Assembly: GCF_030144855.1 (NCBI RefSeq) | Contig: NC_082731.1 | Span: forward strand, 11,222,001 to 11,286,000 | Direction of reading: 5' to 3' | DNA from: Hypanus sabinus | Taxonomy: Eukaryota | DNA: 64,000 nucleotides | Shown: in pieces, positions 1 through 64,000 of the stretch | Numbering within the stretch: the stretch's first letter is position 1 | Layout: each line of letters begins with the position of its first letter | The notes under the pieces: model-generated | Databases searched by the model: none | What the model was told of the DNA's origin: nothing | The model's input: only the letters and a program-made list of their open reading frames with translations | Program-made: the position numbers and the translations under genes

Positions 1-125
1 CCCAGCATCTGGAACATATTTCCTGCCTCTATCTTGTCCAATCCCTTACTAATCTTATATGTTTCAATCAGATCCCCTCTCAATCTCCTTAATTCCAGCG
101 CAGTCTCTCTAACCTCTCTGCGTAA
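1..125 (-). mobile_element. CR1 LINE fragment (end of ORF2)
   Basis: The reverse complement (agattgagaggggatctgattgaaacatataagatt...) matches the RRLRGDLIETYKI-type C-terminus of CR1 ORF2 seen in other copies in this window. Confidence 0.7.
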
Positions 126-849
126 GGCAGTTGGATGTTGGACAAATGTAAGCATTTGATTTAATTGAGATTTCTTCTGTGGCTCCTCAACACATTTAGC
201 TTGTACGGTGCCTTCAGAAGCAATACAGTGATCAGTTTGCAACCGCTCTCCAATAAAATTCAGAAAGCCATATACACACATTCACAATATAGTTTCTGGG
301 CTCCAAATAAACACTGAGCAAAATTTCAAAAACTCTGCTTCTCCAAAGAATGATGGAATTAATAATGGAAAACAAGAATATGGCAGATGATTTAAAATAT
401 ATATTTTGTGTCAGAGGTTACACTCGAGAAAGTGTCGGAGACCAAAAAAATGTAAAGGATGGGATCATTCGTCACAATTACAATTGGCAGGTCAGTAGTA
501 TTGAAACAATTGTTGGAGCACTGGACGGCAAGTCTCTGGGTTTGATAGATTCGTCGAAGAGATGGAGAAGTAGTGGCCAGTAAGGCGGCTTTTGACTTTG
601 CAAAAACAATTCCAACATAGTTGTGATTTCAGTGAATAGACCTAAAGTTCAATCAAATATGCCATCAAATGCATCAAGTACATGGAAATAACTCTTCGCA
701 TTTGTTCAGCTTTTCAGTATTCTATATGGCAAAATTACTATCAATGCAGTCCTGGGCCAATCAACTCTTCTGCAGATTTTTTCAAGTTTTTGAAATGTGA
801 TTTGGTCCTTCGGTAGTTGATGGGTCCGTGGTGAAGTAGATAAGCAATA

Positions 850-1270
850 GATACTAGATAAGCTACTGGGTGACGTAATCTCAGAGCAACTATCCTGGGC
901 CAACACATTGATGGAATCAGGAATTAGGCACTTGAGGAGATTTGGGATATCACCAAATGTTTCAGCAAATTTCTACATATGCACGGTGGAGAATGCACTG
1001 ACTGGTTTTATCGTGTAGTCTGTTGTAGTTGCTTCAATGTGAATTATTGAAAGAGGCTGCTGAGGGTTAGAGGCTCAGTCAACTCTAGCTCAGACATAAT
1101 AGTTCCACCATCATATATATCTTCCTCAGGCAGCATCCATCATTAAGCATTCTCACCATCTGAGACATACCCTCTGCTTATTATTGCATCGAGGAGAAGT
1201 AGAGCCTGAACACCTACTCTGTGCCATCAAGTATATGAACAATCCTTGAAACTATCAACACAATCTTGTT
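850..1270 (+). mobile_element. Degraded Rex1/Babar-type LINE fragment (post-RT region)
   Basis: atctcagagcaactatcctgggccaacacattgat...aggagatttgggatatcacc...gcaaatttctacatatgcacggtggag resembles the ISEDLSWxxHI...RRFGMS...NFYxCTVES region of the Rex1-like copy at 53.4-54.7 kb. Confidence 0.6.
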
Positions 1271-1749
1271 ATTCTGCTTGTGTTTGTTTGTTTATTTATT
1301 GTAAGTTATAATAATTTATGTCTTGTACTATACCTTTGCTATAAAACAACAAATTTCACAATGTCAGCGATGATAAATATCACTGATTCCAATTACATTC
1401 TGATTCCAATTTCAATAATTCTGGAATTGAAACCCATCCAACAAAGATGCACCGTACCTTACACACTGGAGTGCAAAAATATACTGTCTGCTGCTGTTTT
1501 AGAGAATCATGATAGGTTTATGATACTTAGTTGCAATTTAAGCCTCGTGATCTAAAGAGGCAGTCAGGATATTTGGAAGAATTCATTGAGGAATTAGTGA
1601 GGTCAGCCATATATCTACTCAGTGAGAAAATGAACGGCAACGATTTATAAACCAAATGCTGTGGAAGATTTGGAAAAAGATTAACTGTTTCTAATTATTG
1701 TCAAATGCTGAACCTTGAAAAGCATAGTGAAGAAAAAAAAACAGTTATT

Positions 1750-2380
1750 AAGGACTACGGGATAAATGGATATGTGTTTTGCAGAACTCTTCGCAGTTTG
1801 AACATGGAACAAGAGCTCTGGTTAGCAGTTGGGTCTTTTGCTTGTTCTGTCTCTCCTTTCACAACCCCCCTATATTCCTTGCGGCTCAGTGCAGGTACTC
1901 GCATGTATCGCAGTTCCATCTGGAAAAAAGTTCCTCCAGGTACATGAACTGAGTGCAATGTCTTCTCAGTTTCTAGATGTGATGTTGACTTTCTTCAGTC
2001 TGATTTTGATGATGTATTGGAAGCGTTTCCTCTGCAATCAGATCACGTCATTCAACTGAGAGTAAAGTATTTGTTTCGGGAGAAGAGGGTTAGGTATTTG
2101 ATTTACATGATCTATCCATCGGTGATGGTGTTGCTTTATCGTGGTGGAGGTGCTGTTCATGTAAGCTTCCTCCAGTGCTGTAGTGCGTCTGCCCTTCCAG
2201 CATATCCTCAAAACATATCGTAAGTTTATTTGGTGGCATTGTTCAGGGGCTTTTCAGGATCCTGCTCCATAATTCAGCTCCATAAAGTAACATAACTCAG
2301 AAGACTGCTTTACAGACCAAAGGTTTTGTTTCGACCCCAGAATGTACCTCATTTGAGGAGGAAGACCAGGATGATGTGTG
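1750..2380 (-). mobile_element. RTE-clade LINE 3' fragment
   Basis: Minus-strand translation gives LRICWKGRRTTALEEAYMNSTSTTIKQHHHRWIDHVNQIPNPLLPKQILYSQL...QRKRFQYIIK and a terminal PCSNCEEFCKTHIHL. This is the typical RTE C-terminus (RW.GHV.RM...RLPKQ.LY) plus a terminal Cys motif. Confidence 0.75.
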
Positions 2381-2814
2381 ATTGTGAATGGGATCTGGTT
2401 CTTTTGCCGTTTATATTGGATATCAGTGTACTTCAGTGCAAGATTCTCAGTATGATCACTCGCACTGTGTCACCACTTAAAACAGTGACAGGCATGGAAT
2501 GTTTAGGAATCAGTTAGGTGCAGCATTTTCCCAAGGAGATTGTGAATAAATCCTTCAACTCCCGTTGACCGCGTTTTAATCTCTTTCCGTATCAAAACTT
2601 GTCTGGTGCATGATCTATTGTCAGACATCAGAACAACAGGAGCTGAGTGATTTGGACCAATGATTAGGATTTAGGTTTCGTGGTTAGGGAATAAAGATAT
2701 TGAAGAAGGCATACTAGATCTTTTGTTGGCAAACGCAGGGACGCTCTTGACTACACAAATCTACTTTTAGCCAGAGCCTCCACGTTTTGTCACGCTTTAA
2801 ATGCCCTAAAATAG

Positions 2815-3060
2815 TCCTTGCAGTTGAGACTGCGCTTCACCTGTGAATCCACCGAGTTCATTAATTACATCCGATGCGGCCTCCTCTAAAACTGTGAGAC
2901 GAATCGGGGATGGTAGACGGCTTCGTTGAGCACCCTCACTCAGTCGGCCGTAACATCGAGCCATTTTAATCGCACTTCCCATTCCCAAACTGACATATCT
3001 CTCAAATGTCTCCTGTAATGCTATAGTAAGATCTGTTGCAGGTTAATTGAATAACACCTC
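2815..3060 (+). mobile_element. Penelope-like element fragment (GIY-YIG region)
   Basis: QLRLRFTCESTEFINYIRC...SHFNRTSHSQTD is a decayed version of QVRQHFTCESVGVIYCIRC...THFNSASHSHSD in the 50-52 kb copy. Confidence 0.65.
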
Positions 3061-3249
3061 ATATTCCAAGTTCACAGTATCCAGCCTAACGTCATCATTA
3101 TCGGCTTTTTTCTTCTGGTGACCAGTCCCCTCTCTTCTACTGCTCCTTTATTTTTTCATCCCTCTTGCCGTATACGCAATATTTTCCCCTCCACACCCTC
3201 ACGCACAGCCCATTACCCATATCCTCTTTCTGCAGGTTAGAGTCAAAGT

Positions 3250-4030
3250 CATAGAAATGCATAGCGCAGTAAAAAGCCCTTCAGCACATCTAGTCTGTGA
3301 CCATTGAATTAAACTGCCACGCACATCGACCTGCACCCGGACCATAGCCCTCCATACCACTCCCATCCATGTACCTATCCAAACTTCTCCTAACGGTGAA
3401 ATCGAGTTTGCATGTTCCGGTTGCACTGAAAGCTCATTCACCACCCTTATGACAATCTGAGCCAAAACATTCCCGCAAACACTTCACCTTTCACCGCAAT
3501 CCATGGCCTCTAGTTGCGGTGCCACCCAACCTCAGTGGAAAAAGTTTGCTTACAGTTGCTCAGAGTTTTGCATATCTTTATAAAATCTCCCCTCCATCTT
3601 CTATGTTCCAGGGAATAAAATCCTAACCTATTTAATTTTTCCACATAACCGAGGTCTGCCAATCCTGGCAACATACTTCTGAATTTTCTCTGTGCTTTTC
3701 GCAATCTTATTTATATCTTTCCTGTCGGTTGGTGACCAAAACTGCACACAATACTCCAAACCCTGGTTTGTCCTACTGAAGTGCAACATCCCGAACATGT
3801 TTGGAATAAAATTCATCTGCCTCAAATTTCACAAATTCATTACTCCCGGCTAAAGAAAATTTTCCACATCACTGTTTTAAATGGATGCCCCTTTAGTTTG
3901 AGGCTGTGTCCTCTTGTCCTAGATTCCCCCACCAAGGGAAACGCGCTTTCCACATCTACTCTGTCTAGGACTTTCAATGTTCGGAAGGTTTCAATGAGAT
4001 CCCCATGATCCTTCTAAATTCCAGCGACTG
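3250..4030 (-). mobile_element. CR1 LINE 3' fragment
   Basis: Minus ORFs 3510-3704 and 3628-3825 give LEYCVQFWSP..RKDI and RKFRSMLPGL..LGYVEKLNRLGFYSLEHRRWRGDFI, followed by CR1 3' UTR. Confidence 0.85.
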
Positions 4031-4760
4031 CTGGTGCAGAAGAAATCTGATAGGAGAGAAGAGTGAACTATGGGAGAAAGGGAAGGAAGAGGGTTCCCAT
4101 TGGAGATGATAGGCAGCTGAAGAAAAGAGAGAAGAGACCAAAGTGTGGAAATTCTGAAGAGGCAGGGGAAGGGAAATTAATTACTGGACGTTGGAGACAT
4201 CGAAAGTCATGCCATTAGGTTAGAGGCTAACTAGAGGGAATGTGCGTTGTTGCTCTTCCAAACTGAGAATGGCCTCTTTGCGGCAGAAGAGGAGGCCATG
4301 GAATGACATGCTGGAACGGGAATGGTGATAGGAATTGAAGCTGGCTATCCAAATATCTCGCTTTCAGCGATAGAGCTGAGGGGCTTGACAAAGTGATCGC
4401 CCAAAGCGGTACGTCGTTTTTTCATCAATATAGACATGGCCGCATCAAGATCACTGAATACAGCAAACGACCACAACAGGTATGCAGGTTAAGTGTTGCC
4501 TCAGCTGGAAGGACTGATTGGGGCCCTGAATAGAAGTCAAAGGGAAGTGAATGGGCAGATGTTGCTCTTCTGTCGCTTGCAGGTTAAGTGCCAGGGAAGG
4601 CATTAGTGCGGATCGATGAATAGACAAGGGGATCACAGTGGGTGCGATCCCTGCAGAAAGTGGGAGTGGGGCGGGAGCTGATACAGATGCCTTGGTGGCA
4701 GGGTCCTGTTGCAGATGACGAAATTTTCGGAGAATGATGTGTCAGATGCGGCAGCTCATG
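4030..4760 (-). mobile_element. Penelope-like element fragment
   Basis: The minus ORF ends ...LTSIQGPNQSFQLRQHLTC, homologous to LTTIQGPKQSFQVRQHFTC at 51.3 kb. Confidence 0.8.
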
Positions 4761-7679
4761 TGGTGGCAGCAAAGGACCAGGCAAATATATTCCTCAGGGA
4801 ACAGGTAACCGTGGATGTTCTGGAAATGGAGGAGATGTGGATGACTGCAGTATCCACGGTGGAGGAAATGTCTGCTGTCCATTTCACTCCATAAATTCTG
4901 CGTGAACTGCTGAGTTCCTTCAATATTCTGTATAGCTTTTCGTTTTTAACTGCCCTCTTTATCTTGTCTGAAAGCTCCATACCAGGAATGCTAAGCTTCC
5001 GGGGGTGTCATTTGAACTGATAGGTGTACTCTGAGGTATTATACTTCCAGTTTCCAATATCTCTGCTCATCTGCGTTTTTGTAAGGGAACTAAAACAAGG
5101 AACTTGCGCATTCACAAAAAGTCAATACAGCATCCATTTACTAAAGCATCAATAATCGCTCCAGAACAAGGCCGTCGACAAAGACTGAGATGTTTCTCAC
5201 AGCTGTTCTATGTACCAATATCAGCTGTTTTACATTCAGTGAACTGGCAGATCTTTGGCACCATCGAGAAGGTGAAAGCACAGCCTACATTATGGCTGTT
5301 CCAACACTTCCAATAGCTCTGCAGTCAGAAATGGTTGTCGTAAAAACTTATCTTACTTTAAAGTCAGGCAAGTTTGGAGGGAATTTAGAATATACTTTTA
5401 TCAAACAAACCAGAGCTGAAATTTCCTCCCAGTAAACGGATGCAGCAGACTTTGAAGATAAATCTACTAATGTCTTCAAGTGGACAATCTGCTTCACGGA
5501 TAAGTCATGCTAATTACAGACACCGAATTTTAACAAAGAGGCATTGAAAATAAAGCATACAACAAAACCTGGACCTCCAAATGACTAATAAGCTTTTAAG
5601 TTTAGGCCCAAGATATTAATTCGCCATAATACGGCAGATGCCTGCATGGCTCCAGTGCTCAGTCACAGGCCAATAACTTCCACTTGATCAGCTGCGCACT
5701 GTTTTGCCACAACGTATTATCGCATTCTCCACGATGAACGTTTATTTCGAATTAAAGGGATCTAAATAAATTACATATTTACAACTCTTGCTATCCATTT
5801 GAGGATCGATCACAGCATAACGAAATTATTATACTAAATCTTTCAGTAATTTTACTAACTGAGGAAATATTTATGATTATCTTCTAGATTCTAAGAATTG
5901 GCAGGTGCAAAAACAATATTATGTAAATCAGGGATGAACCCGCACCATATCATGCATTTCGATCTCCGCAATTAAACCAACATAGCTATTCAGACTACGA
6001 CTGAACCATGGAAACCGCAAGATGAGCAGGAAAAGCAAAAGGTGCGAGGCATTAATAACAAGGGTAAAATCTCCATCAATTTTCGTGGGAGTAATAGTGG
6101 CAAAATAAACAAATGATTTCAACACCATCTTGTGAGACGAGGGAGTTGCTCTGCAGATGCTGTGATTCAAATCACTAAAGGTGTGAAACAGTAAGAATGC
6201 ATTAATCCGTCAGAATCTGTGTTCCTGTAACGTAGAGATAAATCAATTTTCTTAATTTATGTGTCAAGTTTAAATTATGGAGGTTTTCCAGTAATGCATT
6301 GGGCAATTTTTACTACCTGTGTAGAGCTTTCCTGACTGTCGCAGTGCAGTTCCCAGTTTATCCGCCATCAATGACATATATACAAGGGCCAGTAAAAACA
6401 TCAGAGATCACAGGCACCCCGCTTATCTGTCCCTCTCTCTTCAGCAAGGTGGGTATGTAGCAACCATGCCAGGACCACCGGAGAAAAAACAGTTAGTTTC
6501 CATAAACAGTAAGTCAGATCAATACGTCCGCCCACCAACCCGTCCCTTCATACCCCCAACCACCACAACATTAAAATTTCCTTTCAGGCACCATATGCAC
6601 CGACAACCCTAAGGCTAGCGACTCTTTATGCGCATATGACCAATCCAAGCCCATAATCTATTTTACATATATTTATTGTGATATGTATGTTACTGTGCTT
6701 TTTTGACCTGCATCGGATCCGGGGTAATAATTATTTTGTTCTCCTTTACTCTTGTGTTCTGAAAATTACATTAAACAATCTTGAGTCTTGAATTTTGATC
6801 AAATATTTATCGTATAGTGATTAGGACTCATTTCAGATATCAAACTAGAACAGATTTAAAAGAATATTAACTCCTCCAGTGATACAGAGAGATAAAAAAG
6901 AACATAAGCAAAAGTAGTGGACGAGTGGTTCTCTTCAAGACTGCTCATTCATTCGTGACATACTGGGAGATCTTCTCTCTCTCTCTCCCTCCCTCCCTCC
7001 CTCACGCTCTCTCTCTCGCTGTCTCCACATGCCTTAGAAACGGAGACAACAGAATGCAAGAAAGAAAACATCCTTCATTAATATTTAATCTCAAGGATAT
7101 GAGTTCAGGCACATTCCATTCTGGTCACCACATTCACATATGACACCATTTTTTCGTACAAGCTTACATTTTGTGTTGCAAATCATGGTATTGACCAAAG
7201 GTGTATCATGTTTACCTCTTTCCTGAAACATCACCCCATGAGTCATTAATACATTATACCAAAAAGCAAAATACTACATAAAAAGTACGAGTACAAATTT
7301 AGTATCGCTGTTAAACAACAGGATTATTATTATAATTACAGTTCCATATGGTAATACATCACACGATATAGCGGTGCCTGGTGCTATAATTGTCTAACAT
7401 GGCCCTTCAGTCAGTAAATTAAAACAGACAGTACTCAGAGTAAAACAGATGTTACAATTATGGTAAAAGTTGAAAGGATCCGAAGCAGCATTGTATCTCG
7501 AAATTGCTCCTCCAATTACAAAAACTACTCCTGAAATCGGCCTCCATTGAAGTGAGACACATTTTTTTGGGTTACGGCTTTTGAGTGTCCTTCCTGTGCA
7601 CTCAGTTGACATTGCACAGCAGGGTCCCTGTTATTGATCTGATCACAAGGTAATGTCAGAATTGTAAAAGGAACTTGAG

Positions 7680-10110
7680 GGCAATTGTAAGGGGATCGGG
7701 AAAATCAGCTTAATCCGGATCACAAGAGAGGAAATGTGTTGAATGCCTTCGAGATGGCTTTTCAGAGTAGCTTGTGCTTGAGCCTACTTGGCTAAGGCTA
7801 TCTTAGACTGGGTGTTGTGTAAGAATCCAGATTTTATTAAGGAGTTTAAGGTAAAATAACTCTTAGGGGAGAGTGATCATAATATATTTGAGTTCAGACT
7901 GTTGTTTCAGAGGACAAGGTATAAGTCAGATGTAACAGTATCGCAATGGAGTAAAAGGAATTACAGAAACAGGATAGAGGAGCTTTTCCCAGGTGGAATG
8001 GAGGGGTATGACGGTAGAGTAGAGGTGGCTGAAGTTTCTGGGAATAGTTCACATTGCACAGGATAGGTGTGTCCCACAGAATACGTAGTACACAAGTGGC
8101 AAGGGTAGGCAGCCATGGCTGACGGGGAAAGATAGGGCTGCACAAAAAACAAGGAAGGTGCCTTTTACGTAACAAAAGTGAGTCAGAAGTCAGGCGACTG
8201 GGAACTTTTAAACATTCAACAAAAAACAACTAAAAAAGTCTATAAAAAGAGATAAATGTGAAATATGAGGGCAGACTTGCCAATAAAGCAAGATACCGGA
8301 AGTTTTTTTTTCCCCAGTTATATGAAGAGTAAAAGGGGAGTGAGAGTTGATATTGGACCACTGGCAAATGATGCCAGTGAGACAGAAATTGGGGGGGGGG
8401 GGGGGGAATGACAGATGAGCTTAATGATTACATTTCGTCTGTCTTCACTGTGAAAGGCACTAGTAGAGTGCCAGATGTCCATGAGTGTCAGAGAGCAGGA
8501 ATAAGTCCTATTGCTATTACAAAGGAAAAAGTACTAGGCAAACTTAAAGGTCTTAAAATAGTTAAATCACCTGGACCAGATGGACTATATTTTAGAGTTC
8601 TGAAAGAGGTAGCTGAAGAGATAGCTGATGCATTGTTCATGATCTTTCAAGAATCATTTGATTCTGGCATGGTTCTGGAGGACTGGAAAAATTCAAATGT
8701 CACTACTGTTTTAATAAAGAAGGAATGCAAAAGAAAGGAAGTTATAGGACAATTGGCTGAACCTCAGTGGTTGAGAAAGTGTTGGATTCCCTTATGAGGG
8801 ATGAGGTTTCGGGATATTTGGTGACCTCTGATAAAATAAGTCAAAGGCAGCATGATTTCTGCAGTGGGAAATTTTGCGTGAGAAATCTGTTAGAGTTCTT
8901 TGAGGAAGTAACAACAGGGTGGATAATAGAGAGGCTGTGGATTCCATTTACTTGAATTATCAGAAGGCTGCTTAACAAGATAGACTCACATACAGGAAAT
9001 ATTTGGGCATGGAGAGAGAAATGACTGACAGGCAGGAGGCAGCAAGATGGGACAAAAGGAGGCCTTTTCTGGTTTGCTGCTCTTGACCAGTGGTGTTACT
9101 TATGTGTCAGTATTGGGACCACTACTTTTCACATTCTTTGTCAGTGATATATATCATGGAATTAATGGCTTTGTGGCAAAGTTTGCAGATGATACGAGGG
9201 TGGGGGGTTGATAGTGCTGGGAAAGCAATGTGATTCATCAGGACTTAGACAAATTGGAAGAATGGGCAAAACAGTGGCAGATGGAATACAGTATTCAGAA
9301 ATGTATAACAATGTATTTTGCTAAAAGGAACAAAAGGGCAGATTGTTATCTAAATGGGGAGAAAATTCAAATATCAGAGATGCAAATGAACTCAGGAGTC
9401 CTCGTGCAAGACTCCAAAAAGGTGAAGTTACAGGTTGAGTCTGTGGTAAAGAAGGCAAATGCAATGTTGACAGACATTTCAAGGGGAATAAAATATGAAA
9501 CATGAGGAGATAATGCTGAGGCTTTATACAACACGAGTCAGGCCATACTTGGAGTAATGTCAATAATTTTGGGCCACTATCTCAGAAAGGATGTGTTATC
9601 ATTGGAGAGAATCCAGAGGAGGTTCACAAGAAAGATTTCAGAAATTAAGGGGTTAACATGTGAGGAACGTTTGGCATCTTTGGGCCTGTACTCACTAAAA
9701 TTCAGAAGAATGCATGTGCCTCTCATTGAAACCTACAGAATGTTGAAAGGTCTAGATAAGGGGGGTGGATATGGGATAGAGCATTCCCCATTGGGGTGGA
9801 CAGAGTTAAAGGGCACAGTCCCAAAAATTGAGAGGCGACCCGACCCTTTAGAACAGAGGTAAGGAAGAGTTGTCTTAGCCAAAGGGTAGCGAATCTGCAG
9901 AATACTCCGTCACAGACGCCTGTGGAGGTCAAGACCATGGGTATACTTAAAAAGAACATTGATCGTTTCCTGATTGGTCAGGGATCGGAGATTATGGTGA
10001 GAAGGTAGGTGTATTGGTTTAAGTGGGATCTGGGATCAGACATAATGGAATGACAGAGAGGACTTAATTGGCTGAATGGCCCAATTCTGCTCCTGTCTAT
10101 TATAGTCTTA
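7680..10110 (+). mobile_element. CR1 LINE ORF2 (late endonuclease, RT, C-terminus) and 3' UTR, decayed
   Basis: Motifs KSPGPDGLYFRVLKEVAEEIADAL, NLLEFFEEVT, KFADD (aagtttgcagatgat), DLDKLEEWAKQWQM and LGLYSLKFRR. Ends in the CR1 tail gctgaatggcccaattctgctcct. Confidence 0.95.
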
Positions 10111-10624
10111 TGTTTCATATACATCCATCGGTTGTTTGCATTTGCTGCTGTGTTTTATACTCTGTTAGCTCTATTAAACCTTTCTTTACGTTTAATGTTC
10201 TGCATTTATACAGTCTAAAGTACATATTCATGTCTTTTGAAAGATATTGTACTAATTTGAATTAATTGTGTTGGTTTTAAAGTTGAAGGAGCATATAATT
10301 CCAAGTCATCCATGTCTTAATGTGTCAATGTATAGCTCATTTTGTTGTTTATAATTTGATACCCGATTTTGTTCCAATTCAGTAAAGTACAAAGTGGTTT
10401 TAAAGTTAAACAGAACCATAGTGGACTTAGAAAGTCACCTTGGAAAACGCCTCAGGTTATATTCATAGCTGTTATTATTATCATTATTGAACATTGGTTG
10501 TTTGTATCTGTTGTTGCATAGGTTTCTTTGTATTTAATGTGAATGCCTGCAAGAAAGTTGATGTAACGGTAGTAAATGGTGACCTATATTTACTTTCATA
10601 ATAAATTTACTCTGAACTTTGAGC

Positions 10625-12780
10625 ATCGCTGATAAGCATTGCTTGCAGTGGTAACTCCTTATTCATGTCTTATTGTAGTCATATAGATGGTTGCTTATGA
10701 TGTCCAGATAGCTAGCAATGATATGTACCCAGTGTCTCAATGCCAGGAATCAGGGGTTTTAGTCTGGTTTACTCAGATGAGGTGGTCCACTTTATTATGA
10801 ACGGTGGTAGATAGAACGGCAGTTTTCGGTTGGGCATCTACATGGAAAAGTGTTATCTTCATTCATTGGACTGCCTCCCAGATTTGCTCCCAGTCTACCT
10901 GTCTCACAAGGGTTTTTCCAGCATCTGCCTCTTCCTCTACTGCAACTCAACAATCCATACATTTATTTAATTTGCTGTCGCCAGGGAGTGTATACATGTG
11001 CAGCAGATCACATTCATACAGAAGTGACAAGGCGACTGCCACCAGTTCACTCCCTGGCTGACCGCATTCTCTCTGTCACTGTTGTTAACTGTTCCTATGA
11101 CTGGATTAAATGCGACAGTTCACCACCCCCATGCACAAACTTTTCAGCGTCTGGAGCCGTCTATAAATCAGGCATGATATTTGTTTGATTCAGGTGGCTG
11201 CTTCTGTGACATGACTCAAGTAACAGGAGACTCTGGGATAGGATGTTCAATGGTCTCTGTGTACCTACTCACAGGTGCATGGACTAGATGTTGGTGTAAT
11301 TCACTGAACCTCTCTAGACACATTCTTGCTAGTTCTGCGATATACTATTTCCAATTTACAATAGAGGTTTGCTGTTCCCTCTCTATCCAGCGATAGAGCT
11401 CTCCGTGAGCACCAACGTCTGATCTCCTGGTATCCTGCAATCGCTCTGTGGCGGATCAGTCCACAAATATCTGGTAACAGGCAAGCAATTGCATTTTGAA
11501 GGATGTATATCATTCAGCTGCAACAGGCAGGATAAGGGACCAGAACCCTGGGGTGTGTTCACTCAATTTTGTTTTTACTGCAGACTCCGTAGAGCGGTGT
11601 TCTAATGATCAGATAACTGTAACTCAAATGGCAATATGAGTAAAAGGTGGGGGGTGGGAGGGCAGGGAGAGAGCCTCTGCTTCTCAGACAGCCTTGCTCT
11701 GGACCCCTTTCAAATGTTGCCTTTTTTCCTAGTTACTTTGTATAGAGGTCGTAGGAGGACAGTTTGGGATCACTTATGCTGCCTCCAATAGTCCCACAAG
11801 CCTTTGCGTCTGCCGATTATTGTTAGGGACAGCTATTTCTACTATCTTGTTTTGTACTTTACCTGGGATTATTTCCTGTCCTGTGAACCACTGGCCACCC
11901 AGAAACTTGACTGTCTGACTTGGCCCTTGTATTTTCTATGGAACCACCCATTCTCTGTCCTTCATGTGACTTACCTGCTTGCCCTAGGCTTCAGCTAACC
12001 CTCCTCAGTATGAGCTCTTAGCATGATGTGATCTACATAGTGGGCTACCAGGTGAGAGCTCGAGTACATCGAGGAGCCACGCTACCAATCTATGACACAG
12101 AGTACTGCTGTGTACATACCCCGAACCAATCTAGTGAAGGTTTACTATTTTCTTCGACTCCTATATTGGAACTCGGGCAACAGAGGAATAGAGAAGAATG
12201 CATTGCATAGAACTATTATGGCGTACTACATCTTGTCACCCTTCAACATTTGTCCAGTAAGGTCACCAAGTCCGGGCAGCAACAGTTAATGAAGGAACTT
12301 GTTTTTAAGCTGGCAATAATAAATCGTCATCTTTGAACTGCTGTCTAATTTCCATTCTGAACAGACTTGTGAATTATACTCAGAAGTTGTGTATTGTTTT
12401 AGTAGCTCCGCTATGTGTCCAAGCCTTCCAAATGTCCAACTGTAATTGGGCACTGCTTCACACATGTCACAGCACTATGTAACAGTATCTTAAGAGGCTA
12501 AAACAGTTTTTTTCCCCATGAGAAGGGCACTAGGCTCATCCCTTTTCGTGTGGCTGTGATGTTTCAATGAGTACCAATTCAGTTCAGGTTTTATTTTGCT
12601 GTTATAGGGTTACCATTTTGCCAGATAGAGTTTTTATTAATGCTCGACACATGTCATATGACTTCTCCCAAAAGCACACACCAGGATCTAATAGGATGCA
12701 TCCTATTGTTTGTGAACACCCACCTTATTTGACTGAGGGGCTCCCATTTGGGGGCGTCAGGACTACCTCTCTCCATCTTG
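10625..12780 (-). pseudogene. pol: Degraded endogenous retrovirus pol (protease-RT-tether-RNase H-start of integrase), ERV-L/class III-like
   Basis: Colinear minus-strand motifs across stops and frameshifts: LLDPG (12680-12694), YAIIVLCNAFFSIPL (NAFFSIP 12184-12204), HYVDHIML (YVDH 12028-12039), KIQGPSQTVKFLGGQW...QTQRLVGL, YWRQH, VLLRPLYKVTRK, GFWSLILPVAAE*YTSFKMQLLACY, QQTSIVNWK*YI, A*FIDGS (11153-11167), ELVAVAL, WEQIWE...FHVDA (10833-10844), CKQC (10636-10647). These track the HERV-L/MuERV-L Pol sequence as I recall it. Confidence 0.85.
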
Positions 12781-13259
12781 GCTCCCTGACAGGCTGGAGA
12801 GCAACCTGCGGATAATGCACGCAGTGGCTACTTTTTAGGTAACCTTTGACCCTTGTACTTTTTCATCCCTTAGTCGTACCAGGCTGTATCTTCTTATCTC
12901 TCATGACCATCAGCCTGAAACATAGACAACAAGACTGAAATGAGGAAAACATTTTTCATCAGTGTTGAATGTCACGTATTTGTGTTCATGAACATATCCA
13001 GACTATCACCAGATTTAGCCGACTGCATTGCATCTTTATACCACCTAATTTCATTTTAAGTCCAGTTGTCTATTTCCGTTCATGATTTGATCTGATTTGG
13101 CAGAAGAACTTCACTCTGATTCACTGATTCTGAGATGGCTCATCTCTGCTTTCCAGGCTTACATTTCAGGATGCAGTCTCGCAACCTCCTTATTTCTGTT
13201 GCCCCTGGTGGTCATCCTGCCACATATTCCTCTGTCTCGGACACTGAAGAAGTTGTAGA

Positions 13260-14160
13260 AAATGGATACAGAGGCTCATGGGGTGGTAGGTAAGGGCAAT
13301 TGGAAACCGATTCCTGCTATGGTCATTATAGGCACAGTATAATGGCACATTAGGCGAGAAATGCAATAGATGCAGTTGAACGAAGTATCGATGGAAGTAG
13401 AAGGGAGCCCATGGATTTTGAAAAAGGACACCTTAGATGTTCTAGAATGGAACCCTCATTCTGAAGAAAAATGCAGTGGAGATAGAGGAACTGAAGGAAT
13501 CGAATAGCATTTTTACTGGTGACAAGGTGGCAACATGCCACAATAACTGTGGGAGTCAGTGATTTTATAAAATATGTCAGTAGATAATCTGTCTCCAGTG
13601 ATTGAGACAGAGAAATTGAGGAAAGGGGAAACAGCTATCAGAGATGGACCAAGTAATTTGGAGTGTTGGGTGGAAGTTCGAGCTAAAGTTGATGAAATTG
13701 AGGAGCTCAGCATGGCTGCAGGAAGCAGCAAACATATCTTCATTGAAGCAGTCTTCAATGTCACTAACAAAGAAATGGAGTCCATTACTAGTGTAGGCTT
13801 GGAACATGGACCTTTTTGCACAGCTGATGAAAAGACGGATGTTGTTTGGGCCCATGCAAGTTTCCATTGCTATGTTGCTGGTCTGGAGAATGTTGGAGGA
13901 GCCAGAAGTAAAATTGTTGAGGGGAAGTATCAGTTCTGCCAAACAAAGGAGAGTGGTCCTGGAGAGAAACGAGTTAGGGTGGTTGTTCAAAAAGAAACAG
14001 AGATCCTTAACGCCTTCATAATGTGGGATGGATATGAATTGGAAGTGGATGTTCATTGTGAAAATAATGTCATTTGGGCCAGAAAGCAGGAAGTTATTTC
14101 TGTGATGGAGAGCGTGAGAAGTGTAACAGATGTAGGTAGGAAGGGTGAAGGTTAAGGAAA
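13260..14160 (-). mobile_element. Penelope-like element, RT region (decayed)
   Basis: Minus ORF 13577-14056 reads SIPHYEGVKDLCFFL...TTLLCLAELILPLNNF...AMETCMGP...SCSHAELLNFINFSSNFHP, followed by STDIFYKITDSHSY. Confidence 0.9.
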
Positions 14161-14929
14161 GGAATGATCCAATTGGGACAAAATGGAATCAAGATATGCA
14201 GAACAGAATTCAGTGGGCAGAAACTGGTAGCACAATAGGCTTACTGAGCAGTTTGGTTTGTAAATCATGGGTATCAATGTGCAGTGCTCCAGTAGTGCTC
14301 ATTATATCCGTACTTCTCAAGACTGACAGCATCTGCAGAAATTTGTGCATGCATTGACTTCAGTCCCTCTATTATTAAACAGTCCATATATTGTAATATT
14401 GTTAAGTAGCTCACCAGCTGACATATCTCGGGCTGCAGAAGGAAGCCAGGGTTGATAGAGTAAACTCACAGTAAATGAGAGGACATGCAAACCCCACTAA
14501 AACAGCACAGGGAATCAAGATCAAAACAGATTGCTGAGTTGTGAGGTAACAGTTTACAAGTCCATTCATACTCTTGTTAAGAATAGAAGTGATGCTGACC
14601 CTAGTCTCTGATCCACTATTCTTCCCACACCTTTATGGGAACGATTTTCTTGTTGAATTTGGATATCACGTGGGTCCAGTCGCCTTCTGAATTATAGCCC
14701 AGATCTGGAGAGCATGCAAAGGAAAAGTCAGACAGCAGCAAGTTCCTTTATTCAGGACTTATTACACTGACAAGACTGCACATTGAGTGTGAGCTCAAAA
14801 ATACTCTAATGATCCAAACACCCTCCTGAAATTTGCAACATTCACATTACAACTGTTGCAGATTTTATTGTTTCACACAAATGCAACAGTGACTTCATTT
14901 TCATTTTAGGTTTTAATCATTGCCAATCA

Positions 14930-15870
14930 CTGTAATAGACAACATTCAGCCCATCAAATCTGCTCTGCTATTCCATCATGGTTAATTTATTATTCCTCTC
15001 AATCCCAATCTCCTGTCTTCTACCACTATTTTTTGACAGCCTCTCTCAATCAGAAACCTATCAAATCCCATTTTAAAAATGCCCAATAACTTGGCCTACA
15101 CAATTATGTGTAGCAATGAATTCCACAGATTCATTACCATCTAGCTGAAGAAATCCCCCTCACTTCTGTTCTAAAGATATATACTTGTATTCTGAGGCAA
15201 TGCCCTCTGGTGTCAGATTCACCCGCTACAGAAAGCACCTTCTCTAACTCCACTCTCCAATGTCAGCACATCCTTTCATAGATAAGAGGGCCAAAATTGC
15301 TTCCAATAATCCAGTGAGACCTGATAGGTTCTTGATTTAATAAAGGCGTCAAAGATTACTGGGAGGAGATTGGGGCTAAGAGGGACAAGTCGCCCCATTT
15401 TGGAAATAGTGTACGCCTTTATTCCTCCTACCAAAGTGCATTACCATGCAATTCAAAGCCTCAAATTAAATGTGCCACTGCTTTGCCCATTCTCCTAGTC
15501 TGTCTAACTTTTCTGTAGACTCCCTTCTTAATCAGAACTTCCTACTCCTCCACTATTTTCATATAGTCAAAGGCCTTCTGAAAATACAAGTAAACAACAT
15601 CTGCTGACTCTTCTTTGTCTGTCTTGAATTTCTTCTTTGAATTGCAACAGATTTGTGAGTTAAGATTACCCCTTAAGTAAACCATGCTGACCTCGGTCTA
15701 TTTTATCACGTGCCTCCAAGTACACTGAAACCTGATCCTTATTAATGGACTCCAACAATTTCACAGCTGCTATCTATCCTATAATTTACTGTCTTTTGTC
15801 TTCTTATCTCTTTGAAGAGTGAAGAGACTTTTGCAAGTTTCTAATTCCCCAGAGCCATTGCAGAATATAG
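14930..15870 (-). mobile_element. CR1 LINE fragments (3' end and RT region)
   Basis: Contains reverse-complement CR1 3' UTR (aacattcagcccatcaaatctgctctgctattccatcatgg) and RT-region sequence (aaggccttctgaaaatacaagtaaacaacatc). A short plus-strand piece lies between them. Confidence 0.7.
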
Positions 15871-15874
15871 TCAT

Positions 15875-16090
15875 CCTTCATAGATCTCTAATACCTCCAT
15901 AATACCTCCATAGTGCCGAGAGGGAACAGTGAAACAGAATTGTTGACAGCATTTAAAATTAATCTGGAGCACAGGAATCAGCTTTCTGGCTTTGAGCCGA
16001 GTGATGGAAGGTAGGATTAATACTGATGGGTCCTCACTTGTCAGTGTGGACATGTTGGACTGAATGCCCTACTTCTGTGCTTTATGATTA
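15875..16090 (+). mobile_element. CR1 LINE 3' end
   Basis: ...gacagcatttaaaattaatctggagcacaggaatcag...ggacatgttggactgaatgccctacttctgtgctttatg is a CR1 3' UTR. Confidence 0.65.
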
Positions 16091-16599
16091 TATGATATTT
16101 ACTGTGTTAGTGCATGTGTCCTTGAAAGGACGAGCCATGTTTTTCTCCCTGTAGGTGACACTTTTGAAGCACAAACATTGTGTATTTTCCTTCAAATGCC
16201 TTCGACAACCAAGAAATCAGCATGTCTCTGCCGTCCATCACTTTTAATCTAGTCTTGCTCAGTGCTGAATACTTCAAATATTATTCACCCTATCCTTGGA
16301 TCCCATTTCAGGCGTTTTGAAATCCTTGTCTTTCTCCAGTTTCTCTATGATCTTAAGGCTCCTGTTTCTGTAAGCTAATTCTCTGTTGATCTCCAAACAA
16401 AATTCAGTTCTCTAATTCTCTCCTATTGGACAAACTAATATTTTGTATATTACAACTAGCTTTTAATTATCGAGACGCTCGAACTCCATCGGTAAATGTT
16501 CTGGTCTCTTAACATGCCTGTTATCCTTTAGGAATTATTTCCTTGCCCCAGTTTATGTCTCTATCACGTGATGAGATTTAGCATCAATTGATTCAGTGC

Positions 16600-17200
16600 T
16601 GTGTAGCACAATAAACGTGGAACTTGGAACAGGGAACAGTTCAGGCCTTGACCCAAGATGTTGTGTTGACCGATATAAATCTACTAAATGAAAAATTATA
16701 CTGCTCCCTCTTACACAGCCCATAGCCCTCCATTTTCCTACACCTGTAGCCCTATCTAAGAGTTACTTAAATGTTCCTATTGTATATGCCTTTACTGGGA
16801 CCATAGCAAACAGTTACATGCACTAGCACTCGCTGTGTAAACAAAAAATCTATTCTGATATCACCCCTAAGGTTTACTCTCAGACATCAAGACCTCTCTG
16901 TTCCTCCATACCTCTAAATATCCTATCCTTAAACCTGTGCTTTCTTCAAGTTCAACCTTTCAAAGTGTATCACTTCTCACTTTTCTAGATTGATCTCCAT
17001 TTGCCATTTCTTTACCCACCCCTGCATCCTGCCTATATCTTCATATCCTGTCATTCTGTAAAAAGCCTGCCTGGGGAATCTTGTCAAACACTTTCTGAAA
17101 TTCATGTAAACCACATTCACTATTTTACCTCCATAGATTTTTTCACCTCCTCCAGAATCTGAGTCATGCTTATGAGGCATTATCTTCCCCATACAAAATT
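16600..17200 (-). mobile_element. CR1 LINE fragments
   Basis: Minus ORF 16977-17219 contains NVVYMNFRKCLTR (VVYMDFSKAFD-like) and MQGWVKKWQMEIN. A reverse-complement 3' tail lies at 16.6-16.85 kb. Confidence 0.7.
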
Positions 17201-17485
17201 GTGAAACTTTGAGATTCAAATTCCATGACAGTTTGTTGTGACCAACAATTATGAACTATTTGCATGCAGCTACCATTGCATTTTAAACTTTATTCCCCTC
17301 GCTCTTCTCAAGACTTTGTGACTGGAAATTTCTGACTTTGAATTTCAGGTGATGATATTTGGTAGTTGTTTCAATAAAAGAGCAATAATTGTCACAAAAG
17401 TCTTACAATATTAAATGGAGTATTACAAAGTGTATCAAAATCAACAATTTACATTATTGAGCTCTCAATTAGTTGGGAAATTACA

Positions 17486-18190
17486 TGTAACCCCCTGGGT
17501 CGCCTCAGGCTCGCTCAGCTTATTCTCGTCTAGGGGGAGCAGCCTTCGGCCCCGCCAAACTGGGTAATCAGCTGGTGTGAATGCTGTGTGATGTCCCCGC
17601 CTCACCCAAAAACAGACAGTACACCATTTGCGATTAAATGAGTACAATTTATAAAGGTTACTATAACTAAGTGATTAATAATGATACAGTATATATGAAG
17701 AAAAAAATAAAGAAAAGGCGCCAAACTTATCAAAGTCCAAACCACTTCGTGCACAACCGTTGGAGCTCAATTACTGAAGTCTTCTGGCCACCATTCGATC
17801 CCCTCCGAACTCCTCGACTTGCAGCTCTGGACCCTCCGAAGTGGTCAACCAAGCACGTCTAGCTTCATCACCCCTCCTGAGAGTACCTCCTCGCCTTGGA
17901 CCCCCGCTTGGGGTCCGTTCCTCGCCTAGCTTACAGCATTCTCTCTCAACCCCCTCGTGCGGATCTGCCCAAAAGCCCGTTAACAATCGCTTACAGACTC
18001 AGAAGAAAGAACAACATTAATCCACATTTGGTTTGCAAAGGAATACAATTCTTGTTATCAGTAAATTTTAACCCAAACAAGCTTCCAGCACTCTCTCACA
18101 ACAAAGAAGAATTCCTGCTAGTTAACAAAACAAAGAAGCCCTTTGATTACATACACAGTAACAAAGAAAAAAGAAGAGACCCCCTTTACA
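17486..18190. mobile_element. Solo LTR (705 bp) with 4-bp TSD
   Basis: Termini TGTAA...TTACA are flanked by a perfect direct repeat TACA (17482-17485 and 18191-18194). The interior is CpG-rich relative to the flanks. Confidence 0.85.
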
Positions 18191-19280
18191 TACAGATTAA
18201 AATTCTTCGACAGTGATGAACAAACAAATTATTTATTTAATTAACAATATTGCTAAGGGTACAGTCATAAATAAAATTAATTATACTAGTTTATTAGTTC
18301 TGTTCTTTCAGAATGTGCCCAATTCTCCGGAAGATGATTTGTTTCGTCTTTTGCTTCAAAGACAGCTGTTTGTATGATTGAAAACCCTAACTTATTTCCT
18401 TTACTCAGCATGCACGTTTAATCATTATTCTGGTTCCACTTTATCCACATCACTGAATAGTGAAATATATATCAAAAAGTAATCAACATGAGAAATTGAG
18501 ACAGAATTTCTAGTGGTTAAAACGCAGTCCATGAGCATTTTATTGCATACTCTTTGTTGACATTTTGACAGTAATATGTCTCAAGTAAAAGACGAGTAGT
18601 ATCAGTTATAACAGCGACACGCATATAATCTATTGCCGAGATAATATATTTTCCCATGATTTGGGGCCTCGAGTGATTCAACACAAGTTCTTGCTTGACG
18701 GGCAACAGGATCAGATTTTAGCTTCTCTTGGGTTTCAACACCGCTGAAAGGTTTTCATCCTGACATAAAGGAATTGGGATGTTATTCCCGTTACTATGGT
18801 GGGAGTACGTGTGCTCCATCAGGTTCCGTTATTTAAACAGCTGCAAAGGGAACCAGTACTGGTGCAGATAATTGATCCATCTCAAGGCCATCACCTTTTT
18901 CTATTAGAAATGTTAAAACTTTCCAAATCAAGTTGGTCTACTGATGTAAGTAAAGAACCGAGAGATGCATACAAGTACTACATTGTTCTTCCAATGTGAG
19001 CAGACAGGCAGCTTTCGAGTTTCGGTAAAGCAATTTTCTGCCCACGGTGAATGCCACAACACATGGCCACTCTATTCTCTGACTGAGATGAAAGGATACA
19101 GTGAAGATCGGACCGAGAAACATATTCTGTGATAGCGTGATTATAGGCTCAACAATCCAGGTGGGAACACATTGTGTATTGAGGCCTCTGCATACTGTGG
19201 AAGTCACAGTAAGGCAAGCATTAAATGCAACATCCAGTAGAGGATGACATCGGTAGTGTTTAGTCAATTCTTCAAAGCGA

Positions 19281-19475
19281 CACACGCAAAATGCTAGAGG
19301 AACTCAGCAGGACAGGCAGCATCAGTATCAATGGGAAAAAAAACAGTACAGTCAATGTTTTGGGCCGAGATCATTCCTGTACACCTTGCTATAGATGCTG
19401 CCTGGTCTGCTGAGCTCCTCCAGCATTTTGTGTGTGTGCTTAGATTTCCAGCATCAGTAGATTTTCTCTTCTGTG
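19281..19475. mobile_element. Hairpin mini-insertion derived from Penelope terminal repeat (older copy)
   Basis: The arms cacacgcaaaatgctagaggaactcagcaggacaggcagcatc and gatgctgcctggtctgctgagctcctccagcattttgtgtgtg are inverted. Flanks cttcaaagcga / ctttaaagtga form an 11-bp putative TSD with 2 transitions. Confidence 0.75.
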
Positions 19476-20314
19476 CTTTAAAGTGAGACTGCCGGCGCCA
19501 ATATTGCCAATGCAGACAGATAGGTGAGAATGAAAGTGGCTGTGGGTAATTAGCCTTGAACATAGATTCCCTTTACATGGTAGTGGGTGACAGAGATAGA
19601 CGAGATTATAAAAACGTAATGATGTGAAATACAGCCAAAAACTAAGGGACAATCAAAATATCATCAGATGCTTCAATTTACTTTTCATGCAATTAAGAAT
19701 CTTAAATACATTGTATGGGTTGCAATGGACTAAATGAGTGTCGACAGCCATTGTTAGAGAAAGGAAAATGTGGGAAGACTGTAGATTTTTGAATGTAGAT
19801 GTGAAATGCGAAAACATTGAGATGAATCTTGTGAAAAAAGATAATGTGACTAAAAGTTAAAGAATTAAAAAGCAGAGGAAGAACAGGCAAAGGATGGCAG
19901 TGTCTACCTCTGTTTTAAAACAAATAATTAGCACCAGATTCTGAAGATGAACCAGGCACTGTACCCCTGCCTTCTATTTGTACTGTTTCAACAAGGACAT
20001 GCCAAATTTTGCCTCTTGATTACTTGGTGAGGCCATCAGCCTGCATCCTGCCACAGGTGCCTGTTCCTAACAGCACTACAGGAGACGGGAAGCAAAGCGA
20101 TGCAGAGGGGATGAGCGAACTGTTACTTCAAATGTACCTTGAACTGATGTACTTCCCAACGGAGCTGAAAGAAAATGTGTCCCTCACTGCAGATTGCAGT
20201 GTCCTCCAGGAGACTATAGTGTTAATTAATGTGTCGAACGTGTGTATATTTTTTTTATCAAAAGTATTCCAGATGGTTCCAGAAGTAGGGACGCCGGACC
20301 TAACAAAACTCCCT

Positions 20315-20475
20315 TCAACAACTATGTGCAGGGACCCATAAGAAGTAGACCTGTAAACCAATACTTTGAAAATAAAATAATGTTTGAAGAGCTTCCAGCA
20401 GTAAATCTACCCTACTGCTAGAATAATCTGTTTTAATACTAGTCAAAGCCGAAAAGGAATCTGAACAAGCTTGAA
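20315..20475 (-). mobile_element. Nimb/I-clade LINE ORF2 RNase H fragment
   Basis: CSDSFSALTSIKTDYSSSRVDLLLEALQTLFYFQSIGLQVYFLWVPAH carries the xSDS.S.L and F.WVPAH motifs of non-LTR RNase H. Confidence 0.8.
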
Positions 20476-20559
20476 CACGTAGAAATAGCTTGAGTATGTA
20501 GATGAGCATGCAGACATTAAGAAAGAGGATGGGCTGGAGCTTTTGAAAAGCATTAAGTT

Positions 20560-21200
20560 GGAATTCTCGCAATTCCTCTATCTCTGCCGCATCTGCTGTC
20601 AGGATGAGGCTTTTCATTTCAGGACAAAGGAAATGTCTTTTTTAAAGACTTCTCTTTCTCCACCATCAACTCTGCTCTTACACGCATCTCTCCCTTTTCG
20701 CACACATCTGCTCTCACCCTGTCCTCCAGCCACCCACTAGCGATAGGGATCCCCTGGTCCTCAACGATCACCACACCAGACTCCGGGTGCAACATATAAT
20801 TCTCCGTAACTTCCATCGCCTCCAACGGGATCCCACCACCAAGCACAGCTTTCCTCCTCCCCCGCTTTCTGTTTTCCGCAGGGATCGCTCCCTACGTGAC
20901 TCCCTTGTCCATTCCTTCCCCCCAACCCTTCCTATCAAAATCCCTCCTGACACTTATCCTTGTAAGCGGAACAAGTGCAACACCTGCCCTTAAACTTCCT
21001 CTCTCACCACCATTCAGTGCCACAGATTGTTCTTCCAGTTGAGGTGACACTTCACCTGTGAGTCTGCAGGTGTGATATACTGCATCCGGTGCTCCTGGTG
21101 CGGCCTTCTATATATTGGTGAGAGTCGACGCAGACTGGGAGGCTATTTCGCTGAACACCTACGATTTGTTTGCCAGAGAAAGCAGGATTTCCCAGATTTA
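20560..21200 (+). mobile_element. Penelope-like element fragment (RT C-terminus and GIY-YIG)
   Basis: SQFLYLCRICCQDEAFHFRT, QHIILRNFHRLQRDPTTKH and IYCIRCSWCGLLYIGESRRRLG. Confidence 0.9.
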
Positions 21201-21309
21201 TTGATCCTCTTTGTAAAACATACAACTTGTGTTTTAGTTACTGAAAGCTTAAAACCCCGTTTATTTGACCACTGGTTATCCTTATTATTTGCTAATTCTT
21301 GATTAGCCA

Positions 21310-21440
21310 CAGGATTAGAGTGTATGGGGAGTAGGCAAGGGAATTGGGATGACTGGAAGAATTGGATCAGCCATGATTGAATGGCAGAACAGACTCAATG
21401 GGCTGATTGGCGTACTTCTACTCCAATATCTTATGGTTTT
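21310..21440 (+). mobile_element. CR1 LINE 3' tail
   Basis: ggatcagccatgattgaatggcagaacagactcaatgggctgattggcgtacttctactccaatatcttatgg is the same 3' UTR as other CR1 copies here. Confidence 0.75.
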
Positions 21441-21479
21441 ATATAGGAAAATGATCATTTCCATTTATTTGATCACCCA

Positions 21480-22045
21480 CTCACACCAGCCAGAATGTTC
21501 AAAACTAAAGGAAAACATATAGCAGTTTCAGAACTGTTAGTTTCATGCCCCTCCCATCGTTAAGACACAAAGATGTGAAATATCTAAAAATTCTTCTACA
21601 ATCAAACCATTACCATTATTCTGCAAACAACCTCACAGTGAACTATCTGGATTAAAATCCCCACACCATTTGACCCTTAGTAAGCTAAAACTACATGTGC
21701 TTTCCAACAAAATCAAGGGCTTTTCATAAGGGTTATAAGAATTTACTACTTTAATGCCCCTACCGTTTGAAACAAATACTTCTACTCCATTCCTCATACA
21801 TTTAAAATACGTCCACAACTATAACTTTCTGTCCTATAACTTTCCTTATAAATCTGTAAAACTACCCCTCTTACCAACTAGACTATCATGCTCAATAATC
21901 CTGCAAGAGAAAGAATGTAGTAACAACCAGGTTTCCTGAATACATTTGGTAAATGTGATAACTCAGAAATAATCAGAAATAAAGTCTGAACTATTGGAAA
22001 TCAGGCTTCTCGCATTCTATTGCAATATTCGTATGCCCGTTATGT
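21480..22045 (-). mobile_element. Nimb/I-clade LINE ORF2 AP-endonuclease fragment
   Basis: Minus-strand ILQ*NARSL, CIQETWL, VVNSYNP and WCGDFN are APE motifs. Confidence 0.8.
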
Positions 22046-22209
22046 ACCTTCACAAGGAGACTGAAATACAGATACCCCACCCAACAGTGCTTCATTTACA
22101 GCTTCCCACATAACACCAGTTATACCCGATACTTTTCATGCAGTTTTCACAATAATTTAAATGTTCTCAGTATGACTAGATGCTTAACCACTGCAATTAA
22201 ACACATCTG

Positions 22210-22775
22210 CTGAGTATTTATAAGTCACTGGTGAGGCCGCACCTTGAGTATTGTGAACAGTTCATCTTAGAAGGGATATGCTGGCATTGGAGAGGGTTCC
22301 GAGGAGGTTCACAAGGATGATTCCAGGAATGAAAGGAGCATTTGATGGCTCTGGGTCTGTACTCACTGGAATTCAGAAGGGTGGTGAGGGGAGGGATCTC
22401 ATGGAAACCTTTTAAATATTGAGAAGCCTAGACAGAATAGATGTGGAAAGGATGTTTCCCATGGTGTGAGAGTCTTGGACAGGTGAGCACAGCCTCAGGA
22501 TAGAGGGGCACCCTTTCAAATCAGAGAAGTGGATAAATTCCTTTAGCCAAAGGGTGCTGAATTTGTGGAATTTGTTGCATAGGCAGCTGTGGAGGCCAGG
22601 TTGCTGGCTGTATTTAAGGCAGAGTTTGGTAGGTTCTTGATTGGACATGGCGTCCAGGGTTACGGGGAGAAGGCCAGGAACTGGGTTTGAGGAGGAGAAA
22701 AAAAGGTCAGCCATGATTGAATGGCACAGCAGACCTGATGGGCCAAATGGCCTAATTCTGTTCCTGTGTCATACA
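22210..22775 (+). mobile_element. CR1 LINE 3' fragment
   Basis: gtcactggtgaggccgcaccttgagtattgtg (LVRPHLEYC) through the 3' UTR ...ggcctaattctgttcct. Confidence 0.9.
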
Positions 22776-22870
22776 GTTATGAACATCACAAACTTCATTT
22801 TATCAACTAGTAAAATATCTTTAATAGGAGAAGCATGATGTTGACAAATAGCCACTGACTTACATTCTGT

Positions 22871-23072
22871 ACACAACGCTGGTGGAACTCAGCAGGTCAG
22901 GCAGCATCCGTGAGAAAAGAGTAGCCAACGTTTCGGGCCGACAGCCTTCATCAGGAAAGGCCCAAAACGTTGGCTACTCTTTTCTCATGGATGCTGCCTG
23001 ACCTGCTGACTTCCTCCAGCGTTGTGTACGTATTCTTTGATCCACAGCATCTGCAGTTGTATTTTTGTGTTT
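22871..23072. mobile_element. Hairpin mini-insertion of inverted Penelope terminal repeats with 15/16-bp TSD
   Basis: Inverted arms of 71 bp (22869-22939 and 22959-23029) with 4 mismatches and a 19-nt loop. Flanks tgacttacattctgt (22856-22870) and tgacttcacattctgt (23073-23088). Confidence 0.9.
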
Positions 23073-23099
23073 TGACTTCACATTCTGTTCTCTGACTGG

Positions 23100-23800
23100 T
23101 AATACTTTATCAGCATTTGGTTTGAATTTTGCCTCAGCCTCTGCATAAGTCACACCTAACTGTACTTCAACTTGTTGAAATTCAGCTGCCTGCCTAAACA
23201 CTTCACATTCCATCCTCTATAAGCTGCACTATGTTCTCCTCTGCATTTACAATGATTAATCTTCATGCCTTCACGATCTTAATGCTTATCTTCCCCACCA
23301 CACTTTCTACATTTTAGATTCCCAAGACATACAGCCGCAACATGCCCAATCCTCTGACATTTGTAACATCTAAGTCGGGGTGAAATATAAACTCGTACAT
23401 TATAACTAATACAACCCAAACTAACTTTATCAGGGAACTTCACTTCATCAAAACAGATCAATATAGATAAACTATTCATCCCTCCCCTTTTCTGACTACT
23501 TGCAATCTCTTTACCTCCTTAACCATGCATCCCATTAAATGAAATTGACCACATCTATCAAAACATCCAGTGGAACATCTGTTATAACACCCATAACAAC
23601 TCTACTTTGATTAGGCAACATAGATACTATCTGTTTGTCAAGTAAAGTTTTCAATCACAATGCTTTCTCACACTGCTTTTTTAATCCTGACAAACAATTA
23701 ACACCTTCCCTCCTTTTAAAGTTCAACACAATTTATTTTCCCATGGCCGATTTTCAGTTGCTCAAAAACCCGAGAAGCTTAACCCTCTATGGCAAGCAAC
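23100..23800 (-). mobile_element. Nimb/I-clade LINE ORF1 (gag-like, CCHC knuckles), decayed
   Basis: Minus ORF 23279-23479 reads ILICFDEVKFPDKVSLGCISYNVRVYISPRLRCYKCQRIGHVAAVCLGNLKCRKCGGED, with CX2CX4HX4C followed by a second CX2C. Confidence 0.85.
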
Positions 23801-23934
23801 AGAGCTCATAACAGCGCTCGGGCTAAGGCAACCTTGATAACAGTTTTCACCGTACCAGCACCATAGACTTCGCAGTTGTGAATGATAAACACAAGAGGAA
23901 CTGCGGGTTCTGGAAATCCAGAGGATTTTCTTTC

Positions 23935-25040
23935 GAAGCAAGAGGCTCAGAGTCGAAGACTGAAGCATCGCGGAGAGAATGTCGTTTTTTTTTAACTGAT
24001 CAGCGAAAAGAGGCTGACTGCGCAGGCGCATGACGCAGGGCGTCGAGGTTTAAAAGGGAGAGAAAAACTTTCAACATTCTTTTCAATGGAAGCAAGAGGC
24101 TTAGGGTGGAAGAGTGAAGCATCGCGGAGGGAAGATCATTTTTTCTTTTCTTTAACTGACCGGGGAAAAGAGGCGAGACTGTGCAGGCGCGTGATGTAGC
24201 GCGCCGGGGTTTAAAAGAAAGACCGCCATATACAGAGGCCATCTTTGTACCGGACATCTTCGGAGTGGACCGGCTTTGGCTCAATCAGGCTTCAGCGAGA
24301 AACAGGCAGGGGCTAGAGCAGGTTCAGGTAAGTTTCTGTTTTTCTTCTTTTTTGTTTTGTTCAGACTAGAGAATATGACAAGCAGGATGTTGGAATGCTC
24401 CTCTTGCAGGATGTGGGAGGTCTCCCTGACAACGATACCTGCAAGAAGTGCATCCAACTGCAGCACCTAACAGACCGTTTTAGGGAACTGGAGAAGCTAG
24501 ATGACCTCCGGATCATTCGGGAGACTGAGCAGTTTATAGATAGTAGCTTCCGGGAGGTAGTTACACCTAAGGAATAGGCCACAGGTAATTGGGTTACCGT
24601 TCAGTCGACGGGAAGGGGAATGAAGAGGTAGTGCAGGGTTCCCCTGTGGCCAATCCCCTCCATAACAGGTATACAGATTTGGATACTGTTGGGGAGGGTG
24701 GTTGGATGTCTTACCTGAGATAAGCTGCAGCAGCCGGATCTCTGGCACTGAGTCTGGTTCTGCAGTACCGAAGGGAAGGAGAAAGAGGAGAGCGGTAGTG
24801 ATAGGGGACTCCACAGGAGAATCTGTTGTCGAGACACCCTGATGGTTTGTTGCCTCCCGGGTCCCAGGGTCAGGGATGTCTCTGATCGCGTGCACAACAT
24901 TCTGAAGTGGGAGCGTAATCAGCCAGATGTTGTGGTACACATCTGTACCAATGACATAGTAGAAAGAGACAGGAGGTCTTGAAGAGTGAGTACAGAGAGT
25001 CTTTTGGGAAGTTGAAACACAGGACATCAAGGGTAGTAAT
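23935..25040 (+). mobile_element. CR1 LINE 5' UTR and ORF1 (Zn-finger plus SGNH esterase-like), 3'-truncated
   Basis: ORF1 begins near 24376: MLECSSCRMWEV...CKKCIQLQHLTDRFRELE..LDDLRIIRE, then RAVVIGDS and PDVVVHICTND (GDSL/SGNH motifs). It is preceded by two ~154-bp degenerate CpG-rich units. Confidence 0.9.
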
Positions 25041-25194
25041 CTCCGGAAGGTGTCCTGAATGCTAGGGAGGGAGGCTAGTGCCCATTATGGAAATGGCAGA
25101 GTTTTCAGCTTAAGGCAGCTTTTTCCGACCCTGTGAAGTGGCTCCTCCGTACCAGATGGTGATGAAACCAGTTAGAATGGGCTCCACATTACAT

Positions 25195-25704
25195 TTTTCA
25201 TTTTTAGAATCTTTTTCTAGGTACATAATCTTCTACAGCTATAAAACGATACAAGACTTCAACAAATTAATATATCTACAATTAATAAAGCTGAGGAAAA
25301 TAAAAGCTGATCGTAATATATGAAAATGAAAAAAATATATATAAGGAAAAGGATAAAAAGGAACCCAATCTAACTCAAAAAAAACCCCACTGACTACAAA
25401 AAAAGGGGGAAAACTCATTCGGAATCAACCCCCGGAGCAATACGTCTTACCATCCTCTATATATATATATAGAAAAAGAATCATGAACCACCAATTCATA
25501 TTTATATAGAATAAGATTGGAAGGAAACCATATAAAATAATTCAAATGAAATGATAATATTTGGCAAAAGCGCCCCATCTTCTCTCAAAATTAAATCGGG
25601 GAACGAAAGTTTTACTACTAATTTTTTTTTCCAAACTGAGACATAACATTACTTGAGAAAGCCATTCAATTAATGTAGGGACAGAGGTATCTTTTCATTT
25701 TAAT
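25195..25704 (-). mobile_element. L1-clade LINE, 3' end segment
   Basis: Reads continuously with 30622-30779 across the Gypsy insertion (VLARRAILLK*KDTSVPTL). The T-rich end near 25195 fits an A-rich tail on the minus strand. Confidence 0.75.
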
Positions 25705-26507
25705 TGTTATAATCCCAGCCCCCTCCTTTGTGAGAATTGCAAGAGCATCCGTCGAGAGGGGGGGTGGGTCAGTAGACCCAGTCGGAGAGAGAGAGAGACG
25801 TGCCAAATTGCAGGTCCCACCAGGGATACAGAATAAAGACAAAAGCGACTATTGTCTCATGGAGACCACGTGAAAAGCCCTTGGGCAAGGTGGGCTGGTT
25901 GAGAGAGAGATTGCATCATCACAACCTGATTGATACCTGCGACCCCGTGAGGAAGTATAAAGGAGAGTCTCAGGGGGACAGCCCCCTCAGACGCACCAAG
26001 AAGACACGAAAGTGTTCCCGCAGCAGCGGGAAGCCATTCTGAAGGAAGCCACGTGCGTTAGATTCCGGGATTGGAATCTGTGGCTGGAATCACAGAAAAC
26101 CGCTTTTAACTAACATCGGGGAGAGGAAGCCAACGCTCCCCCGATTTCACGGAAGATTCATCGAGACTCGGCAAGTTCTTTCTCTTCTCCCCCAATCTCT
26201 CTCTCTCGGTCGCCCCACGGAAAACCCAGCGATTTTCAAAGGGCTGAGGCCTGCAGACTTTGAGTGACTTTTATATTTCCAACGGACAATCTATTAACCC
26301 CTAGACACCAGCAGAGCTCACTTCTTAATGATGATTATTACTATACCCGCGCTTTAGATTGAGTGTTGACGATGTGCACTACCTGAATGTTTGTATTCAC
26401 CCTACTTTTGTGTCCCTTTATCAATAAAAACTTCGACAATAGTGACATCCGAGCAACGGACCTCTCTATCTTTGCTGGTAAGTTCTCCAGTTACGGGATT
26501 CGTAACA
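25705..26507 (+). repeat. 5' LTR of Gypsy element (803 bp)
   Basis: Direct repeat of 29803-30617, roughly 95% identical by eye. Contains TATAAA (aagtataaagg) and AATAAA. Confidence 0.95.
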
Positions 26508-26509
26508 GT

Positions 26510-26533
26510 TGGGGATCTCGTCTTGGGATTTGA
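26510..26533 (+). promoter_or_regulatory. Primer-binding site, tRNA-Pro-like (degenerate)
   Basis: tggggatctcgtcttgggatttga, 2 nt after the LTR, resembles TGGGGGCTCGTCCGGGATTTGA (complement of the tRNA-Pro 3' end). Confidence 0.7.
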
Positions 26534-26620
26534 CACCAAATTGGGAGGCCAGTGAATCGGGCTTCTAAATCAAAAACTTGAATCTGGTTACGCGGGTAGC
26601 CAGATGGGAAACCAGCAAAG

Positions 26621-28052
26621 ATGGACGTGGGTGAATTTATGGAAAACCCGACGGTGGGGGCGATAGAGGCGGCCACAAAATCAGACTTGTTAAACTTAGC
26701 GAAGGGATTGAACCTCACAGAAGTGAGGTCGTCCATGAAAAAGCGGGAGGTACGAAGGGCCGTAACTCAGTATTACATTGGGAAGAAGGTGTTTGAAGCT
26801 GAAGTATTTGGAGATATCCCTGAAGAGGTACCATCAACTGGGACGGTTCTGTTAGACGTGGAGAAATTGAAGTTGGAACGTGAAATTAAGTTAAAAGAGC
26901 TGGAAGCGGCTGAGAGAGAGAGAGGGAAAGGCAGCATGAAATTCACCTAAAGAAGCTAGAAGCAGAATAGAAACAGAGGCAACATGACTGGGAAATTCAG
27001 AAGATGAGAAACGAGCGAAGAGATCAAGGATTAGACCAAGCAGAGCGGCTTAATGTTAGTAGGGAGTTGAGATTGGTGCCCCCGTTCGAGGAGGCAGATG
27101 TCGATAGTTATTTCTTGCTTTTTGAAAAGGTGGCAGTAAGTCAGAAATGGCCAAAAGAGCAGTGGGTGGCGTTGTTACAAAGTGTGTTAAAGGGGAAGGC
27201 CCAACAAGCATATGCGGCCTTGTCCCTGGAGGAGGGAGGAGTGGAGAATTATGATGAGGTAAAAAAGGTCATTCTCCGGACTTATGAATTGGTACCTGAG
27301 GCCTATAGACAAAAGTTTAGAAATTTAAGGAAAGGGTGGAATCAAACGTATACCGAGCTAGCCCATGAGAAGGGGGTGCTCTTGGACCGTTGGTGCACCG
27401 CGGAAAGAGTGGGCGAGGATTATGGGCGTCTCAGGGAGTTGTTTTTGATTGAGGAATTTAAAAGTTGTGTTCCGGAGGAGATCCGGGTGCATTTGAATGA
27501 GAAGCCAGATAAGTCCATTTCAGAATTTGCCAGGTTGGCGGACGAATATGCCTAACCCACAAGACAAGGACTCCCTCGAATAAAAGTCCCCAGAGAGACT
27601 GTGGGAACGTTCGAGAAAGTCCGACGAGTGAGGCAGAGGTCCCACCGGGAGCTAGCGGTAAGGTTGAGGGGGAAAGGCAAAACGGCCAGAGGGCTCCGGG
27701 TTTGACCTGTTTTAATTGTGGAAAGGAAGGGCACATTGCATCTCGATGCTTTACTCCGAGGAAGGAGGTAGGAAGAGGGAAAGCCGCAGTCCCTATCAGG
27801 TGTGCCGTGGTAAGCAGCAAATCGACCAGAGAGCCGAGAGTAGACAGAGTACGAGAAGGCTCTGGGAGTTGTCTGTCACACGGAACCGTGTCTGTGACGG
27901 AGGGAGACACACCAGTTCCCGTACGAATCTGGAGGGATACGGGCTCTGAATTATCCCTGGTTAGCCGTAAGGTACCAGAATTTGGTCGGGAAACGGGCAT
28001 GGTAAAGGTGGAAGGAATATATAAACGGATAGAAATGGTGCCCTTAATATAA
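26621..28052 (+). pseudogene. gag: gag-protease of the Gypsy element, frameshifted (ORFs 26621-26950, 27004-27555, 27702-28052)
   Basis: RLVPPFEEADVDSYFLLFEKVA...WP...LLQSVLKGKAQQAY...YELVPEAYRQKFR...RLRELFLIEEF (SCAN-like), CFNCGKEGHIASRC (CCHC) and IWRDTGSELSLV (DTG aspartic protease). Confidence 0.9.
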
Positions 28053-28074
28053 GGTCATTCTGGATTGTGAGCTG

Positions 28075-29418
28075 GTGTATGGATCAGTTGAAGTGGGGGT
28101 GCCCTCAGAATTCCCGAGAGCTGACGTGGATATCCTGCTGGGGAACGACTTAGCAGGGGGTAAGGTTTGGTCAGCCATGCTGCCGACCTGGCGACCGGCG
28201 AGTACGGTGGCCCCGTCCCTAGCGCCTAAGGACCATCTCGCCGGCGCGGTCACTTGCAGCCTGTCGAGAGAGAGAGAGAGAGCTGTGAACGAGAGCAGAT
28301 TAAATCTGGCCAGTTTTGATTTGGCCGAGACGTCTTTGCCGACCCTGTGCCATGAGGGTTTCCAGGGTGGTAAAACGAAGAGTAGTAAAGTGAAAGGGGG
28401 TAAGGGAGAGGAGATAGATCTGCCTTTAGCGAAGAGAAAGGTCCTAAAGGTAGGAGATAAAGATGAGAAACAGATAAAGCTGTTGAAAGGTCCAGAGTTG
28501 GACATGGATGATCTGTCTGGTTTGGCAGAATTGTTTGAAGAACTTGAGAGTTCTAAAGGTGTTCCCGACAATGAGAGGGGGGCAGTCCTAGATGGAAAGG
28601 ATACCCTTGCCTCGAAGGGGTCTGCTGAAAGGGCCGAGGAGGTTGTTTCAGCTCGCAGGGTTGCGCCTTCCCCGGGTGGGAGCTGCCTAGAGAGTAACTG
28701 GGAGGATCAGGGGAAGTTAGAATTTGAAAAAGGTACGGGTGTTGAAAGCCTGGAAGAGGCCAATGTCCCGTTTGAGTGTGTCCGAGATGGCGATGCCTGA
28801 GGTGCTGAACCTGGTAACGGAGCTCAGAAGAAGTCTGAGATATCTGATCCAGTGGAACGGGGCGGCCGTCCTTGTGGGTCAGATGGACTCGGTTCAGTGG
28901 GAAAAGGGTTAACATTGGTAACCGGGGAAAGTGTGAGTTCCCCGGCGTCTGTACTCGAAGGAGTGTTCAAAGTTAATGCAGAATTTAAGAATGGGGGGGG
29001 GGGGGTGAGGATTCTTGGCGAAGGAAACGAAAAGTCTGTAGTTTCCAAATCGAAGGAAGAAGTCTTAAACCTGGCAGATCGCTCACAGAGTGAGCCAGGG
29101 AATAGCCAGGGAATCTACTCTATTGTTATGCCAGGATGGGGTGTGAAGAGGCCGCCTTCGACAGGCTACTTGAGCGAAGAGTTCGAATCAAACACCAATA
29201 GCCTGAAGGGGACTGATAAAAGTGTCAGCCACCTGGGTAAAATCGAAGAATTGGGTGAAAAGGGTCTAAGTTTGGGGCATGGTGTTGCAAAAATAACCCC
29301 GATGAGCGGGGCGGGCGGGAGTTCCCCACGCCAAACTACTCAAGTTCCCCACGGGGGGCGGGGGGGCTCGCTGGAAAAGAGGGGACGGTTAATGGGGATG
29401 CCATTGTTAGACAGCTAA
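28075..29418 (+). pseudogene. Protease C-terminus followed by a ~380-codon extension of unknown function; one in-frame TGA at 28798-28800
   Basis: DILLGNDLAGGKV and AVTCSLSR...DLAETSLPTL are typical post-protease motifs. ORFs 28075-28800 and 28852-29418 are in the same frame (offset 777) with only that one stop between them. Confidence 0.6.
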
Positions 29419-29791
29419 GCAGGTTGAACAGGCTTGTGCCAAACCTGTGAATAATAAAGACAGCCCTTTGTAGACCTGCCGGTTAAGTTAAACGACTGAA
29501 ACGATTAGTATTCGCGTAAACTTTTGTAAATGCACCTAAGCTAAGGTCACACCTCCTTAGTTTTGTTGCTTAGAAAAAAATAAATAGGTGGTTATTGAAT
29601 TGAAGTCTGATGTACAGTTCGCAATGTTAAGATATTAAAGAAAGGGACACTGTAATCGTTAAATATATAGATACTGAGTTGAATGTATAACGGTAGTATT
29701 TTGTGAAAAGAAAAACTTTTGTACTGTGCTAGATTCAAAACTCCTGTAAGACTGGACCACTCCGTTTTAACCGCTGGTAAAAACGTTTTTT

Positions 29792-29802
29792 AAGAGGGGA
29801 AG
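29792..29802 (+). promoter_or_regulatory. Polypurine tract of the Gypsy element
   Basis: AAGAGGGGAAG immediately before the 3' LTR, preceded by a T-run. Confidence 0.85.
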
Positions 29803-30617
29803 TGTTATTATCCCAGCCCCCTCCTTTGGGAGAATCGCAAGAGCACCCGTCGAAAGGGGGGGGAGGGGGGGTCAGTAGAACCAGTCGGAGAGAGAGAGAA
29901 AGACGTGCCAAATTGCAGGTCCCACCAGGGATACAGAATAAAGACAACAACGACTATTGTCTCATGGAGACCACGTGAAAAGCCCTTGGGCAAGGTGGGC
30001 TGGTTGAGAGAGAGAGATTGCATCATCACAACCTGATTGACACCTGCGACCCCGTGAGGAAGTATAAAGGAGAGACTCAGGGGGACAGCCCCCTCAGACG
30101 CACCAAGAAGACACGAGAGTGCTCCCGCAATAGCGGGAAGACATTCTGAAGGAAGCCACGTGCGTTAGATTCCGGGATTGGAATCTGTGGCTGGAATCAC
30201 AGAAAAGCTCTTTTAAGTAACATCGGGGAGAGGAAACCAACGCTCCCCCGATTTCATGGAAGATTCATCGAGACTCGGCAAGTTCTTTCCCTTCTCACCC
30301 AATCTCTCTCTCTCGGTCGCCCCACGGAAAACCCAGCGATTTTCAAAGGGCTGAGGCCTGCAGACTTGGAGTGACTTTTATATTTCCAATGGACAATCTA
30401 TCAACCCCTAGACACCAGAAGAGCTCACTTCTTAATGATGATAATTACTATACCCGCGCTTTAGATTGAGTGTTGACGATATGCACTATCTGAATGTTTG
30501 TATTAACCCTACTTTTGTGTCCCTTTATCAATAAAAACGTTTGAAAATAGTGACATCAGACTTCAACGGACCTCGCTATCTTTGCTGGTAAGTTCTCCAG
30601 TTACGGGATTCGTAACA
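29803..30617 (+). repeat. 3' LTR of Gypsy element (815 bp)
   Basis: Direct repeat of 25705-26507, ending TAACA and followed by TSD TAAT. Confidence 0.95.
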
Positions 30618-30621
30618 TAAT

Positions 30622-30779
30622 AAAATAGCCCTTCTTGCCAATACTGTAACAAATTCAATTATATGTTGATCTGAAGATGAAATATCCTGAATATGATGTG
30701 GAACTATTAAAAAAATAATCAAACTATCAAATTAATTTTCGGAGCTTTAGAAATTGTTGAAAATAAAGATTTCCAAAAC
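30622..30779 (-). mobile_element. L1 ORF2 C-terminal segment stranded between two LTR insertions
   Basis: Joins to 33842 onward as FWSCSSLNLFWKSLFSTISKAP and to 25700 as LARRAILLK. Confidence 0.85.
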
Positions 30780-30784
30780 AGGTT

Positions 30785-31457
30785 TGTGCTGTCTTTACGA
30801 CAGTTATTTAGTTTATAATATTTTCGCTTAGTAATTCATTCAATAGTATTTTCTAGTTAGAATTAGAAGTGTTTAAAGTATATTCATTGCATGTAAAATA
30901 TATCGGCATGCGATGACGTCACATCCGGTTTCGCCGCGTCTTGTGGGAAAACACCGGTTTGAAATTAGCGCGAGGGTGGGGGCTTTCCACGAGGCTCACC
31001 TGAGCACAAGCAGTTTTGCAGGCATGAGAAATCACAGTGAGAGCAACGCTGTAAGTTAATAGATAATCGATATATTGAACTAAGATGTTAATGCTGATCC
31101 TGTTAGAGGTAACGTCGGTAGATAATGTTTATGCTTTCGTTAGTTAAAGAGTCGCGGATAGTTTGCATGGAAGTGTATTTAAAGTAGTCAATGGAGCAGG
31201 TAAACTCTCCCTGTATACTGCACCTTAGTGTAATGTAGTTATAGTCACCTTTGCAAGTATTTACACTTGAAATGTGATATTAAGGAAGGAACAAATACTG
31301 TATCAATCTTGTATTGTTTTATCAACAGTTTTCACCATATGTTAATGTGAAGAGTGAACAGTAAATGGTTAATCTTACTGCGATCTGGTTCTTATTAACT
31401 GTGGTTTATCCGGACGTTAAATTCGGCGTTTCGTTACACCCGAAGGAGAACGTGACA
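30785..31457 (+). repeat. 5' LTR of BEL element
   Basis: Direct repeat of 33164-33836. Confidence 0.95.
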
Positions 31458-31495
31458 GTGAAAAAGCGGCATTATCAGGTGTTTCAAGTGCTGCA

Positions 31496-33106
31496 ATGTC
31501 AGCTCAATCCAGCATCAAGTCGACGCCGCCCAGCGACAAGGGCAGTAAACCGACATCAAGTAAGCCCACCCAGGCGTTATCAGGTGTTCCAAGTGCTGCA
31601 ATGTCAGCTCGATCCGGGATCAAGTCGATGGCGCCCAGCGACAAGGGCAGTAGAACGACATCAAGTAAGTCCGCACAGGCAAGAGCCAAGGCAGAAGCCG
31701 CCAAGGTGCGACTGCATTACGCCAAACAAGAGGCAGTTTTGAAAATGAAACTGGCCACCAAAGAAGCCGAAAGGGCCGCCAGACAAAGAGAAGAGGCTGC
31801 CAGACAAAGAGAAGAGGCCGCCAGAGAAGCCGAAACCCAGTTGGAAATGGCAAAAATATCGACAGAGTTGCATGTGCTGCAGCTAGAAGGAGAAGGAGAA
31901 GCTGCCAGGGTGGAAGCAAAGTACATAGAACAAGCTGAAGGGTCGCGTGATCTGACCGAAGTAAGATCTACTTTAGAAAGGACCAGACTGGAACGCACAA
32001 GCGACTATGTACAATATCAAATAGACAGGCAGGCTCGTCTCCCCTCTCCATACGTATTCGATAACTTCCCCAGCTACGAGGAACCTCAGAGAGTCACGAT
32101 TGCATCACATCCATACGAGGAAGGAAATTTACCCTCACGGCTCCGTGATGAAGTCAAGAATGAAAGAACCGACAACGCTCCTTCACCCCCACAACAGGAC
32201 GGCGGGGAGGGAGAGGTTCACTCCAGGACAACAATTGTCAGCTCGAACTGTACAGAAGTTTGCGGTCAAACTCAGTCAAGCCGTTCTTGTTCCGAGATCT
32301 GCCTCACTGAGGTGTACCCTAAAGAAGCACAACAAGACATTACCAAGCGTAAAGTAACCGACGAGACGCTAGGTCAGTCAGTTTTCGTTCAAACCGAGCA
32401 CGGAAACAAACTTGCACAATCAGCTCAAGATACCATTTCTTTAAAACCCAAAGACACCAAGGTCTTCAGAGATGAAGCAAATAATGGGGTTGCCCCATTG
32501 CCTATCAGAGAACCATGCCAGCGCTCACCAGATAACAAAGAGCAGGCAGTCAAACGGTTCACGTCCTTACGGAAAACCTGGAAAAGGAAACCTGAGATAC
32601 AGCAACGCACCCGATTGGCCCACGAGGTACTGTGCACCCTAATGGCAGAGGTCACAGCCATTATAAACGCACAATCATTCCTACCTGTGTCTTCTGACCC
32701 AGAAAACCCCTTTATACTTTCGCCATCAACGCTCCTTACGCAGAAGGCAGGAGCACCTCCTCCACCAGGAGACTTCTCAGACAAGGATTTGTACACAAAG
32801 CAATGGAGACAAGTCCAGGCTCTGGCAAATCAGTTCTGGCCTCGCTGGAGACAAAAATATCTACCTTTGTTGCAACAGAGACAAAAGTGGACAGAACCCC
32901 GAAGGAATCTTCAAGTTGAAGACTTAGTCCTGCTCAGGGACAAGCAAGTCGCTCGCAACAGCTGGCCAACGGCCAGAATCACTGCTACATTCCCTAGCGG
33001 GGATGGACATGTCAGGAAGATCGAATTGAAGACTACCGACCAAGGCGATGTGAAAATTTACCAAGGGCCGGTTACAGAAGTTATTCTACTTCTACCCAAT
33101 GACTGA
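31496..33106 (+). CDS. 536-aa intact mosaic ORF: BEL gag N-terminal coiled coil, pre-RT linker pieces and integrase C-terminal region
   Basis: ARAKAEAAKVRLHYAKQEA (gag), CTEVCGQTQSSRSCSEICL, VAPLPIREPCQRSPDNKEQAVKRFTSLRK, then directly HEVLCTLMAEVTAIINA...LSPSTLLTQK...WRQVQALANQFWPRWRQKYL...QKW...NLQVEDLVLL...W...RI...DGHVRK...PVTEVILL. Confidence 0.8.
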   Translation: MSAQSSIKSTPPSDKGSKPTSSKPTQALSGVPSAAMSARSGIKSMAPSDKGSRTTSSKSAQARAKAEAAKVRLHYAKQEAVLKMKLATKEAERAARQREEAARQREEAAREAETQLEMAKISTELHVLQLEGEGEAARVEAKYIEQAEGSRDLTEVRSTLERTRLERTSDYVQYQIDRQARLPSPYVFDNFPSYEEPQRVTIASHPYEEGNLPSRLRDEVKNERTDNAPSPPQQDGGEGEVHSRTTIVSSNCTEVCGQTQSSRSCSEICLTEVYPKEAQQDITKRKVTDETLGQSVFVQTEHGNKLAQSAQDTISLKPKDTKVFRDEANNGVAPLPIREPCQRSPDNKEQAVKRFTSLRKTWKRKPEIQQRTRLAHEVLCTLMAEVTAIINAQSFLPVSSDPENPFILSPSTLLTQKAGAPPPPGDFSDKDLYTKQWRQVQALANQFWPRWRQKYLPLLQQRQKWTEPRRNLQVEDLVLLRDKQVARNSWPTARITATFPSGDGHVRKIELKTTDQGDVKIYQGPVTEVILLLPND

Positions 33107-33153
33107 TTAAGAGACTAAGTTTGTACTCTGCTCATTGTGACCTTACGAAGGTC

Positions 33154-33163
33154 AAGCGGGGAG
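33154..33163 (+). promoter_or_regulatory. Polypurine tract of the BEL element
   Basis: AAGCGGGGAG directly upstream of the 3' LTR. Confidence 0.7.
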
Positions 33164-33836
33164 TGTGCTGTCTTTACGACAGTTATTTAGTTTATAATAT
33201 TTTCGCTTAGTAATTCATTCAATAGTATTTTCTAGTTAGAATTAGAAGTGTTTAAAGTATATTCATTGCATGTAAAATATATCGGCATGCGATGACGTCA
33301 CATCCGGTTTCGCCGCGTCTTGTGGGAAAACACCGGTTTGAAATTAGCGCGAGGGTGGGGGCTTTCCACGAGGCTCACCTGAGCACAAGCAGTTTTGCAG
33401 GCATGAGAAATCACAGTGAGAGCAACGCTGTAAGTTAATAGATAATCGATATATTGAACTAAGATGTTAATGCTGATCCTGTTAGAGGTAACGTCGGTAG
33501 ATAATGTTTATGCTTTCGTTAGTTAAAGAGTCGCGGATAGTTTGCATGGAAGTGTATTTAAAGTAGTCAATGGAGCAGGTAAACTCTCCCTGTATACTGC
33601 ACCTTAGTGTAATGTAGTTATAGTCACCTTTGCAAGTATTTACACTTGAAATGTGATATTAAGGAAGGAACAAATACTGTATCAATCTTGTATTGTTTTA
33701 TCAACAGTTTTCACCATATGTTAATGTGAAGAGTGAACAGTAAATGGTTAATCTTACTGCGATCTGGTTCTTATTAACTGTGGTTTATCCGGACGTTAAA
33801 TTCGGCGTTTCGTTACACCCGAAGGAGAACGTGACA
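33164..33836 (+). repeat. 3' LTR of BEL element
   Basis: Direct repeat of 30785-31457, followed by TSD AGGTT. Confidence 0.95.
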
Positions 33837-33841
33837 AGGTT

Positions 33842-36800
33842 TAATGAGGAACATGACCAGAACATATATGACAAAGTAGCTACTTCAGAATTACACCTAT
33901 TGCAGTAGTTGTCTATACTAGGAAATATTTTAGATAGTCTGTCTTTTGTTAAATAATAACAGTGAACAATTTTAAACTGAATTAAACACATATAACAGAA
34001 GAATTCTTGTTTTTCAGAACTCGCAACCAATCTTCATCAACAAAGGTCATATTAAGTCTCTCTCCCAATCTTGTTTAATCTTTAGTGAGAGGTTATCTTT
34101 CTGTAACAAAAATAAATTATAAATTCTGCTAATGGAACTTCCCATTGAAGGATTCAAATTCAAAATGGTATCCACCAAATCAGATTCTGGCAAATATGGA
34201 AACTTACATAAATATTGTTGTAAAAAATGTCTAACCTGAAGATATTGCAGAAAATGTGTATGAGGGAGTGAATTTTTGTTAATTAACTCTTCAAAATCGA
34301 CCATCACAAAATAAATCTGTAAAAGAATGGATCCCTTTATTTCTCCATGGGAGAAAAATGGTATCGGTTATTGAAGGTTCGAATAAATAGTTTCGACATA
34401 GAAACTAGACAACTTAAGTTGTTTTAAATTTAAAAAATTGCAAAACTGAAACCAAATCCATAAGAACTTTTTAATAATGGGGTAAAGATTTAAATTTGGA
34501 ACTTTAGAGTTGTAAAGGTAATGGAGGTCCTAATATTGAGATTAAATGAAGTTGTTCAACAGCTTTTAATCCCAAATCTACCCATAGTAATTTGTGGCTC
34601 TTCTTGAGCCAATAGAGCCAAACACATAATTGTCTGATATTAATAACCCAATAATACAGTCTTAAATTAGGAAGTGCAAGTCCACCATCATTTTTTTAGA
34701 TTTTTGTAAATGATACTTATTATTTCTTTGTCTCTTATTGTTCCAAATAAAGGAAGAAATAAGAGAGTCAGTTTGATTTAAAAAAAATAAAAAATAATTA
34801 GGTATATTTTGGAAAATATATAACATTTTTAGGCAAAATCATCATTTTTACATCACGGATATGACCAATTAAAGAGAGACTAAGTGGATTCCAAATAGTT
34901 GTTTCATGGAGTCCATTACTATATTAGCTTTATAAAGATTGTTATATTTTTTAGTAATTATAATACCAAATATTTAAAAGTATTAACAATTCTGAAAGGA
35001 ATATCATTATATATAAAACTGGGGCAATTAATGCAAACAATTCACTTTTATTCAAGTTAATTTCTGATCCTGAAAATTTACCAAAATCTTTTAGTGTTTC
35101 CAAAAGAGTAAGAACTGAGTTCCTCAGGATTCGAAATAAAAACCAAAAGATTATCTGCATGAAGATAAATCTTTTGTATGGTTCCATTCATGGAGATACC
35201 ATGGATATTTTTAGGTTCACGTAGTGTTTCAAATAATAAAAGCTTAATAGACATCCCTGTCTAGTACCATGAGAAAGTGAAAAAGTGGACCTGAAATTAT
35301 TAGCAATAACGGTGGCAATAGGATACTTATAAATCATTTGAATCCACATATTGAAATTATTACCAAAACCAATTTTTTCTAATAATGCCACTCAACTCTA
35401 GCAAATGCCTTTTCTGCGTTGAGAGATAACAGATTGAGGTTGCTTAGATAATGGTGAATATATAATGTTCGTCAAACTAAGAACGTTAGAGAAAGGGTAA
35501 CGGCCTATAATAAAGCCCGTTTGAATCATAGAGACGATTTATAGTTCATTAATATTCCAAGCGGTGAGCCATAATCTTAGAGAGAATTTTTGCATCCACA
35601 TTTAATAGCGAACTAGGTCTATATGATGAAAATTCAGTAGGATATTTATCTTTCTTAATGATTAAGGAAATAGATGATTCATAAACTGCCCTCAATGAAT
35701 TCATGAAATATTTCCAAATGATTCGGAGAAAGTAGTCTTACAATTTTTTAGTAAAATCCTACTGAACAACCATCAAGTCCAGGAGCTTTACCTGCTGATT
35801 GCATTAAGAAAATATCTTTCTGAAGTTCATGCTCAGTAATTGGAGCATCAAGCATCTGTTGATCTTCAGCAGAAATTTGAGGAAATTTAATCTTGTGTAA
35901 AAAAAACACTTCAATTTGGAGGAATCTGCAGGAAATTGAGATCTATAATGCTCAGAATAAAAATCCTTAAAAAATATTATTAATGTCTTCATAGTTACTT
36001 GCTATATCTCCATTATTTTTACGAATCTTTAAGATTTGTCTTTTAGCTCTAGCTGTTGTTAATTGGGAAGCAAAGAGCTCATTATTTTTAATCACCAAAA
36101 ATATAAAATTGGCTTTTCAATTTAAGCAAATATCCTTCAATAAGATATGTTAATAATAAATTATATTGTGATTGTATTGTGAATTCTACTCTTTGGAGAG
36201 ATTGCATAAATGTTATCTAATTCTTTAATTTGTTTATACATTTTATCTAATTCCATTCTTGTTTGTTTCTTCAGTTCAGCTATAGACGAAATAATCTGAC
36301 CACGTAAATAGGCTTTTAATGTATCCCAAATTACTAACTTTGAGACGTTTCCTGTATTATTAAAATAAAATCTTTTATCTTAGTTTCAATGAACTCAACA
36401 AATCCTGAACTTTGTAACAAGTGTTCTGGAAAACGCCAAAATGGTCTAGTAGAAGCAACATCTTTCAGATCAAATATTAGGTTTAAAGGAACATGATCAT
36501 AGATAACAATTGCATCATACTCACATTTCTGAACGTTAAATAAAAGTCGAGGGTCGTTTCTCGAATATTTATTATGAACATGTGGAAAAAAAAGAGTATT
36601 CTCTATCACTAGGATACTTGTGTCTCCAAATTTCAATTCAACCATAATCAATTAAAAAGGAATTAATAAGTTATGAAGAACGATTATGAAGTTGATATTT
36701 GGATGATGACTTATCCATTAATGGATTTAAACAAGTATTAGAATCATCACCCATTGATAACATATATTCATTTAAATCACGTAATAGAGCAAAGACAGCT

Positions 36801-37135
36801 TTAAAAATGAGGGTCATCAACGTTTGGTCCATAAATATTAACCAAAACAGTTTTCCTATTATAAATTACTTCTTTAACAATCAAAAATCTACCATTAATA
36901 TCGGCTATAATATCCTCCTGATTAAAAGGGATATTGGAATCAATAAAAATAGAAATACCTCTAATTTTACTCTGAGTTTGCATGAAACTGTGAATCCTTC
37001 CAATATTTAAAAGATCGATTTTTATCAGATAACCTCTTGAGCAAAAATTATATCAGGTTGGAATCTGTTAATAATTTTAAACGATTTCTTATGCTTAATA
37101 GGATGATTGCAACCATGGACATTCCAGCTTAAAAA
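33842..37135 (-). mobile_element. L1-clade LINE ORF2 (endonuclease, RT, Cys-rich C-terminus), heavily decayed
   Basis: LSWNVHGCNHPIKHKK...DIIFAQE, GRFLIV...VLVNIYGPNVDDPHF, LSHGTRQGCLLS, HFLQYLQVRHFL and CNRCNSEVATLSYMFWSC. AT-rich. Confidence 0.9.
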
Positions 37136-37879
37136 ATAACTTTAGATATAATCATGAGACCTTGTATCTAAAAAGAATAGTTAGATGCAGGTTAGGATAA
37201 GGTAGTCAAAAATGGCGGAGGTGAACATCAATAATAATAATTTGCTTATGCTCTGGGATTCCATAGTGGGGATAAAAAAGAAGGGAAAAAGCGGACCCAA
37301 ACTACCCGGAAATAAGCCGATAACGATCGACGCAAGCCCCAAGAAAAGCACAGAAAGCAATTATAAACTCCACCACAAAAATTAAAAAAAAAAATGAGAA
37401 AAGTAATCTGTCTCCATCTACCGAATATAAAACGCTTAACAGTCGACATGTATCTCAATATAATTAAATTGGAAGGAACAGTTTTTTTTGTAAAACAAAA
37501 CGACCTTCAATTTTTAAAGTAACCTTCATAATATTAGATAAGGGGAGAAAAACTCATCCAAAGCAATTCTTGAAATATTTGCACAAAAGAAAATCAATAG
37601 CCATTTTTATATTACCCAATCTATCTTTAAAACATACAGAAATCCAAATAATTACTTCAAAGATCTTTATAATAAAATACGGAACAACAAAAAAATAAAA
37701 TTAGTTCATTTATATGCTGCAGAGAAAAAAATCTATATGGTTCAATATTATCTACAGTCTTTCAACAGTTCTCCTGCTGTGTCTTCTGTGGTTAAAACTA
37801 TCCAAACCAGTCATTTTCAGAGATAAAAACATATTTTAAGATTATCTGATCTGGAAGATTAAGATGCATGAAATCCACA

Positions 37880-38820
37880 GTGACTCAGTTTTGAGTCAGA
37901 ACTGGCTTACCCATAGAAGACAGAGGGTAGTGATGAATAGCTATAATTCTGGCTAAAGATCAGTGAGCAGTAGTGTTCTGCAAGTGTCAGTGCTAAGCTC
38001 CCTGTTGTTTGTAATGTACATACAAAAGTTTTGGATGAAAATGTAGATAGGTTGGTTAGCAGGCTTGCAAAAAACACAAAAGTGGTGGACTTGCAGACAG
38101 GAAAGAAGATTGTTAAAGGATGCATTAGGGTAAGTGATCTACCATTTCTCCCCACATATGGGAATCCAGGCAAATGTGAGGTGCTGTACACTGGGAGTGC
38201 AACAGTAAGGGGAAAGTATACAGTGACTGGCAGGAACATTAAGGCATTGATATGTAGAAGGGTCTAGATGTGCAGCTCCATAGCTCCTAAAAGTGGTAAC
38301 ACAATTAGAAAGCATGGTAAAGAAGGTGAGTGGCATGATTGCTTTCATTGACTTGGGCACTGAGTATAAGTCAAGAAGACGTGCTGTAGTTGTATGAAAT
38401 ATTGGTTAGGCCTCACGAGATTACTGGAAGGATATTGAGGTTTTTGATGGGTATAGAAGAGGTTTACCAGGATTCAGCCAGGTTTTAAGATATTTAGCTC
38501 CAAGGAGAGATTAGCCAAACTTGATTGTTTCCTCTGGAGTGCTGGAGCCTGAGGGAAGACTTAATAGAACTTCATAAATTAACAGAAACATGCTTCCTTT
38601 TCTCCACAGGGTGGAAAAGTCAAATACTAAAGATACAGTATAAGTTTAGTTGCTATATGTAGAGCGAGATTTTTCTCACATAGAGGGTGGTAGGTGCCTG
38701 GAATTTGCAACCAATGTGGTCATGGATTCTGGTATGATCGTGCATTTTAATAGTCTTTTAGACAAGCACATGAATAAGCTGGGAAAGTAGGGATAGGGAT
38801 CGTGCAGGCACCGGTGATCC
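37880..38820 (+). mobile_element. CR1 LINE RT to 3' fragment, decayed
   Basis: MDENVDRLVSRLAKNTKVVDL (SKFADDTK-like), LVRPHE and 3' UTR. Confidence 0.85.
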
Positions 38821-39149
38821 ATGCTGTGCCTAAGTAGTCTTAGGATACCAGCTCATATTGAATTGTTAGCAAAAGGGTCTGGGAAATAACAGATGGAATT
38901 TAATCCAGACAAATATGAGATGATGCATTTTGGGACTACTGATGAAGTAGGACATGTTGCATGAATTACAGGGTCCCATGAAGTATCGAGGAAGAGAAGG
39001 CCTTGCTCTGCAAGTCCAAAGATCATTGACCTCCAAACAGATCCAGGAAGAGAATATTTGTAAACAAATTTCTGACAAATGCAAATGTAGGAGCACAGTA
39101 ATTATGCAAGATTTTAGTTTCTTTCGGTAACTGAGCTACTATCAGAATT

Positions 39150-40380
39150 CAAGATTTTGAGAGGACTGAATTCGTGTACTGCATTCAAAGAAACTTTATT
39201 TAAGTATGCGGCAGGCCGGATGATGGGAGCTTGTAATAAGATACCCCAAGCAAGACTTATTGAGAAAGTAAGGAGGCACGGGATCCAAGGGGTAATTACT
39301 TTGTGGATCCTGAACTGGCTTGCCCACAGAAAGCAAAGAATGGTTGTAGACGGGTCATATTCTGCATGGAGATCGGTCACCAGTGGAGTGACTCGGGGAG
39401 CTGTTCTGGGTACCTTACTCTTCGTGATTTTTATAAATGACCTGGATGAGGAAGTGGAGGGATAGGTTAGTATGTTTGCTGATGACACTAAGGTTGGAGG
39501 TGTTGTGGATAGTGTGGAGGGCTGCCAGAGGTTACAGCGGGACATTGATAGAATGTAAAACTGGGCTGAGAAGTGAACAGATGGAGTTCAACCCAGTTAA
39601 GTGTGGAGTTGTTCATTTTGGTAGGTCCAGTATGATGGCAGTATATAGTATTAATGGTATGACTGTTGGCAGTGTGGAGGATAAGAGGGATCTTGGGGTC
39701 CAAGTCCATAGGATGCTCAAAGCAGCAGCACACGTTGACACAGTGATTAAGAAGGCATACGGTGTATTGGCCTTCATCAATCTTGCAATTGAATTTAGGA
39801 GCCGAGAGTAATGTTGCAGCTATATAGGATTCTGGTCACACCCCACTGGGAGTACTGTGCTCAGTTTTGATCACCTCACTACAGGAAGAATGTGGAAACC
39901 ATAGAAAGGGTGCAGAAATTTACAAGAATGTTGCCTGGATTGGGAAGCATACCTTATGAGGACAGGTTCAGTGAACTCGGCCTTTTCTCCTTGGAGAGAC
40001 AGAGGATGAGAGGTGACCCGATAGAGGTGCATAAGATGTTGAGTGGCGTTGATCATGTGGATAGTTAGAGGCTTTTTCCTAGGGCTGAAATGGTGCCACC
40101 AGAGGACACAGGTTTAAGGTGCTGGGGAGTAGGTACAGAGGAGATGTCAGGGGTAAGTTCTTTTACTCAGAGAGTGGTGAGTACATGGGATGTGCTGCAG
40201 GCAAAGGTGGTGGAGGCGGATACAAAAGGATCTTTTTGGAGACATTTGGATTGAAACACAGAACTTAAAAAAATGGAGGGCTGTAGGTATGCCTAGTAAT
40301 TTCTAGGATAGAGACATGTTCAACACAACCTTGTGGGCCAAAGGGCCTGTATTGTTCTATAGGTTTTCTATGTTTCTATG
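39150..40380 (+). mobile_element. CR1 LINE RT to 3' end
   Basis: [42 protein letters not shown] and VIKKAYGVLAFI. Ends in (TTTCTATG)2 at about 40365-40380. Confidence 0.95.
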
Positions 40381-40449
40381 CAGTGAAATTCAATGGCTGA
40401 GGTGGGGGCAGGGATAACATTTTGACTTTAGTTTTAGCAAATGTAGTTG

Positions 40450-41090
40450 GAAAATGCTACTATCACACTTAGAGCAATTTTATCACCTTTTCAAAATATT
40501 TGATTCCTGTGGGGTAAAAGATCACCAAAAACTTTTTGCAAAGTTGGAATCGAAACCGTATGTACCACTTCATCCAGACATTCCTTCCACAGTCTTAAAG
40601 CCTCTGAGTGAAGAAGTTACCCCTCATGTTCCACTAAAACATTTCACCTTTTACCCTTAGCTCTTGTCTCACCCAACGTCAGTGGAAAAAGGCTGCTTGT
40701 ATTTACCCTATCTATATCCCTCCTAATTTTTGTATACCTCTGTCCACTGTCTCCTCGCTCTCCTATGCTCCAAGGAGTAAAGTCATAATTTATTCAACCT
40801 TTTGCTATGACTCAGGTCTACAACATCCTTGTAAAATTTTCTCTGCCCTCTTTCAAACTTATTGACATCTTTTCTGTCGGTAGGTGACCAGAAATTCACA
40901 CTATAATGGAAATTAAGCCTCTGCAATGTACAACTTCCATACAACATTCAACTCCTGTGCTCAATACTTTGATGTTTGAAGGCCAATGCGTGAAAAGCTC
41001 TCTTTATGACACTATATAACTGTAACCCACCACTTTCAAGTAACTGTCTAAAAGTTATTCATCAAACTATTGAGAGATAATCTTGCCATT
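40450..41090 (-). mobile_element. CR1 LINE 3' fragment
   Basis: Reverse-complement CR1 ORF2 end (gtcggtaggtgaccagaaattcacactataatgg; ctccaaggagtaaagtc). Confidence 0.7.
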
Positions 41091-41640
41091 TTACAGACAG
41101 ACATACTTTATTGATCCCGAGGGAAATTGGGTTTCATTACAGTTGCACTAACCAAGAATAGTGTAGAAATATAGCAATATAAAACCATAAATAATTAAAT
41201 AATAACAGGTTAATTATGCTAAGTGGAAATATGTCCAGGACCAGCCTATTGGCTCAGAGTGGCTGATACTCCGAGGGAGTTGTAAAGTTTGATGGCCACA
41301 GGCAGGAATGACTTCCTATGACTCTCAGTGCTGCATCTCGGTGGAGTGAGTCTCTGGCTGAATGTACTCCTGTGCCTAACCAGTACATTATGGAGTGGAT
41401 GGGAGACATTGTCCAAGATGGCATGCAACTTGGACAGCATCCTCTTTTCAGACACCACCATCAGAGAGTCCAGTTTCACCCCCACAACATAACTGGCCTC
41501 TCGAATGAGTTTGTTGATTCTGTTGGTGTCTGCTACACTCAGCCTGCTGCCCCAGCACATAACAGCAAACCTGATAGCACCGGCCACCACAGACTCGTAG
41601 AACATCCTCAGCATCATCATCCTCGAATAGTTCACATTAT
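41090..41640 (-). mobile_element. Rex1/Babar-type LINE 3' fragment
   Basis: MLRMFYESVVAGAIRFAVMCWG...RINKLIREAS...HPLHNVL...RCSTESHRKSFLPVAIKLYNS, with a short (TCTG)n tail at about 41092-41105. Confidence 0.9.
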
Positions 41641-41649
41641 ACATTGATA

Positions 41650-42200
41650 AGGAGAGCTTGCTTGGGTACATTTCAATTCTGCTCCATTCAATCTTTTTAC
41701 ACAATGGTCATCCCAATCAACAAGGGATGTTAAAATCCACAACTTATACGATTCTATTTTACTTACAAATAGATGTAATCTCTCTACATTTCTTGGTAAG
41801 TAATAAAGGAACTATAATATTGTCCAATCAGAGTGACCATCCCCTTTTTCTTTTGAATTTCTGTGCACATAGTCTCACAGGATGGACCCCAGAGTATATC
41901 CTCTCTATGGACTATTCTTCTGTCCTCCTTCACTTCCCCTACTGTCTTACCTGCATCTTTGTCAAGCCTGTAGCATTTGATTATCCTATAACATTCAGCT
42001 GTCAACTGTGTCCTTCTGCCAGTCAAGTTTCTGCTATGCCTGTGATATCACAGTCCTCAGAGCCAGTCAGTGCCCAGAGATACCCTTCTTGCCTGTCAGG
42101 CTCTTGTTTTAAAATAAATGCAGTTTAAACCAATTGTCATTCCTCACCCTTTACTGTGCCCATTTCTATCCCAATGACTAAATTCTTACACATTGGCTCG
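41650..42200 (-). mobile_element. CR1 LINE endonuclease fragment
   Basis: Minus ORF contains RCYRLD...EDIL.G.S.E...TEIQKKKGMVTLIGQYY, the CR1 APE region. Confidence 0.65.
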
Positions 42201-42229
42201 ATATTATCCCCTGATTTCTCATGAGCTAC

Positions 42230-42900
42230 TTACACAAAGTGCTGATGGAACTCAACAAGTCAGGCAGGAGAATAAGCAATCAGATAGAGGGGATAGAAAA
42301 TAATTGAGGGGAATAAACAATTATTGTTTCAAGCTAAGACCCCTCATTAGGACTGGAATGTGAGGGGGGAAAGCCAGATTCAGAAGGTGGGGGAGGAAAA
42401 GGAGTATAATCTGCCAGGTGATAGGTGAGGCCAGGTGAGGGGGAAGGTGGATTGTCAGCACAGGGAGGATAAAGTAAGAAGCTGTGAGTTGAAAGGTTGA
42501 AGAGGTAAAGAGAGGAAGAAAGAGGAATCAAACAGGAGAGGTCAGCGGTTTATGGAAGAAAGACGAGGAGTGGAGCTCGAAGGAAGTGATTGGCTGTTAG
42601 AAGAAAAGTGATGAGAGTGGAAACCAAAAGGAGGAATGAAAAAAGAGAGAATGGGACGAGGAAGCAATTACCAGAGGATAGAGGATTTCATGGTCATGCC
42701 ATTAGTTTGAAAGCTACTTAGATGGAATATGAGATGTTGCTCCTCAAACCTGAGTTTGGCCTCATTGTGGCAGTACAGGAAGCCATGGACAGAAGTTAGG
42801 ATATGAATGGGAACTGGAAATGAAATAGGCAGCTGTCGGAAGATCCTGCCTTTTGTGGCAGATAGAGCACCCTATCACTCAGAGCCCTACCCCCATGCTG
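42230..42900 (-). mobile_element. Penelope-like element 3' fragment with degenerate terminal repeat
   Basis: Begins acacaaagtgctgatggaactcaacaagtcaggcag (terminal-repeat family) and includes a degenerate hammerhead core (minus: cctaatgaggggtcttagcttgaaa). Confidence 0.75.
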
Positions 42901-43079
42901 CTCTAAGTAGCACTTGCAAATCTTCCAGCCAGGATATTGGCCCCTGTCCAGTTAATGTGCAATGTGTCTTTCCTGTACAGGTTATCTCTACCCTTCGTGA
43001 CCCAAGAACTTAAATTCCTGTCTCCTGCACCAGCTCCACAGTCACACATTCATCCGTGATATCTTTCTAATTCTTTCTC

Positions 43080-43460
43080 CATTAGCATGTGGCACTGGGA
43101 GTCATACTGAGATTACTATCTTTGAGGTCCTGTTGTTTAGATTATTTTCTAATTCCCTATATTCATTGCTCAAGACATAACCCCTTTTCCCAACTGTGTC
43201 ACTACTATCAACATGCACCACAACAAATGGCCGCTTACCCAACGCTTTGAGAATGTCCTGCAGCCACTCAGGAACATCTATGATCATAGCATTTGGCAGA
43301 CACCTCAACATCCTAGCTTCTTTTTTGTGGGCACCGAATTTTCTGTCTGTTCCACAAACTACTGAGGTTCCTATAACTACCACTCTGCCTAACCTCCCGT
43401 ACTCGCTGTGTCTCACAACTTGTCTCAGTGCCACAAAGTTTATAGGATAAATGCAAAACA
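43080..43460 (-). mobile_element. CR1 LINE ORF1 (SGNH esterase-like) fragment
   Basis: RVVVIGTSVVCGTDRKFGAHKKEARMLRCLPNAMIIDV..LQDIL...VVVHVDSSD...EYRELE..L..RTSKIVIS. Confidence 0.85.
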
Positions 43461-43499
43461 TTGGAAGGGTAATTATGGAGGCATTTATTATCTTCTAAA

Positions 43500-44760
43500 A
43501 GTGATAAATTGCCAAGCCTATTTTATATCAATCCAAGTTTGTAGAAGAAAGCAAAGGAGATATTGCCAATGGTCTGCCCATCATTTTTTTTTTACCCTCT
43601 CCTGCTCTTGGAATGAAGTCAGAGGATTAGGGGACACCCAACTTTGTATGTTTCAAAAGGGAGAAATGGATTGCAAACCTGTCTGTTCAAACTCAAAGGT
43701 AGCAAAGTATTGGAAGCATTCTTGGAGATAATGTAAACATAGACTATCGCAAGCCATTCCATAAGGTGCACAGGAGGTGAATCATGAATCAGATTGCAAC
43801 TGCACAGAACAAGAGTTGAACTAAATGGATGCTTTCCAAGTTGTATGAATGTAACAAGTGGAAAGCCCCAAGAATCAGTTCTCAGCCTTCAATTATTTAC
43901 AATTTACATTAACAACTTTGAGGAGGAAACACAATTTAAGATGTCCAGGTCTGCTGATAATATGGGAGGGCACATTGTAATGTCAATATTAGGACTATAA
44001 CCTAATTATAGAGAGGTTGTGTGTGTAGATGAAAACCCAGCAAATAGTTTAATATGGCAAAGCGCAAGGTCATGTAACGTTTTAAAAGGAATCAAAAATC
44101 ACTCTATTATCCAAATAGAAACATTTTGCAGTTAATGGAACTACATGTTGATGTACATAATGTTAACAGGCAGGTAGGGGAAGTAAAGAGGGCAAATGAT
44201 ATTTTGCCCTTTATTGCAAGAGGGTTACAGTTTAAAATGAAGAGATATTGTTACAATTGTACAGCACACCAATGAGTCGGCAGCTTTGGTCCCCTTACTT
44301 GAGAAAGCATAGACTGGCATTGGAAGCAGTCCAAAAGAGATGCACTCAGGCAATTAAAGGGAAGAGAGGGTGATCCCACAAAATGCTAACTTAAAAAAAA
44401 ACTATATTCTTTGGAATTTAAAAGAAGGGGACAATTTTACTGAAACATATTAGGTTCTTAGGGTTCATAACAAGGATAGACATTGAACTGTTTCCATTAG
44501 TGAGATATAGGCACAGCGTCATTTAAAACTCAGTAGTGTAGGAAATGCTTCTGCAAAGTATTGTGAATATCCCCAGAGATGATGCAGGTGGGAACATTAA
44601 GAGTATTTAAAATGATGCAACTTTTTTTTAAAGCTCTAGAAACTGAGAGCCAGAGGAAATTGACAAAGTAGATGAGACTTGGGCAGATCAGCCATGATCA
44701 CATTGAATGACGGAGCAGGCTTGAAGGGCTGGGTTGGTTACAATTGCTTCTATTTTCTTA
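43500..44760 (+). mobile_element. Old CR1 LINE RT to 3' fragment
   Basis: VTSGKPQESVLSLQLFTIYINN...SRSADN, and a CR1 3' UTR (cagatcagccatgatcacattgaatgacggagcagg). Confidence 0.75.
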
Positions 44761-45849
44761 TATTCACATGTGCAGAGAATAGCACTGATTAATGGGGGAC
44801 TTCCGAATGAATTTTTTTGTGGAATGATTGTGCTTGACTAATTTGATTGAACTCAGTTAGTGGGCGGGGAGGGGAACCAAGACAGCAAAATGAGAATCTG
44901 TTACCATTTGCATTGAGTAATTGGCTGTTGATCATGTTCAGCATTGTTGGCTGATCACGAAACATAAAGCACTTGGGATCCAAGAGAGCTTGATAGATTA
45001 GATTCATGCTCAGTAGCAGAATAAAAAGGTTGATGGGTAATGTTTGTTACTGGAAGCCTCCTAGCAGAGTGTTCTGTACTTAGTCCTTTCATGTATGCAA
45101 GGTTACTGATTTAACCTAAATGCAGGGTCATGACGCAAAGGATTGGAGATTGTCAGGAAATTTTTATACGAGTCTTATAACCCTATATTCAAAATTTTCC
45201 TCCACACCGATAATACAAAAACTTGCCACACAGTTAAAAGTTTGGACTGCAGGAAAATACTGACAGTCTCTCAGTTGAGCAGGAAAAAGCAAATCAAATT
45301 TGATCCCTGGAAGTGTGAGGTAATACATTGGGGAGGTGCGACAGGTCAAGGAAATGCCAATGACTTACAGCAGCTGCCCCATCTCAGAGGAGTATGACTT
45401 CCTTCAGTTCCGATTAATGTGATTTTGACAGACTGGCAATTTAATAGGCCTGGGCTAAAAATGGATAGGAATACTTGTTGATTGAATCCAATGAGTGTTT
45501 GCAGTCTTCTGGTCTTCTTAGGTCTTAAGATCACCTTTCTGACACCATGAGGCTCTTGCCCCAATCCTCACTCATTCTCTTCTTCTTTGTCACTGCAAAG
45601 CTTCACTACTTTATTTGCATCTTTTGTTTGAGAGTGAATTTTCACAACACCTGCCCATCCATTAACTTCCTCTCCTGCAATCGCATTGCCTATGGCTGCT
45701 CCAACCTCAACCCAATTTTGTCGCTGAATACCTGATTCATTCCTTCAATCCCTTGCTGTTTCACTCAGGCCTGGGATCCCAAATTCATGCTTTGTAAACT
45801 CAATCCAAACCCGTCTGCTGCATCGTTTCACTTAACAACATTGCAAACA

Positions 45850-46130
45850 CCAGAGGGCATATGTACAAAATTAAGGGAGGGAAGTTTAGGGGAGACATCA
45901 GGGGTACGTTTTTTACAGAGGGTTTTGAGTGCCTGGAATGACCTGCCAGGGATGGTGGTGGAGGCTAAAACATTAGGGGTATTTAAGAGTCTCTTGGACA
46001 GGCACATGGATGAAAGAAAAATAGAAGGTTACGGGGTATTGTGGGTTTAGTACTTTTTTTAAGGATTATATGGGTCAGCACAACATGGAGGGCTGAAGGG
46101 CTGTATTGTGCTATGGTTTTCTATGGTTCT
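45850..46130 (+). mobile_element. CR1 LINE 3' end
   Basis: GDIRGTFFTEG.../FLQRVLSAWNDLPG..VEA.TL.VFK.LLDRHMD, with tail ctatggttttctatggttct. Confidence 0.9.
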
Positions 46131-47019
46131 ATTGCTTAATGCTTTGACAATACTGTTTCATTCCTTTAAAAGTACTATTGCTCACTTACGCACACCTTAA
46201 CAAACTTTCTTGCTGGAGTTTCAAAAATTAGACCTGGAAGTATGTCTGAGAGACACTGACACATTTATTTGAGAAAGACAATAATGAAATGCATGGCAAT
46301 TAAGCAACTGTATGTGGGCAGAGCCAGATGTGAGTTTAAGTTCTGGAATAAGCACCTTACCCTGGATGATGTGGGCCTGCTTTGGGCTAACTGAAGTCCC
46401 ACCTTGGTTCTTCACTGCAACAGTTCTCGACATAATTACATAGGGTTTCAGGCCCACTCAAACAGCAATAAGTCATCTGGCTTTGTGCACTGAGCACTCA
46501 AATTGGTGAGTCCCATATGTGTTGATGGAAAGTGGTAGGGAAAATCTGCTGCTCTTGTGGTGAACAAATGCATGCTGACCCCAACGATCCTGAACTAAAA
46601 ATGTAATATTACATTAGAGCCCAGCATTTATGGGACCTGACCAAGTTATTATGCCAATACAGATAACTTAATGATGATATGATCGCAAGAAAGTAGGCAG
46701 AAATCTGTAGCATTTCCCCATCTCAGCAGAGGTTGGATGGCCTTTACCTGTCACACACCTATGACACATTTAAGAAACCTCAATGAACCCCTGAACCAGT
46801 TTCATTGAAAGGAAAGGAAATGGTGTTCCCACTTTGATCCCATTAGGCTGTTCTTGAATGTCCAGCACCAATGCATTCAATGCATCAATGTATCAAGATG
46901 GAATTTCATACAAGCAAGGAATTGCAAACCACTTAATGCTTCTGCAAATACTGGAACTCCAGCCAGATATATATGCCCTTCCTTTACTCACAGAGATTAT
47001 GCAGGAATTTTAAAGTCAG

Positions 47020-47350
47020 TAACTCTTCTCCTTCTACCTTAGGACACAAACTTATCAATCACCTCGATGATTGATAACTGATGAGTTATTAACTTCAAAC
47101 TTTCTGCATAATGTCTCAGAGTTGAACTGTATGAGCATGTAACGAGAGCTGTACAACTCATCTCCTTGTACCTTAGTCCACAAACTTATCAAAAACCCCT
47201 GCTTTGGACATTTTTTGGAGGTTCAAGATCTGTATGCTCCATGACTGCTGGACTAAATGTGTAAATGTAGGAGGGGACTATGTTGAAAAACCAATGTTTA
47301 TAGGTTTTCTAAAATTGACTCTTTCTCACTTAGGCCATGAACTAAATGAC
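47020..47350. mobile_element. Tc1/mariner-like TIR cluster or MITE remnant
   Basis: Three degenerate copies of CTCCTTCTACCTTAGG.CAC.AACTTATCAATCACC (47028-47066, 47162-47199, ~47316-47350) and an internal inverted pair gatgagtt/aactcatc. Family assignment is from recalled similarity only. Confidence 0.55.
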
Positions 47351-48739
47351 CAGATCTTGTATGTGTGCTCCTATTTGAAAGGGCTGTTGATTCATTTGAT
47401 TCCAAAGTTTTAAGTACAATTACTGTCAAAATATGTATACATTATACAACCTTGTGATTTGTCTCCTCCCAGGCAGTCATGAAACAAAAAACCTCCCAAA
47501 TATAAAAAAAAAAATGGTAAATGCCAAAGGTGCAGAGAATGAAAAACACAGATCAAATGATGCAAACAATAAAGGCAAGCAAATAGCTTTCAGAACAGAA
47601 GTCTGCAGAGAGTCTGTGCACAGATCCATAGTTCAGTGCAGAGTGGAGTCCCTTGCCTCAGGACATCCTATCCTTTTCAAACAGTCCTGGTGCTTAAAAC
47701 CTCATCCAACTATTGGGTTCAGTCACTTTATTGTGCTTTGGGACCTGTACCTGAACTTTCTGATTTGGCTCAACACTTGAATCGTCATCCAAACATCAGG
47801 TATTGTCACTTCAAAACACTCTGGAGCCTGGATCCCACCGGCACAATTTCACTTGTACCCAAACCCTCTGATTCTATCGGGTGCTTAGAGTGATCGATCA
47901 TCGGGTTTTCCTTCCTCCTGGTGACCGGCCCACTGCCTCGCCTTGCCTTGGCTCCAGCACACTGAATTGCCTCCATATCCAAATAGAAGTTACTGACAAT
48001 TGCTTGCAATAACTGTTTTTCAGGGGGAAAAAGTGGTTAACTAAGTACTTAGTTGTTTTCCTTGTTCCGTTAGCCATCAGCTAGAAGTCACTGAGATTCG
48101 CCAGCGTCATCTTAAATCAGAACTCCATTGTGTAGTCCCAAATGTTCTGCAAATTCCTTTCCTTTAACTTTTTTTTTGGAGTTCCAATTCCCTCCCATAA
48201 ATGACAATATAATCTTCATCCTCCACTTTTTATTGCCTTGTATTCCAGATCACAACTGGCCTAATCATTGCCTTTTTCCCTAGGTACTGTAATTGATGTG
48301 ATGCTTTGAACTCCAGATTATAATACACAAAAGGCATAATACTTTCTACATTAATTTTGGCTGTATAATACTAATTTCACTGTATGTTTTGATATGCATG
48401 TGAAAAATAAATAAATTTAAACCTGAACAAAATCTGTGGTTTTTCATCTTGACTCCCACAGTTCCTGTGTGATGCGAACACATGGTGGTGCGAATGCATC
48501 TTTAGCAACTTCAGAATTATGCAAATTCCTCTCGCACAACAATCGGTATGAACCAAATAAAAAAACCTTCCTTTGCAGCACACAATTTGCCACTTGGAAA
48601 TACATTTATAGTCTTAGCAGCTGCAGGGTTGTACGACCAGATAGAAGGAAGCCTTCAACATAGGACTTGTTCAAGTTAAATACTCTGACAAATCTTTTCA
48701 AATTCTTTAAGCTATTCATAAGCAGCAGGGTCAAAGGAA

Positions 48740-49970
48740 AATCAATGCATCCCTGCACCTGGATTTTCATAAGGCATTTGTCAAGGCGCCACGTGCCACA
48801 CATGAGGCTGCTGAAGAAGTTACACACATAAAATTCTGGAGGATCTCAGCAGGCCAGGCAGCATCTATGGAAAAGAGAGCAGTCAATGTTTTGGGCTGAG
48901 ACCCTTCATTAGGATGCTACTATGGGAAATATACTAGCATGGAGATAGCTTTGGCTGATTGGCAGGAGGCAATAACTGGTGATAAAGGTCGCTTTTTCTT
49001 GTTGGCTGCCGGTGACCAGTTATATTCCACAGGGGTTTGTAGTGGGACCACTTCTTTTTACCTTATATATGTCAATGCTTTGGATAATGAAATTGCTGCT
49101 AAGTTTGCTGATGATACAAAGACAGCTGGAAGGGTACATAGTGTTCAGGAAGCAGAGGTAACTGAGTGCTTGGACTGATGAGGAGAATGGGCAAAGAAGT
49201 GGCAGATGGATTACAGTATCAGAAAGTTTATGGTCATGCCCTTTAGAAGAAAACTATTTCAGAAATGGTGAGAAAATAGGAATATCTGTGGTGCAAAGGG
49301 ACTTGAGAGTCTGCGGACAGGATTCCCTTAAGGTTAATTTGCAGGTTTAGTCGGCGGTGGGGAAAGCAAATGTGATGTTAGCATTCATTTCGAGAGGACT
49401 AGAATATCAAAGCAAGGAAGTAATGTTGAGGCTTTATAAAGCACTGGTGAGACCTCACTTGGAATATTATGACCCCTTACCTAAGAAAGATTGTGCTGAC
49501 ATTGGAGAGGGATCAAAGGAGGTTCACAAGCATCAGGTCAGGATTGAAAGGTTTATCATATGAGGAACTTTTGATATCTCTGTGTCTGTACTCACTGGAA
49601 TTCATGAGGGGAGTATCTTATTAAATCTATTGAATATTGAAAGGTCTCAATAGAGTGAATGTGGAAAGGATCTTTTCAAAAGTGGGGAAGTCTAAGACCA
49701 GATGACACAGCCTCAGAATAGAGGGACAGTTGGAATGGAGATCAGAAGGAAATTCTTTAGCTAGAGGCTGGTGAAGCTATGGAATTCATCACTAAGGCAG
49801 CTGTGCAGGCTGAATCATTTGTGTATTAAAGGTTGAGGTTTATAGATTCTTGCTTTGTCAGAGCACGAAGGGGTATGGGGAGAAAACAGGACACTGGGGC
49901 TGACTGGAAATGGATCAACCATGATGAAATGGTGGAGCAGAATTAATGGGCCAAATTGCCTAAACTGGAG
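48740..49970 (+). mobile_element. CR1 LINE RT to 3' end, interrupted by a ~90-bp Penelope terminal-repeat piece (48826-48915)
   Basis: AKFADDTKTAG and KANVMLAFISRGLEYQSKEVMLRLYKALVRPHLEY. The insert reads cacataaaattctggaggatctcagcaggccaggcagcatc...ttgggctgagacccttcattagga. Confidence 0.9.
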
Positions 49971-50350
49971 GTATGCTGCAATGAGATAATTTTGTGTTTG
50001 TGTCTTTCTGCCTATCCAAGCTCACGCCAAGCACCTTTATTTGTAACAAAACAAGTACAGCCCAGGAACAGGCTACTTGGCATATGATGATTGAGCTTAA
50101 CATGATTAACTGAAACTAATCCCTTCTGCCTGCATCCATATCCCTGCAGACCCTATACATCCACGAAGCCGTCCAAAAACCAATTAAATACTCCTATTCT
50201 AATTCCAGTAATTTGAATGTAGCAGTCTCTCAGGGGCCAACCAAGGGTGAATTTCTAAACACAAATTACACTGCAGATGCTGTGGTCAAATCAAAACGTA
50301 CAAACAAGCTGGATGAACTCAGCAGATCGGGCAGCATCCGTTGAAATGAG

Positions 50351-50388
50351 CAGTCAACGTTTCGGGCCGAGACCCTTCATCAGGACTG
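50351..50388 (-). ncRNA. Minimal type I hammerhead ribozyme motif
   Basis: Minus strand CAGUC-CUGAUGA-A-GGGUCUCGGCCC-GAAAC-GUU-GACUG: stem I CAGUC/GACUG, conserved core, stem II GGG/CCC, loopless palindromic stem III AACGUU. Confidence 0.75.
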
Positions 50389-51949
50389 AAGAAGGAGGCC
50401 TTACGCTACTTTCTTGACAATAGACCTCACCAGTTCCCCAACATCACCACGCTCCTCCGGTTGGCGGAACTGGTACCAAGACTTAATAACTTCTTTTTCG
50501 GCTCTTCCCACTTTCTTCAGACTAAGGGTGTAGCTATGAGGACTTGCATGGGCCCCAGCTATGCCTGACTCTTCATGGGTTATGTGGAACAGTCTATGCT
50601 CCAAATCTGTACTGGTACTGCTCCCCAACTTCTGCTTCACTACATTGACGACTACATTGGTGATGCTTCCTGTACCCATGCTGAGCTTGTCAATTTCATC
50701 GACTTTGCCTCCAACTTTCACCCAGCACTCAAGTTCACTTGGTCCATCTCAGACACTTCTCTCCCCTTCCCCGATCTTTCAGTCTCCCATCTCTGGAGAC
50801 AGACTGTCCACTGACATCTTCTATAAACCCACTGACACCCATAACTAACTTGATTATACCTCTTCCAACCCTGCCAAATGTAAAAATATCATTCCCTATT
50901 CCCAGTTCCTGCATCTCCGTCGCATCTGCTCCCAGGATGAGGCTTTCTGTTCCAGGACATCTCAAATGTCCTCTTACTTTAAGAATCATGGTTTCTCTTC
51001 TGCCATCACCAATGATGCCCTCACCAGCATCACCTCCATTTCCCGCACTTCGGCCCTCATCCTATCCTCCCGTCACCACAACAGGGACCGTGTTCCACTT
51101 GTCCTCACCTACCACCCCACCAGCCTCCGGATATAGCATATTATCCTTCGCAACTTCTGCCACCTTCACCAGGATCCGACCACAAAGCACATCTTTCCCT
51201 CTCTACCCCCTCTGCATTTCGCATGGATTGTTCCCTCTGCAACTGCTCGGTCCACATGTCCCTCCCCACAGATCTCCCACCTGGTACTTATCCCTGCAAG
51301 CGTAAGTGCTACACTTGTCCCTACACCTCATCACTTACCACCATTCAGGGCCCCAAACAGTCCTTCCAAGTGAGGCAACACTTCACTTGTGAGTCTGTTG
51401 GGGTCATCTATTGTATCCGGTGCTCCTGGTGCGGCCTCCTCTACATCAGCGAGACCCAACGCAGATTGGGGGACCGCTTCATTGAGCACCTCCACTCCGT
51501 CCGCCACAACAGATAGGATCTCCCGGTTGCCACCCACTTCAACTCTGCTTCACATTCTCATTCGGATACGTCCATACTTGGCCTCCTCTACTGCCATGCT
51601 GAGGCCAAATTCAGGTTGGAGGAGCAACACTTCATATACCATCTGGGTAGTCTCCAGCCCCTTGGTATGATCATCAAATTTTCCAATTTCTGGTAATTCC
51701 CTCCGTCTCTCTTCCCCCCTCCCACTTTCACTCTGCCTTCTCTTCTAGCTGCCTATCACCCCTCTCATGATTCTGTCTTCTTCTACTAACCATTGTGCTT
51801 TCTCCTTAGATTCCTTCTTTAGTTTTCCTGCCGATCCCCTCCATGCTTCTCCTCCCCCAACCTTTGATCTTTCCTCTCATTGGTTTTTCACCTGGCACCT
51901 TCCACCCTACCCCCACCTTCTTTTTAGGGCCCCTGCCCCCTCCTTCTTA

Positions 51950-51985
51950 AGTCCTGATGAAGTGTCTCGGAATGAAACGTTGACT
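51950..51985 (+). ncRNA. Hammerhead ribozyme motif with disrupted stem II
   Basis: AGUC-CUGAUGA-agugucucggaau-GAAAC-GUU-GACU. The core is intact but stem II pairing is lost. Confidence 0.5.
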
Positions 51986-53399
51986 GCTCGTTTCAACGGA
52001 TGCTGCCCAAAGGGTGAATTTCTCTTTTTAAAATTTCTTTTTTATGTTAGTAAAACTATACTGGACTCCTTGAATGAATACAGGTCTAACACATCAGTGG
52101 TCTGTTCATTGTTTGAAGCCACCAGCTGGGGTGCCAAAAGAGCTGGTGGACGAGTCGGAGAAGGGGAAATTGGCACTGGGCTCGGCGAAAGAGAAGCCAA
52201 TGCTTGGCTAGGAGAAGAAGCAGGCGGACGGGCCGGACTGTTTCAGATGAGCTGTCCTGGGTGCAGACCAGACTGCATTAGAGTTGGTGTGCTAAGGCAA
52301 CGTGCATTGTAACCATGAGTGACTCTCTTGGACATTTCGCTTGCAATTGCAAGACCCTGTTGGACATTGATAATCTGAAATGCTGCAGGCCTTTTTCCCT
52401 TGTTTGGTGATGAGACAGGCAAAGAGGCTGCAGTGTAGCCTCTGTAGTAGCGAAAACTTGGGCTGAAGTGGGTTTGCCTGTATTATAGTCTAGGAGAGAC
52501 AACACTGGAGGCGGTGTAGCGTGGAGTCCATGTTCGTTTGGGAGGTGGCCTCTCCGATCAGAGCTGCCCTCCTGTGTTCAACTGGTGGAATGACATGCTG
52601 GATTGACAGGAGCTGTACCATCAATTTGCATGTCACTCAGGGATTTGGAGTATACATTTGTTTTTTTTTTGTATAAAGATGTGTGTTATGTTTTTCTCTC
52701 TCTCTCTCTCAGAATTTTGAATGCATGTTATGCACTTTGACCACTGAGGAATGATGTCTTGTTCGACTGTATCCATGTATGGTTTGAATGATAATTAAAC
52801 TTGATTTGATTTGGTATGTGTCTGCTTCCACCATCAACCTGGCAGTGGGTTAAAGGAACCAACCACTGCCTAAAAGCCTTCCCCCACTAATCTCCATTAT
52901 CTTTCCCAATCTGGCCTAAGAGTGGTGCCTTATGAATTTTGAAAATTCTAATCTGGGAGAAAGATTCCAACTGTTTCTCTCTTATAATTCCTTTTAGTTA
53001 GCTTCCACCTGCTTATCATTACTTCCCAGATCAAAACTAACTTTCAAAAAGCTTTATTTGTTAATTATCCAGGCAGATATGTTTCTTGATTAAATATATT
53101 TGTAGCATGTTTCCATTTAAGTGTTAATTGAGGCTTCAGAGAGAGAAGATGTGTTGTGGTAAAGCCCCCAACAAAATCTGCAAGTCTGCAAAAAAACTTT
53201 CTGGTGAAGGCAAAGCAGTAGAAGCCACGCACTCTTATGGAGAATATGAATCAAATTAGCCTGACATTCATTTATTCTCCTGCTTGTTGCAAGCAGGATA
53301 GCTGCAGCTGATGGACACTCAGCCAAATGGTACCAGAATCATTGACATATGTGGTTAAATTTGTTGTTATGCAGATAAAAAGACTGATTTAGAGGAAGT

Positions 53400-54720
53400 A
53401 TATAATCTTGATATATACTGCAATTCAGTTCCAAATACATATATATTAAAAAGTTAAAATAAGTAAGTAGTGCAAAATTAGTGAGGTAGTGTTCATGGGT
53501 TCAATGTCCTTTCAGAAATCGGATAGCAGATCAGAAGAAGCTGTTCCTGAATCATTGAGTGTATGTCTTCAGGCTCCTGTACCTCCACACTGATCATGTC
53601 AATGAGAAGAGGGCATGTCCTGGGTGATGAGGGCCCTTAATGATGGATGTTGCCGTATTAAAGCATCGCTCATTAAAAATGTTGAGGGTGCTGTGGAAGC
53701 TGCTGCCCATGATGAAATTGTCAGAGTTTACAATTTTCTTCAGCTTATTTCAATTCTGTGCAATGCTTCCCTGGTACTAGACAGTTATTCAGCCGGATAG
53801 ACTGCTCTCCACAATACATCTATATATATTTGCAAGTGTCTTTGGTGACATACCAAATCCTCTCAAGCTCCACATGAAATATAACGCACTGTGTGCTTTA
53901 TTGTAACTGCATTGATATGTTGGGTCCAGGATGGATCCTCAGAGATCTGGACACCCACAATCTTGAAATTGCTTACTCTAAGCATTTCTGATCCTTCTGT
54001 GAGGACTGGTGTGTGTTCCCTCGTGTTACATTTTCTGAAGGTTACTATCAACTCTTTGGTCTTACTGACACTGAGTGCAAGGTTGTTGCTGGGACACCAT
54101 TCAACTAGTTGATCGATCTGGCTCCTATACGCCTTCTTGTCACCATAAGAAATGCTGCCAACAATAGTTGTGTCATCAGCAAATTTATAGATGGCATTTG
54201 CATTGTCTTGCCACACAGTCATGGATGCAGAGAAAGCAATGCAGTCAGCTGAGCACATATCCTTGAGGTGTGCCCGTGTTGAATATCAGCAAGGTGCAGA
54301 TGTTAACCCTGATCCGCAGAGGCTGTGGACTTCCAGTGAGGAAGTCGAGGATCTAGTTGCAGAGGGAAGCAGAGAAGCTGAGATTTTGGATGTTTTTGAT
54401 GAGACCTGTGGGCATCATTGTGTTATACACTGATCTGTAGTCAATAAGCAGCAGCCCGATAGAAGTATTAGTGTGGTACAGGTGATCCAAGGCTTAATGA
54501 ATATTCAATGTGATCACAGCCTCTGCAGACCTATTGCAGCAACAGGCAGCTTGCCGTGGGTTCAGGTCCTTTCTGAGACAGGAGTTGATTTTAGCCATAA
54601 CAAACCTCTAAATGCATTTTATCACCGTAGATGTGAGTGCCACTGGATGATAGTTGATACCCTGCTCTCCTTGGGCACAGGTATGATTTTTGTCCTTTTG
54701 AAGCTAGTGGGGACTTCTGA
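53400..54720 (-). mobile_element. Rex1/Babar-type LINE RT fragment
   Basis: AIYKFADDTTIVGSIS.GD..AYRSQIDQLVEWC..NNLALSVSKTKELIV.FRK...VSNFKIVGVQISEDPSWTQHI. Confidence 0.9.
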
Positions 54721-54779
54721 CTGTAGAAGAGATTGAAAATATTTTTGAACATACTCACCAGTTGATTGGCACGAAGATC

Positions 54780-55562
54780 ATGGCAAGCTTGGTTTTACCA
54801 TAAAACCAGGTCGAGCCAAAAGGATCAGACCAGTTATGCTCACAGATCTCGATTTTGCAGATGACATAGTCCTGCTCTCTGTCCAGAGGGAGGAAGCATA
54901 GCAGCTACTGACAAAAGTGGAAATTGAGTGCAATAACTTTGGACGTCACTTAAATGCTAAAAGGATAGAGTATATGGCATCCAATTGTGATGACGGTATT
55001 CTCAAGACTGTAAAGAGTGATACCATTAAGGAAGACCTGGATTTCAAGTATCTCGGGTCCGGAATGACAAGTTCAGAGAAGGCAGAAAGATACGGAAGTG
55101 CAGGCATGGAAGACTATGAATGACATGAAGGAAATCTGGAGGTCGAACCTGAACAGAGGGCTCAGAAAGAGGATCTTCATAGCAGTCCTAGAGTCCATTC
55201 TCATGTACAGATGCGAGGTGTAGGCACTCACCAAGACCATGCAAAAGTCACTGGATGGTTGCTATGTACAAATGCTCCGGATGGATCTTGACGTGAGTTG
55301 GCAACGGCACATGTCGGATGTCGAGCTCAATGACGACCTATCGATGCTGACTACTAAAACTGAGGCGAGAAGACTGTAACAGGCGGGGCACTATCTACGC
55401 CACCCTGAGCTACCTGCCAGTCTAGTCATCACATGGGAGCCCAAGCATGGGAGGATGAACCTTGGGTGCCTTTGCAAGAGTATAGTCAGCACGCTCCTGG
55501 AAGATAGCGCAGCAGCTAACGCAGATGAACTGAACACACTGATGAAGTAGTAGTAGTAGTAA
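54780..55562 (+). mobile_element. RTE/RTEX-clade LINE 3' fragment with (GTA)n tail
   Basis: MLTDLDFADDIVLLS...LLTKVEIECN, DFKYLGS, AGHYLRHPELPASLVITWEPKHGRMN. Ends gtagtagtagtagta near 55547-55561. Confidence 0.85.
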
Positions 55563-55774
55563 TGGGCACAGTGTTTCGGAACCCTACAAGGTACCTCATC
55601 CAGGCAGGTCACCTTGCTAGGGTTCACCCTCTTGAAAGATGATCTGATGTCAGCTTCGAGACAGTGATCCGAGTGTCACTGGGTGCTGTAGGGGTCCTCA
55701 TAGCTGTAGCTTTATTCTTCCTTTCAAGGCATGCATAGATAATATTGAACTCATCAGGCAGTGAAGCATCACTG

Positions 55775-56125
55775 ACCTTCAAGATGTGGAGAGGATGTTT
55801 CGTATTCTGAAAAAGTCTAGGACCAGAGGATAGAGTCTCAGAATAGAGGGATCTCCTTTTTAGAATAGTCATCAGTAGAAATTTGGTTCACCAGAGAGTG
55901 GTGACTCTGTGGAATTCTTTGCCACCAGCAACTTTGGAGGCCAAATCTTTATGTATGTTCAAGGCAGAGGTTGGTAGATCCTTGACTGGTCAAGTCACGA
56001 TGGGATACAGGGAGAAGACAGTAGATTGGGGCTGAGTGGAAAATTGGTTCAGCTATGATGAAATGGTGAAACAGATGTGATGGGCCAACTGGCCTAATTC
56101 TGCTCCTATATCTTATGGTCTTATG
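55775..56125 (+). mobile_element. CR1 LINE 3' end inserted in a minus-strand Rex1-like fragment
   Basis: ...gagtggtgactctgtggaattctttgccacc...ggcctaattctgctcctatatcttatggtcttatg. Confidence 0.85.
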
Positions 56126-56129
56126 TTAG

Positions 56130-56730
56130 GTTTTGTCTTGTGGGAAGTACTAGCCTGCAAAACCTGCCAGGGTTGCAGTGCATCCAGTTCTGCCTTTCAC
56201 CTCAATTGGAACTGTTCTTTTGCTCTTGAGATAGCCCTCTGTAAGTTGTACCTGGCTTTCTTATGTAGTCCTGGATCACCACAGATCTAGTCCTCAGCAT
56301 ACTGCGAACCTTCTGTTTCATCCACAGCTTTTGATTCAGATATGCACAGTATGTTCTCGAAGGCACACTTTCATTGGCACAGGTTTTAATGAGATCAGTG
56401 AGATCAGTGGCATACTCACTTAGAATCTCTGAATACAGTCCAGTCCACTGACTCAAAGCAATCCTGTAGGCACTCCTGCACCTCTCTTGTCCATACTTTC
56501 ATGGTCCTCACTACTGGTGCTGCAGTCTATAGTCTCTGCCTCTGCTCAGGAAGTAGGAGTACAGTCAGGTGATCAAACATTCTAAAGTATAGGTGTGGGT
56601 TGGAATATAAAGTGTTCTTGATGATAGTGTGACAGTGGTCCAGTATGTTGGCTCCTCTGGTTCCAGAAATGAAATGTTGGTAATAATTATTTAGAGACTG
56701 TTTCAAGGTCTCTGTCACACTCAACGTGCC
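56130..56730 (-). mobile_element. Rex1/Babar-type LINE endonuclease/linker fragment (continues at 55565-55770)
   Basis: YYQHFISGTRGANILDHCHTIIKN...HLYFRMFDHLTVLLLPEQRQRL and EYATDLTDLIKTC.NESVPSRT...NQKLWM. Confidence 0.8.
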
Positions 56731-57479
56731 ATCAATTCTGCCAGCCAAATCACTGATATATAATGTGAAAGAAGCCGTCCCACACCGCCCCCTGTGCAGC
56801 ATCGTTAGTCATTGCCAGACAACTCAAAAAACCTCACTTTACTTCCTGACATTTAGCCAATATTCTATATGTGCTAGTATCCTTCCTTTAATGCCATGGA
56901 CTCTTACCTTTTAAGTGGTCTCATGTACAACCTTTGTCAAAGGCTTTTAAACAATATCCACTTACTCTCCTTTGTCTGTCCTGCCGGTTATTTTTCCTAA
57001 AAGAAATGCAACAGATTTGTCAGACAAGATTTGCCCCTTTGAAATATGCTGAATTTGGCTTATTTTTCACTTGCCTCCAAGTACCCCAAAACATGCAATT
57101 GACAGTTGCATTTTTCCACTCCTCCAGAACAATTCCAGAATTTATTGATTCATATATGATCACTACTAATACCTCCACAATCACTTCAGCTACCACTCAC
57201 AGAACACTGAGGTGATGTCCATCTGGTAGGTGAACATTCTACCTTTCAGTTTCCCATGCACTTTCTCCTTGGTTCAGATTGAGTACACCTGATCTGAAAT
57301 TCCAACATCTGAAAACCTCTGAAATCAGAACTTTTTGTGCACCACAAACAGTTCTGAGAAATTGGAGTGAAGCTACACTGCTTAACAGTATGCTGATCAT
57401 GTAAGAAGATGTACCTTTCAAGTTCTGGTAAACCATTAGGGGACGATGGAGCTTCAATCTAATCCAATGATGACATTTT

Positions 57480-57805
57480 TGGTATTGTTATTGTTAAGTA
57501 GGGGTGAATCAAACAAGTGGACAGGATTTGAGAGTTAGGGAGCAAAAATTTAAGTGTAACATGAGGGGGAACTTCTTTACTCAGAGAGCAGTAGCTGTGT
57601 GGAACGACCTTCCAGTAGAAGTGGTCGAGGCAGGTTTGGTGTTGTCATTTAAAGTAAAATTAGATATGTATATGGACAGGAAATGAATGGAGGGTTATGG
57701 GCTGAGTGCAGGCACTGGGACTAGGCGAGTGTAAGTGTCTGCATCGACTAGAAGGGCCGAGTTGGCCTGTTTCCGTGCTGTAATTGTTATATGGTTATAT
57801 GGCTG
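57480..57805 (+). mobile_element. CR1 LINE 3' end
   Basis: KFKCNMRGNFFTQRAVAVWNDLPVEVVEAG...KVKLDMYMDRK, with an (ATGGTTAT)n tail. Confidence 0.9.
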
Positions 57806-58424
57806 ACTCAAATCTAAGCCTGTGTTTCCAATATGGTATCTGTTTCTACTTTGCTGAAGTTGAAATTGTTTTTGTTATCATTCTGCTTTAAAGTTGATCT
57901 TGTTTAGCACTGTATTCAGGATAAAACTTGTGAAAATCATTAGCTAGCAACTGAAAAGCAAGTTTTCAAATAACGTTGTTTGGCTACATCCTCAATTTTC
58001 CATGAAACCTCTTTACTGCCAGTCTTCCTGTCAGAATGGTTGAGGGCAAATTTGGCTTCACATTATTACAGGAACATTGATATGCTATAGGAGAACAAAT
58101 AACACAGGCTGCTATTCCACAATAATGCCACTCATAGGTTGGTGGAGGAAAACATCATATTCCAGCCAGTTAGCATCCAATGTGCAACATTAACATTGAT
58201 TTCTGAAAATTTCTCCAGATCCTTCTCCTTTTCCATTGCCCATTCCAGTTCTCTATTTCCCCTTCTTTTCAGCTCAGCAAGCATTGCTGAGCACAAACTT
58301 TTACATAGATTTAAAACTGTGCAGCACTTTTTTTTCTTTCTATTAATCCTATTATGAATATTTAGAATAAAAATTGAAAATCACATACTTTGGATTTTAT
58401 TTATTAATTGGTGTATAATGATAC

Positions 58425-59254
58425 TGTTAAGTACCCGTGGGTATCTTGCACTTGTCACGTGACAGTGGTGTTGAAGATATGCTGGACCAAAGGTAGAGGT
58501 CTTGTGATGGTGGAGTGATGTCACTTTCCCACCAGTAGATGTCATCTGACCGTTTTTTTTCCCCCAGTGTGTAAAAGGAGGACCCCTCCTTGCGAGGAGG
58601 GGCGGTTTGTGGCTGGATGTGACATTTTGACTCCATGCCACTTCGTGGTCCAATATTATGACGCAGTTTGGTTGAAAGGTAGAGTTTTATTTAGTGCCTA
58701 AAGTTTAAAAGGTCATTGCTGGCAGTTTCTTTATAATACTGCCAGTTAAAAATCAGTGGAGTGAAGATCGGAGTTCGGGATTTAAAAGATCGAGGGAAGT
58801 CGATTTCGACGGTGAACAGATTTGACCTTCTTTGATCTTCATTCGGTAGGAATTCATTGGCTGTCCCCGTGCTAACCCCTGCAAATAATAGCAAAAAGGG
58901 ACGGGTCCAGTTTTGTCAGGGACAGGTCAGTGCCTTTAAGCTATTTCATTTTCATCTTCATAAATTCTCCGGGAAAAGTATAGTTCGACTGGGAACCACA
59001 ACAAAACGACATGAAATGTCATTACAGTCCTTTAATGAACTGTAAGCTTTGTGAACTTTCACAGTACTACTTTGAAGAATTGTTTTTGCAACATCGCTTT
59101 AAGGACTGTATAAGCTGCCGCACAGCAGCTGATTTCTGGTTGCGTTAGTCGTTTGTTTACTTTCGGGTTTTTTTTTCAGTGTTTAATAAATGTTTTATTT
59201 GTTATAAAAACAACCTGCTTCCCTTATATATTTATTGTTGCTGAATCCGTAACA
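58425..59254 (+). mobile_element. Probable solo LTR (830 bp)
   Basis: TGTTAA...GTAACA termini and AATAAA near the 3' end (~59184). Flanks ATAC/ATAT match a 4-bp TSD at 3 of 4 positions. CpG-richer than the flanks. Confidence 0.65.
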
Positions 59255-59928
59255 ATATACATAACAACATGGAAATTCTATCACATTTTGTAAACTTTGT
59301 CATCTGTCTTTATTACAAATCTAGAACACTGCCCATATTAATTTCAAATCTAGATGACATACCTCTTATCACTCTTTCCTTTATATCTGGGCAGGGACCA
59401 CAGACAATGCCTTCTCCCCTCTTGGAGTGCTGCACATCCTTTAGGCTTCATCAATCAGGCTTTTCTTTCTGTTAGACAAATGATTAGCTGGAGCTTGTTC
59501 AATTTGGTCTGCAGATGGTGTCTTCACAAATTGGAATACATAAAATAAAAATTTGAAGTGAGACTTTTGTTGCTTAATCCAGTAATCTTCAGCAGATCAT
59601 CTAAATGTTCCACTTCTGGTCAATTTCTGAATTTACGTTTGATTGAATTCAGCAGACTAAATTGACATTCAGTCAGCAATAGAAGCTTGAAATATTCCAA
59701 TGATGTCAACAAGAATTGACAGTTCTTCACTTCTGAGGATCTAGCTCAACTTATCAGTGAATGTCTTAATTGAACAAGTCTTCACTTTCTCAGAAATTAC
59801 TAATTTTAAATCACAGTAATGTTGTGATATATTTGAGGCAACACTTCCTTCATAGTTCATTTTATTAGCTGAGTATTTTTGGTTAGTCATACAACATTCA
59901 CTTTCCAGATTCAAAACTGGTATATCTG

Positions 59929-60561
59929 TGTAACCCTTACCCAACAGGCTGGTATATGTCTAGGGGAAACAGGAGATCCAGCCACTCACCAACCCACCTC
60001 CCGTACACGCAGGTGCTGTGAGAATCGAGTTTTATGCCTCGCGCCCGCCAACAGTATCAAACCCACAACAAATACCGTTATGACATACACTTTACAGAGT
60101 TTACTAAAATTAAAAGAGTAGTAGGCAATACTATATATATATATATATATATACACACAAGGAAAAAAACAAAAGGCGCCAACTTATCAAAGTTCAGTCT
60201 GTTCAGTGCACTCGTTGGAGCTCAATCAACGAACCAATCGACCCATCGTCGCTTGCCTCCGACCTCCACGTCTTCGCCACTAGGACCACGCCCGGGGGTC
60301 TTCCGAGCAGTGCCACGCATGTCCACCTTCCTCGACCTCTTCCTCCCGCCCCCAAAAAAACCCGCGAAAACCCCTCCCCCAAGTTCCCAGCATCACAAGA
60401 CACAATGACATTCCCCATTGGTTAACAAATGAATACAATTACCATATCAACCATTCTAAAATGAAACAACGGCGAGAGAAACACTTATCCGACAAAGAAA
60501 CATTCCTACTTGTAACAAACCAAAGAGGCCATTTTGAGTAACATACCCAGGACATTGTACA
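59929..60561. mobile_element. Probable solo LTR related to 17486-18190
   Basis: Starts TGTAACCC and shares aaaaggcgccaa(a)cttatcaaagt and cgttggagctcaat with the 17.5-kb LTR. The 3' end at ...TGTACA is tentative (flanks TCTG/ACTG). Confidence 0.6.
60132..60153. repeat. (TA)n microsatellite inside the putative LTR
   Basis: About 11 TA units. Confidence 0.9.
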
Positions 60562-60769
60562 ACTGCAATAGCAACAGGGTCAAAAGTTTGCCACCTCTTG
60601 ACTCATCGTCAAGAAATCTATTATCTGAGCAATGACACACATTAGAGCCTGTGAGGAGGGAGGATTTGGGAATCTTGAGAAATGGAATTTCTTTGACAAA
60701 TGGAATCAACAGAGGTAATTATTGTTTGGATTCCTCTGCTCAGAGTATATAGTCTTGGAGAAAAGTACA

Positions 60770-61150
60770 TCATAGAAACAGGGTATCTGGGCCACCTACT
60801 CAATGTCAAAAACATTTAATCTGCCTGCACCCACTGCTCAGCAGCAGGGCCAGAGCCCTCCATACACCTACCAGCCATGTACCTATCTAAACTTCACTTA
60901 AAATATTGAAATTTAGCTCACATGTACCACTTGTGCTGGAGCACATTCCATGTTCTCGCGAACCTCTGAGTGAAGAACTTCCCCCTCATGTTCTCCTTAA
61001 ACATTTTGCCCTTAACCCAATCTCAGAAGCAAATGTCTGCCTGCATTTACCCTGTCTATAACCCTCATAAATTGTATATCTCTACCAAATTTCCTCATTG
61101 TTTTAAGTTCTAAAGGATAAAGTCCTAATCTGTTCAATAGTTCCACAAGA
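60770..61150 (-). mobile_element. CR1 LINE 3' fragment
   Basis: Reverse-complement CR1 3' UTR and ORF2 end (aacctctgagtgaagaacttccccctcatgttctccttaaac). Confidence 0.8.
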
Positions 61151-64000
61151 CTGACAGATTCTGAAATAGTTTGTGGAGGCCAGAACACGTTAGAACAGGC
61201 AACAAAAGTCTCACTTCAAATTTTTATTTTGTGCACCCCAATTTGTGAAGCCACCACCTGTAGACGAAATTGAACAGGCTCCAGCCAATCATTGGTCTAA
61301 CAGAAAGAAAAGCCTGATTGATGAAGCCTGAAGGATGTGCAGTATTCCAAGAGGGGAGAAGGCATTGTCTGTGGTCTCTGCCCAGATCTAAAGGAAAGGG
61401 TGACAGAATGATCAGAGGTATGTCACCCTCAGCAGTTGCTGCATTCTCTGCAAAGATAATACAAAATGATTATGCTAGCTGTGTGATGTGCAAGGAGAAA
61501 GCCAATTAGGAAGTACTGTGTCAAGGACAAATCACAATTGTGCACCAGCACATGTCCAATTGATTACAATCTGCATTCAAGAACAAAGCCCATGAGAGAG
61601 ATTGGCCAGTGGCAAATATGGGAGATGAAATGCAATCTAAGAGGCCTTGTCTGGACAAGGTATAGGTTTGTTTTAGGACATAAAAGTAGACTTGGAACTT
61701 AATATTGGTGTGACAACAAAAGAACAAACAAATCAAATGACAGTTGTTTTCTAGACATAATTAGATTGAAACACCACAAGCAGATGTTGTGAATATGGAA
61801 AAAGCCATGTTCATGGACATTGCTTGGGAGATTTAACTGTTACAAACCATTCAATCGATAAATGCACGTTAAGTGTAGACTGTTGTCAGATTATTTAACA
61901 GTGCGATTTTCAAAGATGCAGTAAACTGTTGAGGTGCACAGCATTATTTAATGAAGCAAACATTAAATGGTGTTAATTAATTAGCATTAAATAATGCTAC
62001 CAGGATTATACCATTCCAGTTGTTTAGGATAATTACTTGTACTGCATAGAAATACCGATTTGTCAAATAAGTCTTTGTTAGTATTATGCATAACTATATT
62101 AATCTGACTTGCCTAATTAAGCAATTGTCCAAATGACTTAATTGTTACTGCTCTGTTACCTCCACCCCACCTCTTGCAGATCATTACAGATATTGAACTA
62201 TTTTGTTTAACGTGTATCCTTCATATCATGCTTAAACCTACACCCTTTGGTGTTAGTCCATTTTTTTCTGCTTTATCTATGCCTGGGCTTTTAGGAACCT
62301 CAAAAACATCACCTCTCAGTTTCCTCATTCCAGGAGAGGATAAACACAAACAAAACCAAAACTCCTTACACCTCAAGCCCGACCAATATTGTGCACTGCT
62401 GAAAAAAGCTGCTCCTATTTTGATATACTTAGATCATTCAAATTGTCCATATGAACAAACTGAATTATGCTAACCAAACTAATTGTGGTTGTCTAGGTAC
62501 AGTCCACTTAGGCCCAGCCTACATTTCCCAGACTAGATGCCAGTTTACTCAAATGATTGATGCATGAATCCACTGAAGAATCAAGATGTAACTGAACAGC
62601 AAATTTTGCATTACTATCCCAGTCATTAATGCTTGTTCCCTGTTAGGACAAATATGACCAACTGTTTGAGAACTAATAATTAAAAAAAAAAATCCTGGTA
62701 GGGAGGTGTTGCTCAAGCTCACTATATAAAAAGAGGGAACAGAATTAGTACCTTCACTACTGCAAGTCTGCCATTGATTACACCTCAGAGTTTAGTTGCA
62801 GACTCTAGAAATTACCCTTGAACCATTTATGTTAGAAGTCAATATTCATGTTCTAACTCTTAATTGATTCAAACAATACTATCCACAATGTCTCACCTAT
62901 TCATAGGCTTGGCTTGGGCTCCAATCCTTCAAGTGATTTACAACATAAATTATGTTTATAAACTTAAAGAGCCAGACCGAACTACATTAAACATGAAAGC
63001 TTTGAATACTAATCTCAGATCTAAATCTAAACTAGACCTTTGGCTCAAATCATCCACAATGACCAAGATATCTGAGATAGAATCACTCACTAGGAAATGA
63101 TTAGAATAAACGTTGTGGAGATGCACTGCAACACCAAGAAAGTCATTCAACGATTATTTTAAGAGAACAATATTTAATCTAATTCATCATCATCTTCGAT
63201 TCGAAGCATGGGGTTCACAGAAACTGTCAGTACTTCACATTTTTGAGGACCCAAAGGCAGAATTATTTTGGTGCTGTGTTCCATGTCTTCACCTTTTTAT
63301 GCTGAACACCATCTGGTGGTCAGGTTTAATCTGCATCAGTGAAATACAAGAAATATGGTCCCCTTTATTATCAATGAAGTTCATGGCAAATGTGAACAGC
63401 TAGTGGAATAGGCAGGAGTCCTAGAAGATGAGCGCATATGTTTGAATCATCCCAGATTAAATGTTGCCAAAATGACTTGGAAGGCTCTTCAATGCTTCAT
63501 TTTAATATCAAACAATGTATGCAGCATACAACTTGATATTCCTACTCTTCACAGACATCCACTGAACTGAACAAAAGCACCGAAAGAGTGAATGACAGAA
63601 ACATCAGAACCCCAAATCCCTCCCACATACAAGTAGCAACAAAAGCACCACCCTCTGCCACCAAGCAAGCAAAACAAGGACCCCAAAGAGTCCATGATCT
63701 AGATTCTATCAAAAATCCGCTGTTCATCCCAACTCTTTGACATCTCAGACAAGTTCTGTCTCACTAGCAAGATAGAAGGAGTGATAGTTCCTACAGTAAA
63801 TGAGAGTGGACGACCAGAAGCTTGCTGTTTTGATATTATAATAAGCCACATCACCTGTTTGAATCTTTTAGCTGAAATTCCTCACAACCAGCAAAAACAA
63901 GACTTGCAACAGATCAATAAATATGAAAAGGTTTATGTTCTTACTATTAATAATGAACCAACCCAACAATTTACATACCTCCAAAAAGCAAATTACTTTA

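Follow-up and report, generated by a model that had tools for sequence, protein, structure and literature searches.

ERV-L elements are primed by tRNA-Leu and duplicate 5 bp of their target on integration. Class III endogenous retroviruses (ERVs), or clade Huo, are distributed across all vertebrate groups according to the available text of Xu et al. (2018; PMC6001957), and the accessible part of PMC8922424 likewise describes clade Huo as infecting all major lineages. In S2 Fig of the former, the tip order, taken from the text of the figure and not from its drawn branches, sets a whale-shark element (Rh_ty_ERV3) and a killifish element (No_fu_ERV1) beside HERVL and Murine ERVL; the skate consensus sequences in the accessible part of the same paper are, by eye, not ERV-L-like. 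The available portion of PMC11089739 counts 2,843 clade III reverse transcriptase (RT) loci in six chondrichthyan genomes, with the sub-lineages unnamed in that text, and excerpts of PMC4422223 and PMC4977317 report snakehead-like and epsilon-like ERVs in the elephant shark; class III, snakehead-related Pols of anamniotes also appear in the accessible part of a bioRxiv paper on envelopes. At NCBI, ERV-L-like Pols from rays, a shark, bichir, killifish, lungfish and amphibians are held as uncharacterised proteins. An earlier note on this DNA had implied surprise at an ERV-L outside the amniotes; with such Pols already annotated in ray-finned fishes, lungfish, amphibians, rays and a shark, and with the whale-shark and killifish elements listed beside HERVL (PMC6001957, as far as its available text goes), the host range is not new, and it is likely only the old ray subfamily described below that is. 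The literature searched, a body of work outside which lay most subscription papers, Dfam and Repbase, yielded no account of ERV-L-like elements of rays with the anatomy set out here.

The window, by which we mean the whole stretch of 64,000 nucleotides analysed, contains at 12518-10617 on the minus strand a decayed retroviral pol made up of RT, tether, RNase H and the start of the integrase, and the reality of this remnant is confirmed. The earlier note had described a colinear minus-strand pol, and 17 of its 18 quoted motif strings were located in the order given; the eighteenth, VLLRPLYKVTRKKATFERGPEQ, is present as two pieces flanking a frameshift. With tblastn, ERV-L-like Pols scored up to 125 bits against the window and no more than 25.8 bits against 20 shuffles. 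A frameshift-aware alignment, as proposed in that note, joins 12414-10723 to P0037, an ERV protein of a stingray, with 198 identities in 496 positions, 22 stops and 10 frameshifts, and a colinear alignment of the same kind was also obtained with P0004. That no open reading frame betrays the gene proved right, as Pfam and PDB sequence searches of three single frames came back empty. A protein search with one frame, its stops replaced by X, returned four Pols, the best of them (E 1e-23) being the MuERV-L cluster, identified via its member Mus musculus Gm52800. The catalytic motif reads YVDH in the window copy and YIDD in sister copy L103. The parts of the copy, in the order of the element, are as follows.

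13057-12845, minus strand: remnant of the 5' long terminal repeat (LTR), the front third of a family LTR of ~650 bp; the first ~40 bases, the remainder and the primer-binding site are missing
12820-12577, minus strand: 5' part of gag, ~residues 33-120 of the P0037 Gag, containing the supposed protease motif
12518-12394, minus strand: end of the protease and junction to RT; 63-71% DNA identity to L072, L076, L103, L104 and L105
12414-11690, minus strand: RT, broken by stops and frameshifts (tblastn, frameshift-aware alignment, motifs)
11690-11330, minus strand: tether (connection) domain, broken (alignment, motifs, PF17919/PF17917 on the aligned part of P0037)
11180-10775, minus strand: retroviral RNase H, broken (alignment, motifs, PF00075 on P0037 1097-1245 and on sister copy L103)
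10775-10617, minus strand: zinc-binding start of the integrase, ending at CKQC; the DNA match to L103/L104 ends at 10617
10622-7450, unstranded: later insertions interrupting the provirus, in the place expected for the integrase core
~10528-10622, unstranded: very high-copy short repeat; contig depth >100,000 at 10528-10634 in two of four runs
~10090-10520, minus strand: non-LTR RT fragment within the later insertions
~7450-9850, plus strand: LINE (RVT_1, E 3.9e-05 in 7451-9850)
7446-7231, minus strand: 3' internal stretch, 59-63% identical to the pre-LTR region of L089 and L104, with a purine-rich tract-like site (7239-7231) at its end
7230-7026, minus strand: remnant of the 3' LTR, starting with TGT and cut by a (GA)n run at ~7020-6975; 66-75% identical to the LTR copies L094, L093, L108 and L091

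Remnants of both LTRs and of gag, which had been thought unrecognisable, thus lie outside or around the span 10625-12780 to which the pol had been assigned. The 5' LTR remnant is 69% identical to the LTR of L094 over 218 columns (E 7e-23) and has matches in as many as 15 of 16 further loci; the two LTR remnants of the window are 73.7% identical over 137 sites, and their outer ends are lost. The assignment of the gag stretch is indirect, because a direct protein comparison with seven Gag N-termini gave no match and the link runs only through the sister copies L094 and L089: the DNA of the stretch aligns with them at 165/246 and 165/234 positions (scores 84 and 129 vs shuffle maxima of 30 and 33), and L094 in turn scores 155, against 35, with the P0037 Gag. 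The same DNA alignment places the motif VK*GGCSQTIGCILLDPG (12733-12680), earlier taken for protease, at ~residues 61-84 of Gag; as protease, it was compared with nine database reference segments, none of which scored above shuffles. At 12518-12394, where the protease ends and RT begins, the protein scores are weak (46-52 vs shuffle maxima of 36-43); upstream of this junction most of gag and the protease are deleted. At the other end of pol, the proposed integrase start HNKVDHL...CKQC stands in part: CKQC does end the zinc-binding start of the integrase, whereas HNKVDHL is the end of RNase H (Pfam RNase_H, P0037 1097-1245). An integrase core sought in 7200-10640 gave no convincing match (scores 38 and 40 vs shuffle maxima of 34 and 43). 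Parts of the later insertions at 10622-7450 are missing from paralogous copies; the LINE among them may, by its motifs, be CR1-like. No tandem repeats were found in 5000-16000, and a low-copy segment, present in contigs of other organisms too, fills 13060-13262, from the 5' LTR remnant to the high-copy repeat that begins at ~13263.

Elsewhere in the window, a Gypsy-type gag-pro remnant at 26971-28800 carries a SCAN domain (E 2.5e-11) and a zinc knuckle, the SCAN/zinc-knuckle gag itself lying at 26971-28049, and is flanked by direct repeats (25702-26507 and 29800-30617, 94%) that look like its LTRs. At 30785-33836, identical 673-bp direct repeats (30785-31457 and 33164-33836) surround an open frame of 561 aa that has DUF5641 at its end (E 7.6e-26), presumably a very recent, internally deleted insertion of BEL/Pao type.

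For the classification of pol, the window was scored against 36 equally trimmed references, the class labels of unnamed rows being taken from trees built in this analysis: it reached 339-555 with 10 ERV-L-like Pols, 206-210 with two deeper class III-like references, 55-115 with eight class I references (one of them walleye epidermal hyperplasia virus 1), 57 with feline foamy virus, 39-90 with eight other references from frogs, fishes or unnamed sources (some 'NYNRIN-like') and 35-65 with seven Gypsy references, shuffles of the window (n=30) giving 32-52. In a tree of 51 rows (a subset of 105) and 408 columns, built with IQ-TREE under LG+G4 and with named references that exclude snakehead retrovirus, HERV-S, lokiretroviruses and class II, the window copy falls within a nine-row subfamily of its own genome (support 100/100). 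This belongs to a 19-row ray clade (96/97) made up solely of loci of the same genome and of Hemitrygon and Narcine proteins, the grouping most exposed to a possible pull from the ERV-L-like guides (P0037, P0023) along which the copies were read. The ray clade joins MuERV-L and amphibian, fish, bird and shark Pols in a 33-row ERV-L-like clade (95/97), and this is nested in a 37-row class III-like clade (100/100). Approximately unbiased (AU) tests on 37 rows rejected a grouping with class I (p 3e-67) and with Gypsy (p 5e-61), and also rejected the great-white-shark/killifish lineage (P0053, P0032) as sister of the subfamily (p 0.0009). The layout is of retroviral type, a tether followed by a second, retroviral RNase H and then by integrase (colinear alignment to P0037 and P0004; Pfam on P0037 and L103), which is the feature by which the pol had been set apart from Gypsy elements. 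Scores, tree and AU tests agree with the original call of a class III, ERV-L-like element, neither Gypsy nor class I, and the RT tree proposed alongside it, built here without the snakehead, HERV-S and loki names, groups the RT with neither. Judged by its Pol sequence, the element falls within the ERV-L-like branch of class III (clade Huo), and in its way of working it would resemble an ERV-L that lacks env; because its family appears to have no dUTPase and to use a serine primer, it would stand outside ERV-L in the strict mammalian sense.

Other members of the branch are plentiful in this genome of 4.04 Gb, where at least 83 of 140 ERV matches lie at 39-66% identity. All 30 ERV loci fetched from these matches (L031-L060) fall in the ray clade; 28 of them form a second, better preserved ERV-L-like subfamily that includes Hemitrygon P0046, and L057 and L058 a third, near P0037 and P0051. 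Six of the 30 share 84-90% protein identity with P0046 of Hemitrygon akajei, a similarity of ERVs only, which is in keeping with the cartilaginous-fish host that had been proposed. Together with the placement of all 30 in the ray clade, it makes a stingray-type ray the likely host. Close pairs across distant hosts occur elsewhere in the ERV-L-like clade (P0053/P0032 of great white shark and killifish, 100/99; P0025/P0041 of barn owl and lungfish, 97/91) and suggest host jumps within it.

The plan of the family was read from the sister copies. A repeat defined from dispersed loci that match the sequence upstream of pol gave 45 matches among the 40 scored of 358 candidates; it is ~650 bp long and, because L104 and L089 each carry two direct copies of it, one on either side of pol, we regard it as the LTR. 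Solo LTRs end in TGT...ACA or nearly so, and 5-bp target duplications match at 4/5, 4/5 and 5/5 positions in L134-L136, the three longest LTR matches fetched, the ends of four other copies being unreadable. A primer site complementary to tRNA-Ser(AGA), the identity of which was confirmed, follows the 5' LTR in three of the five copies examined (L094 16/18; L104 16/18 and L076 15/18, the latter two counted by eye) and is absent from the window copy. The distance from integrase core to integrase tail is only 31-34 codons in four of six sister copies (it was not measurable in the other two), as against 149-174 residues in seven of 10 references, those in which both motifs could be located, and because of this short interval we read the window's family as having no dUTPase between the two, a judgement by motif distance, since some dUTPase-region queries scored 42-60 and their starts may overlap the integrase end. 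Between the integrase tail and the 3' LTR lie ~580 bases in L104 and L089, which are alike there (67% over 714 columns); neither of these two proviruses, the ones with an intact 3' side, has an env Pfam match in this interval, and the absence of env rests on them together with the short 3' stretch of the window. Copies that keep LTR and pol (L103, L104, L076 and, at 12577-12518, the window) are often without most of gag; they might have a single deletion in common, as a non-autonomous form copied in trans would.

The window copy also has a history as a piece of host DNA. The ERV stretch recurs at seven further places on its contig, within 9.85-11.63 Mb (L061-L067, L109-L128), and at one on an unplaced contig; these paralogs are at K2P 0.01-0.21 from the window, and as their flanks are common to the copies, we consider them segmental duplicates of a single insertion. 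The whole window lies within a segmentally duplicated unit, and one paralog follows its 64 kb colinearly for the greater part, at 83-89%. A host gene that might explain the duplicated cluster was sought with Pfam on 269 stop-free frames of at least 65 aa, which yielded only mobile-element domains and sub-threshold matches; 18 further frames gave nothing against Pfam, and Rfam gave 0 matches. The stop at guide position 1181 is present in 7/7 paralogs and in 0/5 dispersed copies covering the site, which argues that the copy was already dead when it was first duplicated. Two further stops common to the paralogs are also seen in dispersed copies, where hot spots may account for them. The window copy has 16 stops at aligned positions and 10 frameshifts. 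The paralogs differ in deletions and insertions inside the ERV stretch, which, in the same paralog, is no better conserved (85.0%) than its flanks (83-89%). Their dN/dS is 0.61-1.05 (1.88 in one near-identical pair) vs a shifted-frame baseline of 0.53-0.98; in four of six pairs it is slightly under that baseline, so that strict neutrality is not proven. Between the window and the dispersed copies, on the other hand, dN/dS is 0.42-0.52 vs 0.67-1.04 in shifted frames, pointing to selection while the family replicated. The K2P distances were taken from the DNA alignment, codon-anchored values being inflated by misaligned columns near frameshifts (0.33 vs 0.137 for the window and L064). The dispersed copies are about equally distant from each other (K2P 0.27-0.30). 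Over 10617-12470 the window stands at K2P 0.41-0.44 from L068, L072, L076, L103 and L104, above their mutual distances, an excess that would fit a faster local rate on a short chromosome or an earlier sub-lineage; a faster local rate on short chromosomes is reported for sharks in the accessible part of PMC13100897.

Part of the stretch is contained in 15 of the 22 listed sequencing runs, from 10 organisms, with no share above 0.21 and no RNA run among them. In the four runs aligned, from four other organisms, the longest contigs are ~94-96% identical to it, and shorter, paralog-like pieces less so; one contig of another organism spans the junction at 10622 with more than 100 bases on each side. 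Given these contigs and the bridged junction, the insertion appears to be shared with other species by descent. In L104 the two LTRs differ by K2P 0.246 +/- 0.025 (539 sites); the window pair stands at 0.324 +/- 0.058 (137 sites) and that of L089 at 0.183 +/- 0.048 (99 sites). The available text of PMC13100897 gives dS 0.061-0.111 between whale and zebra shark over ~50 million years, and on this borrowed shark clock (0.6-1.1e-9 per site per year) L104 would be ~110-200 and the window copy ~145-265 million years old, ages that a ray clock twice as fast would halve. LTR divergence on the borrowed clock thus suggests a likely Mesozoic insertion and backs the description of the lineage as old. The per-generation rate of 7e-10 in PMC10587355 and the elephant-shark rate that follows from PMC4422223 were left unused for dating, as the ages they give are implausibly old.

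Our preferred reading, which we hold with considerable confidence, is that the window contains a dead, internally deleted ERV-L-like (class III) provirus with partial LTRs, the product of an old burst and of passive duplication in what is likely a stingray-type ray. Going by its anatomy and by established retroviral replication, the family would have been transcribed from the 5' LTR, its reverse transcription primed on host tRNA-Ser and its integration accompanied by a 5-bp duplication; because no env is seen, it may have spread mainly by copying inside germ cells, and because the dispersed copies are about equally distant, probably in one old burst, likely Mesozoic. The window copy would then have lost most of gag, the protease and the integrase core, gained LINE and SINE insertions and been carried passively through segmental duplications and speciations. 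We predict that it is inert and makes no protein today. The main rival accepts the same identity and supposes that spread was helped by an env-bearing parent, which either reinfected the germ line as an infectious virus or mobilised env-less, gag-deleted copies in trans. A class III, tRNA-Ser-primed element with env does exist in XtERV-S (PMC8278194, in its available text), copies such as L103, L104, L076 and the window, being without most of gag, would have needed a helper, and the dN/dS of 0.42-0.52 vs 0.67-1.04 shows selection during replication, not the route taken; the ~580 bases between integrase tail and 3' LTR in both proviruses with an intact 3' side, with no env Pfam match, nevertheless speak against it, and we consider it unlikely, though worth keeping in mind.

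The remaining alternatives concern what the element is and why it survives. That it belongs with ERV-S and not with ERV-L is improbable in our view: the sister copies do show two ERV-S features, the serine primer site and the missing dUTPase, and ERV-S is described in the accessible part of PMC8278194 as lacking an identifiable dUTPase, but the tree, which is without a named HERV-S, groups the element at 95/97 with MuERV-L and with Pols of amphibians and fishes that carry a dUTPase and sets it apart from bird and turtle rows that branch deeper, and primer type does not track phylogeny according to the available text of PMC8922424. Co-option of the remnant or its LTR by the host, as an explanation for its survival in eight duplicated copies, seems more improbable still; retention in eight copies on the contig and in four other organisms, and a dN/dS slightly under the baseline in some paralog pairs, would be in its favour, yet the reading has to contend with 16 stops at aligned positions and 10 frameshifts, with deletions and insertions that differ among paralogs, and with conservation no higher than that of the flanks (85.0% vs 83-89%). 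We give practically no credence to the idea that chance or decay has lent an ERV-L appearance to what is really a Gypsy/Metaviridae element or a class I, epsilon-like ERV. The lack of a Pfam match in single frames and the presence of Gypsy-type elements in the window (26971-28049) are compatible with it; scores of 35-115 vs 339-555, the rejection of both groupings by the AU test and the second, retroviral RNase H after the tether are not.

Taking the window element as the class III, ERV-L-like provirus of our preferred reading, we may ask how it relates to what has been described. Its nearest named relatives are the Hemitrygon akajei/Narcine bancroftii proteins (P0037, P0046, P0051), which form one clade with the window copy (96/97) and have no dUTPase domain listed; they belong to two sister subfamilies, that of the window being more decayed, and protein database searches found no protein of the latter. 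A bolder proposal, which we put forward tentatively and would not yet bet on, is that rays carry an undescribed ERV-L-like radiation of their own, represented in this genome by three or more subfamilies and elsewhere by relatives in a stingray and an electric ray. It would rank level with the mammalian ERV-L branch and be a mosaic in plan, combining a serine primer with the lack of both dUTPase and env, and the window's subfamily would have integrated well over 100 million years ago. If true, this subfamily would be among the oldest datable ERV-L-like insertions, and env-less spread in rays would be independent of that in mammals. What the present data contribute is the structure and dating of a ray family of ERV-L-like elements, and insertions that are common to species and duplicated within a genome can calibrate deep class III history in slowly evolving hosts.

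Among the ERV-L-adjacent elements of fishes, Rh_ty_ERV3 and No_fu_ERV1 resemble the window element in coming from a cartilaginous and a bony fish, a comparison made by tip listing and outside our own tree, and the first 400 residues of Rh_ty_ERV3 share, by eye, Gag motifs with P0037. With MuERV-L/HERV-L, the window's family has in common the order and motifs of Pol, the best database match (E 1e-23), the env-less plan and the TGT...ACA ends; it differs in being without dUTPase, in its serine primer, in an identity of only ~38% and in its position on a separate branch of an unresolved fork. XtERV-S of Xenopus tropicalis (PMC8278194, in its available text) is similar in being a class III element of a non-amniote host with an ERV-L-related gag-pol, a tRNA-Ser(AGA/TGA) primer site and an LTR of 705 bp, but it is intact and has env and a predicted dUTPase, whereas the window's family is dead and shows neither. 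A family that joins an ERV-L-like Pol to a serine primer and lacks dUTPase is relevant to the timing of the gain or loss of dUTPase and env in the branch.

Follow-up and report, generated by a model that had tools for sequence, protein, structure and literature searches.

The window, a 64,000-nt stretch of the Hypanus sabinus genome (contig NC_082731.1, positions 11,222,001 to 11,286,000 of the forward strand), contains a BEL/Pao element of 3,052 bp at 30785–33836 (window coordinates; Table 1), with no second copy elsewhere in the 64 kb. The first-pass annotation had described its LTRs as identical and its target-site duplication (TSD) as perfect, and alignment agrees: the two 673-bp LTRs match at 673 of 673 positions, and AGGTT stands at both flanks. 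The TG...CA ends and 5-bp TSD of the element accord with the norm for BEL/Pao (Belpaoviridae), given in the available text of PMC12440569 as TG...CA ends with a TSD of 4 to 6 bp. Identical LTRs and a perfect TSD are the sole grounds for treating the family as a candidate for current mobility. The 5′ LTR has a CpG observed/expected ratio of 1.2 and an AGTAAA poly(A)-like signal at 31360, plus motifs at 30914 and 30921 that we take to be CRE-like and ETS-like, respectively. Two further BEL elements, L001 (1044) and L003 (166), have interiors that begin GTAAAAAGAC and likewise a non-TGG primer position, such that all three elements (window, L001, L003) carry GT(A/G)AAAAAG instead of TGG at the start of the interior. 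Rfam gave no matches across 25000–36000.

Table 1. Features of the BEL/Pao element, in window coordinates
Feature	Position	Strand	Remarks
5′ target-site duplication AGGTT	30780..30784	+	also at 33837..33841
5′ LTR, 673 bp, TG...CA	30785..31457	+	same letters as 3′ LTR
Canonical intron-like segment in LTR	31051..31328	+	GTAAGT (the LTR's only one), pyrimidine tract, CAG acceptor
Non-TGG primer-site position, interior begins GTGAAAAAG	31458..31467	+	lineage trait
105-bp tandem duplication doubling the start region	31468..31681	+	second ATG = Met36
Mosaic ORF P0001, 536 aa, no stops	31496..33106	+	
Block 1, aa 1–224: Gag N-terminus, long helix aa 57–147, variable 21-bp repeats	31496..32167	+	
Junction J1, aa 224/225	32165..32176	+	~370 aa gone (capsid region, CCHC knuckles)
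Block 2, aa 225–276: stretch from knuckles to protease Asp motif	32168..32323	+	
Junction J2, aa 276–278	32321..32329	+	~190 aa gone (protease)
Block 3, aa 279–370: protease–RT linker	32330..32605	+	Gly replaces conserved Trp at 331
Junction J3, aa 369–371	32600..32608	+	~890 aa gone (RT, RNase H, integrase zinc finger, DDE)
Block 4, aa 371–536: integrase core end plus DUF5641	32606..33106	+	
Polypurine tract with GGGGAG end	33150..33163	+	precedes 3′ LTR
3′ LTR, 673 bp	33164..33836	+	
3′ target-site duplication AGGTT	33837..33841	+	

The element sits in a decayed LINE-like fragment (33785–34367, minus strand, and 30620–30784) with a weak zf-RVT match, and deep contig coverage marks the 5′ flank (30620–30784) as repetitive. 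Adjoining it is a Gypsy-like LTR element (25702–30617; LTRs 94% identical) that encodes a SCAN-domain Gag, a zinc knuckle, and a protease-like motif; beyond this motif, its frames are of low complexity and have no Pfam match to RT or integrase. Judged by these features, it is possibly another Gag-protease-only non-autonomous element, now broken. Decayed dispersed copies at 13571–14188, 51016–51516, and other positions, which have no Pfam match, presumably belong to a Penelope-like element, going by their motifs.

A single uninterrupted 536-aa ORF filling a 1.7-kb interior, with every catalytic domain removed, had been noted on first reading, and both points hold. The frame is stop-free and occupies 1,611 of the 1,706 interior bp (94%), and motif scans of its product, P0001, returned no CCHC knuckle, protease Asp motif, YxDD, or integrase HHCC and none of the three DDE motifs; every one of these motifs was recovered in two full-length relatives, P0014 and P0036. 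With 0 of 3 DDE motifs present, the integrase core is entirely lost and not merely incomplete. DUF5641 (aa 435–530) is the sole Pfam family above the cut-off in P0001. The protein of an autonomous BEL/Pao element is about 2,000 aa long and includes DUF1759, knuckles, protease, RT, Peptidase_A17, and rve, whereas the window element retains about a quarter of it and no catalytic motif; lacking knuckles, protease, RT, RNase H, and a DDE integrase, it is a BEL/Pao derivative and not an autonomous member. What it shares with the autonomous elements (L001, P0014, P0036) are the LTR ends, 5-bp TSD, polypurine tract, non-TGG primer position, LTR intron layout, collinear domain remnants, and DUF5641. 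The first ATG of the ORF is supplied by the tandem duplication, Met36 is the start in three of five sister gene models, and the open frame already begins at 31421, within the LTR.

The predicted fold of full-length P0001, built on a 6-row alignment, is of low confidence (mean pLDDT 40), with higher values for the helix at aa 57–147 (pLDDT 75 to 82). The final ~67 aa are predicted to form an SH3/Tudor-like barrel (pLDDT about 95). The best fold comparison of the barrel reached Z 8.4 (rmsd 2.0 over 55 residues), and Foldseek gave weak rows to foamy-virus and Ty3 intasomes; neither a viral fold search with the low-confidence full-length fold nor a PDB sequence search produced matches. Complex prediction for the coiled coil with P0008 scored 0.01, a value that weighs neither for nor against association.

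Relatives of P0001 were retrieved by a phmmer search of 1.84 billion representatives and carry Peptidase_A17, DUF1759, rve, and DUF5641. P0001 aligns to the longer ones as four collinear blocks, in the order of a BEL Gag-Pol, separated by three in-frame deletions (J1 and J2 gauged against P0156, J3 against P0014) that together remove about 1,450 aa, capsid core and knuckles included. At least three separate deletions had been proposed in the first-pass annotation, and alignment to longer relatives maps three cuts rather than only one. The left flank of J1 extends in P0004, P0008, and P0063 and its right flank in P0156, with a contig loose end at 32167; a loose end for J2, at 32328, is listed in all four runs examined. 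One side of J1 and of J2 is thus seen as DNA, with the remainder reconstructed from proteins, and the position of J3 is common to Hemitrygon elements and P0016. Both ends of each cut encode similar residues (x-Asp-Asn at J1, Lys-x-Ala at J2, and Gln-Gln at J3), short homologies that would fit reverse-transcriptase template switching. In the intact BEL ORF of L001, homologies of 5 to 8 nt are in frame 0.35 to 0.39 of the time, and the chance of all three junctions being in frame is 0.04 to 0.06. Microhomology as the cause of in-frame junctions was rejected (in-frame share, 0.27 to 0.39); because the share is just 35 to 39% for 5- to 8-nt homologies, template switching leaves the open frame unexplained.

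Other mosaics exist among BEL proteins. Two contigs of about 2.1 kb (P0070 and P0158) encode an independent 645-aa BEL mosaic from which about four stretches (capsid, protease, RT/RNase H, and integrase core) are missing in frame; the knuckles are retained, and the final residues are out of frame. Gene models from pipefish (P0045/P0160) and Xenopus laevis (P0023) join Gag and protease to an integrase tail, with the left break near the RT start; this layout could reflect deletions, real splicing, or model artefacts, and P0045 and P0023 were left uncounted because gene-model introns could yield it.

At 90%, P0001 belongs to a five-member cluster; its four companions and P0002 are gene models from five further contigs of Hypanus sabinus; the nearest Atlas cluster (102 chordate members) may be P0001's own. 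Whether other copies carry the same junctions and open frame had been posed as a check, and all six family proteins (on six contigs; 93 to 97% identical outside the repeats) share J1, J2, J3, and the open frame, so that the copy is not unique. Intact cis signals, absent enzymes, and dispersed copies of shared structure are the marks of a non-autonomous LTR family; a domesticated gene, expected as a single fixed locus with decayed LTRs, does not agree with identical LTRs and at least six loci. NCBI annotates the family copies P0002 and P0004 as "plectin-like" host genes, and a warning for annotation follows: database entries present copies of the family as host genes, either "plectin-like" or uncharacterised.

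Sequencing runs add DNA evidence for the junctions. About 70% of the words sampled are present in five of the eight listed runs: X1–X4, which come from one study of organism A and possibly from the window's own source, and one run from organism B. No RNA run was among those listed, which bears on expression in neither direction. Contigs were compared for four runs, with X6 (small share) and X7–X8 left out as evidence. Contigs of X2 and X3 span J2 without differences (depth about 870 to 900), and those of X5, from the second organism and second study, span J1, J2, and J3; an X3 contig over J1 passes it by 29 letters and, under a 31-letter rule, is excluded from the bridging count. Deleted-form contigs in X3 have a depth of about 900, versus 58 for one contig undeleted at J1, which gives only a hint that the deleted form dominates because contig depth is no copy number. 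Undeleted relatives exist, as P0117 and as contig loose ends; an intact ray BEL element, a helper candidate, was not found among the retrieved proteins and contigs. Six clustered differences at 32432–32452 define a J2-deleted subfamily retaining Phe315 (the form listed at this place in X5, and about 10% in X3), and, as sequence, the cluster looks like a recombination tract.

In three proteins of Hemitrygon akajei (P0003, P0156, and P0157), J3 falls on the same residue, yet the protease is retained, and two of the three keep the whole Gag; they share a 31-aa in-frame gap in DUF5641. They represent a multi-copy Gag-plus-protease BEL element without RT, RNase H, or integrase core. Position 331 is Gly in all nine J3 proteins, as against Trp in 22 and Phe in 2 of the 24 other motif-matched proteins. 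In a tree of the linker (34 rows, 88 columns), the J3 forms of both genera come together (97/89) to the exclusion of P0117, an undeleted Hypanus protein, and a Hypanus-only clade is rejected by an AU test that used 19 of the 34 rows (p 0.029); trees of the N-terminal and pre-protease regions were poorly resolved. From the same breakpoint, Gly331, the tree grouping, and the AU test, we deduce a single origin of J3, the Hemitrygon evidence consisting of predicted gene models and J3 as a DNA junction being fixed by the window itself. P0004 has the family N-terminus and lacks J1. The deletion picture of the first-pass annotation thus stands as to the three deletions but needs revision as to their history, which is stepwise: J3 is old and spans two genera, and J1 and J2 are later. 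The element is young in the window copy and older in its first deletion. Linker drift per site since J3 is 0.15 on the Hypanus stem and 0.09 on the Hemitrygon stem, against 0.05 for the undeleted P0117, and drift in the integrase block is 0.077, half the linker speed. Conserved residues are among those changed: 3 to 4 of 17 conserved linker columns (versus a median of about 1), the conserved barrel positions 475 and 524 (each in four of the six copies), and the conserved Arg-Pro at 393–394 (in all six).

On neither the Hypanus nor the Hemitrygon stem has a stop or frameshift become fixed since J3. The neutral chance of both tails staying open is 0.00005 to 0.02 at the linker rate and, roughly, about 0.001 to 0.07 at half the Hypanus rate, figures that are products of rows and are based on 88 columns plus an assumed indel rate; recombination with a helper could refresh segments, blurring the estimate. 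Among 40 of the 272 variants, 23 lie in the ORF and comprise 11 synonymous, 12 missense, and no stop changes (expected synonymous share, 0.27 to 0.29; excess p 0.034 among these 40 of 272); without six clustered sites, the excess is 8 of 17 (p 0.074), a weak signal from a filtered list. Four of the five distinct length variants listed in the ORF are in frame, three as changes in repeat units and the fourth as a 39-nt deletion outside the repeats, and, among 12 of the 14 small indels, those in the ORF appear as compensating pairs in diverged X5 sequence. An out-of-frame 140-nt deletion, the one frameshifting deletion listed, occurs at about 3% of main depth in X2 and X3; it lies near the ORF end, and both shifted frames reach a stop no more than about 110 nt from the native one. 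A 301-nt deletion taking out the start has a depth of 7. The less-deleted Hypanus relatives P0004 and P0016 finish in shifted frames. Free frameshifting of sister copies, which would have told against the first-pass annotation, is thus not the rule among the common listed contig variants, which are in frame, although one minor out-of-frame deletion is present.

Two circumstances affect what these frames can tell: the copy was chosen for its long ORF, and protein searches reveal open frames only. With about 10 private substitutions per copy, 23 to 46% of copies would be open by youth alone, and youth alone accounts for the open frames of individual copies. Over the sequences compared, conservation is stronger for the frame than for the protein, and selection for translation to the native stop is probable. 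The earlier suggestion of selection to stay translatable therefore receives moderate support, but drift at conserved residues points to the frame and less to a well-kept protein.

The intron-like segment of the LTR, which ends just ahead of the poly(A)-like signal, recurs in the 3′ LTR (33430–33707); one X3 contig (depth 418) runs across without it, with 29 letters on its shorter side. A distant intact BEL element, L001, has the same layout of donor, acceptor, and poly(A) signal in its LTR (776–949), and the acceptor is present in L003 (about 1–60). Because both LTRs retain the intron, the window copy derives from unspliced RNA. The leader contains 12 upstream ATGs when unspliced and 4 with the intron removed (start site assumed near 30950), and 12 are awkward for translating genomic RNA. 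Splicing at the 3′ LTR would place the native stop 324 nt upstream of a junction, and junction-dependent decay would then not spare open copies; a decay model is, for this reason, confined to unspliced RNA and would act through 3′ tail length (633 nt, versus about 2 kb after an early stop). The intron could separate mRNA from genomic RNA, or could have yielded a shorter-LTR subfamily; as a conserved feature of BEL LTRs, it is a separate lead on the split between mRNA and genomic RNA.

We think it somewhat probable that these copies form a non-autonomous dasyatid BEL/Pao family that arose by stepwise deletions and has been under selection, in cis, for translation to the native stop. J3 would have come first, leaving Gag and protease joined to an integrase tail, and J1 and J2 afterwards, each deletion probably arising by reverse-transcriptase template switching at short homologies. 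Because the LTRs, primer site, and polypurine tract were kept as cis signals and the enzymes and capsid lost, a helper must lend capsid, protease, RT, and integrase. Variants translated through to the native stop would have out-replicated frameshifted ones, with the benefit falling upon the translated RNA itself; most likely, such RNAs would avoid the decay that meets early stops and long 3′ tails, and a link between the RNA and helper Gag through the nascent coiled coil, of the kind described for IAP 1Δ1, may add to the benefit. Since the coiled coil alone requires only block 1, a frame open to the end implies a need at the RNA level or for the C-terminal barrel; drift in the conserved barrel and a frameshift variant that stops close to the native stop favour the RNA-level reading.

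Rather unlikely, in our judgment, is that neutral luck sufficed, i.e., that three cuts happened to be in frame and that a short, well-packaged RNA was then amplified with the ORF as a by-product. Some 1 in 17 to 27 triple-deletion families would be open at birth and a scan picks such cases, youth accounts for open copies, conserved residues drift, and a frameshifted variant exists; against this stand two stems with zero fixed stops or shifts since the shared J3, the extra in-frame gap in Hemitrygon, and the listed 39-nt non-repeat deletion, also in frame. Selection could instead have acted on a two-ended adaptor protein, needed as one chain, whose coiled coil binds helper Gag and whose integrase barrel binds its own RNA or DNA. 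The long helix and SH3-like barrel are in frame in both lineages, the Hemitrygon gap ends just short of the barrel, and the fusion protein of IAP 1Δ1 is described as cis-acting in the available text of PMC7411935 and PMC7060167; the changes at barrel positions 475 and 524 and at Arg-Pro 393–394 speak against it, as does the fact that RNA signals alone would preserve both interior ends, and we regard this adaptor as quite unlikely. Equally doubtful is its extension to a three-tier series of parasites (autonomous BEL, Gag-protease-only form, and a triple-deleted form pared to a minimal cis-acting adaptor), in which the Gag coiled coil would join helper particles and the barrel would grip the element's own nucleic acid. 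If true, the retained blocks would show which parts of a BEL polyprotein cis packaging requires, and mosaics of this kind, e.g., P0070/P0158, would mark a recurring unnamed class.

A benefit to the host, through a dominant-negative or domesticated protein restraining autonomous BEL elements, is very improbable. For one of the sister models, a single protein is listed under three transcript accessions, and several accessions per model in the NCBI pipeline usually mean RNA evidence; a truncated Gag-integrase chain could also poison particle assembly. Multiple copies, identical LTRs, a fresh TSD, and variable repeat number, however, describe a spreading parasite rather than a fixed locus. Barely conceivable is the idea that J1 to J3 arose by splicing and that the family goes back to a retroposed, spliced mRNA from an autonomous element: although this would account for a breakpoint common to two genera, and the LTR does contain a canonical intron, the undeleted sequence past J2 begins with C instead of GT, relatives go on with Ala (J1) and Gln (J3) codons, and short homologies flank the cuts. 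Selection in cis for translation to the native stop, acting on a stepwise-deleted family, is the reading we retain.

The closest known system is mouse IAP 1Δ1, which the available text of PMC7411935 and PMC7060167 (both citing Saito et al. 2008) describes as non-autonomous and helper-dependent, with an in-frame gag-pol deletion and one fusion ORF, and as out-transposing full-length copies, its fusion protein aiding in cis. The stingray element resembles it in its in-frame gag-pol deletions, single fusion ORF, and need for a helper, and this BEL derivative may, by analogy, work in the same way. The two differ in that IAP 1Δ1 is of retrovirus type with one 1.9-kb deletion, whereas the stingray element is a BEL/Pao derivative with three stepwise deletions, one of which spans two genera, and has lost capsid core and knuckles. 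Plant TR-GAG elements, in the available text of PMC4350172 and PMC8704663, are LTR elements of <4 kb with one ORF and no RT and are proven movers. They retain the Gag capsid and have no integrase similarity, in contrast to the stingray element, which is without the capsid (DUF1759 region) and keeps the integrase tail and DUF5641; identity with TR-GAG was rejected for P0001 on these two counts. With Gag and protease kept and J3 as its only junction of the three, the Hemitrygon form is nearer to TR-GAG than the triple-deleted form and is its animal counterpart.

TRIM and LARD elements are defined by a non-coding interior, and this identity was rejected as well, 94% of the interior being one ORF. 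Defective-interfering RNAs that keep a fused open frame are helper-dependent deletion genomes with in-frame junctions; these are transient RNA-virus genomes, whereas the stingray family is germline-integrated. In the literature searched, largely open-access papers and exclusive of Repbase, neither a BEL family with several in-frame deletions nor an intron in a BEL LTR was described.

The usual view of non-autonomous LTR elements is that they are non-coding passengers, and IAP 1Δ1, the main case in which translation matters, concerns one deletion in one mouse family. Three successive frame-keeping deletions with a drifting protein make the stingray family a natural experiment that sets translation, protein selection, and chance against one another, and it suggests that such freeloading elements spread better if their RNA is translated to the end.
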